DNA of 57,283 nt, counting the filler, from a bacterium (GTDB lineage Bacteria; UBA9089; CG2-30-40-21; SBAY01), in the NCBI GenBank assembly GCA_040757115.1. It is 3 parts of 3 records of this genome, joined end to end, with 100 filler letters (N's around TTAATTAATTAA, not from the genome) between each part and the next. Parts side by side here need not be neighbours in the genome. Positions count along the whole stretch, not along the records: positions 38,354 to 57,283 come from JBFLYA010000062.1; 2 more parts are not named here. One strand, given 5' to 3'. How positions within the stretch are numbered: position 1 is the stretch's first letter; each line of letters starts with the position of its first letter. Both the position numbers and the translations under genes were made by a program. Positions 1 through 57,283 of the stretch are shown piece by piece. The notes beneath the pieces were generated by a model. That model saw only the letters and a program-made list of their open reading frames with translations, ran no database searches and was not told where the DNA came from.

Positions 1-267
1 TAATAATTAATTTTTTAATTTTATTTTCAACCCCCACCCCCCAATCTTGGGGGCTTTAATAAGGAATTAGGATTGTGGCATTCAAAATGACCAACAATAT
101 ATATTATACGAGGACGATGAAAATGGGTTTGATGGTTGGATGGTTCAGGTGAAATCAGGCTGAAGCCTGCGGCTACCAGCCTTCTCGAGTCCCGAACCCC
201 GAGTCCCGATTTTCAGAAAAAATCTGTGTAATCTGCGAAATCTGCGGATATTTTCAGGAGGACTGCT

Positions 268-1770
268 ATGATTAGTCAAGAAGATGTTATTTACTTTATC
301 CTTACAGATAGGTTCTGTGATGGTGACCCGAACAACAATCAGGATGTGGATAAGAATAATCTTAAACAATATCACGGTGGTGATTTTGCGGGGATTATAA
401 AAAAAATACCTTATCTTAAAAAATTAGGCATTACTACAGTTTGGATTACACCGGTTTACTTATCTATTGGAACAGTTGGCGATTCTGCTGGTTACCACGG
501 TTATTGGGCACTTGATTTCGAGCGAATTGACCCTCACCTTTACTCACAAGACCCTTCATTGGCTGAAGGGAGCAAAGAGTATTTAAAGAGATTAGTCGAT
601 AAACTTCACAAGGCAAATATCAAGGTCATACTCGATATGGTAGTTAATCATACGAGTTATCATAATCAAGCTTATCACGACTATCCCTACAAAAAGATAC
701 AGGACACCTGGTTCAATCCTGCCAGAGCAGAATGGGATGAGATAGAATCTCCACTTGCCGGGCTACCTGACTTGAATCATGACCTGCCTGAAGTAGCCGA
801 TTACTTTGTCAATAATATCGTTGATTGGATAGAACAAACAGGAATTGACGGCATTCGTATGGATACAATTAAGCATGTAGAAAAAAGGTTCTGGCATTTC
901 TTTAAATCCTATGTCAAAGGAAAATATCGAAATATTACCTTACTTGGTGAATATTTAGGCTATGATGTCTATCGGATATCTGAGTACCAAAAGGCACATG
1001 ATTTTGATACCCTCTTTGATTTTCCTCTATGTGCAGTTATCAAAGAGGTTTTTATCCACAATGCTCCTATGACCAAACTTGCTCAACCCAGACTAAAAGA
1101 GGGTGAACCTGAAGGTATCCTTGATATGGATAAGTATTACACTAATGCCAACCGATTAGTTACCATGATAGATAATCATGATTTAGATAAAAGATTTATG
1201 ACAGAAATATTAGATAAGGTAGGACATTGGGATATGGATTTAGCTGTAGAGATATTCAAAACCGTTCTGACTTTCTTATTCACTACCAGAGGTATCCCTC
1301 AGATTTACTACGGCACAGAAATAGGTATGGAGGGCTATGGCGACCCGGACAATCGTAAAAGTATGCCATGGAAAAAGGTTTTTGGGGATAAATTAACGCC
1401 CATAGTTAAACCACAAAGTGAAATCTTCAATCATCTAAAATCACTTATTAAATTACAAAGGGAAAATAAGGCTATCACTTGTGGTTATTTGTTCACCCTT
1501 TATGTCGATACTTTCATCTATGCCTATCTGCGGGAATTTCGCGGGAATACCATCATTGTGGTCATCAATAACGGCTTAACCCCGATGCCTTCTCCCCTTT
1601 CGATACCTATTGAAGTAAATTCTAATATTCCACCCAGAATTAAAGAAAACCTGCAAAAGGGAAAAACACTGACTAATCTATTAAATCCAAAAGAGATAAT
1701 CCCTTATGAGAATGGACAAATCAGTGTCAAACTACACAGGAAAGAGGCAAAGGTATATAAGTTAAGTTAG
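268..1770 (+). CDS. GH13 alpha-amylase-family glycoside hydrolase
   Basis: IYFILTDRF, YHGGDFAGI, YHGYW, DMVVNH, GIRMDTIKH (nucleophile), GE, DNHD, GIPQIYYGTE motifs; AGGAGG upstream. Confidence 0.92.
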   Translation: MISQEDVIYFILTDRFCDGDPNNNQDVDKNNLKQYHGGDFAGIIKKIPYLKKLGITTVWITPVYLSIGTVGDSAGYHGYWALDFERIDPHLYSQDPSLAEGSKEYLKRLVDKLHKANIKVILDMVVNHTSYHNQAYHDYPYKKIQDTWFNPARAEWDEIESPLAGLPDLNHDLPEVADYFVNNIVDWIEQTGIDGIRMDTIKHVEKRFWHFFKSYVKGKYRNITLLGEYLGYDVYRISEYQKAHDFDTLFDFPLCAVIKEVFIHNAPMTKLAQPRLKEGEPEGILDMDKYYTNANRLVTMIDNHDLDKRFMTEILDKVGHWDMDLAVEIFKTVLTFLFTTRGIPQIYYGTEIGMEGYGDPDNRKSMPWKKVFGDKLTPIVKPQSEIFNHLKSLIKLQRENKAITCGYLFTLYVDTFIYAYLREFRGNTIIVVINNGLTPMPSPLSIPIEVNSNIPPRIKENLQKGKTLTNLLNPKEIIPYENGQISVKLHRKEAKVYKLS

Positions 1771-1915
1771 GGTTAGGTGGCTGATTTGGTTTAGGGATTA
1801 TGAAGTTATTCTTTTTGCACAACCATCCTGACCTAACTCCTGAGCCTGTCAGGAGCAGGCTTACATTTAAAAAATCAGCCATTTCCGAATGAATATTTGT
1901 CATACTTAACTCTTC

Positions 1916-3145
1916 CTATTCCAAAATTAAGGATTCGGCTACCAACTGCCAGATATATTTGACTTCGATATCTAAATTGTACTTGCCTTTCAGGTTTTTC
2001 ATGATCTGATCCCGGCAGTTGGAACAACCCGTAACTACAACCTCGGCTCCTGAGTTTTTTATCGACTCGGCTTTTTTGAGGCCATTGTAAGTAAGTTCTT
2101 CTTTATACGGCCCGGGCCACATGCCACCACCAGCACCACAGCAGAATGAATTGGGGCCTGTGGGATACATCTCTACAATATTATCTGTACACTGGGCCAG
2201 TATCCATCTTGGTTCATCATACATGCCCTGGCCAAAAAAAAGCTCTGCTACCCGACCGTGCTTACAGGAATCATGCCAGACATGGAGTTTAGTGTTCTTA
2301 CTCTTGTCAACCTTTATCCGGCCTTGTTTCAGGTATTCGATGATAATATCGTAGATGTAGAGATAATCAATACTTAAATTAGCATCCTTCTCTTTCCATT
2401 TCTCAATGCCTAAGCGGCAGCCAAAAGAACCCCCACCGCAGTCAGGTAGAATCAGCCGTTTGATATTGTGCTTTTGGACAAAGTCAATCTTGCGCCGGGC
2501 TAAGGTCATGGATGCTTCTTCATTCCCAGTAAAAAGGCCCCAGTCAACCGCTTCCCAATTTTTACCTGGAATAGTCCAGTCTGCTTTAGCGGCATAAAAT
2601 ATCTTCCAGTACCATTTCATATCATCCGAATCTGCCGAAATCTCTTTAGAATTAGGGTAAAAGGCAACATCCGCACCATCTTTGTCTATGGGCAGCTTAA
2701 AATCAGCAAACCCTTCTTCTTCTCGCAGTTCTTCCTCAACCATTTCTAACACCTGGAAATATACCGCTTCAGGAATACCCATATTATTTCCAGTAGCCAG
2801 CGCCTTTTCTGTCCCCTTATGTAGCACCCCAGGCACCTTATCCCTGGGTCTAAGAGCCTTCATCAATTCCATTATGTGAACAATGTCAACTTTCATCGGG
2901 CAGGCATACATACATCTTCCACAAATGGTGCAAACCCAGGGAAATTTGGAATGCACCACCTCATCCACCATTCCATAGGCCAACATTCGCAGTACCTTGC
3001 GGATATCCAGCCCATCCATCTGGGGACAATCTGTAACAATACATCCACCCGTACAGGTATTACAGGTCAAACAGGCAGACAAATCTGCTTTTTTCAGAAT
3101 TTTTTTAAGTTCATCCGGGATTGATTTTAATTGAATAGCTTCCAT
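1916..3145 (-). CDS. HdrD/GlpC-like Fe-S oxidoreductase (two 4Fe-4S motifs + CCG domain)
   Basis: CLTCNTCTGGC, CTICGRCMYACP, HDSC, FCCGAGGG, GCSNC. Confidence 0.85.
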   Translation of the reverse strand: MEAIQLKSIPDELKKILKKADLSACLTCNTCTGGCIVTDCPQMDGLDIRKVLRMLAYGMVDEVVHSKFPWVCTICGRCMYACPMKVDIVHIMELMKALRPRDKVPGVLHKGTEKALATGNNMGIPEAVYFQVLEMVEEELREEEGFADFKLPIDKDGADVAFYPNSKEISADSDDMKWYWKIFYAAKADWTIPGKNWEAVDWGLFTGNEEASMTLARRKIDFVQKHNIKRLILPDCGGGSFGCRLGIEKWKEKDANLSIDYLYIYDIIIEYLKQGRIKVDKSKNTKLHVWHDSCKHGRVAELFFGQGMYDEPRWILAQCTDNIVEMYPTGPNSFCCGAGGGMWPGPYKEELTYNGLKKAESIKNSGAEVVVTGCSNCRDQIMKNLKGKYNLDIEVKYIWQLVAESLILE

Positions 3146-3156
3146 TTTTAAGCCCC

Positions 3157-3675
3157 TTAATCTTGTTTTATCTCATCTGCTCCTGCTTCTTTCAACTTCA
3201 GGAGAATAAGTTTTATGACTGCATCAATTTTATCCTGGGATAGAATACCAATTCCTTCTGCCAGCGATTCTATTTCTGCTTCTTCTTTCTCCAGTCCTTT
3301 GGATGCTAAGAATGTGTTCACTCCCTCTTCTTCATCTTCTGGCAATAGTCCACAGCCACCAGTAGTGCCCAGGAATTCTCCATTTTTGAAAACAGGCACA
3401 ACTATTTTTATCATATTCAAATCACATTCTTCTACTATCGGTTTACCCTTTTTCTTCGCCATAGCCGACAGGGACTGATGAGCCATTCCACAGATTGATG
3501 CACTGGTGGAAGGATTGGCTTTTATTTCCGCACAAATCTTGTTAGCAAAGGCAGCTGGTGGATGAATAGCCTTATTTTCCGCATTAAATGTGACCCCGGT
3601 CAAACCTGTCAGGTTATACACCTTTTCTCCAACCCCCTTCCAAAAATCCAGGGGTGCTAATTCAGTAATTGTCAT
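3157..3675 (-). CDS. Stand-alone PocR ligand-binding-domain protein
   Basis: NKICAEIK..SICGMAH..EECD..IVVPVFKNGEFLGTTGGCG pattern; start moved to ATG 3675 behind AGGAGGT. Confidence 0.75.
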   Translation of the reverse strand: MTITELAPLDFWKGVGEKVYNLTGLTGVTFNAENKAIHPPAAFANKICAEIKANPSTSASICGMAHQSLSAMAKKKGKPIVEECDLNMIKIVVPVFKNGEFLGTTGGCGLLPEDEEEGVNTFLASKGLEKEEAEIESLAEGIGILSQDKIDAVIKLILLKLKEAGADEIKQD

Positions 3676-3707
3676 CGCATACCTCCTAACTCCAAAAATT
3701 ATTTCGA

Positions 3708-3838
3708 CCTGTGCGGTTAGGTTATAGACTGCCAATTTGAGTTCCCCACGCTGATGGAATCTGAAATCTCCCCCGCTGGCGGGAGATTAAGAGGGTGGAA
3801 ATCTCTTCTGCCCTTGATAATTTCTAACCGCACCAGGC
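3708..3838. mobile_element. Small MITE-like element with CCCCCGCTGGCGGGAG palindrome
   Basis: Imperfect terminal inverted repeats CCTGTGCGGTTAG / CTAACCGCACCAGG; the internal palindrome recurs near 43345, 43550 and 47643. Confidence 0.5.
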
Positions 3839-3959
3839 TTCATAGCCTGTTTTTTCCTCCCTTCTAAGAGCTTATAAATGGATTTTAGGCTTTAGCCTTT
3901 CATTGCAAATTATGAAATCCTAAAGGATTAATTCCAGGGAAATAGGGCAGTTTAAGTTG

Positions 3960-4373
3960 TTACTTCTTCCTCAGTGGACTTGGCCCCAGTTCTCGTATCT
4001 TCTCAGTCATCTCCCGGGAAACCTCAACAAATCTTTGCCCCATAGCTGCACTCATGCTATACATTTCAACTCGCTGTCCACCAATTCCAATTTCATCGAG
4101 CACCTTTTTAGCCCGTGCTACTCGCCGTTTAGCCTTGATATTGCCATCTGTAAACTGACAGTTACCATCCGAGCAGCCAAATACATATACCCCGTCAGCC
4201 CCTGATTCAATAGCCTTGAGCAAATGCAAAATATCCACCCGGCCGGTACAGGGTATCTGGACAACTTTAACATTGGTTGGAATGCTCAGCCCCATAGTTT
4301 CACTTACTTTGGCTGCTGAAGAGGGACAATTGGTACAACAAAAGACAATTAACTTTGGTTCAAACTCTGCCAT
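3960..4373 (-). CDS. mvhD: MvhD/FlpD-family [2Fe-2S] subunit
   Basis: FEPKLIVFCC, PCTGRV, GADGVYVFGC..GNCQF..GN, LGPSP; start reassigned to ATG 4373. Confidence 0.88.
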   Translation of the reverse strand: MAEFEPKLIVFCCTNCPSSAAKVSETMGLSIPTNVKVVQIPCTGRVDILHLLKAIESGADGVYVFGCSDGNCQFTDGNIKAKRRVARAKKVLDEIGIGGQRVEMYSMSAAMGQRFVEVSREMTEKIRELGPSPLRKK

Positions 4374-4387
4374 AAAAGCTCTCCTTG

Positions 4388-6769
4388 CTATGAGAATAAA
4401 AGCGATTCTGTTTTGGCTATCAGTTGTTGATCGGTATAACCTGCCAGACTGATGGCCTTGCCCGGGCATTCCGAGACACATATTCCGCAGCCGCGGCATA
4501 ACCCTGGCTCAATAGAGGCTACTCGCTGCTCCGGATCCACAATCGGCACCTGGAACGGGCACATACGCACACAGGTGAGGCACCCAACACATTTTTCCTC
4601 ATCCACCTCAGCCACAACCCCACCAATAGCAATGGTATCCCGGGATAATATTGCCATTGCCCGACCGGCAGCAGCCTGTCCTTGAATAATACTCTCGTCT
4701 ATAGATTTTGGAGACAAGGCCATTCCGGCCAAAAACACTCCCTCTGTCATCGCCTCTACTGGTTTTAGTTTAGCTGGTGATTCTACAAAGAAGCCATCTT
4801 TATCCAGAGCCACCTTGAACTGTTTAGCCAACTTTTCACTGCCCTGGCTTACGATGGCAGACTGTAGACAAATAAAGTCAGGTTCAATCATTACTGGTAG
4901 GCCAAGCACATGATCGGTAACAGTTACCCAAAGCCTCCCATTATCTTTCTCACAAACCTCAGGCTTATTTTCAAGGGTATAGCGGATAAACATCACACCC
5001 AGCAGGCGGGCCTGCTTGTAAATATCTTCCCGCTCTCCATAGGTACGCATCTCACGGTAAAGCACATAAATATTCATATCAGGATTCTTTGTCTTCAGGT
5101 CTATAGCCTTACGCACCGCAAAAGAACAGCACAGGTTACTACAGTATGACCGCTGTTCTTCCCGAGAGCCTACACACTGAATAAAAACGGCTGCTTTTGC
5201 CTGTTCAAATACACCAGGGTCTTTTATCATCTGCTCATCAAACTCAGACCAGTTCCATACATTATGGTTCTGGCCGTAGAGGTATTCGGCTGGTTTAGTA
5301 ACATCAGCCCCGGTAGCCAGAATAGTCACCCCATGCTTAATTTTAATTTCGGATTGCGAATTTCGGATTGTGGATTTGAAATTGCCAAGGAAACCTGAAG
5401 TTTTACCTATCTCGCTTTCAAGGTGCAGCACTATTTTAGGATGATTGCTCACTTCATTGATGAGCCTGGTCAGGTAGTCAGGAACGCAATATCCCTGCCA
5501 GGTTTTACTTACGCAGAGGGCATGACCACCCAATCGGTCTTTTTTCTCCACAATTGTTACTGGATAGCCCTGTTTAGCCAGTTTCAGGGCACTTTCCATA
5601 CCTGCCACACCACCGCCTACCACCAAAGCTTGTTTTTCTACAGGCACATCCATCAGGCTAAGTGGTTCCTCAGATAGACTTAATACTTCAGAAGGCTTTT
5701 CTTCTGGTCGAGAAGCAGTTGGTTTAAGATAAGCTCCAATTTGGGCCACAACCGCACTTGCATTGGTAACCGCATGGCTAATATCCATTGGTCCATTCAG
5801 GGCACCACAGACAAAGATACCTGGCACAGAAGTGGTTGCCGGCTCAAATGGTTTGGCTTGAACAAAATGATTGGGACTCAAATCTACCCCAAGCTTTTCA
5901 GCCAGAACTATTGCTTGTCGGGAAGGTTTTAAGCCAACAGAGAGAACCACCATATCATAAGATTCTGTTTGCAGGTGGCCGTTGTCATCTGGATATTGAA
6001 TCCTCAAATCAGCACTTTCCGGCACAGGATATATGGTATGAACCCGGGAGCGAATCAACCTGACCCCTTTTTCAAGTGCCTGGTTGGTGTAGTTCTCAAA
6101 CCCTTTTCCATGTGCCCGCAGGTCCATATAAAAGATGGCCGCCTCTACCTGGGGTCTGGCTTCTTTGATATTAAGTGCCTCCTTAAGGGCGTACATACAG
6201 CAAACCGAGGAACAATACCCATTACCACCCTGATTAATATCCCTTGAGCCCACACATTGCAGCCAGGCAATTCTCGCTGGCTCCTTATTATCAGAAGGGC
6301 GTCTCAAGATTCCCTGATTAGGCCCGGTGGGTTTTTGTAAGACTTCAAATTCTACACTGGTAACCAGGTTTGGGAATTGGGTATAGGCATAGGTATCATA
6401 ACCGGCCGGGTCAAATGGTTCAAAACCGGCTGATAAGATGATAGCCCCAACATTCAGACTCCCGGTCTTATCTTTATCCCGCACAGTTGCCTGGAAATTG
6501 CCGGCCTCTCCGTTTACCTCAACTACTTCTGAGTCGAGCAGAACTTCAATATTAGGATTCCGGATACACTCTGCCACAGAAGAGTCTATCTTGCAGCAGA
6601 TACAAGTTGGATAGGTTCTGTGTAAATGGGGGATCATACCGCCCAATGAAGCTGACTTTTCAACCACATAAACACTATAGCCTGCATTTGCCAGATCCAG
6701 AGTTGCCTGGATTCCGGCTATGCCGCCTCCAACTACTAAAACCTGGCTAACTGTTTTTTCATTACTCAT
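4388..6769 (-). CDS. hdrA: HdrA-like flavoprotein with two tandem FAD modules and C-terminal ferredoxin
   Basis: Two GGGxAG motifs, two QCVGSR..YCSxxCC motifs, CVGCLTCVRMCP and CRGCGICVSECP. Confidence 0.85.
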   Translation of the reverse strand: MSNEKTVSQVLVVGGGIAGIQATLDLANAGYSVYVVEKSASLGGMIPHLHRTYPTCICCKIDSSVAECIRNPNIEVLLDSEVVEVNGEAGNFQATVRDKDKTGSLNVGAIILSAGFEPFDPAGYDTYAYTQFPNLVTSVEFEVLQKPTGPNQGILRRPSDNKEPARIAWLQCVGSRDINQGGNGYCSSVCCMYALKEALNIKEARPQVEAAIFYMDLRAHGKGFENYTNQALEKGVRLIRSRVHTIYPVPESADLRIQYPDDNGHLQTESYDMVVLSVGLKPSRQAIVLAEKLGVDLSPNHFVQAKPFEPATTSVPGIFVCGALNGPMDISHAVTNASAVVAQIGAYLKPTASRPEEKPSEVLSLSEEPLSLMDVPVEKQALVVGGGVAGMESALKLAKQGYPVTIVEKKDRLGGHALCVSKTWQGYCVPDYLTRLINEVSNHPKIVLHLESEIGKTSGFLGNFKSTIRNSQSEIKIKHGVTILATGADVTKPAEYLYGQNHNVWNWSEFDEQMIKDPGVFEQAKAAVFIQCVGSREEQRSYCSNLCCSFAVRKAIDLKTKNPDMNIYVLYREMRTYGEREDIYKQARLLGVMFIRYTLENKPEVCEKDNGRLWVTVTDHVLGLPVMIEPDFICLQSAIVSQGSEKLAKQFKVALDKDGFFVESPAKLKPVEAMTEGVFLAGMALSPKSIDESIIQGQAAAGRAMAILSRDTIAIGGVVAEVDEEKCVGCLTCVRMCPFQVPIVDPEQRVASIEPGLCRGCGICVSECPGKAISLAGYTDQQLIAKTESLLFS

Positions 6770-6811
6770 AACAACATCTCCTGTTCGATAATCAGACTCT
6801 TAGCGATCTGT

Positions 6812-7228
6812 CTACTTTTTGCTGTTTGCTGTTCGTCTGGCCAGTTCCTCAACGGTAGTTATCTCTAACCTGGTCTCCATTTCTGCTTCGAGCTCTTGCC
6901 AGAAAGAACGCACCGTATCATCTACTTCTTTGTCTGTTTTTATTTCAGTCCCCGGACAAAGACAAAACCCAGGGTCTATTGCCTCAATGATTTTTTTTAC
7001 ACTTATCTCTGAAGGTACCCCTTTAAAATGGTATCCACCAGTAACCCCACCCCTAACACTTTCCAGCATCCCAGCATGTTTTAGTTTATTGAGAAGCTGA
7101 GCTACAGATGAAAAGGAGATATTTTGCCTGCGGGCTATCTCATTGCCGGTAACAGTTGCTCCTTTGCTCTGTCTGGCAATATCTATCAGAATTACAATAG
7201 CATAATGCACTTTAGATGGAATTTTCAT
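6812..7228 (-). CDS. Rrf2-family transcriptional regulator
   Basis: EIARRQNIS..QLLNKLKHAG..SVRGG..GGY..ISVKKIIEAID; start moved to ATG 7228. Confidence 0.88.
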   Translation of the reverse strand: MKIPSKVHYAIVILIDIARQSKGATVTGNEIARRQNISFSSVAQLLNKLKHAGMLESVRGGVTGGYHFKGVPSEISVKKIIEAIDPGFCLCPGTEIKTDKEVDDTVRSFWQELEAEMETRLEITTVEELARRTANSKK

Positions 7229-7472
7229 TACCAAAGCCTCAATCAACAAACACCAGGAATCAGGAATCAAACATTGACACTTATTATTGGTAGCCGATAG
7301 CGAAAAAAAATATATTAGGAATTTGAAAGTCTGTTTGTAGTAACCGCAATTATGCGGTTGTTTGTGGCCAGCCCACCCGCTAAAGGAGGGTGAGTCTCCC
7401 ACTGGGAGCAGACCTTCTGCCTTTGGCACGGGGCACTACGAACAAATTGCCCGCAGGGTTCAACCTCAAACC

Positions 7473-7907
7473 TTAGCAATAATAATTGCCGACTTTACTC
7501 AAAAAATTTTGGTTTCCTCTTTCACAAGATTGAAGGTAAACCTTACAATCCCGACATTTATTGATTTCTTTACTACAAGTTACCACCCAGCAGGGCAGAG
7601 TCTTGTCACTGAAAGCTTGACATTTTTCCCTTTTAGCTTCAGGGCAATTTTTAGACTTCCAACAGGCAATGACTGCTAATAGCCGTTGAATACTGACGAT
7701 ATTCAATTTCTCCTGGTGAATCAGGTTACGAATATGGCGAATCCATTTCAGGTCTTCATTAAAGAATCGACTGCGGCCATTTACCGGGTCATGAAATGGC
7801 CTGATTAATCCTCTTTTCTCATATTCTCGAAGGGTACTGATGCTTATACCTAATCTTTTAGCCGCATTAGTCACAGAATAAGATTCTTGTTTACTTAATT
7901 CTACCAT
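7473..7907 (-). CDS. MerR-family regulator with Cys-rich C-terminus
   Basis: YSVTNAAKRLGISISTLREYEKRGLI HTH; CW..NCP..C..PCW..C..CRDC tail. Confidence 0.85.
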   Translation of the reverse strand: MVELSKQESYSVTNAAKRLGISISTLREYEKRGLIRPFHDPVNGRSRFFNEDLKWIRHIRNLIHQEKLNIVSIQRLLAVIACWKSKNCPEAKREKCQAFSDKTLPCWVVTCSKEINKCRDCKVYLQSCERGNQNFLSKVGNYYC

Positions 7908-7965
7908 CTGATATTATCCTTAACAAACCTTAACAATAATAATTGCCGACCTTGCACAAAAAAAA

Positions 7966-8364
7966 TTACTTTATATTCTTTTGAGCTTCAAGATAGACCT
8001 TACAGGTTCGACATTTATTAGCATTAGCACAACTGCCGTTGGCTAATGTCCAACACGGCACTGTTCTATCAATCACTGTCGTACATTTCCGGCGGGTTTC
8101 CTCAGGGCAATTTTTAATTTCCCAACAGGGCATAACCATTAATAACCGCTGAATACCTTTAATATTTAATCCCTGCTGATGAATCAAATCCCGGACACAC
8201 CGAATCCATTGAATATCATCGTTAGAGAACAGTCTATAGCCATTAGACGGATTTCGATAAGGTTTAATCAACCCATCTTTTTCATATTCTCGAAGCATAC
8301 GGACACTTATGCCTAATCTCTCCGCCGCGGTGGAAATATTATAAAAGGCAGTTAATTCCTTCAA
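7966..8364 (-). CDS. MerR-family regulator with Cys-rich C-terminus (paralog)
   Basis: YNISTAAERLGISVRMLREYEKDGLI..NGYRLFS; same Cys pattern; TTG start behind GAGGTGA. Confidence 0.85.
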   Translation of the reverse strand: MKELTAFYNISTAAERLGISVRMLREYEKDGLIKPYRNPSNGYRLFSNDDIQWIRCVRDLIHQQGLNIKGIQRLLMVMPCWEIKNCPEETRRKCTTVIDRTVPCWTLANGSCANANKCRTCKVYLEAQKNIK

Positions 8365-8431
8365 TCACCTCACCCCAAAAAACCTTTCTTTATAGAATGC
8401 TTCAAACCTTGCGGAAGTTAAGTGATGAGAC

Positions 8432-8460
8432 ATTATAACATAAGATTAAACTTTTGTCAA
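8432..8460 (-). promoter_or_regulatory. sigma70 promoter for the merR-hdr cluster
   Basis: Perfect TTGACA-N17-TATAAT on the minus strand. Confidence 0.85.
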
Positions 8461-8491
8461 CCAATTTTTCGAGGGTGTGTTAAAAAAGTCC

Positions 8492-8520
8492 TTGACAAAC
8501 TCGAAAATATATGTTATATT
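8492..8520 (+). promoter_or_regulatory. sigma70 promoter for the fur operon
   Basis: TTGACA-N17-TATATT, divergent from the merR promoter. Confidence 0.8.
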
Positions 8521-8529
8521 AATAGTGGA

Positions 8530-8548
8530 AATGGAAACCATTATCATT
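8530..8548 (+). promoter_or_regulatory. Fur box
   Basis: AATGGAAACCATTATCATT matches AATGATAATCATTATCATT at 16/19, between the promoter and the fur start. Confidence 0.75.
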
Positions 8549-8553
8549 AAGGG

Positions 8554-9015
8554 GTGAAGATTATGCCAGGTCCTCCATGGTGGCATGGAAAATTTAGAGA
8601 TTGTGGGTGTCGGATGACTATACCCAGGCAGGCAATTCTTAATGTGTTGACTGGCACCTCTGAGCATTTGAGCGCAGAGGATATATATTTAGCTGTTCAT
8701 AAGGTATATCCAGCCGTCGGCTTGACTACGGTCTATCGAACCCTGGATTTGTTAGCTCAGATGGGTCTGGTATTTAAATTTGATTTTGGTGATGGAAGAA
8801 ACCGATATGAACTGATAAAAGGAACTAATCAACATCATCACCATCTGGTCTGTACTAATTGTGGCAGGATAATCGACTATTCCGACTTTATTGAGGAGGA
8901 GGTAAAACTCTTTAATCAGGTGGAATCAGCATTATCCCAGAAGCATAATTTTGAAATCATTGCCCACCAGGTTCAGTTTTTAGGAAGATGTAATAATTGT
9001 AAATCTGGTAAATAG
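8554..9015 (+). CDS. fur: Fur-family transcriptional repressor
   Basis: HLSAEDIY, TTVYRTL, HHHHLVCTNCG, GRCNNC; alternative start ATG 8563. Confidence 0.9.
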   Translation: MKIMPGPPWWHGKFRDCGCRMTIPRQAILNVLTGTSEHLSAEDIYLAVHKVYPAVGLTTVYRTLDLLAQMGLVFKFDFGDGRNRYELIKGTNQHHHHLVCTNCGRIIDYSDFIEEEVKLFNQVESALSQKHNFEIIAHQVQFLGRCNNCKSGK

Positions 9016-9065
9016 TAAATGGTAACCGGTAATAGTTCACCAGTTACCATTTAACCAATTACCAA

Positions 9066-9537
9066 TAGGGTTCTGCAAAATAGGATTTTGGGGAGACAAC
9101 AAATAAATATCAAATAGCAAATAGCAAAATGCAAAATCACAAATCAAATTTCAAAAAGGACTGTAACTATTCAGCCACTGATTGACACGGATTAGCACGG
9201 ATAAATACAGAGGTTAGAAGATAGAGGTCAGAGGACAGAGGAGAAAGGGAGAAACGGGGAAACGGAGAAAGGGGGAAGGAGAGGAGACACGAGGCACTAT
9301 ACCTGAATTTGCCTTCAACCTTGAGCCTAATTACGGACACGGATACCGGACACAGATTCACGAATTTTCCGTGTTTCATCTGTGTTTATCTGTGGCTGAA
9401 CAGTTCAGATAATTTTACATTTTGATATGTAATTTTTATATTTGCTTTTTGCATTTTGCTTTGGAGGAAATTGATAAAAATAGAGGTTTTAAATACCTGC
9501 TTAAAAACTACAGTTTCCTAAATTTTGCAGAACTCTA
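9066..9537. mobile_element. MITE (TIR YAGRGTTCTGCAAAA) with four-helix-bundle remnant and nested element
   Basis: TAGGGTTCTGCAAAA...TTTTGCAGAACTCTA flanked by 9-bp direct repeat AATTACCAA. Confidence 0.85.
9163..9406. mobile_element. Nested GTAAC-family MITE
   Basis: GTAACTATTCAGCCAC...GTGGCTGAACAGTTC ends with internal ACACGGATT-type inverted repeats. Confidence 0.7.
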
Positions 9538-9566
9538 AATTACCAAACCAAAGGAGGTGAGTAAAG

Positions 9567-9944
9567 ATGCCAGCAGGAGATGGAACTGGGCCAATGGGAA
9601 TGGGACCAATGACTGGTCGAGCAGCAGGCTACTGTGCTGGATACCAGATGCCAGGCTATGCTAATCCAATTCCAGGTCGGGGATTTGGCATGGGTTTTGG
9701 CCGCGGCAGAGGTTTTGGTATGGGCCGTGGTAGAGGCTTTAGGCATTGGTATTACGCTACCGGACTGCCAGGTTGGGCAAGATTTGGCTATCCACCAGCC
9801 TATCCTTACGAGCCTGAATTGAATCCAGAGCAGGAGAAAAGAATGCTCCAGGATGAAGCCAATGCCCTAAAGCAGAGCCTTCAGGATGTGGAAAGCCGCA
9901 TCAGTGCTTTAGAGGAAGCAACTAAGAAGGCGGGAGGCATATGA
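9567..9944 (+). CDS. DUF5320-family RG-rich protein
   Basis: MPAGDGTGPMGMGPMTGRAAGYCAG N-terminus, GRGRG repeats, C-terminal coiled coil. Confidence 0.85.
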   Translation: MPAGDGTGPMGMGPMTGRAAGYCAGYQMPGYANPIPGRGFGMGFGRGRGFGMGRGRGFRHWYYATGLPGWARFGYPPAYPYEPELNPEQEKRMLQDEANALKQSLQDVESRISALEEATKKAGGI

Positions 9945-10333
9945 ACGCAGATTTACAGGATGCCAGAAAGATATACTCAGAAAAGGTAATCGAAAACTTT
10001 ATGCAGCCTCAGAATGTGGGTAAGATTGAAGATGCAGATGCTATCGGGACTATAAAAGGTATTTGTGGCGATACCATGCAGATATGTTTTAAGGTAGCCA
10101 ATGGTAAAATCACAGAGATCAGATTTATTACCGATGGTTGCGGGCCAACTATTGCCTGCGGCAGTATGGCTACTCAACTGGCTAAAGGCAAAAGTATTCA
10201 GGAAGCAATGAAGATTTCTCCCAATGATATCCTGGAAGGCTTAGATGGGCTGCCAGAAGACCATCTTCATTGTGCTATTTTAGCAGTAATGACACTTTAC
10301 GGTGCGATAAGTAGATACTTATTATCCAAATAA
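9941..10333 (+). CDS. NifU/IscU-type Fe-S scaffold protein
   Basis: YSEKVIENF..PQNVG, CGD, GCG..IACGS, HCAILA. Confidence 0.9.
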   Translation: MNADLQDARKIYSEKVIENFMQPQNVGKIEDADAIGTIKGICGDTMQICFKVANGKITEIRFITDGCGPTIACGSMATQLAKGKSIQEAMKISPNDILEGLDGLPEDHLHCAILAVMTLYGAISRYLLSK

Positions 10334-10336
10334 CAC

Positions 10337-10411
10337 GGCGGTGTAGCCAAGCAGAGAAGGTAGAGGTCTGCAAAACCTCCATCCTCGGTGCAAATCCGGG
10401 CGCCGCCTCCA
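10337..10411 (+). tRNA. tRNA-Cys(GCA), atypical D and T loops
   Basis: Acceptor GGCGGTG/CGCCGCC, U73, encoded CCA; anticodon arm GAGGT-CTGCAAA-ACCTC; T arm CTCGG-TGCAAAT-CCGGG. Confidence 0.9.
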
Positions 10412-10438
10412 GAGTTAAAAAAGAGAAAGGTGATTAAA

Positions 10439-10777
10439 ATGCCAAGAGGAAATGGAACAGGACCAGCAGGAATGGGACCAGGAACCGGCATGGGTAGAGG
10501 TGGCTGTATTCCTGGTGCAGGAATGGGAGCAGGTAGAGGGGGTGGCTTTTCTGGTGGAAGAGGTAGTGGCTGGTTGGGACTTATAGGGGCCCTACCGTAT
10601 ATTATCAGCCAGTTTCGCCAGATAAAGAAACCAGCAGCACTAAAAGCCTCCCAACTAAATAATCAACCAGTACCTGCAACTACACCAGAGCAAGAAAGGA
10701 AACAGCTTGAGAGCCAATTAGTAGAGATTAAACAGCAGATGAATGCTATTGAGCAACGCCTGGCAGAACTCAAATAA
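10439..10777 (+). CDS. DUF5320-like Gly/Arg-rich protein
   Basis: MPRGNGTGPAGMGPGTGMGRGGC start, coiled-coil tail; start moved to ATG 10439 because the longer ORF overlaps the tRNA. Confidence 0.75.
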   Translation: MPRGNGTGPAGMGPGTGMGRGGCIPGAGMGAGRGGGFSGGRGSGWLGLIGALPYIISQFRQIKKPAALKASQLNNQPVPATTPEQERKQLESQLVEIKQQMNAIEQRLAELK

Positions 10778-10857
10778 TTGGTAACTGGTAACTGGTAATT
10801 GGTGATTGGTAATTGGTAACTGGTAATTGGTGATTGGTAACCATTTAACCAATTACC
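10776..10857. repeat. Heptamer (TGGTAAY) tandem repeat with inverted arm
   Basis: (TGGTAAC/TGGTGAT)n then CCATTTAACCAATTACC; same family near 9005-9065, 11546-11662, 16005-16068, 49355-49415, 49495-49568. Confidence 0.85.
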
Positions 10858-11144
10858 CAGGGTTCTGCAAAATAGGATTTTGGGGAGACAACAAATAAAT
10901 ATTAAATATCAAAATTACAAATCAAATTTCAAAGAGGAAGTAACAAGGTTTCTCAAAGAGTTGGAGGAATTTGGTAATATCTTTGCTTCAAGTATTTTAA
11001 CGCTGAAAGGAAAGAGATAATTTTACATTTTGATATGTAATTTTTATATTTGCTTTTTGCATTTTGCTTTGGAGAAAATTGATAAAAATAGAGGCTTTAA
11101 ATACCCGCTTAAAAACTACAGTTTCCTAATTTTGCAGAACCCTG
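10858..11144. mobile_element. MITE (TIR CAGGGTTCTGCAAAA) carrying the 3' remnant of a four-helix-bundle gene
   Basis: Perfect 15-bp TIR, 11-bp flanking direct repeat AACCAATTACC; interior encodes EEVTRFLKELEEFGNIFASSILTLKGKR*. Confidence 0.88.
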
Positions 11145-11175
11145 AACCAATTACCAAAAAAGGAGGGAAGAATTG

Positions 11176-11538
11176 ATGAAGGTAGCTATAACCGCACAAG
11201 GAGGTTCAATGGATTCTATGGTTGACCCGCGATTTGGACGGGCAAGATTCTTTGTGGTCTGTGATACCGAAACAGACAGCTTTGAGGTGGTTGATAACCA
11301 GCAGAATCTTCAAGCTATGCAGGGCGCAGGTATCCAGGCAGCACAGAATGTTGTCAGTACTGGAGCCCAAGTAGTCATGACCGGCAACTGCGGGCCAAAG
11401 GCATTTATGACCTTGCAAGCAGCAGGAATTAAAATTGTTATTGGGGCAGAGGGGAAGGTATCCGAAATGCTTGAGAAATTCAAGAAGGGTGAGTGTCAAT
11501 ATGCTCAGAATCCCAATGTTGAAGGACATTGGGTATAA
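11176..11538 (+). CDS. NifB/NifX-family (orange protein-like) protein
   Basis: VDPRFGRARFF, GAGIQAAQ, TGNCGPKAF, PNVEGHW. Confidence 0.9.
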   Translation: MKVAITAQGGSMDSMVDPRFGRARFFVVCDTETDSFEVVDNQQNLQAMQGAGIQAAQNVVSTGAQVVMTGNCGPKAFMTLQAAGIKIVIGAEGKVSEMLEKFKKGECQYAQNPNVEGHWV

Positions 11539-11545
11539 ATTTAGT

Positions 11546-11662
11546 CTGGTAATTGGTAACTGGTAATTGGTGATTGGTAATTGGTGATTGGTAATTGGTG
11601 ATTGGTAACTGGTGATTGGTGATTGGTAACCATTTAACCAATTACCATTTAACCAGTTACCA
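11546..11662. repeat. Heptamer tandem repeat / imperfect palindrome
   Basis: About 12 TGGTRAY units followed by about 4 inverted units just before the mrp RBS. Confidence 0.85.
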
Positions 11663-11677
11663 AAAGGAGGAAATAAA

Positions 11678-12943
11678 ATGTCAGAAGATAAAACATGTCA
11701 GAGTTGCTCAACAGATAGTTGTTCGGCTCAAGGGAAGAGGGCTGATGAGAGTATCCAAGAGTTCCAGGAGCGGCAGCAGCTTGCCCACCGAATGTGCCAG
11801 ATAAAGCATAAGATAATGGTGTTATCTGGTAAGGGTGGGGTAGGTAAAAGCACGGTTGCAGCAAACTTAGCTGTCTCTCTTACTTTAGCAGGCAAAAAGG
11901 TAGGCCTGCTGGATGTAGACATCCACGGTCCCAGTATTCCAACCTTACTTAACTTAGAAAGACGGATGGTAGATGTTGGGACCGATGTTATCTATCCGAT
12001 TAGTATTGGCGATAATTTGAAGGTTATGTCCATTGGTTTGCTCTTGCAGGGAGACTCCCAGGCGGTCATCTGGCGTGGGCCATTAAAGATGGGTGCAATC
12101 AAACAATTTCTCAAGGATGTTGAATGGGGACAACTTGATTATTTGATAATTGATTCACCACCAGGTACAGGGGATGAACCATTATCAGTGTGCCAGTTGA
12201 TTGAAGATGCAGATGGAGCAATTATTGTCACCACACCTCAAAAGGTATCCCTGGTAGATGTGAAAAAGTCGGTTAATTTCTGCCATATGCTTAATCTGCC
12301 CGTTTTAGGTGTGTTAGAGAATATGAGTGGGTTTGTCTGCCCGCAATGCGGTAAGCAAGTGGATGTGTTTAAGTCGGGCGGTGGAGAGAAGCTGGCTAAG
12401 GCCTTTGGTGTGCCTTTCCTGGGACGGATACCGATCGATCCTGATATTGTTCATTCTTGCGATGATGGTAAACCTTATGTCTATCACTATTCCCATTCTG
12501 AAACAGCAAAAGCATTTGCCAGAGCAACTGTTCCTATCCTGGAGATGGACGGAAAAGGTGAAGTTACCAATCACCAGTTACCAATTACCAAAAACAAGGA
12601 GGATGGTAAGATGAGAATTGCTATGCCGATAGCAGAAGGACAACTCTGTATGCACTTCGGCCACTCAGAGAAATTTGCCTTCTTTGATGTTGAGGATGGC
12701 CGGATTAAACAGACACAGATGCTCACCCCACCACCTCATGCCCCTGGTGTTATCCCTAAATGGGTGCATGAGCAGGGGGCAACAGTTGTTATTGCCGGAG
12801 GGATGGGACAGCGGGCAGTAAGCCTGTTTGAGCAACAAGGTGTGCATGTGGTCGTTGGTGCTCCAGGCCATACCCCAGAAGAAATTGTTAATGCCTACCT
12901 TAATGGCACACTTGAGGTAGGTGCTAATGTGTGCGACCATTAA
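11678..12943 (+). CDS. mrp: Mrp/ApbC Fe-S carrier ATPase fused to a NifB/NifX domain
   Basis: [43 protein letters not shown]-terminal HFGH..PPPHAPG..GGMG..NVCDH. Confidence 0.92.
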
Positions 12944-12980
12944 GTATCACCGGAATTTATCCTTTATGGAGGGTTAGAAG

Positions 12981-13151
12981 ATGGGTTTAAAGATTATCTT
13001 AGGAATACTAATTGGTGGAGGAATAGGGTTTGCAGTGGGCTATTTTGGCCATTGCTCCAGTGGAACTTGCCCGTTGACCAGTAATCCGTGGGTAAGCACC
13101 TTTTTGGGAATGGCAATTGGTGCAGCTATAGGGTTTAATCTTGGGAAATAG
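12981..13151 (+). CDS. DUF6132-like small membrane protein (56 aa, absent from ORF track)
   Basis: MGLKIILGILIGGGIGFAVGYFGHCSSGTCPLTSNPW...; GGAGG RBS; fills the operon gap. Confidence 0.8.
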   Translation: MGLKIILGILIGGGIGFAVGYFGHCSSGTCPLTSNPWVSTFLGMAIGAAIGFNLGK

Positions 13152-13164
13152 AAAGGAGTTGTTA

Positions 13165-14508
13165 ATGCCTGAAAAAGTTGTGATTATTGGTGGTGGTGTG
13201 GCTGGAACTAATCTGGCTAAAAAGCTGGTGGACAAAAACAGGGGGTTTGAGATTACCCTGGTTAAAAAGGAAACCCATGCCAGTTACTCTCCCTGCGGCA
13301 TACCGGATGTGTTGTCTGGCAAAATATCCGGGATGGAGAGTATCCTGAAAGACTCTCTGGATAATTACCTCACAAAACGAGGGGGGACAATCAAATCCGG
13401 AGTTAGGGTGACAAAACTTAATATAAACTCTAAGACCGTGGAGACCGATGTAGGAGAGACTTTAGGTTTCGATGTGCTGGTTATCGCTACTGGCCGCAGG
13501 CCGGCTATACCCAAGCTAAATGGTATAGGGCTGAAAGGGGTTTATAGTCTGTGTGATCTGGAAGACAGCCTCAGATTATATGATGCCCTAAGAGAGGCAG
13601 AGAGAGCGGTGATTATTGGAGCCGGGCCTATTGGGCTGGAGTGTGCCACTGCCTTTAGAGACCAGGGGATAAAAACCAGCCTGGTTGAAGCAAAGTCCCA
13701 CCTTTTACCCGGTCTGCTTGATGAGGATATGGCCGGGCTGGTTGAAGCTAAACTTAAGGCGCAGGGGGTGAATATCTTTACCTCCGAACAGGTTACTGAG
13801 ATAAATGGGAAGGATGCGGTTGAGTCTGTAAGGGTTAATGATAGTGAAATCAGGGCAGACCTTGTTCTGGTGGCCACAGGGATTTGGCCAAACAGTGAAT
13901 TGGCAAAGGAGGCTGGCATTGAGGTTGGTGTGAATAACGGTATCCTGGTAGATTCAAGACACCGGGTAATAAAGGATAGCCAAGCATTAGCTGATGTCTA
14001 TGCCCTGGGTGACTGCGTAGAGGTCAAAAACAGAATTACCGGCACTTACCAGCTTTCTCCAATAGTTTCTACCGCGGTGCTTGCTTCCAGAATAATAGCC
14101 GAAAATATCTGCGGGGAAGATATTTGCCTGGATAGTTACCTCAGTCCTTATATCATGGTGGCCGGCGGTCTTGAGATTGGGGCGGTGGGTATAATTTCAC
14201 ACCAGGCAGAACAGATTGGGGCTAATATTGTCATAGGAAAAGGCTCCGGGCATACTAAGGTAAATTATTACCCGGAGGCTAAAAAGATGACCGTAAAACT
14301 TCTTTCAGACAGAGAGTATTTGCTTGGTGCCCAGATTGTGGGTGGTGAAGATGTGAAGGAAAGAATCAATGCTATTACTGGGTTGATTCATTTAAAGGTG
14401 AAGGTGCAGGATATTCTACAGATGGAGCGCTGCTTTACCCCATCTCTTTGCACCTCAAGAGATGCTTTCCAAAGGGCCGTTGAAGAATTGTTAGGTGTTT
14501 TGGCATGA
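13165..14508 (+). CDS. CoA-disulfide reductase / NADH oxidase-family flavoprotein
   Basis: GGGVAG, SYSPCGIP, ATG, IGAGPIGLE, YALGDC; ATG 13165 behind AAGGAG. Confidence 0.88.
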   Translation: MPEKVVIIGGGVAGTNLAKKLVDKNRGFEITLVKKETHASYSPCGIPDVLSGKISGMESILKDSLDNYLTKRGGTIKSGVRVTKLNINSKTVETDVGETLGFDVLVIATGRRPAIPKLNGIGLKGVYSLCDLEDSLRLYDALREAERAVIIGAGPIGLECATAFRDQGIKTSLVEAKSHLLPGLLDEDMAGLVEAKLKAQGVNIFTSEQVTEINGKDAVESVRVNDSEIRADLVLVATGIWPNSELAKEAGIEVGVNNGILVDSRHRVIKDSQALADVYALGDCVEVKNRITGTYQLSPIVSTAVLASRIIAENICGEDICLDSYLSPYIMVAGGLEIGAVGIISHQAEQIGANIVIGKGSGHTKVNYYPEAKKMTVKLLSDREYLLGAQIVGGEDVKERINAITGLIHLKVKVQDILQMERCFTPSLCTSRDAFQRAVEELLGVLA

Positions 14509-15143
14509 GCTTGAAAGAATACATCCCAAATTTTACCAATAAAGAGATAGAGGATAATCATACTCGTTTTATCGAAAGGGTTGAACTTTATAGGCAAAAG
14601 GGGCTTGATCATAACAAGAACCGTAGATTTATCCTCGAAAAAGCCGCTCCCCTAAAAGGCAGAATCCTTGAGCTTGGCACTGGTACCGGTTATACAACTC
14701 TGGCTCTGGCAAAAGCAGGATATGAGGTAACTGCTGTGGATAGTGATGAGGAAATGCTCAGAATTACTGCCCTGAACCTTGCTTATGAAAGACTTCTAAC
14801 AAAGGTTAGACTTTTTATAATGGATGCCGCCTCGCTTGTTTTCGACAGCTATAGCTTCGATAATGTGATAGCCGTCGCCCTATTTCATCACCTTGCTGAG
14901 CCTGAGAGGGTGCTTTCTGAAATGGATAGGGTGTTAAAAGAAAAGGGCAAAATTATCATCGCTGATTTTAATGAGAGGGGGATGGAGCTAATAAGAGCTG
15001 TTCATAAGAAAGAAGAGCGGGAGCATCAGGACTTAGGTGTTGGCAGGGAAAAGGTTCTTTCATATTTATCGGGTTTGGGATATGATATAGAAGATTATGC
15101 GGATGAGTTTCAGTGGGTCTTAATCGCTGTAAAAGGAGCCTAA
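14505..15143 (+). CDS. Class I SAM-dependent methyltransferase
   Basis: ILELGTGTG, MDA..L.F..FD, FHHL..P..LSEM.RVLK. Confidence 0.88.
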   Translation: MSLKEYIPNFTNKEIEDNHTRFIERVELYRQKGLDHNKNRRFILEKAAPLKGRILELGTGTGYTTLALAKAGYEVTAVDSDEEMLRITALNLAYERLLTKVRLFIMDAASLVFDSYSFDNVIAVALFHHLAEPERVLSEMDRVLKEKGKIIIADFNERGMELIRAVHKKEEREHQDLGVGREKVLSYLSGLGYDIEDYADEFQWVLIAVKGA

Positions 15144-15147
15144 CAGA

Positions 15148-16011
15148 ATGAAAACATACTTAGATTGTATACCATGCTTCTTCAAACAGGCCCTTGATGC
15201 AGCCAGGATTGCCGGTTGTAATGAGGCAAAACAGAAAGAGATATTGGATAAATTATGTAAATTAATATCTGAATTCGATCTCAACAGTTCTCCACCTGTG
15301 ATGGGCAGGGCTTTCTATCGGCTGGTTGAGAAGGTATCTGGTAACTCTGACCCGTTCAATGAGGTTAAGGAAAAGGCCAACAAACTGGCCGTGGGGCTTT
15401 ATCCAAAACTAAAGGAGTTAGTAGAGCACTCAGAGGATAGGCTGCTTATGGCCATAGAACTGGCTATTTCTGGCAATGTAATAGACTATGGGGTTAAGAA
15501 TCAGCTGGATGTTGATTCCCAGATAGAAAGGGTTTTAAGCGGTAAATTCCCCACCCAAACCAAGGCATTATTTGAGTACAAAAGATTTAAGGAGGCACTG
15601 GCCAGTGCTGAGACAATCCTGTATCTGACCGATAATACAGGAGAAATACTCTTTGATAGGATTTTGATTGAGGAGCTTAACAAAGAGGTTGTCTGTGCCC
15701 TGAGGGATAAACCTATTATAAATGATGCTACTATTGAAGATGCTAAGTATTGCGGATTGGATAAAGCAGCTGTGGTAATCTCATCTGGCTGTGATGCCCC
15801 GGGAATACTTTTAGACCGCTGCTCTGAAGAATTTCTCCACCTTTATGAGCAGGCAGATTTGATTATCAGCAAAGGCCAAGGGAATTTTGAGGCACTAACA
15901 GATGAAGATAAACCAATATACTTTTTATTTAAGGTGAAATGCCCGGTAGTGGCTAAAGATGTCGGTGGTGAAGTTGGAGATATAGTTCTAAAGGGACCGG
16001 ATAAATGGTAA
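15148..16011 (+). CDS. ARMT1/DUF89 damage-control phosphatase
   Basis: CIPC, GNVIDYG, DNTGE, PIINDAT, SKGQGNFE, KVKC. Confidence 0.9.
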   Translation: MKTYLDCIPCFFKQALDAARIAGCNEAKQKEILDKLCKLISEFDLNSSPPVMGRAFYRLVEKVSGNSDPFNEVKEKANKLAVGLYPKLKELVEHSEDRLLMAIELAISGNVIDYGVKNQLDVDSQIERVLSGKFPTQTKALFEYKRFKEALASAETILYLTDNTGEILFDRILIEELNKEVVCALRDKPIINDATIEDAKYCGLDKAAVVISSGCDAPGILLDRCSEEFLHLYEQADLIISKGQGNFEALTDEDKPIYFLFKVKCPVVAKDVGGEVGDIVLKGPDKW

Positions 16012-16086
16012 CTGGTTAACTGGTAACTGGTTACCAGTTACCAGTTACCAATTACCAATTACCACCAATAAAGGAAACATACTTCT

Positions 16087-16797
16087 ATGAAGATTAAGAT
16101 ATTGGCGGATAGCTATGCAGTAAGCAGAAGGTTTTCTACAGGTTGGGGTGTAGCCTTTTTAATTGGGGAGGAGCTGTTATTTGATACTGGAGAGCGGGGA
16201 GAGATATTGTTTCATAATATGGAGCAGATGGGTGTCTCAGCCACAGATTTAAAAACGGTGGTTATCTCCCATGACCACTGGGACCATACCGGAGGACTGT
16301 GGGCGCTGTTAGAGCAGAATCCTCAGATTAAAGTTTATGCCTGTCCTAATTTTAGCTCGGAATTCAAGGAGAAGGTCGGCTTCGCTGGAGCAGAGCTGAT
16401 TGAAGCCAGCCGCTTTACTCAGATAGCCGAAGATATTTACACCACCGGTGAGATTGCCGGGACATACAATGACAAGTATATGGCTGAGCAGGCATTAATA
16501 GTTAAATCCCAGAGAGGACTGACAATCCTTACTGGCTGTGCCCATCCAGGGATAATTAAGATTCTGGAGAAGGTGAAAGAAAATCTGGCGGAAGACATCT
16601 ATTTAGTTATGGGTGGATTCCATCTAATAGAAGCAGATGAACGGGTTGTTGACTTAATTATAGATAGGTTTTGCCAGTTAGAGATAGCCTCAGTTGCTCC
16701 TACCCATTGCAGCGGTGAAGAAACAAAGGCGTTATTTAAAAAAGAGTATCAGAATGACTTTATACCTGTAAAAACAGGAATGGCCATAGAGGTTTGA
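16087..16797 (+). CDS. MBL-fold metallo-hydrolase
   Basis: LFDTG, SHDHWDHTGG, GCAHPG, GGFH, PTHCSG. Confidence 0.9.
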   Translation: MKIKILADSYAVSRRFSTGWGVAFLIGEELLFDTGERGEILFHNMEQMGVSATDLKTVVISHDHWDHTGGLWALLEQNPQIKVYACPNFSSEFKEKVGFAGAELIEASRFTQIAEDIYTTGEIAGTYNDKYMAEQALIVKSQRGLTILTGCAHPGIIKILEKVKENLAEDIYLVMGGFHLIEADERVVDLIIDRFCQLEIASVAPTHCSGEETKALFKKEYQNDFIPVKTGMAIEV

Positions 16798-16813
16798 TAG
16801 GAGGTGATGAGCT

Positions 16814-17035
16814 ATGCCTATATATGAATATAGATGCCAGAAATGTGGTGAGAAGTTTGAGCTTCTGCAAGGGATAAATGAAACTCCTGTATGCAATAGT
16901 TGTGGAAGTAAAGAGTTGTCCAGGATCTTCTCCTCAGCAGCAGTGATGGGTGGAAGTAGCCAGACAGAGGCTTCAGGCAGTTGTTGTGGATTAACCAATC
17001 CCTGTAGTGAGCCCAAAAGATGCTGTGGGGCTTAA
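16814..17035 (+). CDS. FmdB-family zinc-ribbon protein
   Basis: MPIYEYRCQKCG..CNSCGS..SRIFS, Cys-rich tail. Confidence 0.88.
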   Translation: MPIYEYRCQKCGEKFELLQGINETPVCNSCGSKELSRIFSSAAVMGGSSQTEASGSCCGLTNPCSEPKRCCGA

Positions 17036-17063
17036 AATAGGGCTGGCAGAGTCGCAGAAAAAA

Positions 17064-17333
17064 TTAAGGTTGTTTCAGAACCTTATTATGGGGGCCTACC
17101 CGGCGAAGGATATAAGTATCTTTTTCAATCTTGAAGGAGAATCGGATACCTTTGGTGATTCTTCCTTCCCAGATGCCTTTCTTGCCCTTCTCTCCTTCCA
17201 TCTTTTTAGTGTGGAGGGATGGATGGTGAGGATTTTTTAGAAGAAGCCGAATCTGTTTATTTATCTGTTCTTGAGTTTGAATAGGTAGATTTTTATAGTC
17301 ATACTTAAAGCTATCAGTATAACGAGCCTTCAT
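17064..17333 (-). CDS. RelE/YafQ-like type II toxin
   Basis: 89 aa, basic; NPHHPSLHTKK..IWEGRI..R..F..LRRVGPH. Confidence 0.75.
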   Translation of the reverse strand: MKARYTDSFKYDYKNLPIQTQEQINKQIRLLLKNPHHPSLHTKKMEGEKGKKGIWEGRITKGIRFSFKIEKDTYILRRVGPHNKVLKQP

Positions 17334-17336
17334 ATA

Positions 17337-17588
17337 TTAACTCCTAAGAGATTTAATTAAATCTTCAGGATTATCAAAGGGACCTGTTAGCCGTCCAGCT
17401 TTAATATCCTCATCCGCTTCGGCTTCTGCCTTCTCCCAATCCCAGTTATCGAAGTATGGTGGAAGGGTAAGAACATCATCTAAAATCTCTTTTACGGCTT
17501 CGTCTCTTGAAGGCTTATGATGAGTTTCGCAATACTCATCTACACGGACTAATAAATCATCTGGTATCTGAATTGTTAGGGTAGTCAT
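17337..17588 (-). CDS. Ribbon-helix-helix antitoxin
   Basis: TLTIQIPDDLL.RVD..SRDEAV; acidic EAEADEDIKAGR..F tail; directly upstream of the toxin. Confidence 0.72.
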   Translation of the reverse strand: MTTLTIQIPDDLLVRVDEYCETHHKPSRDEAVKEILDDVLTLPPYFDNWDWEKAEAEADEDIKAGRLTGPFDNPEDLIKSLRS

Positions 17589-17608
17589 CTTTATCACCTC
17601 ACCGATTT

Positions 17609-17637
17609 AGTATAACAGGTTTTATTGGAATTGTCAA
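17609..17637 (-). promoter_or_regulatory. sigma70 promoter of the TA pair
   Basis: TTGACA-N17-TATACT. Confidence 0.75.
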
Positions 17638-17663
17638 CAGATTTTTAGGAAAGGAAGGTAGAA

Positions 17664-18524
17664 ATGATTATTGCCGTTGCCAGTGGTAAAGGAGGGACAG
17701 GTAAGACCACTATTGCCGTAAATTTAGCCCTGTCGCTTGATTGTGTTCAGTTGTTAGACTGCGATGTGGAAGAACCTAATGCCCATATCTTTCTAAAGCC
17801 TGAGATTAGAGAAACTCAAACAGTAAACATTCCCGTGCCCAGGGTGGATGAAAGTAAATGCAACTATTGCAGCAAGTGTGCTAAGGTTTGTGCCTATAAT
17901 GCCATTGCGGTAATCAAGCAGAAGGTGCTAATCTTTCCTGAGATGTGCCATGGCTGTGGGGGCTGCACCTTGCTCTGCCCACAGGAGGCTATTAGCGAAG
18001 TTAATAAGGAGATTGGGGTGGTAGAGCTTGGGCAAAGCAATGGGGTGCAATTTGTCCATGGTAGGTTGAACATTGGTCAAGCTATGTCCCCGCCCCTTAT
18101 CCGGGCGGTTAAAAGGAATATCAATCCTACCCGACTCTGTATTATTGATGCCCCGCCAGGCACCTCCTGCCCGGTAATCGAGGCGGTCAAAGAAACGGAT
18201 TTCTGCCTGCTGGTGACTGAGCCGACCCCATTTGGTTTGTGTGACCTGGAACTGGCGGTTGAAGCGATTCGGCTCCTGAAAATTCCCTTTGGGGTGGTTA
18301 TCAACCGGGCAGATATTGGGGATGAGGGAGTAAGAGAATACTGCTTGCGAGAAAATATCCCTATTTTGATGGAGATTCCAATGGATAGAAGGATTGCTGA
18401 GGCTTATTCCATTGGGGTGCCTATGGTGAAAAGCCTGCCTGAATGGAAAGAGAGATTCAGAGAATTATATAGTTCCATCTCAGGGGTTTCGGAGGATGTT
18501 ATGGGTGTCAATAGTATTATATGA
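17664..18524 (+). CDS. MinD/ParA-like P-loop ATPase with inserted 2x[4Fe-4S] domain
   Basis: SGKGGTGKTT, DCDVEEPN, CNYCSKCAKVC, CHGCGGCTLLCP, DAPPGTSCP, VTEPTPFG. Confidence 0.9.
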   Translation: MIIAVASGKGGTGKTTIAVNLALSLDCVQLLDCDVEEPNAHIFLKPEIRETQTVNIPVPRVDESKCNYCSKCAKVCAYNAIAVIKQKVLIFPEMCHGCGGCTLLCPQEAISEVNKEIGVVELGQSNGVQFVHGRLNIGQAMSPPLIRAVKRNINPTRLCIIDAPPGTSCPVIEAVKETDFCLLVTEPTPFGLCDLELAVEAIRLLKIPFGVVINRADIGDEGVREYCLRENIPILMEIPMDRRIAEAYSIGVPMVKSLPEWKERFRELYSSISGVSEDVMGVNSII

Positions 18525-18549
18525 GTAAACGCTCCAATTAAATTGGAGG

Positions 18550-18797
18550 TTAGCCTTATAGAAATAAATAAAGCCACTGATATACACTGATTGAACACGG
18601 ATAAAGAATGGGTTTAAAAGCGACGGAGATAGAAGTTGGGCTGCTCATAAATTTTGGAAGGGAAGAAGTAGAATTTAAACGATTTGTTTATTAAAATCTG
18701 TGTTTCATCCGTGTAAATCCGTGGCTAAAAAATAATAATTAGGCTAACCAATCGCTGCACCTGACCCTCGCTTCGCTCGGGCAGGTGAGCTTGGTCG
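18550..18797 (+). mobile_element. Integron-type gene cassette at a secondary site
   Basis: Begins G|TTAGCCT and ends with an attC-like site whose inverse core AGGCTAAC is the exact complement. Confidence 0.72.
18608..18694 (+). pseudogene. Internally deleted GxxExxY-family gene
   Basis: MG+LKATEIEVGLLINFGREEVEFKRFVY* resembles the GxxExxY C-terminus; flanked by ACACGGAT/ATCCGTGT inverted arms. Confidence 0.75.
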
Positions 18798-18803
18798 TTA
18801 TTT
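18742..18803 (+). other. attC-like recombination site
   Basis: GGCTAAC-CAATC-GCTGCACCTGACC-(CTCGCTTCGCTCG)-GGCAGGTGAGC-TTGGTC-GTTA: R and L boxes with extrahelical bases. Confidence 0.78.
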
Positions 18804-19088
18804 TTCAGTATTTTCTAATTTTGATATTAAAATTTTTCTTGACAGGATATTTTATTTGTGCTACTCTATAAATAGCCTAACTTATAATGCAGTAAAATAA
18901 AAACTGCCAATAGGTAGTATAATCTAAGGTTAGACTAATAAAAATAATCACACAGAGACATAAAGTCACAAAGGAATTGAATAAAACAATAAACCTTTGT
19001 GTTCTTTGTGGCTTTGTGTGAGAAAATAAAAAGGAGATATTTTAGGGTCAAACCGTAAATGTGGAATGCACAATAATTCGGTGAGGCA

Positions 19089-19188
19089 NNNNNNNNNNNN
19101 NNNNNNNNNNNNNNNNNNNNNNNNNNNNNNNNTTAATTAATTAANNNNNNNNNNNNNNNNNNNNNNNNNNNNNNNNNNNNNNNNNNNN
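19089..19188. other. Assembly gap with artificial six-frame-stop linker
   Basis: N-run containing TTAATTAATTAA. Confidence 0.95.
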
Positions 19189-19314
19189 TGATTGTGGAAA
19201 ACAACAAATTTCCATAAATTTCTATTAGTTTCTATTAATTTCAATTTTTTTAATAATATCTCCCTATCTCCTTAATCTCCACATCTCCTTTTGTTACACT
19301 ACCTGAACGCTTAC
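19189..19314 (-). mobile_element. Partial GTAAG/GTAAC-family MITE
   Basis: Near-identical reverse complement of 44793-44917; ends CCTGAACGCTTAC. Confidence 0.8.
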
Positions 19315-19392
19315 ATTTATTTCTATGTCTTCTCTGTTCCTCTGCGTCTCTGCGGTAAATTACCACCTGAACGGTTACGAAAAAACTTTATC

Positions 19393-19424
19393 ACCCAATC
19401 TTCTTGGCGAAGGTTGGGTTTTTT
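19393..19424 (+). terminator. Riboswitch expression-platform terminator without visible aptamer
   Basis: ACCCAATCTTCTTGGCGAAGGTTGGGTTTTTT, identical to the terminators at 32617 and 35680. Confidence 0.8.
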
Positions 19425-19504
19425 GTTGGATAAACGGTCATAACCGTGCGATTCACAGAAATAGCTTTTAGTTCGAGTGTCTGACATTATTTTCAGGAGA
19501 ACCA

Positions 19505-20494
19505 ATGGATACAATACTACTTTTAGGACACGGCAGCAGATTGACAGCGGCAAATACCCCACTTAAACAGATGGCTGATATGATAAAAGAGATGGGGAAT
19601 ATCCCTTGTGTAGAAATAGCCTTTCTGCAGTTTAGCAAACCTGATTTCTTTGATGGCGTGTCTGCTTGTGTGTCAAAAGGTGCCAAAAGAATAATTATCT
19701 ATCCCTATTTCCTCTACAAGGGAAGACATTTCTATGAAGATATTCCTGAAATGATTGAGGAAGCACGGAAAAGATACAGTGATGTTGAATTTATCCTCAC
19801 CGAACCTATTGATGTGCACGAAAATATTGCAAAGATTATCGTTGAAAGATTAAAGAATGAAATTAAAGAGGTAAAAATCCTTAAACCTCACGAGATAGAA
19901 GGGAAAAGCCTTGAAATAATTAGCGAAGAACTTGGACAGACTAATTTCACAAATACAGAATTATCTGTAGTAAAACGGGTTATCCACGCTAGCGGAGATT
20001 TTGATTTTGTCCAAAATATGCGTTTTCACCCTGATGCCATTGAGTCAGGGATAAAGGCAATAAAAGCAGGCAGGGATATCTTAGTGGATGTTAAAATGGT
20101 AGAGGCAGGGATTAATAAAGAGATGCTTGAAAGGTGGGGAGGAAGGGTTATTTGTAAAATAGGGTCGGATATATCAGAGAAGTCTGACTATAAAACCAAA
20201 ACAGAAATGGGCATAGAAATTGCCGCAAGAGAAAATAATAATATTGGTATCGTTGCCATTGGCAATGCACCTACGGCACTTTATAAAACGATGAAACTGA
20301 TAAGAAATGGTGTTTTCAAGCCTGAATTGGTAATTGGTGTGCCAGTAGGATTTGTTAAAGCAAATGAGTCAAAAGAAGTGCTTCTCCATATGAAGTATCC
20401 ATTTATTACCTCTCTTGGAAGAAAAGGCGGAAGCCCTGTAGCAGTTGCCATTGTGAATGCACTATTAAAAATGGCAGAAGAAGGTGAGAAATAA
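19505..20494 (+). CDS. CbiX/SirB chelatase fused to CbiC/CobH precorrin-8X methylmutase
   Basis: GHGSR, P.FL..GRH..EDIP; then IEGKSLEII, RVIHASGD, IGNAPTAL, GVPVGFV, GRKGGSPVA. Confidence 0.9.
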   Translation: MDTILLLGHGSRLTAANTPLKQMADMIKEMGNIPCVEIAFLQFSKPDFFDGVSACVSKGAKRIIIYPYFLYKGRHFYEDIPEMIEEARKRYSDVEFILTEPIDVHENIAKIIVERLKNEIKEVKILKPHEIEGKSLEIISEELGQTNFTNTELSVVKRVIHASGDFDFVQNMRFHPDAIESGIKAIKAGRDILVDVKMVEAGINKEMLERWGGRVICKIGSDISEKSDYKTKTEMGIEIAARENNNIGIVAIGNAPTALYKTMKLIRNGVFKPELVIGVPVGFVKANESKEVLLHMKYPFITSLGRKGGSPVAVAIVNALLKMAEEGEK

Positions 20495-20524
20495 AGACCT
20501 CTTTAAAAAAGTGTAAAAAAAAAC

Positions 20525-20553
20525 TTGACTTTTTAATGGCATTGTGTTATCAT
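20525..20553 (+). promoter_or_regulatory. Candidate sigma70 promoter
   Basis: TTGACT-N17-TATCAT with extended TG. Confidence 0.55.
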
Positions 20554-20601
20554 TATTAAAAAAGTAACACAATCTACAAAGTAGGCAGCCCAACTATAAC
20601 G

Positions 20602-21273
20602 CATTCTTCAAGGGATAAATCCTCATTTAGCCCAAAGGTGGCTGTTGTCTATAACCCGTCTGAGAAGACAACCTTAAGGCTATCTCTGGGAAAGGCATTC
20701 AGACCTCCTACGGTTTATGAGCTCTACTGCACCTGGTCATACGCTGGTAAAACTTATGCTTGCAACCCAGATTTAAAGCCAGAGACTACCATATCGTGGG
20801 ATACTGGTGTGAACCAAAGGTTATGGAAAGGGGCAAAGCTCGGATTGACATATTTTGAGAACTACATAGAAGACCTTATCTATAACAAGACGGTTTCAGC
20901 TACTTATGAGCGTATAAATGTAGGAAAGGCGGAAAGTAAAGGTGTAGAATTTGAGGTAGAACAGAGATTTGAAAAGGGACTTCGGCTCTTTAGCAACTTT
21001 ACCTATACGAATGGAATGATAAAAGAGAATGAGGCAGCCACTAAGACTGTGGGTAAGAGGCTGACCCAGACACCCCAGAAGATGTTTAATCTTGGGGCTG
21101 AATTTGAAAAAGGTGGTTTCTCTACCTCTTTAGTTGGCAGGTATGTGAGCAAGAGATACAGTAAGGATGATAATAGCGATGTAGTTAACAATGTCTATAT
21201 GTCATACGATCCGTATTTTGTTACAGATGCAAAGCTCTCTTATAATTTTAAACAGATGAGTGCTTCCCTATAG
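20602..21273 (+). pseudogene. C-terminal fragment of a TonB-dependent receptor
   Basis: SFSPKV..GKAFRPPTVYELY..NPDLKPE, paralogous to 33010-35226; lacks plug, N-terminal barrel and last strands; left boundary approximate. Confidence 0.8.
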
Positions 21274-21326
21274 TCTGGAGGCAATAATAAAATACTAAGT
21301 AACTGTTGCGATAGAGACTATAATGC

Positions 21327-22166
21327 TTGGAAAAGATGATTATAACTAAAAAATTAACTAAACATTTCGGCAAAATAAAGGCAGTAGAAGGGCTTAATCT
21401 GCAGATTAATAAGGGTGAAATCTTTGGCTTGCTTGGACCAAATGGTGCAGGCAAAACCACTACTGTCCGTATGCTCAATACCTTGACGCTACCAACTTCA
21501 GGCTCTGCAGAGATTGATGGGCTGGATGTAGTAAAATCTGCTAATAAGGTTAAACGCTTGATTGGTGTCTGTCCGCAGGAGATGAACCTTGATAAAGAGC
21601 TTACAGCCAGGGAAAATTTGCGTATCCATGGACTGCTTTATCGTATGGAGGGTATTGAACAGAGGATAGATGAGCTGCTTTGCTGGTGTGGTTTGTCTGA
21701 AAGGGCAGATAATTTATTAAAGACATTTTCTGGCGGTATGCTCAGAAGATTGCTTGTTAGCCGCTCTATGATGCATCAGCCAAAGGTGCTGTTTCTGGAT
21801 GAGCCTACAGTTGGGCTTGACCCGCAGGTTAGACGCCAGATCTGGGATATTATCCGCGAGCTGAATAGGCAGGGGGTCACCATCTTGCTTACTACCCATT
21901 ACATTGAGGAGGCTGAATTGCTCTGTCAACGGGTAGGTATCCTCAATCATGGTAACTTGATTGCCTTAGGCAGCCCTGAAGAACTAAAGGAAAGGGTGGG
22001 CCATTTTGTAGTTGAGTCCCTTGATGATGGGGTGACTAATTATAGCTTGTTTGATAACCGAGAGGAGGCTTATAGTTTTGCGGAACAAAGGGTTGATGAT
22101 GTCCGTATCCGCGAGGCAAACTTAGAGGATGTGTTTATTAAGCTCACGGGTGAGAGGATGAATTAG
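21327..22166 (+). CDS. ABC transporter ATP-binding protein (DrrA/NodI-like)
   Basis: GPNGAGKTT, FSGGM, LDEPT, TTHY, LEDVFIKLTG. Confidence 0.92.
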   Translation: MEKMIITKKLTKHFGKIKAVEGLNLQINKGEIFGLLGPNGAGKTTTVRMLNTLTLPTSGSAEIDGLDVVKSANKVKRLIGVCPQEMNLDKELTARENLRIHGLLYRMEGIEQRIDELLCWCGLSERADNLLKTFSGGMLRRLLVSRSMMHQPKVLFLDEPTVGLDPQVRRQIWDIIRELNRQGVTILLTTHYIEEAELLCQRVGILNHGNLIALGSPEELKERVGHFVVESLDDGVTNYSLFDNREEAYSFAEQRVDDVRIREANLEDVFIKLTGERMN

Positions 22167-22462
22167 CCCAAAAACCTTTTAAGTCGTTTAAGGGCTGTTT
22201 TATAAACCTCAAGGTCTCTTCGGAACCCAACAGCAATTACTTCCACCAGAACCTTGTGTTTAAATATCTGGTAAACTATCCGATATTGCCCCACAGGGAG
22301 TTTGTATAACCCTTTCAGGGACTTTCGCAGAGGTTTGCCAAACTTATCTGGAGCAGTCGTAAGCTTGTAATTAATTTCTTTCAATATGCGACGCTGATTC
22401 TCCTTTGAGATATATTTGAAGTCTTCTTCAAGAACAAGGGTGTCAATTTCAACCTGATACAT
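22163..22462 (-). CDS. RelE/ParE-family toxin
   Basis: GKPLR..LKGLYKL.VGQYRIVY..V.VIAVG.R. Confidence 0.85.
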   Translation of the reverse strand: MYQVEIDTLVLEEDFKYISKENQRRILKEINYKLTTAPDKFGKPLRKSLKGLYKLPVGQYRIVYQIFKHKVLVEVIAVGFRRDLEVYKTALKRLKRFLG

Positions 22463-22738
22463 TTAACCAACCCTTTTCATGGCTTCTTCAAGAGGAATAG
22501 TTTTTCTATCTTTGCGGTTTAGCCTCTGTTGAGCAAGATTCTCAAGGGATAAATCTTCAAGTTCTTCGATTAACTCGGTCATTTGCTGATAGCGATCGTA
22601 ATCCAGGATAGCCATGATAGGCCTATTTCTCTTAGTGAGTACAACATTCTTTTCTTTGGCAGCATTTAAGATTTGGTTGAAATGTGTCCTTAATTCAGAG
22701 ACACCAACTAAGGTAGTTTCTTCTTTTATAGTAAACAT
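22463..22738 (-). CDS. Phd/YefM-family antitoxin
   Basis: VGVSELR..ILN..VVLTKRNRP.AILDY..Y..EELED. Confidence 0.85.
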   Translation of the reverse strand: MFTIKEETTLVGVSELRTHFNQILNAAKEKNVVLTKRNRPIMAILDYDRYQQMTELIEELEDLSLENLAQQRLNRKDRKTIPLEEAMKRVG

Positions 22739-22776
22739 AATCTAACCTCCTGATGATACACCTTATTGATTGTTAA

Positions 22777-22805
22777 ATTGTACAATGAATTGCTAAAATT
22801 GTCAA
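22777..22805 (-). promoter_or_regulatory. TA promoter with TGTACA operator palindrome
   Basis: TTGACA-N17-TACAAT; ATTGTACAAT palindrome overlaps -10 (TGTACA is the yefM-type operator core). Confidence 0.7.
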
Positions 22806-22816
22806 GGAGATTTTTG

Positions 22817-23557
22817 ATGAATTTCTATCCTATATTTTTACGAGAGATGCTTATCTTTAAGCGTCGGTTACTGCGTATCAGCTATCTATTCTCAACTATG
22901 GTTACACCATTGCTTTATTTAGTTGCTTTTGGACTGGGGCTGGGTCAGAGGCTTAGTATGGATGGGGTTTCTTATCTTATGTTTGTGGTGCCGGGTATTT
23001 GTGCGATGAGCTCCATGATTAATTCTTACACCTGGATTGCTACCTCAATTTCCGTTGGCAGGCTGCATTTCAAAACCTTTGATGAATACCATGTAAGCCC
23101 GGCAACCGCAGGGGATATAATGTTAGGTGAGGTATTATCCGGGGTAGTTCGCGGGCTCTTTGCTTCAAGCTTAATCCTCATAGCCGGGGCTATCTTTGGG
23201 GCAGGATTCCCGATGAATCCTCTGTTTTTGATCAGCTGGCTTCTAACCTGTTTGATCTTTGCCTGCTTTGGGGTTATCTCTGGATTCTTAGCAAAATCGC
23301 ATGAGGATACAGCTACCTTCTCCAACTTCTTTATTATGCCGATGGCATTCTTTTGCGGCACATTCTTTCCCATAGATAATCTGCCGCCATTTATCAAATG
23401 GTTTCTCTATATCCTGCCGCTTACCTATGCCAGCAAAACATTAAGGGCAAGTTTTCTGGGAGAGGAGGTAGAAATAATCTCCCTGGTGATTATGCTTGCT
23501 ATTTTTGTAGCCTGTTTCTACTGGGGGGTGCTAACTATCAGGAGGTCAAACAGATGA
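22817..23557 (+). CDS. ABC-2 type permease
   Basis: Hydrophobic; PLLYLVAFG, FVVPG, PMAFFCGTFFP..LP..PLT; ATG 22817 behind AAGGAG. Confidence 0.88.
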   Translation: MNFYPIFLREMLIFKRRLLRISYLFSTMVTPLLYLVAFGLGLGQRLSMDGVSYLMFVVPGICAMSSMINSYTWIATSISVGRLHFKTFDEYHVSPATAGDIMLGEVLSGVVRGLFASSLILIAGAIFGAGFPMNPLFLISWLLTCLIFACFGVISGFLAKSHEDTATFSNFFIMPMAFFCGTFFPIDNLPPFIKWFLYILPLTYASKTLRASFLGEEVEIISLVIMLAIFVACFYWGVLTIRRSNR

Positions 23558-24513
23558 GAGAGAAAGAATATAGGACTTATGGGGGAATCTTTTTAATTTG
23601 TGCTCTTTTTCTTTGTGGCGGTGCCAGACAACAGCCTGCTGTTAAAGGTGAAATCACAGGTTATGATGATTTTGGCAGGAAGATAGTTCTGGATAGAGCA
23701 CCTGAGCGGGTTGTGGTTATCAGTGCCAGTCCTATAGATGCCATATTTGAGATGGGGGCAGGGGATAAGATTGTTGGTGTGCCTGATGGTATTAGCCGCT
23801 CGTATCCGCAGACCTGCAAACAGTATCCGTCTTTGCTTGAAAGACCACAGGTAGGAGGCTTTAGTAATCCCAATCTGGAAAGGATCATCTCACTCAACCC
23901 TGACCTGATTATCTGTTACGACTCCAAAGATACACCTGGAAAGTATAGCAAAACCTTTAAAAAGATGGGGCTTGTTTATGCGGTCTTTACTACCCCTGAA
24001 GGGGTGGATTCAGGTCTGAGGCAGATAGAACGCTTAGGGGTTTTGCTGGGTAAGAAAGAGGAGGCAAAGGCATTGGTCAAGAGGCTAAAGCTCAGGATAG
24101 AGGAGGTGGTTTCCCAAATCAGCCCGCAAACAAAGAGTCGTCCTCTGATTTATTTCTGGTGGGGAACTGGCAATCTCACCTACGGTAAACGGGCAGCGAT
24201 TAATGAACTGATTGAGTTAGCGGGTGGAATTAATTTAGCCGCTAAATTCAACCGCCAGTATCTGGAGCTTTCACCAGAATATGTCCTCAGTAAGAATCCA
24301 GAGGTGATTCTCATCACCTACTGGCAGGAAAAGGATAGAGAACTTAGAGTAGCAGAGCTCAAAAGCCGGCCTGGCTTCAGTCAAGTGAAGGCAGTAAAGA
24401 ATAACCGCATATACACCATAGATGGGCACTGCTTTCAAACACCTGTGCTGTTTGCCGAGGCACTATGTAAATTAGCCGAGTTTATTCATCCGGAATTGAT
24501 AAAAGGGAAGTAG
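23554..24513 (+). CDS. BtuF-like periplasmic cobalamin/siderophore-binding protein
   Basis: DDFGR..PERVV, PNLERIISLNPD, NPEVI, AVKNNRIY; ATGA overlap with the permease, AGGAGGT RBS. Confidence 0.88.
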   Translation: MREKEYRTYGGIFLICALFLCGGARQQPAVKGEITGYDDFGRKIVLDRAPERVVVISASPIDAIFEMGAGDKIVGVPDGISRSYPQTCKQYPSLLERPQVGGFSNPNLERIISLNPDLIICYDSKDTPGKYSKTFKKMGLVYAVFTTPEGVDSGLRQIERLGVLLGKKEEAKALVKRLKLRIEEVVSQISPQTKSRPLIYFWWGTGNLTYGKRAAINELIELAGGINLAAKFNRQYLELSPEYVLSKNPEVILITYWQEKDRELRVAELKSRPGFSQVKAVKNNRIYTIDGHCFQTPVLFAEALCKLAEFIHPELIKGK

Positions 24514-24516
24514 CTA

Positions 24517-25551
24517 ATGGAGAAAAGATATTTGCTTGTTTTGGGTATTTTACTGGCTGGTTTAATTGCTGTCTGCCTGATAGCAATTATGGTTGGTCCT
24601 ATTTTTATCCACCCCTTGATGATTATTAAGATATGGCTTAGCAAGGTATTAGGGGGGTTAATTCAGCAGAGCTGGAGCAATATCCAGGAGACCATAGTGG
24701 TTGATATTCGCACCCCACGGGTTATCCTCTCCGGCTTAGTTGGTATGGGGTTGGCAATAGCCGGGGCAGCGATGCAAGGGTTATTCCGCAATCCTATGGC
24801 AGAACCCTATGTTCTGGGTATGTCTTCTGGTGCGGCTTGCGGTGCGGCATTGGCAATTGTGCTGGGTATAGGTAAACTGTGGGGAGGGTTCTCAATTTCT
24901 GCTCTATCTTTTATTGGCGCTACTACAAGTATATTTCTGGTCTATAATCTTGCCAAAACTGATGGTCGACTTCCTACAGAAACCTTGCTTTTAGCTGGTA
25001 TTGCCGTAGGCTTTTTCCTCCAGGCAGTGGTCTCATTTTTAAAGATTCTTGCCTCTTCTGAGGCGTTGAGGGATGTAGTCTTATGGTTGATGGGCTCTTT
25101 CTCCTTAGCTACCTGGGATGACATTCGCCTGGTTATTTTACCTATCTTCGCCGGAATAGGGGTAATTTATTTCCTGTCTCGGGAGCTAAATACCCTTCAA
25201 TTTGGGGAGGAGACGGCCCTGCATCTGGGTATAGAGGTTGAGTGGGTAAAGAGGATTTTGCTGATTGCTTCTGCACTGGTAACCGCTGTAGCAGTATCGG
25301 TAAGCGGGATAATAGGCTTTGTTGGGCTGATTATTCCGCATGTAGCCAGGCTGATGATTGGCCCTGGACATCATATCCTGTTGCCTGCCTCAGCACTAGG
25401 CGGAGGAATATTCCTTGTGTTCTGCGACACCCTGGCAAGAACCGTTGTCCAACCTCAAGAGATGCCAATTGGAATTATTACCGCAGCAATTGGTGCACCT
25501 TACTTTATTTATCTGTTAAGACGCAGAAAAAAAGCCATTAGTTGGTGGTGA
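24517..25551 (+). CDS. BtuC/FecCD-family permease
   Basis: R.PRV, QGLFRNPMAEPY.LG.SSGA, GEETA..LG, IGFVGLIIPH. Confidence 0.92.
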   Translation: MEKRYLLVLGILLAGLIAVCLIAIMVGPIFIHPLMIIKIWLSKVLGGLIQQSWSNIQETIVVDIRTPRVILSGLVGMGLAIAGAAMQGLFRNPMAEPYVLGMSSGAACGAALAIVLGIGKLWGGFSISALSFIGATTSIFLVYNLAKTDGRLPTETLLLAGIAVGFFLQAVVSFLKILASSEALRDVVLWLMGSFSLATWDDIRLVILPIFAGIGVIYFLSRELNTLQFGEETALHLGIEVEWVKRILLIASALVTAVAVSVSGIIGFVGLIIPHVARLMIGPGHHILLPASALGGGIFLVFCDTLARTVVQPQEMPIGIITAAIGAPYFIYLLRRRKKAISWW

Positions 25552-25559
25552 GGTGAATT

Positions 25560-26339
25560 ATGCTCAAGATTGACAACATATCTGCTTCATATCGTGAAAT
25601 GCTAGTGCTTGAGGAAATTAGCTTTCAGGTAGAAGAGAGCGAATTCCTGGGCATTATCGGACCAAACGGTGCAGGCAAGACCACCCTGTTTAAGGTAATG
25701 AGTGGGGTAAAATCTCCCTTAACAGGGGAGGTTATGCTGGAGGGGAAGAATTTGCGCAGTTTATCTCGCAAGGAGATAGCCAGGATAATGGCTGTTGTGC
25801 CGCAAAGTTCGTTTATTCCACCCCTATTTACGGTAGAGGATGTGGTTTTAATGGGTAGGTACCCACATCAAAAGAGTCGTTTTGTAACTAACCAGGAGGA
25901 TATAGCTGTGGCAGAGCAAGCCATGAGAGCGACCAATACTACAGAGTTTCGCTACAGACCAGTAAATGAGTTGAGCGGTGGAGAGAGGCAGGAGGTAATC
26001 ATTGCCAGAGCATTGGCACAGGAACCTAAATTACTCCTGCTGGATGAACCAACTGCCAACCTCGATATAAAACATCAGATGAGGATACTTAGGCTGGTAA
26101 AGGGATTGGTTAAAGAAAACAAAATTACAGCTATTATGATTATTCACGACCTGAATTTAGCCGCCAGATTCTGTGATAAACTTATTCTCCTGCATCATCA
26201 CAGGATATGTGCCCAGGGGAAACCAGAGGATGTCCTTACCCCAGGGAATCTTAAAGAGGCATACGAAGTAGATGTAACGGTTAGCTACAATGACTTTATC
26301 GGTGCCGTGCAGATGGTAGTGAGAGGAGGACGAATATGA
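25560..26339 (+). CDS. BtuD/FecE-like ABC ATPase
   Basis: GPNGAGKTT, LSGGERQ, LDEPTANLD, HDLNLA. Confidence 0.92.
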   Translation: MLKIDNISASYREMLVLEEISFQVEESEFLGIIGPNGAGKTTLFKVMSGVKSPLTGEVMLEGKNLRSLSRKEIARIMAVVPQSSFIPPLFTVEDVVLMGRYPHQKSRFVTNQEDIAVAEQAMRATNTTEFRYRPVNELSGGERQEVIIARALAQEPKLLLLDEPTANLDIKHQMRILRLVKGLVKENKITAIMIIHDLNLAARFCDKLILLHHHRICAQGKPEDVLTPGNLKEAYEVDVTVSYNDFIGAVQMVVRGGRI

Positions 26340-29300
26340 AAATACTAACCATTATGTGGCAAAGCTATCTAAATATGCTTGTTAAAGCAAGCAAACATCT
26401 GAATTTTGTGGAGCTTAAGGCTTATGCTTCCAGAATCCTCGAACAAGAGCCAGAGAGGATAGAGCGAGTGCTTGAGGAGGCGGCTGCATCAGATATTATC
26501 TTGCTCTATCGCTCAACAGAAGGCTTCTGGGAAACGATTGAAGGCAGGATTAAGGAGTTAGGCAAAAGGCTGCCTATTGTCTGCGTGGGACACGACCCGT
26601 CCTACTGGATGCTCTCTACAATAAAACCAGAAATAGTAGCCAGGGTCTATTCCTACCTTGTCATTAATGGTGAGGAGAACTTCACCAATATGTTGCGATA
26701 TATTGTTAGAGAGGTGGGTGGGCTTGATATATCTGCCCCAGAGCCAAAGCCAGTTTCCTGGGAAGGGCTCTATCACCCGGACGCCTCAGGGATATTTAGC
26801 ACCATTGATGACTACCTAACCTGGTACAACTCCCGTAACTCTAAACTCCAAACTCTAAACTCCAAACCCTCTACAGTGGGCATTCTTTTCTCCAGGCATT
26901 ACTGGGTCAATGATAATCTGGAGATAGAGAATACCCTGATTCGTGAGTTGGAGCTCCTGGGATTAAATGTCATCCCGGCATTTTCTTACCCCCTCAGGGA
27001 TGAGCAGCTGGGTTGCAAGGGAAGTGGGGAGGTGGTCTGTGAGTATTTCTTGCGTGAGGATGGCAGCCCACGGATTGACGGGCTTATCAATCTTCAGACA
27101 TTTCTCCTGAGTAACACAAGCGATAATCGGGATGGGGTGGAGATACTAAAAAGGCTGGATGTGCCAGTATTATCTCCAGTAACATCCTTTTATAAAACCA
27201 TAAATGAATGGCGGGATGACCCTTCTGGTCTGGGAAGCTTTGTTGGTTGGTCAATTGCTCTGCCAGAGTTTGAAGGGGTGATTGAACCGCTGATTGTAGG
27301 TGCACTAAGCAATGAGCAGAACAAGATGCAACTGCGAATACCGATTGAGGAGCGATGCCGGAAAGTTGCCCGACGGATGGCTATGTGGATGCGCTTGAGG
27401 CAGAAGCCCCCCCAGAATCGCAAGGTAGCTTTTATCCTGCACAACAACCCCTGTGCCTCAGTCGAGGCAACTGTAGGCGGCGGCGCTCATCTGGATACCT
27501 TAGAGAGTGTAGCTTCTATAATGCAGCGTATGAGGGAGGCAGGCTATAGTGTTGAGCCGCCAGATGACGGCAAAGAGCTTATCACAACCATTATGGAGCG
27601 CAAGGCTATTAGCGAGTTTCGCTGGACCACGGTGGATGAGATAGTCAAAAAAGGCGGGGTTTTGAAGCAGGTAACCAGAGAAGAATACCAGGACTGGTTC
27701 GATACGCTTTCACCCAAAGTGAGGGAGCGAATGATTGATGCATGGGGGAATCCGCCTGGTGAAGAAAAGAACGGTGTGCCACCAGCAATGGTCTATAACG
27801 GCAAGATAGTGGTTACAGGCGTGCACTATGGCAATACAGTGGTTTGTGTTCAACCCAAGCGGGGTTGTGCTGGTGCCAGATGTGATGGACAGGTCTGTAA
27901 GATATTGCATGACCCGGATATCCCACCGCCGCATCAGTATCTGGCTACATATCGCTACCTTGAGTATGATTTTGGGGTAGATGTAATTGTGCATGTGGGC
28001 ACGCACGGCAACTTAGAGTTTTTGCCTGGCAAAGGCACCGGATTATCTGGTGACTGCTATCCAGATATAGGTATCGGCGACCTGCCGCATCTTTATATCT
28101 ATAATGCTGACAACCCACCTGAAGGCACTATTGCCAAACGCAGAAGCTGTGCTACACTGGTTGACCATATGCAGACTGTAATGACACAGGGTGGGCTGTA
28201 TGATGAGCTTGAGGAGTTAGGACGCTTCATTGGTGAATATGAGCAGGTAAAGGATGTTGACCCAGCACGAACACACGCACTCCAACACCTGATTATGGAG
28301 ACGATAGAAAAGACCAATCTCAGCAAGGAGATGAGGTTAAGCCAGGATGTAGGGTTTGACGAGCTGGTAAGGCGTGCTCATGGAGTGCTCTCCCGCATAC
28401 GAAACACTCAGATACAGAATGGGATGCACATCTTTGGACAACTGCCTGAGGGAGAAATGCGGGTGGAATTTATCAACTCTATCCTGCGTTATGATGGAGG
28501 GGAGGAGCTTTCTCTACGAAGGGCAATAGCCGCCACCATAGGTATGAATTTATCTGATATGCTGGCAAATCAGGATAGGGTATGTCCGCATCATCAGAAG
28601 AGCTATGGAGAGTTGCTGGAGGAGGTGGATACAGCCTGTAAGGGATTTATTCGGCAGGTTATTGGTCTGCAGGACACAGACACCAGCCCGGTTGATAGTC
28701 TCCTGTGGACTAAACTGCGAGAGCGGGTGCTTGATCTGAACCGCAGAATCGATCAATCACAGGAGATAGCCTCACTCCTGCACGGATTTAGCGCTGGGTA
28801 TATCCCGCCAGGCCCCTCGGGCTTGATTAGCCGGGGCAGAGACGACATCCTGCCTACAGGCAGAAACTTCTACTCCCTTGACCCGCATCGGATTCCGACA
28901 AAGGCTGCCTGGCAGGTGGGGCAGAAATTAGCTGATGCGCTGCTTGAAAAGCATAAGCAAGAACAAGGTAGACTTCCGGAAAATGTAGCTATCTACTGGC
29001 AGTGCACCGATATCATGTGGGCGGACGGCGAAGGGATGGCACAGATTATGTCCCTTTTAGGTGTGCGGCCTCTCTGGCATCCAAATGGCAGGGTGAAAGG
29101 CTTTGAGGTGATTCCCATTTTAGAGCTTGAAAGACCAAGGATTGATATTACCATCCGTGTTTCGGGTATCACCCGAGATAACTTCCCAAACTGCATTGAG
29201 CTGCTGGATGAGGCTATCCAGGTAGTAGCCCATCTGGATGAGGTTGAGGAGCTGAATTTTGTGCGAAAACACGCCTTAGCTCAAATTAACCAGAATAGCG

Positions 29301-30166
29301 CCGGGAATTCCTCTAAAGAGGCCTGGCGAGATGCTACCCTGCGTATCTTTGCATCAAAACCCGGCACCTATCAGGCAGGAACACAACTGGCGGTCTATGC
29401 CTCTGCCTGGAAAGAGGAAAAGGATTTGAGTGATATCTTTGTCTATTGGAACGGATACGCCTATGGCAAGGGGATATTTGGCGAAGCAAAACATAAACAG
29501 TTGACTGATAGCCTCAAAACAGTTGACATAACCTACAACAAGGTGGTCTCTGATGAATACGACCTCTTTGGCTGTTGTTGCTATTTTGGCACGCATGGTG
29601 GGATGACTGCGGCTGCCCGGCATATCTCGGGTAAAGAGGTCAAGACTTACTACGGCGATACCCGTGAGCCAGAGCATATTGAGGTGCGGGATATGGCAGA
29701 TGAGATCAGGCGTGTAGTGCGAACAAAACTGCTTAACCCAAAATGGATTGAAGGGATGAAACAACACGGATACAAAGGTGCCGGTGACATCTCTAAACGC
29801 ATTGGTAGGGTTTATGGTTGGGAGGCAACTACTCAGGAGGTAGATGACTGGATATTCGATGAGATTGCCAGCACCTTTGTGTTAGATGAGGAGAACAGGA
29901 AATTTTTCGAGGAGCATAATCCCTGGGCATTAGAGGAGATCGGGCGCAGACTCCTTGAGGCACAGGGACGTGGGCTGTGGAATGCTGACCCAGAGGTGCT
30001 GGAAAGATTGAAAAATGCCCATCTTGAATGTGAGGGCTGGATTGAAGAGAAGATGGGTGATATCGAGGGTGATTTTCAAGGTGGGGCAATAGATATCCTG
30101 ACTGCAGAGGATGTGTCTGACTGGAAAGCGAAGATGAAGGAGATTAGAGAAAAGATTGCACCATAA
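26336..30166 (+). CDS. cobN: Cobaltochelatase large subunit CobN (CobN/ChlH family)
   Basis: 1276 aa; PEFEG, LHDPD.PPPHQY, HVGTHGNLEFLPGK, AKRRS, LPTGRNFY, LLNPKWIEGM.HGYKGA. Confidence 0.92.
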   Translation: MKILTIMWQSYLNMLVKASKHLNFVELKAYASRILEQEPERIERVLEEAAASDIILLYRSTEGFWETIEGRIKELGKRLPIVCVGHDPSYWMLSTIKPEIVARVYSYLVINGEENFTNMLRYIVREVGGLDISAPEPKPVSWEGLYHPDASGIFSTIDDYLTWYNSRNSKLQTLNSKPSTVGILFSRHYWVNDNLEIENTLIRELELLGLNVIPAFSYPLRDEQLGCKGSGEVVCEYFLREDGSPRIDGLINLQTFLLSNTSDNRDGVEILKRLDVPVLSPVTSFYKTINEWRDDPSGLGSFVGWSIALPEFEGVIEPLIVGALSNEQNKMQLRIPIEERCRKVARRMAMWMRLRQKPPQNRKVAFILHNNPCASVEATVGGGAHLDTLESVASIMQRMREAGYSVEPPDDGKELITTIMERKAISEFRWTTVDEIVKKGGVLKQVTREEYQDWFDTLSPKVRERMIDAWGNPPGEEKNGVPPAMVYNGKIVVTGVHYGNTVVCVQPKRGCAGARCDGQVCKILHDPDIPPPHQYLATYRYLEYDFGVDVIVHVGTHGNLEFLPGKGTGLSGDCYPDIGIGDLPHLYIYNADNPPEGTIAKRRSCATLVDHMQTVMTQGGLYDELEELGRFIGEYEQVKDVDPARTHALQHLIMETIEKTNLSKEMRLSQDVGFDELVRRAHGVLSRIRNTQIQNGMHIFGQLPEGEMRVEFINSILRYDGGEELSLRRAIAATIGMNLSDMLANQDRVCPHHQKSYGELLEEVDTACKGFIRQVIGLQDTDTSPVDSLLWTKLRERVLDLNRRIDQSQEIASLLHGFSAGYIPPGPSGLISRGRDDILPTGRNFYSLDPHRIPTKAAWQVGQKLADALLEKHKQEQGRLPENVAIYWQCTDIMWADGEGMAQIMSLLGVRPLWHPNGRVKGFEVIPILELERPRIDITIRVSGITRDNFPNCIELLDEAIQVVAHLDEVEELNFVRKHALAQINQNSAGNSSKEAWRDATLRIFASKPGTYQAGTQLAVYASAWKEEKDLSDIFVYWNGYAYGKGIFGEAKHKQLTDSLKTVDITYNKVVSDEYDLFGCCCYFGTHGGMTAAARHISGKEVKTYYGDTREPEHIEVRDMADEIRRVVRTKLLNPKWIEGMKQHGYKGAGDISKRIGRVYGWEATTQEVDDWIFDEIASTFVLDEENRKFFEEHNPWALEEIGRRLLEAQGRGLWNADPEVLERLKNAHLECEGWIEEKMGDIEGDFQGGAIDILTAEDVSDWKAKMKEIREKIAP

Positions 30167-30185
30167 AGATTCAGGAGGATAAAGA

Positions 30186-31301
30186 ATGAGTTGTCAAAGC
30201 ATCATATACCCCTTTACTGCCATTGTGGGACAGGAGCGGATGAAGAAGGCCCTATTGTTAAATGCGATAAATCCAAACCTTTCAGGGGTGCTTATCCGAG
30301 GAGAAAAAGGTACGGCTAAATCAACTGCTGCCAGAGCTCTGGCCAATCTTTTGCCAGAGATTGAGGTGGTTGCTAACTGCCCATTTAGTTGTCATCCCCA
30401 ACGCAAGGAATTGATGTGTGAGGAATGCCGACACCGCATAGCAAAGGGAGAAGATGTCCCAACAACCCGCAGGAAGATGCGGGTGGTCAACCTGCCGGTA
30501 GGGGCAACCGAGGATAGGGTAGTGGGAACACTCGACATTGAACATGCCTTAAAAACAGGTGAGAAGAGGTTTGAACCAGGTGTGTTAGCTGATGCCCATC
30601 GAGCCATACTCTATGTGGATGAGGTGAACCTATTGGATGACCATATCGTTGATGTCTTGCTTGATTCTGCGGCTATGGGTGTCAATACCATTGAGCGAGA
30701 AGGGGTCTCTTTTGCACATCCGGCTCATTTTATCCTGATTGGCACGATGAATCCGGAAGAGGGGGAGCTTCGACCTCAATTACTCGACAGATTTGGGCTT
30801 TGTGTAAATATTGAGGGCATTGACGACCCTAAGGCCAGGGTAGAGGTCATCAAAAGGCGCCAGGGCTTTGAGGAAAACCCAGCCCGGTTCGTGGCTGAAT
30901 GGAATGCTGAAGAAAGGGCCTTAAGCCAGTTGATTGTTAATGCCCAGTGGCTTCTTAAGGATGTGGCTCTATCTGATGATATGCTGGAGCTGATTGCCAA
31001 AATAGCAGTAGATATGCAGGTGGACGGACATCGAGCAGATATCTTTATGATGAAGACCGCACGAACAATTGCCGCCTACCATCAACGGCTTAAGGTAGTA
31101 GAAGAGGATGTTCAGGAGGCCGCAGAGCTTGTCCTGCCACATCGCATGCGAAAAAAACCCTTTCAGGATAGGAAGATGGAACAAGAGCAGCTTGAGCAGA
31201 CCATTCAAGAGCACAAGAAACAAAAAAATCCCCAGCCGACAAACAAAAGTCCACAAAATGAAGACCAGAATCAAGGTCAGGAAAATAAGGAGGATGATTG
31301 A
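30186..31301 (+). CDS. ChlI-like AAA+ chelatase subunit (N-terminal half of chlD)
   Basis: [50 protein letters not shown]; ends in acidic Q/N linker. Confidence 0.92.
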
Positions 31302-32184
31302 CCATCAGTCTGATGCAAGCACTCAAACCTCTTTCGAACCAGGTGAACCCTTTCGGGTAAAAAGGTTATCTCTGGCAAAAGAGCAGGAAATAAAGGATGG
31401 TGCTGGCAGAAGAAGTAAGACTGTCTCCTCTGATAAAAGAGGCAGATATACCAGGAGTGCCTTATCAACAAAGGAAAGGATTAATGATTTAGCCTTTGAT
31501 GCTACCTTTCGGGCGGCAGCTCCACATCAGATAAAGAGAAGTCAGGAGTTAGAAATCAAGAGTCAAGGATTAATTATCAAGACGCAAGATATGCGGAAAA
31601 AGGTAAGAGAAAAGAAGATTGGCAATCTGATGCTCTTTGTAGTTGATTCTTCTGGCTCAATGGGAGCAAATCAAAGGATGGTTGCGGCTAAAGGGGCGAT
31701 CCTATCCCTGCTTATTGATGCTTATGAAAAAAGGGATAGGGTGGGTATGATCGCCTTTAAGGGTGAGCGGGCAGAGATATTACTTCCTCCCACCAATAGT
31801 CTGGAATTGGCTTCTAAACAACTTTCTGAATTACCTACAGGCGGAAAGACACCACTCTCATCAGGGCTTCAGGTTTGCCTTGAGCTTATCCAGAAGGAAT
31901 TAAGAAAGAATCAACAACTGGCAATACTGATTGTGCTCATTACTGATGGGAGGGCTAATGTCAGCCTCCTAAAAGGTGCTAATCCGTTTGAGGAAGCCAA
32001 AGCTATAGCCCTTCAAATAAAAGAGATAGGCGCAAAATCTATAGTTATTGATACAGAATCAGGCTTTATTCGATTTAAAAAAACAGAAGCAATAGCCCAG
32101 TGCTTAGGTGGAAGATGCTTTTCTATGGAAGATATAAAGGCAGAGACTATCTATGAGTTAGTAAAACAAAGGGGTGAAACATAA
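31294..32184 (+). CDS. VWA domain of ChlD-like subunit, +1 frame relative to the upstream AAA+ ORF
   Basis: [39 protein letters not shown]; +1 frame open from at least 31108; start uncertain. Confidence 0.85.
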
Positions 32185-32228
32185 TGGAATGGCTTAAATT
32201 AAGTATTGAATATGGAGTACTGTTCTGA
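32184..32228 (+). pseudogene. Possible 5' stub of an exbB-like gene
   Basis: TAATG coupling with chl[23 protein letters not shown] then abrupt stop. Confidence 0.35.
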
Positions 32229-32437
32229 CCGTCTTGTTAGTCGATATACCATCCGCTTAGCATATACAGGTGAATCATTGCAATATATTCGTAAATATCC
32301 ACAAGATGTTCTATCGCATTATCTGTCTAATGTAGTCTCATTTTGACAGCCAAAATTTAGCACGGACTTCGTCAATTCGTGCAATTCGTATTCTTCCCCC
32401 AAATGACTGACGCATTACTGGGTTGAAAAAATTTTAG

Positions 32438-32466
32438 TTGACAAACAATGAGTGATATGCTATAAT
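32438..32466 (+). promoter_or_regulatory. sigma70 promoter upstream of riboswitch 1
   Basis: TTGACA-N17-TATAAT with TG extension. Confidence 0.85.
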
Positions 32467-32477
32467 AGAAAATAGTC

Positions 32478-32648
32478 AGATAGGTAGAGGAAGTCCTTGT
32501 GAGATTCAAGGCACTGCCCCGCAACGGTAATATCATCTAAAAAATGATGAGTCCGGTCGATTACCTATCTTTGAAAGTACTTTCGCGGGAAGGGAATAAC
32601 TAAAGAAAAACTTATTACCCAATCTTCTTGGCGAAGGTTGGGTTTTTT
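32478..32648 (+). ncRNA. Cobalamin riboswitch (short, class-II-like) with terminator
   Basis: AGATAGGTA/TACCTATCT closing stem, GGAA, GTGAGATTC, ACTGCCCCGCAACGGT, B12-box-like GAGTCCGG, TTCGCGGG kissing loop, terminator 32617-32648. Confidence 0.9.
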
Positions 32649-32712
32649 GTTGGATAAACGGTCATAAGCGTGCGATTCACAGAAATAGCTTTTAGTTCGA
32701 GTGTCTGACATT

Positions 32713-32764
32713 ATTTTTAGGAGAAACCGTCATGCCCCGCTGGGGCACAAAGGAAGATGAAAAT
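32713..32764 (+). repeat. 51-52 bp structured site (ATTTTYAGGAGAA..CATG-stem-CACAAA..GATGAAAAT)
   Basis: Central stem CCCC-GCT-GGGG; homologous to 47548-47598 and 47706-47756. Confidence 0.8.
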
Positions 32765-32767
32765 GTA

Positions 32768-32912
32768 TGGAGTGCGGTAGCTTGCTACCGCTTTCGGACA
32801 AAGCGAAAGCAAGCTTTCGCACTCCAAAGCCTATTTTCAGGGGAAATAGGAATGTAGTGAGGGTCTTTAGACCCGTTATAAATAGGAAACGCACCTAAAG
32901 GTGCTCACTACA
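32768..32912. repeat. REP-like palindrome doublets
   Basis: TGGAGTGCG...CGCACTCCA pair and GTAGTGAG...CTCACTAC pair (GTAG-type REP). Confidence 0.65.
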
Positions 32913-33009
32913 TTTTCAGGCAGTATCCAGTATAGTATGAAGTATTTTCCCCCTTTCCTACTTCCTACTTGCTTGGTATGCTGAATAGTTACAAAGGAGG
33001 TAATAAAAG

Positions 33010-35226
33010 ATGAAGAAGTTTTGGTTAATGATTGGATTAGGATTAGGTTTAGGATTAGGTTTGACATTTGCTTCAAAGGAGATTATCCTTGCTCAAGAGC
33101 CTTTTGAACTTGAAGAGGTGGTTGTTACCGCCACAAAGGGCGAGAAAAGGATAGAGGATGTGCCGGTTAGCACATCAGTCGTAACGCAAAAAGAGATAGA
33201 AGAGAAAAAGGCAGTCTTTGTCGATGAAGCCCTCAAATATGAGCCGGGGGTCTATCTTAAGCGGGCTAAATTTGCAGATATGGGTAATACAGTTACCCTG
33301 CGTGGGTTTAGTAATCAGAATAGAACATTAGTCCTCCTTGATGGACAATCATTAAATGATGCTTATACTGGCAATGTGGAATGGTCTGCCCTACCTCTGG
33401 AAAATGTTGAAAGGATAGAAATAGTTGAGGGTCCAGTCTCAAGCCTGTATGGTGGTAATGCTATGGGTGGGGTGATAAATATTATTACGAAAAAGCCAGA
33501 TGTTGAAAGTCTGCTCTTTAAGAGTTCAGCCTCTACTAACAATACCTATGTCCATTCCTTAGGCTATAGTAATAAATTCAATCGGTTTTCTCTCCGATTC
33601 AATCTGGAGAAGAAGTCAAGTGAGGGAGAAAGAACGGATTTTGTGGTTAAATCTGTCTCACCCGGCACCGGAGGCACACGGGTGACCGGCTGGCAAAAGA
33701 CAAAGAATGCTAAAGGCATTGATGCTTACTTGATTGGAGATACCGGGAAAAATTGCTGGGAACAAAACCAGTACAGCGGCAAATTTACCTACTCGATAAA
33801 CCCAATATCTAATCTATACCTTGCTTTAAACTATGGTCAACGGGAATACGGTTATTCGGACCCACAGAGCTATCTTAAGGATAGTAATGGCAAGCCAGTT
33901 GATAACGGTAAGATTGATCTGGGTGTAGGCACAATGACTATCTATCCCAAAGATTTCTTAAGCAGCTGGGGAAGATACAATAGTAATCTTTATCATCTCG
34001 GCTACGATACCCTGCTTGGTCTGATTAATATTAAGTCCAAGATAAGCTTAAACAAGAGGCAAAGTTTCTATATTGTCCCACAGAGCGGGGCAACTGCTCA
34101 AGGAGGTCCAGGCAAATTTAATGATACTGCCCCCAGTCAGGATATTCAGGCAGAGATACAGACAGATATCCCATTCCTTCAAGATAATCTCTTAAGTATT
34201 GGTTTAAACTATCGCTTAGATAAAACAATAATCAAAGAATATGATCTTATCGACTGGAAGAATGAAGATTCAAAAAAGACAACTAATCCGACAGTTGAAA
34301 TTAAGGGGAAGGCAAAAATATCCGCTGTTTATGCTCAGACTGAGCTGGAAGTAATCAACAACTTAAAAGCTTTTCTTGGTGCCCGGTATGATACCTGGAA
34401 GAATTACGATGGCTCAAACCGTAATGGCACAAACTTGACTACCTATACGGCTATGGATAAGAAATCTATCTCCCCCAAGATTGGTTTTCTTTATAAGCCA
34501 GGATTTGAAAAGGGAATTTATCATCTGGATAACATTCGTGCATCCTGGGGTAAAGCTTTTAAACCACCAACTATCTATGAATTATATAGAACCTGCTTGA
34601 TGGGAAAAACTACCTATGAAAGCAACCCTAACCTTATTCCAGAAACCAGCCAGTCATGGGAAGTAGGTTTGGACCAGAGGCTAAACAAAAAGGTAACTAT
34701 TTCTGTTACCTATTTTCAAAGCAAGATAAAAGACCTTATCTACAGTAAGATTATTTCTTCAACGATTAAGCGAAAGGAGAATGCCGGAGAAGGAAAAATC
34801 GCTGGATTTGAGCTCGATACTAAGGTAAATCTTACCGATTCTCTATCTGCCTTTGGAAATTATACTCGGCAAGATACCGAAATGTTAGAAAATCCAGCTG
34901 AACCAAGTACCATTGGCAAAAATTTTGTGTTTGTTCCAGAGAAGATGTTTAATCTTGGACTTATCTTTTCTAAAAAAGCTGTAAGCTCCTCATTGCTCTG
35001 GCATTGGGTAGATAAGGTTTATCTTAATTCAGACAACTCTGATACCGAGGAAGAGGTCTATGGTGCGTATGATAAAATCAATACGGTGGATGCCAAACTG
35101 GGTTATAACCTTAAGGAGAATTTGAACCTGTCTTTAGCAGTGGATAATCTTTTTGATAAGAGATACTATCAGCACTATAAATCCCCAGGTCGAACATTTA
35201 CTGTGGAGGCGAAGTGGAAATACTAA
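33010..35226 (+). CDS. TonB-dependent outer-membrane receptor (BtuB-like)
   Basis: Signal peptide, EEVVVTATK TonB box, LRG..LVLLDG, ERIEIV.GP.S.LYG.NAMGGVINIIT, NLFD..Y..PGRTF..Y; riboswitch upstream. Confidence 0.92.
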   Translation: MKKFWLMIGLGLGLGLGLTFASKEIILAQEPFELEEVVVTATKGEKRIEDVPVSTSVVTQKEIEEKKAVFVDEALKYEPGVYLKRAKFADMGNTVTLRGFSNQNRTLVLLDGQSLNDAYTGNVEWSALPLENVERIEIVEGPVSSLYGGNAMGGVINIITKKPDVESLLFKSSASTNNTYVHSLGYSNKFNRFSLRFNLEKKSSEGERTDFVVKSVSPGTGGTRVTGWQKTKNAKGIDAYLIGDTGKNCWEQNQYSGKFTYSINPISNLYLALNYGQREYGYSDPQSYLKDSNGKPVDNGKIDLGVGTMTIYPKDFLSSWGRYNSNLYHLGYDTLLGLINIKSKISLNKRQSFYIVPQSGATAQGGPGKFNDTAPSQDIQAEIQTDIPFLQDNLLSIGLNYRLDKTIIKEYDLIDWKNEDSKKTTNPTVEIKGKAKISAVYAQTELEVINNLKAFLGARYDTWKNYDGSNRNGTNLTTYTAMDKKSISPKIGFLYKPGFEKGIYHLDNIRASWGKAFKPPTIYELYRTCLMGKTTYESNPNLIPETSQSWEVGLDQRLNKKVTISVTYFQSKIKDLIYSKIISSTIKRKENAGEGKIAGFELDTKVNLTDSLSAFGNYTRQDTEMLENPAEPSTIGKNFVFVPEKMFNLGLIFSKKAVSSSLLWHWVDKVYLNSDNSDTEEEVYGAYDKINTVDAKLGYNLKENLNLSLAVDNLFDKRYYQHYKSPGRTFTVEAKWKY

Positions 35227-35274
35227 TATCCACGAATGGACACGAATTGAAATGGGATAGCAAAAGGCACAGGA

Positions 35275-35421
35275 ATGGAAGAAAAAGGATTGATAAAGGC
35301 TATTTGCTTATCGTTCCTTATTCATACAGGGGTAGCTGGCGCGATTATGCTTTTGGGAGTAGATAAATGGCATAGACAAACACCTCTCTCTACTATCGAG
35401 AGTTTCTCTGGTAGAGATTAA
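35275..35421 (+). pseudogene. 5' remnant of a TonB-like energy transducer
   Basis: MEEKGLIKAICLSFLIHTGV: membrane anchor with SxxxH motif, then frameshift and stop. Confidence 0.55.
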
Positions 35422-35500
35422 CCTGCAATCGGCAAGTGAATACTGAACAATCAGCTAATTCGTGTAATGTGACTTGTCAACAAAAATTTAAAAAATTTAG

Positions 35501-35529
35501 TTGACAAACAATAAGCGATATGCTATGAT
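35501..35529 (+). promoter_or_regulatory. sigma70 promoter upstream of riboswitch 2
   Basis: TTGACA-N17-TATGAT, near copy of 32438-32466. Confidence 0.8.
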
Positions 35530-35540
35530 AGAAAATAGTC

Positions 35541-35711
35541 AGATAGGTAGAGGAAGTCCTTGTGAGATTCAAGGCACTGCCCCGCAACGGTAATATCATC
35601 TAAAAAATGATGAGTCCGGTCGATTACCTATCTTTGAAAGTACTTTCGCGGGAAGGGAATAACTAAAGAAAAACTTATTACCCAATCTTCTTGGCGAAGG
35701 TTGGGTTTTTT
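35541..35711 (+). ncRNA. Cobalamin riboswitch, second copy
   Basis: Identical by eye to 32478-32648. Confidence 0.9.
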
Positions 35712-35723
35712 GTTGGATAAAAA

Positions 35724-36404
35724 ATGGGATTAGATGTTATCTTATGGACAATAGGAACACTTTTTACCCTGGGTATATTCAGCGTGAAAGTCGGTTTTGG
35801 ACTTGGTTTTGGCAGAATGGGATGGAAGGTTATTGGAATGACACTTGCAGGCTATGTAGCCCTCTTTGTGCTAATAGCGATGTTTTCAGAACACTTGATT
35901 AACCTGCTTGAGCCAGTCTTGAGAAAAGGTCCATATCTTCATCTGTTTATAGCCACAGGAATGGTTGTCTGGGGATTTTTTATCCTCAGAAATCCTCACG
36001 AATGTAAAACTGAAGGTGAAATGCTTAAGCCTTCGCTTTTGCTTATTATTCCCTGTCCTATTTGCCTTATGGCAATAACCTTTTCCATCTGGGCGGCTTT
36101 AAGCGTTATCAAATTGCCGGCTATGCTGGTGGGATTTGGAATGGGGATGACATTTGCCATCTTCTCCTTTCTGCTTCTTATGGTCACACGCAAGAGAAAG
36201 TCAGCTATATCTCTTGGTTTGAGTATGATGGGAATTGGTCTTTATTTCATTGCGGCTTTATTTCTTCCGGCAAAGATTGAAGAGGCGCGGGGAATATATA
36301 ACTCCTTTGTCAATGAGGGGAGTGGGCTGGCTTTAAATAATCAAATTGGTGTCTTTGTTGTTCTTTTGGGAGCTATCTTAACTGGTTTTTGTCAGAAAAG
36401 GTAA
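35724..36404 (+). CDS. DUF2162-family membrane protein
   Basis: IFSVKVGFG, PCPIC motif, multiple TM helices; adjacent to ExbB-like and DUF2149 genes. Confidence 0.78.
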   Translation: MGLDVILWTIGTLFTLGIFSVKVGFGLGFGRMGWKVIGMTLAGYVALFVLIAMFSEHLINLLEPVLRKGPYLHLFIATGMVVWGFFILRNPHECKTEGEMLKPSLLLIIPCPICLMAITFSIWAALSVIKLPAMLVGFGMGMTFAIFSFLLLMVTRKRKSAISLGLSMMGIGLYFIAALFLPAKIEEARGIYNSFVNEGSGLALNNQIGVFVVLLGAILTGFCQKR

Positions 36405-36653
36405 CCGTTCAGGTATAGGTAAAAAGATAGTAATTATTTAGCCACAGATTAACACAGATTAGCACAGATAAAGACAGACTTTTGGGTAAATCAGGATTAG
36501 TAATGAGGTGGTATGAGAATAATGTTTCTTTTATCCCAAACCCCGAAATCAAAATCCCGATTTTTATACTTCTATTAATTTAAAAAGCAATTACTTGCGT
36601 ATATTTAAAAAAATCCGTGTTTTATCTGTGTTCATCAGTGGCTGAACAGTTAC
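36401..36653. mobile_element. GTAAC-family MITE with 8-bp TSD
   Basis: GTAACCGTTCAG...CTGAACAGTTAC flanked by CAGAAAAG on both sides. Confidence 0.88.
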
Positions 36654-36673
36654 CAGAAAAGGAGACTGGATAA

Positions 36674-37252
36674 ATGAATATCCTCGCTGGACTTGAAACA
36701 TTTCTATATGTTATCTCATCTGCCCTCTTTTACCCGGTAATAGCCGGGCTTGTTCTGCTCACCTTCTGGATAGTTATCTTTTTGGGCGGCTTTTTGCGGG
36801 AGTATATTGAAAGAAGGCAAGGACATTATCTTGCTGTCGAAAGGTATAAAACGGTGATATCATCTCCAGCGGTTGACACCAACCTTGACCTTCATCTGGA
36901 AAGACTTCTTCAGAAAGCCGAGCTTGACCTTATCAAATCGCTTGACCAGATAAGGTTTGTCATCAGGGTTGGTCCGGCACTTGGGTTGATGGGGACATTA
37001 ATACCAATGGGCATAGCCCTTTCTGCCCTTGCCCAGGGTGATATGCCAAAGATGGCAGGAAGTATGGTTACTGCCTTTACCACTGTTGTGGTTGGATTGG
37101 CGTGTAGTGTTATTGCCTATATCCTATCTTTGATTAAAGAGAAATGGGTAAGGGCAGATATGCGGGAAATGGAATATTTAACGGAGTTAATGCTCCGAAA
37201 TGCAAAATTGGAGGGAGCTAATGAAATTTTTGAAGAGACACAGACGATTTGA
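36674..37252 (+). CDS. MotA/TolQ/ExbB proton-channel family protein
   Basis: GPALGLMGTLIPM..AF.TTVVGL. Confidence 0.9.
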   Translation: MNILAGLETFLYVISSALFYPVIAGLVLLTFWIVIFLGGFLREYIERRQGHYLAVERYKTVISSPAVDTNLDLHLERLLQKAELDLIKSLDQIRFVIRVGPALGLMGTLIPMGIALSALAQGDMPKMAGSMVTAFTTVVVGLACSVIAYILSLIKEKWVRADMREMEYLTELMLRNAKLEGANEIFEETQTI

Positions 37253-37559
37253 AAAATACGATGAGCCACTTGAAGATCCAATCTCAGGGGTAGCAAATCT
37301 GTTTGATGCCAGTGTGGTCTTTATTGTCAGTATGATGATTGCCCTTTTTATGGCTTATAATATGCTCGATTTATTAGACCCAAAATCAGAGGTGACCATC
37401 ACAAAAAAGACCGCGGATGGAAAAATTGAGGTGATTACCAAAAAGGGCAAAGAGATAAAGGTGCAAAAGGTAACTGATAAACGATTAAGCGGCGAAGGCA
37501 TAAGACTTGGCACTGCCTATCAGCTTAAGGACGGGAGGGTGATTTATGTGCCGGAGTAA
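37221..37559 (+). CDS. DUF2149-family protein
   Basis: DPISGVANLFD..G.RLGTAYQLKDGRVIYVPE; ATG 37221. Confidence 0.88.
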   Translation: MKFLKRHRRFEKYDEPLEDPISGVANLFDASVVFIVSMMIALFMAYNMLDLLDPKSEVTITKKTADGKIEVITKKGKEIKVQKVTDKRLSGEGIRLGTAYQLKDGRVIYVPE

Positions 37560-37589
37560 AACAGGTAACTATATTCCCCTTTTTACACT

Positions 37590-37688
37590 TTAATGATGGA
37601 GTTTAGGATGTTTTGCTCGTTGATCAATATAAAGGAAAACGAGCCCAAAAATAATCATCACTATTCCGCCTATAATTACAGCATACAT
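37590..37688 (-). CDS. 32-aa single-TM peptide
   Basis: MYAVIIGGIVMIIFGLVFLYIDQRAKHPKLHH with AAGGAG RBS at the end of the upstream ORF. Confidence 0.5.
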   Translation of the reverse strand: MYAVIIGGIVMIIFGLVFLYIDQRAKHPKLHH

Positions 37689-37689
37689 C

Positions 37690-37875
37690 TTAGTTCTCCT
37701 TTTCCAAATAGATAGCAATTAAATAAGTAGCGATAGAAATTGCAATACCTGTTAAAATCAGAGAATAGTGAATCTTTGCACCTTGAAATATTGGTGCAAT
37801 AACCGATGCAGCAAAGATTATCTTTCCTGTATCAGTAAGGATATCAGCAATTCTTGCCTTTTGATTACTATTTAA
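37690..37875 (-). pseudogene. Small two-TM protein lacking an obvious start codon
   Basis: LNSNQKARIADILTDTGKIIFAASVI...YLIAIYLEKEN* preceded by in-frame ATA TAA. Confidence 0.45.
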
Positions 37876-37917
37876 TTATATCAGAAACTGAATAATTTCA
37901 CAGATAGATGCAGAGTT

Positions 37918-38083
37918 TAAATTCAAATATCAAAAATTAAATATCAAAATGACAATGCAAAATTAAAATTTAAAACTCAATGAAACTTCTAACATTTTTG
38001 CCCCAAGCATCTTAAAATAAAGGCAAAAAGTAATTTTGCATTTTAATATGTAATTTTAATTTTTGCACTTTGATTTTTGATAT
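37918..38083. repeat. Hairpin cassette with degenerate four-helix-bundle remnant
   Basis: AAATATCAAAAT-type arm, interior LNETSNIFAPSIL..KGKK*, inverted TTTTGCATTTT-type arm. Confidence 0.7.
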
Positions 38084-38253
38084 AAAATGTAAAGTGCACG
38101 AGCGAAGCGAGTGCCTATTTTGTTTCCTGATAATTCCAAAATTGGCATATTACTACGAGATTGTTTAGGTTATGAAGGATGCCAAATGAAAATGCTCTTG
38201 GATAAGGGTTTGCAAGTTGCATTCCCGATTTATTTTTCTTGTAATCTGAGTAA

Positions 38254-38353
38254 NNNNNNNNNNNNNNNNNNNNNNNNNNNNNNNNNNNNNNNNNNNNTTA
38301 ATTAATTAANNNNNNNNNNNNNNNNNNNNNNNNNNNNNNNNNNNNNNNNNNNN
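38254..38353. other. Assembly gap with artificial six-frame-stop linker
   Basis: N-run containing TTAATTAATTAA. Confidence 0.95.
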
Positions 38354-39139
38354 GCCCTTAAGAATGAGAGAGAGATAAGAATAGCCATACATGAGGGAGA
38401 GATTAAAGCAATACTTGAGTTAGCGAATATATCAAGCCCTGTTGTAGGAGATGGAGCACCAGAACCTAAATATGACCTTAGTAAACTTAATGAATCAGAT
38501 TGGCAGAAGTTAATAAATTCCTTTGGTAATTTACGGCAGTTAAATTATTCACCAACACAAGTAGGAGTAAGTACAACAAGTTTTGATGCAGTAAAGAAGG
38601 TATGTAGTGATGTAGTAAATACACAACTGGAGGCATTAGAGATAATAAAAGAGACAGTTGAAAAAGTGGGAGAACCTTTTAGAGATGCTAATCTTAATAT
38701 TCCCTCAGAAGCAGGACAAGAAATAGTAGTGGATGCTGTTGTAAGGGCATTATGGGAAAAAGGTTATGCCTTTCTTGCAAGTAGCATTACTGCTCCATCT
38801 CTATTTGGTGCTACTGGCGCCTTTGACCCCAAAAACTTAGGTGACCCGACGGATGTGGCAAGACTGCTGTGGAAACAAGGTGAAGAGTTTATAGAGGAGA
38901 AGAAAGGAGAAATTTGGCAAATAAATTCTAATCTAAATCCTAATTGGACTTTTGAGGCTAAAAAAGACGCTTCTCAAAGACTTGAAATTAGTGTAAATCA
39001 GGCTATAGAAGATTATCTTACGAGTATTAAATATGCTAATGATTACAAGGTAAGACTTGTTTTCCCAGATGTTAAGTTTGACTTTGAGAAATATATGAGA
39101 GGAGACTATTGGGTAGAAAAAGTTGTCCCTAAACAGTAA
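38354..39139 (+). CDS. Hypothetical protein, 5'-truncated by the gap
   Basis: Frame of ORF 38666 is open back to the gap edge (ALKNEREIRIAIHEGE...). Confidence 0.7.
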   Translation, partial: ALKNEREIRIAIHEGEIKAILELANISSPVVGDGAPEPKYDLSKLNESDWQKLINSFGNLRQLNYSPTQVGVSTTSFDAVKKVCSDVVNTQLEALEIIKETVEKVGEPFRDANLNIPSEAGQEIVVDAVVRALWEKGYAFLASSITAPSLFGATGAFDPKNLGDPTDVARLLWKQGEEFIEEKKGEIWQINSNLNPNWTFEAKKDASQRLEISVNQAIEDYLTSIKYANDYKVRLVFPDVKFDFEKYMRGDYWVEKVVPKQ

Positions 39140-39160
39140 ATTTAAGGAGGTTTTTTAACG

Positions 39161-40329
39161 ATGAAACGATTACAACTCTTAATAAAAATATCCTTATTTC
39201 TTATCCTTGGCAGTACTCTCATTGGTTGTGAGGACACTTCTACTGATACTTTCAATAAGATTGTTTTTGAAAGATATAAAAAACTTGGAGTTTCTGAAGC
39301 ATTAAAGAAAGAAAAAAAACTTTAACTCCTGAAAGGTTAGATGAAATATTGAAAACACTACCTTTCCACTCTCAGATAGTTATGATGAATGAAAATGGAA
39401 AAAATCAAAGGATAATAATAAAAGAGTTTGGAAAAGGGATAAGTTTAAGTTCTCCAGTTTGGTCTCCTGATGGGAAAAAAATTTTATTCTTAAAGGTTAA
39501 TAATCTTCAAAAGAAATGGAGTTTGTGGATAATGGATGCAAAGGGAAGAGAACAAATAGAGGTAGCAAAAGAAAATTTTATTATATCATCTCCTACTTGG
39601 CTCCCGACTGGAAATGAACTATCTGTTTCATCAAAATATAATGGATATTGGCAAATCTGGATAATGAATATTAATGAAAAAAAGTGGAAAAGGTTAACTG
39701 ATACTCCTATTAATAAGATTGGGATGCAATACTCTCTTGATGGAAAGAAGATTTGTTTTATCTCTCAAGAAGATGGAAAGGGAGACATATTAGAAAAAAT
39801 AGGAATGCCTCTCAAATATAGAAAATTTGATATTTATGTAATAGATGCTGATGGAAAGAATTTAAAGAAATTAACAAGTAATCCATCTAACGATGAAGAA
39901 CCCTGTTGGTCACCCGATGGAGAAAAAATAGTTTACAGTTCCTTCTGTGATGGTAATTACGAAATTTTTGTTATAGATAAAGACGGTAATAATCTAAAGA
40001 GATTAACTTATAATTCTGTTAATGACTTTGTTCCTACATGGTCTCCAGATGGTAAAAAAATCGCATTTGTTTCCGATGGTATGCTTTATTTAATGGACCC
40101 TGATGGCAAAAACCAAGTGAAACTTACAGATAAAACCCAGTGTTATGCTGCTGATGTTATTTGGTCCCCTGATAGTAAAAAGATTGCATTTATTGATGTA
40201 GGAAATGCTTCAAACAATTATAATACTGATATCTACATTATTGACATAAGTGGTAAAAACTTAAAGAATGTTACCAATACCCCTGATTGGTATGAATCAG
40301 GTCTTTCTTGGCGACCGATGGTTAAGTAA
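39161..40329 (+). pseudogene. TolB-like (PD40) beta-propeller lipoprotein, frameshifted in an A8 tract
   Basis: AAGGAGG+ATG 39161, lipobox LIGC, stop 39323; adding one A at 39312-39319 joins it to the WSPDG-repeat ORF. Confidence 0.8.
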
Positions 40330-40547
40330 AAAGTGGTAAAAATCCCACCTGTTTTTAGGTAATTTTCCCACTTCTTTGTAAAAAAATTATTGACAAATAA
40401 ACCTAATGTGTGGTAATATTATTCATCATTTAAGTTAAAAGCAGGAGATGGAAAGATAAGAATAAGTGGAGATTACTATATAACGGCTTTCAAATAAATT
40501 TAGGCCACCAGTATAAATAGTAAGGGAAAAAGGAGGTGATTTAGAAA

Positions 40548-41564
40548 ATGAAGAAGGTTATTATTTACTGGATGTTTGTTGTAATTCTTTGTGGTTGTGC
40601 TACAACAGGAACAAATGCGGCCAAACCTGATAGCAAATCGGGGATAAATGTTACTTCGACACCACCAGAATGTGGAGTAATTTTGTGTCAGGGGGATAGG
40701 AAAACTTTCTTGGGAACTACACCTTTAACTTTTAATCCCTCTATTTTTCTCAAGTCAGGTGAATTAGGATGGATTATAGTTTCTCATCGGGGGTATAAAT
40801 CTGCATCGGTTCCCATTGGGCAAGAGATGAAACCAATCGAGATTACTTTAGATAGAAGGGAAGATACTTCCCTTGAAAGTGTTTCTCCAAAGCAAATTTC
40901 TATTTGTTTACTTCAAATTAGTGGATTTAGGGGTTCTAAAGCAGCGGAGCGCGATGATATTGAGATTGAAAATAGCAGAAAACTTCTATTAAATTACTTT
41001 CAAGAAGGAACTTTTTCACAAAAATATAAATTAGAAATATCAGAAGGGTCGCGTGAAATTCCAATAGAAAAATGTGAGTTACTAATTTCACAATTTGATA
41101 TAGCATTAAAAGGACTCCTTCCAGAAGCAATGCCTTACTACTCTCGCCTTCCTGCTATTAAGGATAAGGAATCTCTTACTATACTTGCTGAAATGAGTAA
41201 AGCACAAGAAAGTGATGCAATTCTCTGTATTTATGGTGCAGCGTGTTTCAAACCAGCTGGTCAGAAGTTTGGAGAGGCTTTAATGTGGGGATCTATGGTA
41301 ACATTGGCAGTAGTGGCAGCTGGAGAAGGATATACAGTTACTCCTCAACCAGGTCAACGCTACTTCTGGGAAGGGACGACTGATAAAGCTATCCCAAAGG
41401 ATAGAGATGGTATTGCTCTAACAGCTGTAATTGTCAGGCCTGAAAATGGGGAGATACTTGCATTTGGGAAAGCATATCAACCAGGTAGATGTACTGACAA
41501 AAATGTTATCAAAGAAGTTACTGAAGATATTCTTCTGGTGATAAATCAAAATCTACTTAAATAA
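40548..41564 (+). CDS. Lipoprotein with PEGA-like N-terminal domain
   Basis: Lipobox LCGC; VTSTPP..LGTTPL..GY. Confidence 0.75.
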   Translation: MKKVIIYWMFVVILCGCATTGTNAAKPDSKSGINVTSTPPECGVILCQGDRKTFLGTTPLTFNPSIFLKSGELGWIIVSHRGYKSASVPIGQEMKPIEITLDRREDTSLESVSPKQISICLLQISGFRGSKAAERDDIEIENSRKLLLNYFQEGTFSQKYKLEISEGSREIPIEKCELLISQFDIALKGLLPEAMPYYSRLPAIKDKESLTILAEMSKAQESDAILCIYGAACFKPAGQKFGEALMWGSMVTLAVVAAGEGYTVTPQPGQRYFWEGTTDKAIPKDRDGIALTAVIVRPENGEILAFGKAYQPGRCTDKNVIKEVTEDILLVINQNLLK

Positions 41565-41597
41565 TCAGAAGAGTATATAGATAAATCCAAAAATTAA

Positions 41598-41730
41598 AAG
41601 ACTTCTGCAAAACAGGCTGATTTGTCATTGCGAGCGATAGCGAAGCAATCTCAACCCGTTGCAAATAAAGAGATTGCTTCGTCGCTGTGCTCCTCGCAAT
41701 GACAGATTCCAGGCATTTTGCAGAACTCTA
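41598..41730. mobile_element. MITE (TIR ..GASTTCTGCAAAA) carrying a GTCATTGCGAG palindrome
   Basis: AAGACTTCTGCAAAA...TTTTGCAGAACTCTA, 9-bp flanking repeat AAAAATTAA; interior GTCATTGCGAG..GCAATCTC / GAGATTGC..CTCGCAATGAC. Confidence 0.8.
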
Positions 41731-41758
41731 AAAAATTAACTATAAGGAGGAGAAAAAA

Positions 41759-42424
41759 ATGAGAAAAGGAAATAAAAAGACACTGGTTAGTTTATTAGTT
41801 ATACCACTATTATTCTTGTATGGTTGTGCTACGGTTCCAGTAATACCCCCTATGGCACTTGACCAGTCATATTTCCAAAAGACTCAAATACTTTTGATTA
41901 ATTGTCAGGCATCAGAGTATGGTGGATTTCATACAGATGCACAAGGTGGAATAGTTGGTATGGTGGCTGATGCTACTCGAGCACAAAAATTGAAGGAGGC
42001 AATTAAACCAATAAATGCTACCTACATAAGGCACAAAGTTGTAAGTGATGTTAAAACTACTCTTGAACCTGTATTTGATAATATCAAATTAGCAGAGGGT
42101 ACTACTAATCTCACTTTACAACCAGGAGAGCTTCTCTTAATTGTAAATGTTTCAGAATGGAAAATTAATCTTTCAACAGGTGCTTTTGGTCTGAAATTTG
42201 GTAATTACACAACCATGATGAAAGGAAAAGCTCAAATTACTAACGAAAAAGGAGAAGTAGTATTTCGAACAACTTTTGAGGTTAATACTGTACTTGGCGA
42301 TACATTAGAAGGGTTAATTAAGGATGATGGTAAAGTAATTAAAGAGGCGATTAATGAGAATATCAACAAGATAATATCAGCCGTTACAGGAGCATTGAAA
42401 AGTACTGCACCTACTGAATTGTAG
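41759..42424 (+). CDS. Hypothetical lipoprotein
   Basis: Basic N-terminus, hydrophobic core, lipobox LYGC; AAGGAGG RBS. Confidence 0.8.
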   Translation: MRKGNKKTLVSLLVIPLLFLYGCATVPVIPPMALDQSYFQKTQILLINCQASEYGGFHTDAQGGIVGMVADATRAQKLKEAIKPINATYIRHKVVSDVKTTLEPVFDNIKLAEGTTNLTLQPGELLLIVNVSEWKINLSTGAFGLKFGNYTTMMKGKAQITNEKGEVVFRTTFEVNTVLGDTLEGLIKDDGKVIKEAINENINKIISAVTGALKSTAPTEL

Positions 42425-42482
42425 AAAAAAGCAGAAGAGAAAAGATAAAGAGAGTACTTATAAAGCAAAATAGGGGTCTGGA

Positions 42483-43330
42483 GTGAATAGGTTTGTGGCG
42501 GCGGTGAGCTTTGCAGGGAATAATTTAGATAAACTGCCAACGGGTTTACTTACTCCTTTCCAGATGGAATTTCTTGGCACAACTATTAAAAAGGTTGGTG
42601 ACTACTACCAAAAAGGCGTGATGATTACTGGCAAAGAAAAGATATTTAGTGGTAAAGAGGTATCAGATGAAGAGCGGATAAGTTTAGCCGGGAATCTGTT
42701 AGGGGCGCATATCCAGAAAGCATTCGATAATGGTGTAGGAATAACCGATGCAGTAAGCAAAGGTCTGGCAGGATTTATTACTGATATGGTAGTAGATACC
42801 CCGAAAAATGTGGTTAAAGATGCATCTACGGTAACCAATTATGCCCTCCAGACATTAGCTAACCGGGCCATCAAGGCATATAGTTCGGTAGTTAAGACAG
42901 AGAGTGGTTATTATAGCGAGGTAGCAGGCAAGATTATTAAAGATGTAACCTTACCTCTGGACATATTAGAAAAGGGGATGGGGTTAAGTGGATGGGTGAC
43001 AGTGCCAAGAATCTCCTCTATCACCAGCTTTTAGATACATTTGGCAAAGAGCCACAAATTACTAATCCGCAAATCCAAAATCCAGGCCAAAGCACAGAGA
43101 CGTTCACTGGCGTAAATGAAGAAAACAATGAAAGATTCAAAGCAGACGCACAAAAGGTAATGGAGATAATAAAAGAGACAGTTGAAAAAGTGGGAGAACC
43201 TTTTAGAGATGCTAATCTTAATATTCCCTCAGAAACAGGCCAATCAATAGTAGTAGAAGCTGTTAAAAAGGCATTAGCGGAAGCAGGTTATTCCTTTCTT
43301 ATACCTAGTGCTCTGTCGCTACTCAAGTGA
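42483..43330 (+). pseudogene. Degraded module related to the 38354-39139 protein
   Basis: No RBS, frameshift near 42975-42990, 72 bp identical to 38639-38710, cut by a MITE at 43305. Confidence 0.6.
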
Positions 43331-43595
43331 TTGATTGGCCGTTGTCCCCCGCTGGCGGGAGTCTTATCGTTACCCACAAGTCCAAATATAGTTAATTGAC
43401 AATTATCAATTAGCCATTATCAATTCACAATTAATATTTGATGTTGACAAAATTAACAAATAATGGTCAATTGTTAATTGTAAATTGTCAATTGTTAATT
43501 ATTGGGGGCTGCATTCTTCTATTTCAGATTTCATATTCCACCCCCTTAATCCCCCGCCAGCGGGGAACATCAATTGAGTAGCGACAGAGCACTAG
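43305..43595. mobile_element. MITE with perfect 18-bp TIR inserted at CTAG
   Basis: CTAG-TGCTCTGTCGCTACTCAA...TTGAGTAGCGACAGAGCA-CTAG (IS630- or IS5-type target). Confidence 0.88.
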
Positions 43596-43616
43596 CATAA
43601 AGGTTAAAATAGTGTA

Positions 43617-44080
43617 TAGGGTTCTGCAAAATAGGATCTGGGAGAGACAACAAATAAATATTAAATATCAAATATCAAAATGCAAAATTATATCAATTTT
43701 AGTTAATTTCTGCCTCTTTAATAAGCCTTATATCTTAACGCCTATAGGTTAACAACCCCCTAACCCCCTTTATTAAGGGGGAATATTTGCTTCTTATTCG
43801 TGTGCATTCGTGTTGACAAAGAGGCAAAAACTTTATAGAATTGATATTACATATCAAATTTCAAAAAGAACTTCGAGAAAAGACTGTTAACGAAAGTAAG
43901 TTATGGCTTGCATTACTTTGTAATAGTAAACATGCTAAACCAGAGGAAGTAGCATGGTTTCTCAAAGAGTTGGAGGAATTTGGTAATATCTTTGCTTCAA
44001 GTATTTTAACGCTGAAAGGAAAGAGATAATTTTACATTTTGATATGTAATTTTTATATTTGCTTTTTGCATTTTGATCTT
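43617..44080 (+). mobile_element. Partial TTCTGCAAAA-family MITE with longer four-helix-bundle remnant
   Basis: Left end matches 9066/10858; encodes SNFKKNFEKRL then NESKLWLALL..WFLKELEEFGNIFASSILTLKGKR*; right TIR not seen. Confidence 0.75.
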
Positions 44081-44167
44081 TGAAGGAAATTCCTTTTGGA
44101 CACCAAATCTGCATAGATTTCACTATTAGAGTTATTTTCAGACACCACCAAAAATAAGGAGGTAAAA

Positions 44168-44677
44168 ATGTCAAAAAAAGTGGTAATGATAATTGCAGGG
44201 ATAAATTTCCGTGATGAGGAATACAAGGTGCCAAGAGCGATTTTAGAAAAGGCAGGAGTAGAAATCAAGGTCGCTTCTTCAGTAACGAAGCCTTGCCGTG
44301 GAGTGTTAGGAATGACAGTCACGCCGGATATGCTTATTAGCGAAATTAATGTTGGAGATTACGAGGCGATAATATTTGTTGGAGGAGGTGGGTCATCTGA
44401 ATACTGGAATAATGAAACCGCCTTATCTATCGCCAGAGAGTGTATTAAGTTAGATAAGCTTTTATGTGCCATTTGTATTGCTCCGGTTACATTAGCTAAT
44501 GCAGGAGTCCTGAACGGCAAAAAGGCAACCGTTTTTTCTTCAGAAATAGCCAGATTAAAAAATAAAGGCGTCAATTACACCGGTAGAGATGTCGAAATTG
44601 ATGGCAAAATTATCACGGCAAACGGTCCTGCCGCCGCAGGTAAATTTGGTGAAGCAATCGCTAAGGCTTTAGAGTAA
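44168..44677 (+). CDS. DJ-1/PfpI-family protein
   Basis: FRDEE, FVGGGG, AICIAP..LA.AG.L.GK.AT, ITANGP. Confidence 0.92.
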   Translation: MSKKVVMIIAGINFRDEEYKVPRAILEKAGVEIKVASSVTKPCRGVLGMTVTPDMLISEINVGDYEAIIFVGGGGSSEYWNNETALSIARECIKLDKLLCAICIAPVTLANAGVLNGKKATVFSSEIARLKNKGVNYTGRDVEIDGKIITANGPAAAGKFGEAIAKALE

Positions 44678-44679
44678 TG

Positions 44680-45029
44680 GTAACCATTTAGGTAATCCTT
44701 TACCGCAGAAACGCAAGAGTTCACAGAGAGGAAAATATCTTTTTTTTTCGTGTTTTTCGCGTTTTTCGGCGTTTAAAAAGGCTTAAAAATAGGTAAGCGT
44801 TCAGGTGGTGTAACAAAAGGAGATGTGGAGATTAAGGAGATAGGGAGATATTATTAAAAAAATTGAAATTAATAGAAACTAATAGAAATTTATGGAAATT
44901 TGTTGTTTTCCACAATCAATTTCTACCTATTTCTATAAATTTCAATCTATTTCTATTATCTTATCTCCATATCACTCTTATCTCCTTATCCCCTTTCTTA
45001 CACTTTTGATATATAGCCTGAACGGTTAC
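44680..45029. mobile_element. Nested GTAAC/GTAAG-family MITEs
   Basis: GTAACCATTTAGG at 44680 (inverted copy near 48842-48948); inner GTAAGCGTTCAGG 44793 ... CCTGAACGGTTAC 45029. Confidence 0.75.
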
Positions 45030-45089
45030 AACGATTGATTGCGTGGAGATATAAAAATACCAACTTCATAATTCTTAAAGGAATTAATC

Positions 45090-46379
45090 ATGAGAAAATG
45101 GATAATCGCTATCGACGGTCCTGCGGGTGCAGGAAAAAGCACGGTGGCAAAAATAGTCGCTAAAAAACTAAAAATTAAATATATAGATTCTGGGGCTATT
45201 TATCGCGCTATTACCTGGAAAGGATTAGAACAAAAGATTGATTTGAGTGATAAAGAGGCTGTAATTGAACTAACAAAGAAGATTAAGGTTGAGTTAAAAT
45301 CAAAGAAAAGTGTCTTTGTTGATGGCAAAGAGGTAACCAGAGAAATTAGAAAACCTGTAATTGACCAGAATATCTCTCTTGTGGCGAAAAATGAAGGAGT
45401 AAGAACCCAGGTAGTGAAATTGCTTCAAGAATTAAGTGAAACAGGTGGCGTAATTATGGAAGGACGAGATATTACTACGGTTGTCTTACCCAATGCGGAT
45501 GTTAAATTTTATCTCGATGCAAATGTTTTAACCAGAGCAAATAGAAGGTATAAAGAATTATTGGAAAAGGGTGAAACGGATATAAATTTTAATCAAATTC
45601 AACAAGACATCGAATATCGAGATATGCAGGATAAATCAAGAACTACTGGTCCATTAGTCAAAACCAATGATGCAATTTACCTTGATACCTCCAATCTAAC
45701 GATAAATCAGGTTACCTCCGCTATTATCAGAAGGATACGAGATATTCAAAGATTTAATCACCAGAATAAATTATATTTAATGATATATCTAATCGAAAGG
45801 ATACTTTTTAGAATATTATTTAATTTTAAAGTAACCGGGCAAGAAAATATCCCATTAACTGGTGGGGTATTAATTGCCGCAAATCATCAAAGCTACGCTG
45901 ACCCACCGGTGATAGGTGCGGCGTTACCAAGAGAGGCATATTTTATGGCAAAACAAGAACTATTTAATTATACCTACCTTCGCTGGCTTATCAGTAAGTT
46001 AAATTCCTTCCCGGTTAACCAGACAACAGTCACTGCACAAACATTTAAAAAAACCATAAGTTTATTGGAACAAGGATATGGAGTTGTGATATTCCCTGAG
46101 GGACAACGAAGTTTTGATGGTAAATTACAATCAGCAAAACCAGGGATAGGGCTGATTCTATGTAAGGCGATTGAGAAATGTCCCCAGGTTAAACTTATTC
46201 CTGCAAAAATATTGGGCACGGATAAGGTCTTACCGCGAGGGTCAAACAAGATTAACTTTTGCAATATTGAGGTAAGATTTGGAAAACCAATTGATATAAA
46301 TCAATTTACTCATCTTTCTTCTAAAGAAAAATATCAGGCAATTGCGGATACGATTATGGAAAAGATAGATAACCTCTAA
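45090..46379 (+). CDS. cmk: Cytidylate kinase fused to PlsC-like acyltransferase
   Basis: IAIDGPAGAGKST, DSGAIYRA, EGRDI; then NHQSYADP, FMAK, FPEGQRS. Confidence 0.9.
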   Translation: MRKWIIAIDGPAGAGKSTVAKIVAKKLKIKYIDSGAIYRAITWKGLEQKIDLSDKEAVIELTKKIKVELKSKKSVFVDGKEVTREIRKPVIDQNISLVAKNEGVRTQVVKLLQELSETGGVIMEGRDITTVVLPNADVKFYLDANVLTRANRRYKELLEKGETDINFNQIQQDIEYRDMQDKSRTTGPLVKTNDAIYLDTSNLTINQVTSAIIRRIRDIQRFNHQNKLYLMIYLIERILFRILFNFKVTGQENIPLTGGVLIAANHQSYADPPVIGAALPREAYFMAKQELFNYTYLRWLISKLNSFPVNQTTVTAQTFKKTISLLEQGYGVVIFPEGQRSFDGKLQSAKPGIGLILCKAIEKCPQVKLIPAKILGTDKVLPRGSNKINFCNIEVRFGKPIDINQFTHLSSKEKYQAIADTIMEKIDNL

Positions 46380-46408
46380 CTCAATAAGCATCTGTGATTC
46401 AGACAGAA

Positions 46409-46525
46409 GTCTACAAATATATCACTCCTAACGGAGTTTATAAAATATATTCAGCCCTGTAAGGGCGAGATGTTTATAGATTTATCGTCTCAACATCAAA
46501 TTAGCTCCGTAGGAGCGATATGTTT
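46409..46525. repeat. REP-like palindromes
   Basis: ATATCACTCCTAACGGAG / CTCCGTAGGAGCGATAT and GCCCTGTAAGGGC. Confidence 0.55.
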
Positions 46526-46586
46526 ATTGAGAAAGTTATAGATATTTTCGTGCAAAAGTTTGTTGGCAAATTTTCAGAGGAAAAAA

Positions 46587-47423
46587 ATGGAGATAATCAA
46601 AGTAAAAGATGCCGGATTTTGTTTTGGGGTAAAAAGGGCAATAGATTTAGCTCTGGAAGCGGCTAAAAACGAAAAAAATCATGTCTATACATTAGGTCCG
46701 CTGATTCATAATCCCCAGGTGTGTGAAGAATTAAGGAAACAAGGGATAATTGAGGCTAAATCATTAGATGAGATAAAATCAGGCGTGGTTATCCTTCGTT
46801 CTCACGGCGTCCCACCTAAATTATACCAGGAAATATCCAATGCCGGGCTTAAAATAGTGGATGCGGTTTGCCCGAGTGTGAAAAAAGTCCAGGAAATAGT
46901 GCTTAAGCTAAAAGAAGAAGGTTATAAGGTAGTTGTTGTTGGAGAAAAAAATCATCCAGAGGTAATGAGTATCGTTGGAACTTTAGAAGGTGAAACGATT
47001 GTTGTCGAAAACCCTCAAGAGGCAAAAAAACTTAAAATAAGGCGTAAAATAGGCGTTATTGCCCAAACAACACAAACTATTGGTAATTTTAAAAAGGTAG
47101 TTGAAATACTTTTAGATAAGTCCAGGGAATTAAAGATAAATAATACCATTTGTAAGGCAGTAGAAAATATTCAGAAAAGCTCCTTGAATGTGGCAAAACA
47201 AGTAGATTTAATGTTAGTTGTTGGCGGTAAAAATAGCGCCAATACAACTCGCCTTTTCCAACTGTGTAAAAATAAGACAAAATTCGCCTATCACATTGAA
47301 ACACCAGATGAAATAGCCCCGAAATGGTTAAAAGGGATAGAAAAAATTGGTGTTACAGGCGGCACATCTACCGCCAATTGGCTTATTGACCAGGTAATAG
47401 AGAGATTAAAGTATATGGAGTAG
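46587..47423 (+). CDS. ispH: 4-hydroxy-3-methylbut-2-enyl diphosphate reductase
   Basis: AGFCFGVKRA, IHNPQV, RSHG, DAVCP, HPEV, QTT, NTIC, VGGKNSANT; ATG 46587. Confidence 0.95.
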   Translation: MEIIKVKDAGFCFGVKRAIDLALEAAKNEKNHVYTLGPLIHNPQVCEELRKQGIIEAKSLDEIKSGVVILRSHGVPPKLYQEISNAGLKIVDAVCPSVKKVQEIVLKLKEEGYKVVVVGEKNHPEVMSIVGTLEGETIVVENPQEAKKLKIRRKIGVIAQTTQTIGNFKKVVEILLDKSRELKINNTICKAVENIQKSSLNVAKQVDLMLVVGGKNSANTTRLFQLCKNKTKFAYHIETPDEIAPKWLKGIEKIGVTGGTSTANWLIDQVIERLKYME

Positions 47424-47438
47424 TTCACTTCTATTAGA

Positions 47439-47756
47439 TTCTCCTGAAAATATGGAAGTAGAAAGTAGAGAGTAGAGAGTAGAAAGTAAAGAAAACATCA
47501 CTCCTCACACTTATCTTCCCATCTCCCACCTTCTATCTCCTACCACTATTTTCATTCTCATTTGTGAACCAACGGTTCATGACCGTTCTCCTGAAAATAA
47601 TCCGCAGATTTCGCAGAGGACACAGATTTTTATTTTTTTATCTCCCCGCTGGCGGGAGATTGAGAGGTTAGGGGATTCTTTTATTCCCGAATCCCGAGCC
47701 CCTTAATTTTCATCGTCATTTGTGAGTCGTAGACTCATGAGCGTTCTCCTAAAAAT
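47439..47756 (-). repeat. Mini-array: two 51-bp structured sites and a terminal half-site separated by unrelated ~100-bp cargos
   Basis: Sites 47706-47756 (stem AGTC-TAC-GACT) and 47548-47598 (AACC-GTT-GGTT); half-site 47439-47451. Confidence 0.8.
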
Positions 47757-47774
47757 CAGGCTCTCATTTCTTTC

Positions 47775-48650
47775 TCAATATCCAAGTTCCTTTAGCATCC
47801 CCAGATTATCCTTCCATTTCTTTTTTGGTTTAATCCAGAGTTGAAGAAATACCCCCCGGTTAAGAAATACCTCTATTTCTTTTCGAGCTCGCTCCCCTAC
47901 CTTTTTTAACTTCTCACCCTTTTTGCCAATTAAAATTATCTTCTGTGATGCTCTTTCTACATAAATTACAGCCCGGATGTAATCTTTTTTTCCTTCTCTT
48001 TCTTTAAACTCCTCAATAACAACCGTTGTTGAATAAGGAATTTCCTGTCCATATTCCTCAAATATCTTTTCCCGAATTATCTCACTCACAAAAAATTTCT
48101 CAGGTTGGTCGGTTAAAATGTCTGTTGGGTAATAAGGTGGGTTTTTAGGTAGATATTTCATAATACACTCAAGTAACTCTCCAGTTCCGTCTTTTTTAAT
48201 CGCAGAAATAGGCATTATCTCTTTAAAATCATAAACTTTTTGCACAGAGTCAATTAGTGGCAAAAGCGACTCTTTTGAAACTAAATCAATTTTATTGATA
48301 ACCAGAATTGTGTCTTTTTTATAATCAAGGAATTCAAGTTCAGGTTGCTCCTGGGGTTCTATCATAAGTATAACTAAATCAGCATCTTGTAAGGCTAAAT
48401 GTAGGGTTTTGTTCATTAATTCGTGGAGTTTATACTTAGGTTCTAATATCAACCCAGGTGTATCCAAAAATATAATCTGGTAGTTTTTATCATTGAGAAT
48501 ACCCAGTATTTTATGTCTTGTGGTTTGAGGTTTTGGGGTAACCGCAGACAACTTTTCGCCTAAAAATAGGTTAAGCAAGGTTGATTTTCCAACATTAGGT
48601 TTTCCAACAATAGATACATAGCCACAATGGAATACATTTTTTTCTTTCAT
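47775..48650 (-). CDS. era: GTPase Era
   Basis: GKPNVGKST, KPQTTR, DTPG, NKID, EIIREK, KH domain IGKKG. Confidence 0.96.
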   Translation of the reverse strand: MKEKNVFHCGYVSIVGKPNVGKSTLLNLFLGEKLSAVTPKPQTTRHKILGILNDKNYQIIFLDTPGLILEPKYKLHELMNKTLHLALQDADLVILMIEPQEQPELEFLDYKKDTILVINKIDLVSKESLLPLIDSVQKVYDFKEIMPISAIKKDGTGELLECIMKYLPKNPPYYPTDILTDQPEKFFVSEIIREKIFEEYGQEIPYSTTVVIEEFKEREGKKDYIRAVIYVERASQKIILIGKKGEKLKKVGERARKEIEVFLNRGVFLQLWIKPKKKWKDNLGMLKELGY

Positions 48651-48676
48651 ATCAATGTTATATCCGCTAAATTCTT

Positions 48677-48948
48677 GTAGCCGTTCACCGCAGAGACAAA
48701 AGAGTTCGCAGAGAAAAACACACCCCTACCCTCTCTCAAGAGGGGAAAATCTATTCACCAGAGACAGAAATTTCCTTTTTTTGTGCATTTTGGGTCTTTC
48801 GTTGTTTATTAATCTTTTAATACTTACTTTTGACTAACTGTTTTTAAGTCTTTTTAAACACCGAAAAACGCGAAAAACACGAAAAAAAAGATATTTTCCT
48901 CTCTGTGAACTCTTGCGTCTCTGCGGTAAAAGATTACCTCAACGGTCA
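48677..48948. mobile_element. Degenerate GTAAC-family MITE
   Basis: GTAGCCGTTCACC...CCTCAACGGTCA ends; internal CCGCAGAGAC/GTCTCTGCGG arms. Confidence 0.55.
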
Positions 48949-49141
48949 TCCTGAAACTTATTATATCGTAAAACATCCCGTGTGTCAACTAAAAAATATC
49001 CCTTACCATAACCACTTCAACCTGATTACGGACACGGAAAACGGACACGATTTACGAATTTTCAGTGTTTTCATCCGTGTCCATCTGTGGCTGAATAGTT
49101 ACATTTTTTTCTATTTTCTAACGCTGGAATAAAATTATTTA

Positions 49142-49170
49142 TTGACATAAAAAGAAAAATATTGTAATAT
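49142..49170 (+). promoter_or_regulatory. Promoter of the tRNA-rplU operon
   Basis: TTGACA-N17-TAATAT. Confidence 0.65.
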
Positions 49171-49193
49171 ATTATAGAAGTAGAGAGATAAAT

Positions 49194-49270
49194 GCGCCCG
49201 TAGCTCAGATGGACAGAGCGGTGGACTTCGAATCCAAAGGTCGGAGGTTCGACTCCTCTCGGGCGTGCCA
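49194..49270 (+). tRNA. tRNA-Arg(TCG)
   Basis: Cloverleaf, loop CTTCGAA, GGTTCGACTCC, CCA end. Confidence 0.93.
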
Positions 49271-49273
49271 GAA

Positions 49274-49346
49274 GCGCCTGTAGCTCAGATGGATAGAGCG
49301 TCGGACTCCGGATCCGAGTGGGGAGGTTCGAGTCCTCTCAGGCGCA
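49274..49346 (+). tRNA. tRNA-Arg(CCG)
   Basis: TCGGA-CTCCGGA-TCCGA arm, GGTTCGAGTCC; followed by CTA rather than CCA. Confidence 0.88.
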
Positions 49347-49417
49347 CTAAATTCGGTAACTGGCAAATGATGAGTGGTGATTAGTTACCAATTACCATTT
49401 ACTAATTACCAATCATT

Positions 49418-49494
49418 GGGTCGTTAGCTCAATCAGGCAGAGCAGGGGCCTCTTAAGCCCAAGGTTATAGGTTCGATTCCTATACGGCCCACCA
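49418..49494 (+). tRNA. tRNA-Lys(CTT)
   Basis: Loop CTCTTAA, GGTTCGATTCC, ACCA end. Confidence 0.92.
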
Positions 49495-49586
49495 ACTGGT
49501 AACTGGTAACTGGTAATTGGTAACTGGTGATTGGTAACTAATTACCATTCACCACTTACCATTTACCAAAAATAAGGAGGTTTTTA

Positions 49587-49898
49587 ATGTACGCTATTGT
49601 TGAAACAGGTGGAAAACAATATAAGGTAAAGGAAGGAACTACTATTACTGTAGAAAAGATTGAGAGCCCAATAGGTGAAGAAGTAACATTAGAAAGGGTC
49701 TTAATGATTTCTAATGGTGATGATGTGATAGTGGGGAATCCTGTAGTAGATTGTGCCAGGGTTATTACACAGGTAGTAGCTCAGACAAGAGGCGAAAAAA
49801 TTACAATTATGAAGTTTAGACGACGAAAACATTATAGACGGAAAATGGGGCATCGGCAAGATTATACACAATTACTGATTAAAACTATTGAAAGATAA
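49587..49898 (+). CDS. rplU: 50S ribosomal protein L21
   Basis: MYAIVETGGKQYKV..GHRQ.YT. Confidence 0.97.
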   Translation: MYAIVETGGKQYKVKEGTTITVEKIESPIGEEVTLERVLMISNGDDVIVGNPVVDCARVITQVVAQTRGEKITIMKFRRRKHYRRKMGHRQDYTQLLIKTIER

Positions 49899-49933
49899 AG
49901 TTAAGACAATTTTTTTAGATGAGGTTAGAAAAA

Positions 49934-50886
49934 ATGGCAGAAGATTATTTTAAAGAAATAAAACAAATGTTAAAAGAAATTGCTCAAGGTCATAAAGAGT
50001 TTGAGGAAGAACAAAGAAAGACAGATGAAAAAATCCGTAAGGTAGGTGAAGAAATCGAAATATCTTCGAAAAAGACAGATGAAAAAATCCGTAAGGTAGG
50101 TGAAGAAATCGAAAGACTTACGAAAAGAACAGATGCGGAAATCCGTAAGACAGGTCAGGAAATTGAAAGACTTATGAAAAGAACAGATGCGGAAATCCGT
50201 AAGGTTAATAAATCAGTAGCAGGAATAAGTGATGGTTTTGGTAGAATGACTGAAGGATTCGCACTTGCTTCTATAGAAGAAGTATTCAAGAAACTTGGAA
50301 TANNNNNNNNNNNNNNNNNNNNNNNNNNNNNNNNNNNNNNNNNNNNNNNNNNNNNNNNNNNNNNNNNNNNNNNNNNNNNNNNNNNNNNNNNNNNNNNNNN
50401 NNGAAAAGAACAGATGCGGAAATCCGTAAGGTTAATAAATCAGTAGCAGGAATAAGTGATGGTTTTGGTAGAATGACTGAAGGATTCGCACTTGCTTCTA
50501 TAGAAGAAGTATTCAAGAAACTTGGAATACATATTAATAAGACCCTTCCAAGAGTCAGAAGTAGAAGAAATGGTGACCATCTGGAAATAGACTTACTTAA
50601 TGTAGCTAAAAGTGATAAGAAAGAGATGGTTATTATTGTAGAAGTGAAGAGTTATCTCCGAACCGAGGATGTCAATGATTTTTTAAATGATATATCAAAG
50701 TTTTATGATTTTTTTGAAGAGTATAGAGATAAAGAGATAATAGGTGTGATTGCCTTTATGAATTATGCAACAGGGGCAAAGGAATATGCAGAAAAAAGAG
50801 GATTCTATCTCCTATTTTGTTCAGAGGATTTAATGAAAATGGTAAATAAAAAAGGTTTTACACCACAGGTGTGGAGTTACAATTAA
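49934..50886 (+). CDS. Coiled-coil repeat protein with PD-(D/E)xK-like C-terminus (DUF3782-like), split by an assembly gap
   Basis: 18-aa repeats KTDEKIRKVGEEIE, G..G.M.E, EIDLL..IVEVKS; 50176-50302 is repeated at 50403-50529 across the gap. Confidence 0.75.
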
Positions 50887-50892
50887 AGTATA

Positions 50893-51225
50893 ATGGTAAT
50901 AGTAACTGTTACTCGCAATCCAGAGGGAAAAATTGTAGGATTTAGTGGAACAGGACATGCAGATTTTGCTAAAGCAGGTGAAGATATAGTATGTGCGGCA
51001 GTATCTGCCCTCCTGCAAAGCACAATTAAAGGACTACAAGAATATGTAGGCATAAATTTAGAAATAAGTAAAGAAAAGGGCTCCCTTGAAGTCAGGATAA
51101 AAAAAATAGAGCAAAAGTTTCTTCAATTGCCAACAGATGCTATCTTAGAAACTCTTGTATTAGGATTAAAAGCAATTGAAAAAGAGTATAGAAAGTATAT
51201 GAAATTGATAGAAAGGAGAAAATAA
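50893..51225 (+). CDS. prp: Ribosomal-processing cysteine protease Prp (YsxB/DUF464)
   Basis: GHA..G.DIVCAAVS motif; located between rplU and rpmA. Confidence 0.92.
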   Translation: MVIVTVTRNPEGKIVGFSGTGHADFAKAGEDIVCAAVSALLQSTIKGLQEYVGINLEISKEKGSLEVRIKKIEQKFLQLPTDAILETLVLGLKAIEKEYRKYMKLIERRK

Positions 51226-51227
51226 AA

Positions 51228-51608
51228 ATGAATGAAACCTTAATGATACAATTATTGATAACTCTATTAATAATTGGGACTATCCTTAATTTCTTATTAC
51301 CTTTATCCGTGGCTTATTTAGCCAGTGTAGTAAAAAGAAGATTTGGGAAAGACTATACGGATAAATATACCGAAGCCGCAGAAATAGGTGTGATGGGTTC
51401 TGAACAGTATTTTTCTACTTCAACCAGTGAGGTTACCCATAAAGATAAAAAAGATTTAGCGGTGGATATAGCTAAAAAGATATTAGCCAAAGATGGTATT
51501 ATAATTAAATCACGAGAAGATGAGGATTTACTCTCAGATGTTGTTGAATCCGTTGTTTTTATGCTAAATGGTAATAAGGAAACAAAAGAACAAGGAAATG
51601 AGTCCTAA
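51228..51608 (+). CDS. Membrane protein resembling LL-H-family phage holins
   Basis: One N-terminal TM, then AAE..V..EQ..KK..A..IL..GI..VE..V..LN spacing. Confidence 0.5.
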
Positions 51609-51643
51609 CTTATTTCCCTGTTAACTATTGCAGGAGGTATGAA

Positions 51644-51895
51644 ATGGCACATAAAAAAGGAATGGGGAGTTGTAAAAATGGCCGTGATAGTGCGGGAAGA
51701 AGATTAGGTGTAAAACGCTCTACCGGTGAATTTGTTAATGGCGGAACAATTATTGTCAGACAACGCGGCACAAAATTCCTTCCAGGACGAAATGTAGGTC
51801 GCGGTGGAGATGATACTTTATTTGCTAAAACAACCGGGCAGGTAAAATTCCATTCGCAAAATGGTAAAAAATTAGTCAGTATTATTCCCTCGTAG
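51644..51895 (+). CDS. rpmA: 50S ribosomal protein L27
   Basis: [28 protein letters not shown]. Confidence 0.97.
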
Positions 51896-51905
51896 GAGGA
51901 AAAGA

Positions 51906-54067
<2,162 letters not shown>

Positions 54068-54068
54068 G

Positions 54069-55115
54069 TTAACCCGTCCTGTTAAATCCTATCCCTTTTA
54101 TCTTCAGGTGATTTTCTTTGATTGCAGTTTTTGCTCCAATGATTTCTTTGACTAACCAGAGATTTGACTCGATATGGTCGGTCATTCGTGGGATTATATA
54201 TTCAGAAGTGCCATCTGCCAGGCTGGCGTAGATTATTAATTGGTCGGCTAAGAATCTATCCACGGTTGCCTTTGTATTGAGGTCTTCAAGTAATGTTTTC
54301 GCTACATATCTACCGATTTTTTCAGAACTTCTACCTATTTTACCCGCCATATCTGCTCCAATGAAGCAGTCAGTATTGGTTTTAGCACAAACAAAAAGAT
54401 TCGCCCCTTTTTGCAATGAGGTTTCATCATCAAGTATCTCAAATTTCGTCTCATAGCCGCTTTGTTTTAAAATCTGCTGGCAGGTTTCTGCCATCCGCTC
54501 ACTTACCCGACCACTTTTAAGATGAGAAGATAAAGATATACCTCTAATTTCAGTAATTTCATTCTGCTCAAGTAAAACGATAGGTTTAAGTTTATGTGGT
54601 GTCGGGTTCACCTCTAATTCAATAATTCCTCCACCTTCTGGCACATATCCTGGTCGAATTAATCGCAAATGAGCCTCAATACCCATTTTTCTAATGGTCG
54701 GGAATAAAACCCGTTCCATATGGAAGGCACTGGGTGCAAAATCCTGAAATAAACCACCAGAAATTCTGAATGTAGATGGTGTTTTACCAAAACAGACAAC
54801 AGGTAAAATCGTCATCGCCAGCATTGTTGTTGAACCTGCGGTGCCAATATCCCATTGATATTGACCTGGCTTTATATTTTTGCCTGGTTTAAATGTTAAT
54901 ATTTGCGAGCCAACCTCTGCATGTTCTAATTCACCACCAACTAATTCTTTACAGGCAAATACAGATTTTAGATGTTGATGTCTAAGACCTGGTTTTTCTC
55001 TTTTTGCCCGGATATTTTTTATCTGTAATTCCTTACCCAGCAAGGCACAAAGCCCAACACAATACCTGAGAATAGTCCCACTACCCGAATATTTAGAACC
55101 ATCTATTTCTATCAT
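54069..55115 (-). CDS. rtcA: RNA 3'-terminal phosphate cyclase
   Basis: IEIDGS..G..LR, IRA.R..PGL..QH, TAGS, RPGY.PEGGG, LADQL, H..SN. Confidence 0.92.
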   Translation of the reverse strand: MIEIDGSKYSGSGTILRYCVGLCALLGKELQIKNIRAKREKPGLRHQHLKSVFACKELVGGELEHAEVGSQILTFKPGKNIKPGQYQWDIGTAGSTTMLAMTILPVVCFGKTPSTFRISGGLFQDFAPSAFHMERVLFPTIRKMGIEAHLRLIRPGYVPEGGGIIELEVNPTPHKLKPIVLLEQNEITEIRGISLSSHLKSGRVSERMAETCQQILKQSGYETKFEILDDETSLQKGANLFVCAKTNTDCFIGADMAGKIGRSSEKIGRYVAKTLLEDLNTKATVDRFLADQLIIYASLADGTSEYIIPRMTDHIESNLWLVKEIIGAKTAIKENHLKIKGIGFNRTG

Positions 55116-55327
55116 CCCTTGTCAGCACCTCTTTTATACCCAAATAAATTGAGTTTGCAAATATTTTGCTCTAAAAAGGAATCAAGGATTCGAGGGGTCA
55201 AGGATTCAAGGGAGGTGAAAAATAAGGTGTTCACTCGACCCCTGGGGAGTATTGGGGGGCAAACCTTGAATATTGAATTTATAGTAGTTATTAACGAAAA
55301 TTTCTTATAGAACAGATATAGCAACAG

Positions 55328-55390
55328 GGTTGATGGTTTATAGTTGATAGTTTATAGTTGATAGTTTCATAGACTATCAACCATCAACAA
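55328..55390. repeat. Heptamer palindrome (GTTGATA/GTTTATA)n
   Basis: Tandem units followed by ACTATCAACCATCAAC. Confidence 0.7.
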
Positions 55391-55486
55391 TACTAATGTG
55401 AACTTTTGGTTAATACTTACTATATTACTTCTCTTTTTGTCAAGTGAATTCTATAATCAAGGTTTGGCCCCAATCCCATTCCTTTT

Positions 55487-57163
55487 CTACGCCAGGCTGT
55501 CAATCATTTGGGTTAAAGCCGCGCCGGCGGGTACCATTGGAAAAACATTTTCTTCCTCTACGATTCGAAAATCAATCAAAACAGGTTTTGGCGAGGCAAT
55601 TGCCTGTTCCAATGCCGGACAAACATCCTTTTCTTCGGTGACGCGGAGACCTTCGGCACCATAAGCCTCGGCTAATTTAACAAAATCAGGCGATATGGCT
55701 AAAGATGTCTGGGCATATCTTTTATTGTAGAAAAGTTCCTGCCATTGTCTCACCATCCCTAAATATTGATTATTCAGAATAGCCACATTTACGGGTAATT
55801 TATACTGAACAGCTGTGGCTAATTCCTGAATGTTCATTTGGATACTGCCATCACCGGCGATATCGAAGACGATTTTATCAGGATTGCCAACCTGGGCACC
55901 AATAGCCGCTGGAAAACCATAACCCATTGTTCCCAATCCACCTGAAGACAGGAAATGTCGTGGATAATCGCATTTATAATATTGAGCCGCCCACATCTGA
56001 TTTTGCCCAACCTCAGTCGTGATAATTGCCTTACCGTTGGTAATTTTACAAATCTCTTCAATTATAAACTGTGGTCTTAATTTTGAATCACCTTTTTTAT
56101 AAACAAGTGGATGTTTTTCCTTCCATTTATTTATTTGTTTAAGCCAGGGTTCAATTGTGGGTGGTTGGACTATCTTATTTAATTCCTTTAAAACACACCT
56201 GACATCACCAACTATCGGGAGATGAGCAGGAATATTTTTGCTAATAGATGCCGGGTCAATATCAATATGAATGATGGTGGCATTTGGTGCAAATTCATCT
56301 AATTTGCCAGTGATGCGGTCATCAAATCGAGCACCAATAGCAATAATTAAATCTGTCTCCACCATTGCAAAATTGGCATATTTAGTTCCATGCATACCTA
56401 ACATACCCAGAAATAAAGGATGAGTTCCTGGAAACCCACCTATACCCATTAATGTCGTGGTAACCGGGATAGAAGTTTTTTCGGCTAATTCGAGGAGTTC
56501 CTTATCGGCACCTGAGCTAATTATACCACCACCCGCATAGATGACTGGTTTTTTCGCCTTTTCAATCAATTCAGCGGCTTTCTTAATTTGTCCCGGATGT
56601 CCTGGATAGGTTGGGTTGTAACCACGAATTTCAATCTTTTCGAGATGTTTATATTCTGATGTTGCCGTGCTGACATCCTTTGGTAAATCTATCAGGACTG
56701 GCCCTGGTCTACCTGTTGAGGCAATAAGAAAAGCCTCTTTGACAATTCGGGCTAATTCAGATGTTTTTTTAACTAAATAATTATGTTTGGTAATCGGTCG
56801 AGTAATCCCAACAATATCTGCTTCTTGAAAGGCATCATTACCTATCATCGGTGTTGGGACCTGTCCAGTTAAAGCAACTATGGGAATAGAATCCATATAT
56901 GAGGTCGCAATACCAGTAACTAAATTAGTCGCACCAGGCCCTGAAGTGGCAAGGCAAACACCGACTTTGCCAGTTGAACGGGCATATCCGTCAGCCGCAT
57001 GTGCCGCTCCTTGTTCATGTCTGACCATAATAAATTTAATCGGGGCATCAAAGAGAACATCAAAAATAGGCAAAACTGCCCCACCTTGATACCCAAATAT
57101 GACCTCGACACCTTCTTTAATTAATGATTCAATTAAAATTTGAGCTCCGCTTAATTTATTCAT
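55487..57163 (-). CDS. ilvB: Acetolactate synthase large subunit
   Basis: [50 protein letters not shown]. Confidence 0.96.
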
Positions 57164-57283
57164 ATTCTATATCACCTACCTTGTAATACCTCAGTTATTT
57201 GGGGGAATGAACATTAACCTGCGGAGGACAGAGCAATGAAAATAGTAGGCAAGTAGGTAGTAGGTAAGTAGGAAAGGGATAAA

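Follow-up and report, generated by a model that had tools for sequence, protein, structure and literature searches.

The window, by which we mean the whole 57,283-nt stretch of DNA that was analysed, consists of three contigs of the source genome (G000) joined through N/TTAATTAATTAA linkers. On one of them the convergent genes era (47775–48650, minus strand) and ispH enclose an array of repeats. The era stop codon lies 18 nt before the start of the first full site, in which a junction (ATTTTTAGGAGAA), a spacer, an ATG, a hairpin and a right flank with a GATGAAAAT end follow one another, and the array continues through a body module, a second full site and a second body module to a terminal junction (Table 1). 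The arms of the hairpin formed by the second body are purine-rich and pyrimidine-rich short tandem repeats, and because of its many G·U pairs this hairpin is stable on the minus strand only. Because the flanking genes converge on the array, no gene is served by its last junction; adjoining the 3′ end of ispH, this junction is no ribosome-binding site (RBS) at its own locus. The third full site and the era-ispH array are on separate contigs, as follows from the composition of the window. This third site belongs to the leader region of the TonB-dependent receptor gene at 33010–35226 and lies 3′ of an AdoCbl riboswitch (32464–32602), and the leader at 19489 is an ‘empty’ paralogue of the leader at 32606–32725, with 96% identity over 120 nt. 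The preliminary description had located all three full sites correctly, and the half-sites that it listed at 19489, 32833, 47439 (minus strand) and 250 are present as well, the last with one mismatch. Searching the whole window against Rfam 15 at gathering score returned tRNAs and two AdoCbl riboswitches only, with the repeats unmatched, and within 47380–47800 the same library gave chance sub-threshold matches only.

Table 1. Repeat-associated features in the window, in order of position
Feature	Position	Strand	Remarks
Right end of multi-copy insertion element	1..113	+	Contig begins within the element
Interrupted site, right part (GACGATGAAAAT)	114..125	+	Body modules follow at 126-249
Junction variant ATTTTCAGGAGGA	250..262	+	Predicted RBS of alpha-amylase-family gene (ATG at 268)
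Junction	19489..19501	+	Predicted RBS of cbiX-cbiC gene (ATG at 19505)
Full site 3 (52 nt)	32713..32764	+	Stem TGCCCC/GGGGCA, loop GCT; 70.7 bits
Body module, GGAGTGCGGTAGC-type hairpin	32765..32832	+	Same type in the era-ispH array of the sister species
Internal junction ATTTTCAGGGGAA	32833..32845	+	
Inverted pair of GTAG-type REP hairpins, ending ...ACATTTTCAGG	32846..32920	+	REP type also flanks a RAYT-like gene on contig C430
Junction-like RBS of ispH	46570..46582	+	ATTTTCAGAGGAA, then AAAA, then ATG
Terminal junction (half-site)	47439..47451	-	Adjoins the 3′ end of convergent ispH
Body module (96 nt), AGTGGTAGG family	47452..47547	-	Long hairpin closed by TGAAAAT/ATTTTCA
Full site 2	47548..47598	-	Stem TGAACC/GGTTCA, loop GTT; 68.9 bits
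Body module (107 nt)	47599..47705	-	Composite of repeat sub-modules found elsewhere in the genome; no unique cargo
Full site 1	47706..47756	-	Stem TGAGTC/GACTCA, loop TAC; 67.4 bits

Within the window the half-site pattern ATTTTYAGGRGAA, with up to one mismatch allowed, matches nine times against 1.03 expected, a number that none of 100 shuffles reached. The source genome as a whole holds 247 exact half-sites, and nhmmer returned 212 site matches in it, 132 of them near full length. Covariance-model matches number at least 150 in the source genome and at least 150 in its sister species of the same genus (G001); four other genomes of the family have 29, 12, 2 and 1 (29 in G003 and 12 in G004), and at least one match was seen in nine of the 31 genomes searched. 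In the source genome the copies fall into 197 arrays or solo copies, some of them without a gene downstream, and within arrays they are direct and head-to-tail, with up to four complete units per array. Because the assembly consists of 462 contigs and is broken at the repeats, the array lengths and copy numbers given here are minimum values. Logan contigs from three DNA runs likewise break at arrays, and in these the array region is many-fold deeper than its flanks; they yielded no usable joints.

The centre of the site had been described as a hairpin with a stem of 4 bp. The hairpin stands, with a stem of 6 bp instead: T-A and G-C closing pairs, contributed by an invariant ATG...CA whose T and G lie within the stem, enclose three to five variable pairs, and the stem is flanked by ..TCA on its 5′ side and CAAA on its 3′ side. 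The covariation claimed for it was borne out. Across 41 distinct copies, three of the five pairs of the inner helix change on both sides, 99.0% of the cells are paired, and none of 500 shuffles reached the score. With 78 distinct copies, including those of five other genomes, three of five pairs again changed (88 cells two-sided; 0/500 shuffles reached the score) and 97.4% of inner-helix cells pair, against 24–50% in slid controls, in an alignment that was fitted to the model and therefore leans towards structure. Of 197 parsed copies, 155 have a perfectly paired stem of 5 bp or more. These results support selection of the central hairpin for its structure. Mismatches in the small hairpin comprise 14 G·T and 21 A·C and show no strand bias, which disfavours purely RNA-level selection on it. 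The outer ATTTTCA/TGAAAAT helix shows no covariation (two-sided change in 0 of 7 pairs), since its sequence is invariant, and so is neither upheld nor contradicted; this 7-nt complementarity closes each body or, alternatively, each site.

The half-site had been read as half of a recombination site. Judged by its sequence context, it is instead a Shine-Dalgarno junction, ATTTTCAGGRGAA, and the predicted RBS of the downstream gene. By the crude long-ORF calls on which all our ORF and gene statistics rest, 55 of the 247 junctions have, within the next 0–11 nt, a start codon that opens an ORF of 60 aa or longer; a site core comes next in 106 and other modules in 86. In the controls such start codons followed 4.3% of random intergenic positions, 6.5% of random positions in general and 175 of the 1335 AGGAGAA sites outside the junctions. 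Gene-proximal junctions carry GGAGAA in 43 cases versus GGGGAA in 12, the corresponding internal counts being 55 versus 51 (Fisher p = 0.0012). When the looser anchor ATTTTYA+GG was used, 100 junctions preceded the start codon of an ORF of 100 aa or longer, the distance being 8–12 nt in most cases. With this anchor, conservation at gene-proximal junctions ends directly after GGAGAA, and at 107 internal junctions it extends through ACGNNCATG. Between co-directional genes, 86 arrays are in the sense orientation versus 7 in antisense. A coding role for the ATG of the site was rejected: on inspection by eye, its frame varies with hairpin length and the peptides lack conservation.

What lies between the sites was at first taken for unrelated cargos. 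The segments are instead multi-copy repeat modules of other families, mostly long hairpins. The 147 bodies measure 30–260 nt, mostly 60–150 nt; all are members of repeat families, and no genes were found between sites. The 3′ arm of each body consists of two to four copies of a 7–9-nt unit, of which there are several types, and ends at the RBS junction. In 41 bodies from three families, the minimum free energy is −37 to −43 kcal/mol on the sense strand versus −20 to −25 kcal/mol on the other, with 7–9 G·U pairs versus 1–2. This concentration of G·U pairs on the sense strand favours a single-stranded sense form of the bodies; the strand signals of the bodies and of the small hairpin are not reconciled. 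In a search for an autonomous element with the same ends, as a MITE would have, none of 32 long segments bounded by the site ends proved to be multi-copy, a count that in so fragmented an assembly is no proof of absence. When the arrays were inspected by eye for a target-site duplication around the bodies, the hexamer before TGAAAAT tracked the site subfamily rather than the GGRGAA after ATTTTCA. The A/G variant of the junction is weakly tied to its left and right sides alike, at the edge of the shuffles; linked to both, it was dropped as a key to whether a junction belongs to the unit on its left or on its right.

Units bounded by half-sites do behave as swappable blocks, in keeping with the cassette-like exchange originally suggested: near-identical units are dispersed, and a one-unit replacement was observed. 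Among 92 complete units, pairs with at least 98% identity number 27 across arrays versus 3 within one array, and 12 of 52 units have their best partner in their own array, where 1.1 would be expected. Comparison of the source genome with its sister species at five loci revealed arrays in both at all five, with different unit content and with flanks that are 95–99% identical. One of these loci displays a clean one-unit swap, in which hairpin and body are exchanged while the junctions on either side stay constant; at another, synteny breaks off. Orthologue comparison of the alpha-amylase and TonB-receptor loci was uninformative, with a partial match or no more than 66–67% identity. Beyond the genus, none of the syntenic or orthologous positions found for three loci contains an array or a junction; a native RBS is present at leuA (G003 and G002) and at an hdrA-like gene (G005), and the era-ispH spacer of G004 holds a heptamer-repeat hairpin only. 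Since no recombinase or transposase was found linked to the sites, we can only infer how the units spread.

The site is itself interrupted by an insertion element, about 22 copies of which occupy one fixed position beside the hairpin. All 22 left junctions come after CACAAAG, each at a contig end, and all 22 right ends are followed by GA[CG]GATGAAAA(T). The sister species has an empty site at the ortholog of the junction on contig C460, and the leuA site is empty in the source genome and element-filled in the sister, so that the ortholog of one left and of one right junction is empty in the other species. Integration is specific in position and orientation and leaves no visible target duplication; that the site is a recombination target at the DNA level is supported. 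Element ends number about 22–25 in the source genome versus three matches in the sister species, from which we conclude that the element has been active recently. Some insertion sequences, such as IS110-family elements, integrate into REP or other hairpin repeats, and the present element is like these in that it always sits at the same position and in the same orientation next to a repeated hairpin and leaves the target without visible duplication. The left flank (..CAAAG) and the right end of the element (..ACGAG) have an AG dinucleotide in common (CT on the other strand), which may be comparable to the IS110 ‘core’, and the behaviour of the element presumably resembles that of IS110-family elements; the element opens with bases similar to the right flank of the site. 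Its interior was not recovered in the source genome, the sister species or other relatives, and an exact pattern search of metagenome contigs gave no match. The sole ORF start seen in it encodes 38 aa that include a helix-hairpin-helix motif, occurs once in the assembly and, compared with the PDB, gave a helix-hairpin-helix resemblance only. A link through this ORF to an IS110 transposase was rejected, as it had neither a Pfam match nor a BLASTP match to the IS110 protein encoded on contig C90. There are four IS110-type DEDD matches in the genome, and none of the 25 left-end matches adjoins these genes because none lies inside a contig. A sigma-70 consensus scan of the plus strand of window positions 1–300, which include the right end of the element, returned no sigma-70-like promoter.

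With these observations in hand, several explanations for the arrays can be weighed. The preliminary description drew an analogy with attC and invoked a tyrosine recombinase, and the resemblance is real as far as it goes: structure-selected sites with a covarying hairpin delimit the units of one-directional arrays, relatives differ by replacement of units (in one case a single unit between species), and integron integrases are encoded in the genome. The core consensus of attC is RYYYAAC ... GTTRRRY. The integron on contig C322, next to an integrase that scores 368.6 bits (cut-off 265), has attC with CTAAC...GTTAG[ACG]C cores and ORF-bearing cassettes, whereas the sites studied here end in ATTTTCA and TGAAAAT without such a core, bound no genes, have perfect stems without extrahelical bases (155 of 197 perfect, with mismatches free of strand bias) and are scattered over 197 arrays or solo copies. 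Further intI matches, mostly partial or broken, occur on seven other contigs; among the ten contigs with an intI or tyrosine-recombinase match, the site nearest to such a match is about 860 nt away (from an intI fragment at the end of contig C18), and none abuts one. Because a true integron with canonical attC exists elsewhere in the genome, assignment of the sites to attC fails, and the analogy broke down on each of the defining features tested (cores, intI adjacency, cassette genes and extrahelical bases). The repeat arrays are not integron-type cassettes, and a cassette system in which a tyrosine recombinase acts on attC-like structure-specific sites is extremely improbable. It is rather improbable that the units are non-autonomous single-stranded-DNA elements moved by a hairpin-reading Y1 HUH enzyme (RAYT or IS200/IS605 TnpA), as in REP, REPIN and BIME systems. 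A hairpin with conserved flanks and a free stem, and head-to-tail arrays in a single orientation, would suit such an enzyme, as would the seven Y1_Tnp matches in the genome and a RAYT-like gene that lies between inverted GTAG-type REPs of a kind also seen in arrays (32846–32920). However, no site match lies at or next to any of the seven Y1_Tnp genes, the sites on those contigs being more than 9 kb away, and copies are direct rather than inverted pairs. Nor do Y1_Tnp counts track site counts across the 31 genomes: the domain is present in 23 of 31 relatives, G003 combines its 29 sites with two weak Y1_Tnp fragments only, and G004 has nine Y1_Tnp matches with 12 sites. REPs have a GTAG or CGTC tag beside the palindrome, according to the part of PMC3733652 that describes them, and the site is without either; it has none of the tag, the inverted pairs and the cognate flanked RAYT that go with REPs. 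A separate and genuine GTAG-REP/RAYT pair is present in the same genome, on contig C430.

The enzyme of the site-targeting insertion element, which may be of the IS110 family and perhaps RNA-guided, could also move or exchange the units, which would then be non-autonomous passengers or products of recombination between targets. This we hold to be distinctly improbable. The specificity of integration beside the hairpin without visible duplication, the AG common to the left flank and the right end, the likeness of the first bases of the element to the right flank of the site, the four DEDD matches and the recent activity of the element (about 22–25 ends versus 3) all fit it; yet the interior is not assembled, the 38-aa ORF start is without a Pfam match or a BLASTP match to the C90 protein, none of the 25 left-end matches is inside a contig or adjoins an IS110 gene, and the sister species has at least 150 sites with few element ends. 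In a related proposal, which we likewise judge quite unlikely, leaders would form a ‘cassette’ system, with 5′-UTR modules cut and pasted at the SD-ATG-hairpin site by the recombinase of the targeting element, possibly of an RNA-guided IS110 type. If this were true, each move would regenerate the RBS of the recipient gene, and the cell, or the element, would rewire about a hundred genes in their translation and mRNA stability with the coding sequence untouched. Alternatively, the units may be selected cis-regulatory RNA modules that tune mRNA stability or translation through 5′ stem-loops, decoy SD-AUG pairs masked by hairpins and tandem repeats acting as protein-binding sites upstream of the RBS, DNA shuffling being secondary. 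The excess of sense arrays (86 versus 7), the working RBS predicted at the array end, the strand-specific G·U-rich hairpins of 41 bodies in three families and the invariant ATG with its T and G inside the stem are all compatible with this explanation, and REP2 repeats lie upstream of co-regulated genes in the passages of PMC3184786 that deal with them. It is nevertheless unlikely: the turnover of arrays between the sister species, whose content differs at 5/5 loci, and the absence of arrays and junctions, at three of those loci, from every syntenic or orthologous position located outside the genus fit a conserved regulatory role poorly, the small hairpin has no excess of G·U over A·C, and some arrays, including the one between era and ispH, have no following gene.

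The reading that we prefer, and consider probable, is that the arrays are made of lineage-specific, high-copy, non-coding intergenic repeats that bear an RBS, with the 51–52-nt site as their conserved linker, a REP2-like function and a BIME-like mosaic structure. A unit begins with the Shine-Dalgarno junction ATTTTCAGGRGAA, followed by a spacer of 5–7 nt, the ATG, the hairpin, the flank ending in GATGAAAAT, a body of 30–200 nt and the next junction, which closes the unit. The hairpin, 5–7 bp long and of free stem sequence, is opened by the T and G of the ATG, and the body is a hairpin of short tandem repeats. On the sense strand, in 5′ leaders and in the spacers between genes, such units follow one another head-to-tail, and the last junction of an array is the predicted working RBS of the downstream gene. 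Duplication, replacement and movement of units probably take place at the DNA level, via recombination in the conserved junction stretches of about 13–22 nt on the left and 9–13 nt on the right. New genes may be captured by crossover within the Shine-Dalgarno sequence, so that translation would survive. The hairpin, in turn, may be kept because a copying or targeting machinery reads it, or because a decoy start codon is masked in the transcript. Against the intergenic-repeat reading, RecA-dependent exchange would have only a short junction homology of 9–22 nt to work on, the sites have no recombinase or transposase linked to them, and the array in which the repeats were originally noticed serves no gene with its last junction.

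A literature search, supplements aside, returned no description of this repeat family, and its closest counterparts come from several known systems. The BIMEs and REP/REPIN sequences of E. coli are high-copy extragenic hairpins that, together with other short motifs, make up mosaic clusters within transcribed spacers. The present arrays are similar to BIMEs and REPs in being mosaic clusters of hairpins in which structure is conserved and stems vary. The REP2 repeats of Neisseria and the IR-A/IR-B repeats of Borrelia, in the sections of Delihas 2011 (PMC3184786) concerned with them, are intergenic repeats without a transposase that lie directly upstream of ORFs, include an RBS and an ATG as well as internal stem-loops, and are thought to be derived from the 5′ untranslated region of a gene; REP2 is given there as about 26 copies of 120–150 bp, present as single units. 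The likeness to REP2 (RBS and ATG directly upstream of ORFs, and internal stem-loops) is meant as one of functional class and not of homology. Unlike REP2 as portrayed there, the present family has at least 150 copies in mosaic head-to-tail arrays of up to four complete units, a covarying stem, exchangeable bodies and a unit that is targeted by an insertion element. The sections of MacGregor 2015 (PMC4679880) on TAACTGA heptamers describe direct repeats in Beggiatoaceae, cyanobacteria and Bacteroidetes that lie a few nucleotides upstream of the start codons of unrelated genes. The 3′ arms of our bodies are similar to the heptamers so described in being short direct repeats just before the RBS junction, but those of the bodies pair with a complementary arm, form long hairpins inside larger units and belong to several unit types.

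The repeats account for the break-up of these assemblies into hundreds of contigs. They also carry a warning: on such arrays, automated calls of integrons or CRISPR-like features would be mistaken. If the intergenic-repeat reading holds, roughly 55–100 genes of an uncultivated groundwater bacterium obtain their RBS from a fast-evolving repeat, and the leader content of these genes differs even between sister species. The family would then be a natural system in which to see how selfish or semi-domesticated repeats can enter the 20 nucleotides at which a gene is most sensitive and yet not destroy it, together with the reshuffling of leader structure and the recognition of a structured repeat by an insertion element, all in one family.

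The three 51-52-nt sites and the half-sites (junctions ending in GGAGAA or GGGGAA) reported from the window in the preliminary description were all recovered where it had placed them. The window joins contigs C420 (1-19088), C421 (from 19189) and C422 (from 38354) of a 4.32-Mb assembly (462 contigs, 36.8% G+C) through N/TTAATTAATTAA linkers; the half-site pattern matches nine times in it versus 1.03 expected, a number reached in none of 100 shuffles. Genome-wide pattern counts in the source genome (G000) gave 247 exact half-sites and 90 centre patterns, an nhmmer profile gave 212 matches (132 near full length), and a covariance model at least 150. Of the 212 nhmmer matches, 197 had a site centre that could be resolved into its parts; the 70 distinct centre sequences comprise about seven stem types (AGTC, AGCC, AACC, CCCC/CCCT, CCCAC, TCCAC and CCGAC), flanked by invariant TG and CA.

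The covariation proposed for the central hairpin is borne out. Three of the five inner pairs change on both sides in an alignment of 41 distinct copies, where 99% of cells pair and none of 500 shuffles reaches the score. The same holds (88 cells) for 78 distinct copies, including those of the same-genus sister species G001 and of the relatives G002, G003, G004, G005 and G011; here 97.4% of cells pair, compared to 24-50% in slid controls, in an alignment fitted to the covariance model and so biased towards structure. The outer ATTTTCA/TGAAAAT helix is without support, since two-sided change is seen in none of its seven pairs in the 78-copy alignment. When the array is folded as a whole, the outer 7-mers close the long hairpin of the body (the module between sites) where one is present, and close the site at the first unit only. 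Taken alone, a site forms only a weak DNA fold (-5.1 to -7.4 kcal/mol, z -1.5 to -2.7), and mismatches in the small hairpin (14 G.T, 21 A.C, 10 other) show no strand bias.

Arrays printed in full follow a fixed grammar of junction, site core, body and junction, repeated. The sites had been described as alternating with unrelated cargo; the 147 bodies (128 distinct) instead sort into repeat families, mostly hairpins with short-tandem-repeat arms. Some bodies, in contrast to the small hairpin, are clearly strand-specific: three families (41 copies) form 7-9 G.U pairs on the array strand versus 1-2 on the opposite strand, with minimum free energies of -37 to -43 versus -20 to -25 kcal/mol. In 85 of the 128 distinct bodies, the fold is more stable on the array strand. 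Hairpins of heptamer direct repeats (GGTAACT, GGTAATT, GGTGATT and complements) also occur in the window at 8981-9063, 10761-10857, 11529-11660, 16008-16064 and 49352-49575; several adjoin tRNA genes, and as a group they call to mind the Beggiatoaceae TAACTGA repeats.

Using crude long-ORF gene calls (2967 ORFs, 78% of the genome), we sorted the elements into 197 arrays or solo copies, of which nine fall within an ORF call. Where genes on both sides are co-directional, 86 arrays are sense and 7 antisense; a further 9 have divergent neighbours and 7, among them the era-ispH array, convergent ones. By its sequence and placement, the half-site is a predicted ribosome-binding site. The 247 half-sites are followed by a site core (106), by other modules or sequence (86) or, within 0-11 nt, by the start codon of a reading frame of 60 aa or longer (55; 50 ATG, 3 TTG, 2 GTG). 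In controls, the start-codon test succeeds at 4.3% of random intergenic positions, at 6.5% of random positions anywhere and at 175 of 1335 other AGGAGAA sites. Canonical GGAGAA is preferred over GGGGAA at gene-proximal junctions (43 versus 12) and not at internal ones (55 versus 51; Fisher p = 0.0012). With a looser anchor (ATTTTYA+GG), the start codon of a reading frame of 100 aa or more follows 100 junctions, usually 8-12 nt away. At these gene junctions conservation stops directly after GGAGAA, and in 107 internal junctions it extends through ACGNNCATG.

Two leaders in the window, 19382-19501 and 32606-32725, share 96% identity; after the junction the former enters its gene and the latter enters site 3 (32713-32764, plus strand) and modules, then a TonB-receptor gene; they are a filled/empty paralogous pair. 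Two AdoCbl riboswitch leaders (32427-32658 and 35490-35721) are 98% identical with different genes downstream. The leader fragment at 19382-19501 is a third relative, 96% identical to one of these two, and such near-identity suggests that entire leaders were duplicated or converted recently.

Features of the arrays, junctions and insertion element (window positions unless a contig of the source genome is named)
Feature	Position	Strand	Description
Element head and right site part	1-125		One copy; element portion 1-113
Junction variant	250		Predicted RBS for alpha-amylase-family gene, ATG 268
Junction	19489		Predicted RBS for cbiX-cbiC gene, ATG 19505
ispH	46560-47423	plus	
Junction-like sequence	46570		Precedes ispH
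era-ispH array	47439-47756	minus	Between era stop codon and ispH end; content differs from sister species
era	47775-48650	minus	
leuA array			Content differs from sister species
hdrA-like gene array			Content differs from sister species
Array	C156:20724		Hairpin and body cleanly swapped between constant junction+CGGTCATG and constant ATTTTCAGGAAAATAACA (versus sister species)
Array	C156:19859		Downstream gene differs from sister species; synteny break at array

Among 92 complete units, each with a half-site at both ends, identity of at least 98% over at least 95% of the length is found in 27 pairs from different arrays and three from the same array, and the best BLAST partner lies in the unit's own array for 12 of 52 units versus 1.1 expected. 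Thus, whole units move between loci, with some tandem duplication too. The repeat family is lineage-restricted: across 31 genomes, covariance-model matches number at least 150 each in the source genome and G001 and 29, 12, 2 and 1 in the four other genomes of their taxonomic family, two further taxonomic families have 1-2 weak matches in three of eight genomes, and the remaining 17 genomes have none, leaving nine genomes with a match. Distant copies retain GAAAC-N3-CATG-hairpin-CACAAAGGAGGATGAAAAT as their core, along with a body and (A)TTTTCAG as the closing sequence.

At all five loci compared between the sister species, both carry an array, its content differs, and the flanks are 95-99% identical. 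One gene, whose product starts with MNNNLDWLKK, has the junction and spacer in common between the two species but sits behind differing arrays and upstream genes in them (C156:19859 and C90 in the source genome, C601:3350 in G001), which argues that arrays mark rearrangement breakpoints. In other genera, no array or junction was present at any syntenic or orthologous position found for three of the five loci; ordinary ribosome-binding sites precede leuA in G003 and G002, as well as the hdrA-like gene in G005. In G004, the spacer between era and ispH contains nothing but a hairpin of heptamer repeats, similar to those of the window. The two genes are on separate contigs in G003, with one site-like unit upstream of ispH.

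The site is also the target of an insertion element, present in about 22 copies. At 22 left junctions, a site is preserved for its left two thirds, as far as CACAAAG, and then gives way to a sequence that is the same in every case. The distance to a contig end is 93-127 nt for each of the 22, and none of 25 BLAST matches to this left end is inside a contig. There are also 22 copies of a 125-nt head sequence, 19 of which are no more than 102 nt away from a contig end; in every copy the missing right site part GA[CG]GATGAAAA(T) and a body come next. The two interrupted halves are complementary, and sister-species orthologues are uninterrupted: G001 is intact where contig C460 of the source genome enters the element, and the source genome is intact upstream of leuA where G001 carries the element's right end. 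No target duplication is visible at the joints, which have the dinucleotide AG on both sides. The interior was not recovered in the source genome, in G001 and other relatives or in metagenome contigs. One contig by the right end (C197 4400-4833) holds about 235 nt with several TGTGGATAA-like (DnaA-box-like) motifs and an ORF start with a helix-hairpin-helix motif, which matches no Pfam family and does not match an IS110 protein of the source genome (on C90). IS110-family elements integrate into REPs, and as a lead we take this element to behave as they do.

Other repeats were seen in the window. A 134-nt inverted repeat (19189-19322 and 44785-44918, 97% complementary) is related to 25-mers (TGTGGAAAACAACAAATTTCCATAA and neighbours) that start many contigs, at most 12 per single 25-mer, and is probably another high-copy element breaking the assembly. 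Positions 49967-50205 and 50176-50529 hold a 54-nt periodic repeat in an ORF (four copies) and a 127-nt exact duplicate spanning the N run 50303-50402, which may be a scaffolding artefact.

The preliminary description had likened the organisation of the sites to that of attC. The genome does hold an integron, with an intI on C322 (TIGR02249, 368.6 bits; cut-off 265) beside cassettes that carry ORFs and alternate with attC sites about 130 nt long, whose cores read CTAAC...GTTAG[ACG]C; further intI matches, mostly partial or broken, lie on C223 (also above the cut-off), C423, C22, C18, C251, C62 and C20. This real integron shares none of its features with the sites, which lack CTAAC...GTTAG cores and ORF-bearing cassettes and are not near any intI, and we reject the integron reading. 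The C322 integron is chromosomal (locus L069 5614-16087), with some cassettes in near-identical copies. A REP/RAYT system is also unlikely: inverted GTAG-tagged REP hairpins flank a Y1 transposase gene of RAYT-like type (154 aa; C430, locus L023 1401-1986), and an inverted pair of this type with a different compensated stem lies inside an array at window 32846-32920, yet no site match is at or adjoins any of the seven Y1_Tnp genes, the only matches on those contigs being more than 9 kb off. Y1_Tnp is present in 23 of 31 relatives, unrelated to site numbers. No Rfam family matches the sites, no multi-copy long element bounded by the site's ends was found in the source genome, and literature searches returned no description of this repeat family.

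The closest functional class is REP2 of Neisseria and IR-A/B of Borrelia, which, according to PMC3184786, lie upstream of genes and carry an RBS, an ATG and stem-loops. The mosaic build resembles that of BIMEs, and the tandem short repeats right before the RBS resemble the TAACTGA repeats (PMC4679880). The head-to-tail arrays, the covarying hairpin containing a start-codon mimic, the whole-unit exchange between sister species and the unit's role as a specific target for integration appear to be new here.

Collectively, the units are structured, sense-oriented, RBS-bearing, dispersed as wholes, quick to turn over and recognised by a mobile element. The small hairpin may be kept either for recognition by a copying or targeting machinery or to mask a decoy AUG. 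Exchange would take place in the conserved junctions, and crossovers in the Shine-Dalgarno sequence would capture new genes. Such capture could explain why the arrays are biased towards sense orientation and why conservation drops sharply after GGAGAA, and it would leave the recipient gene translatable.
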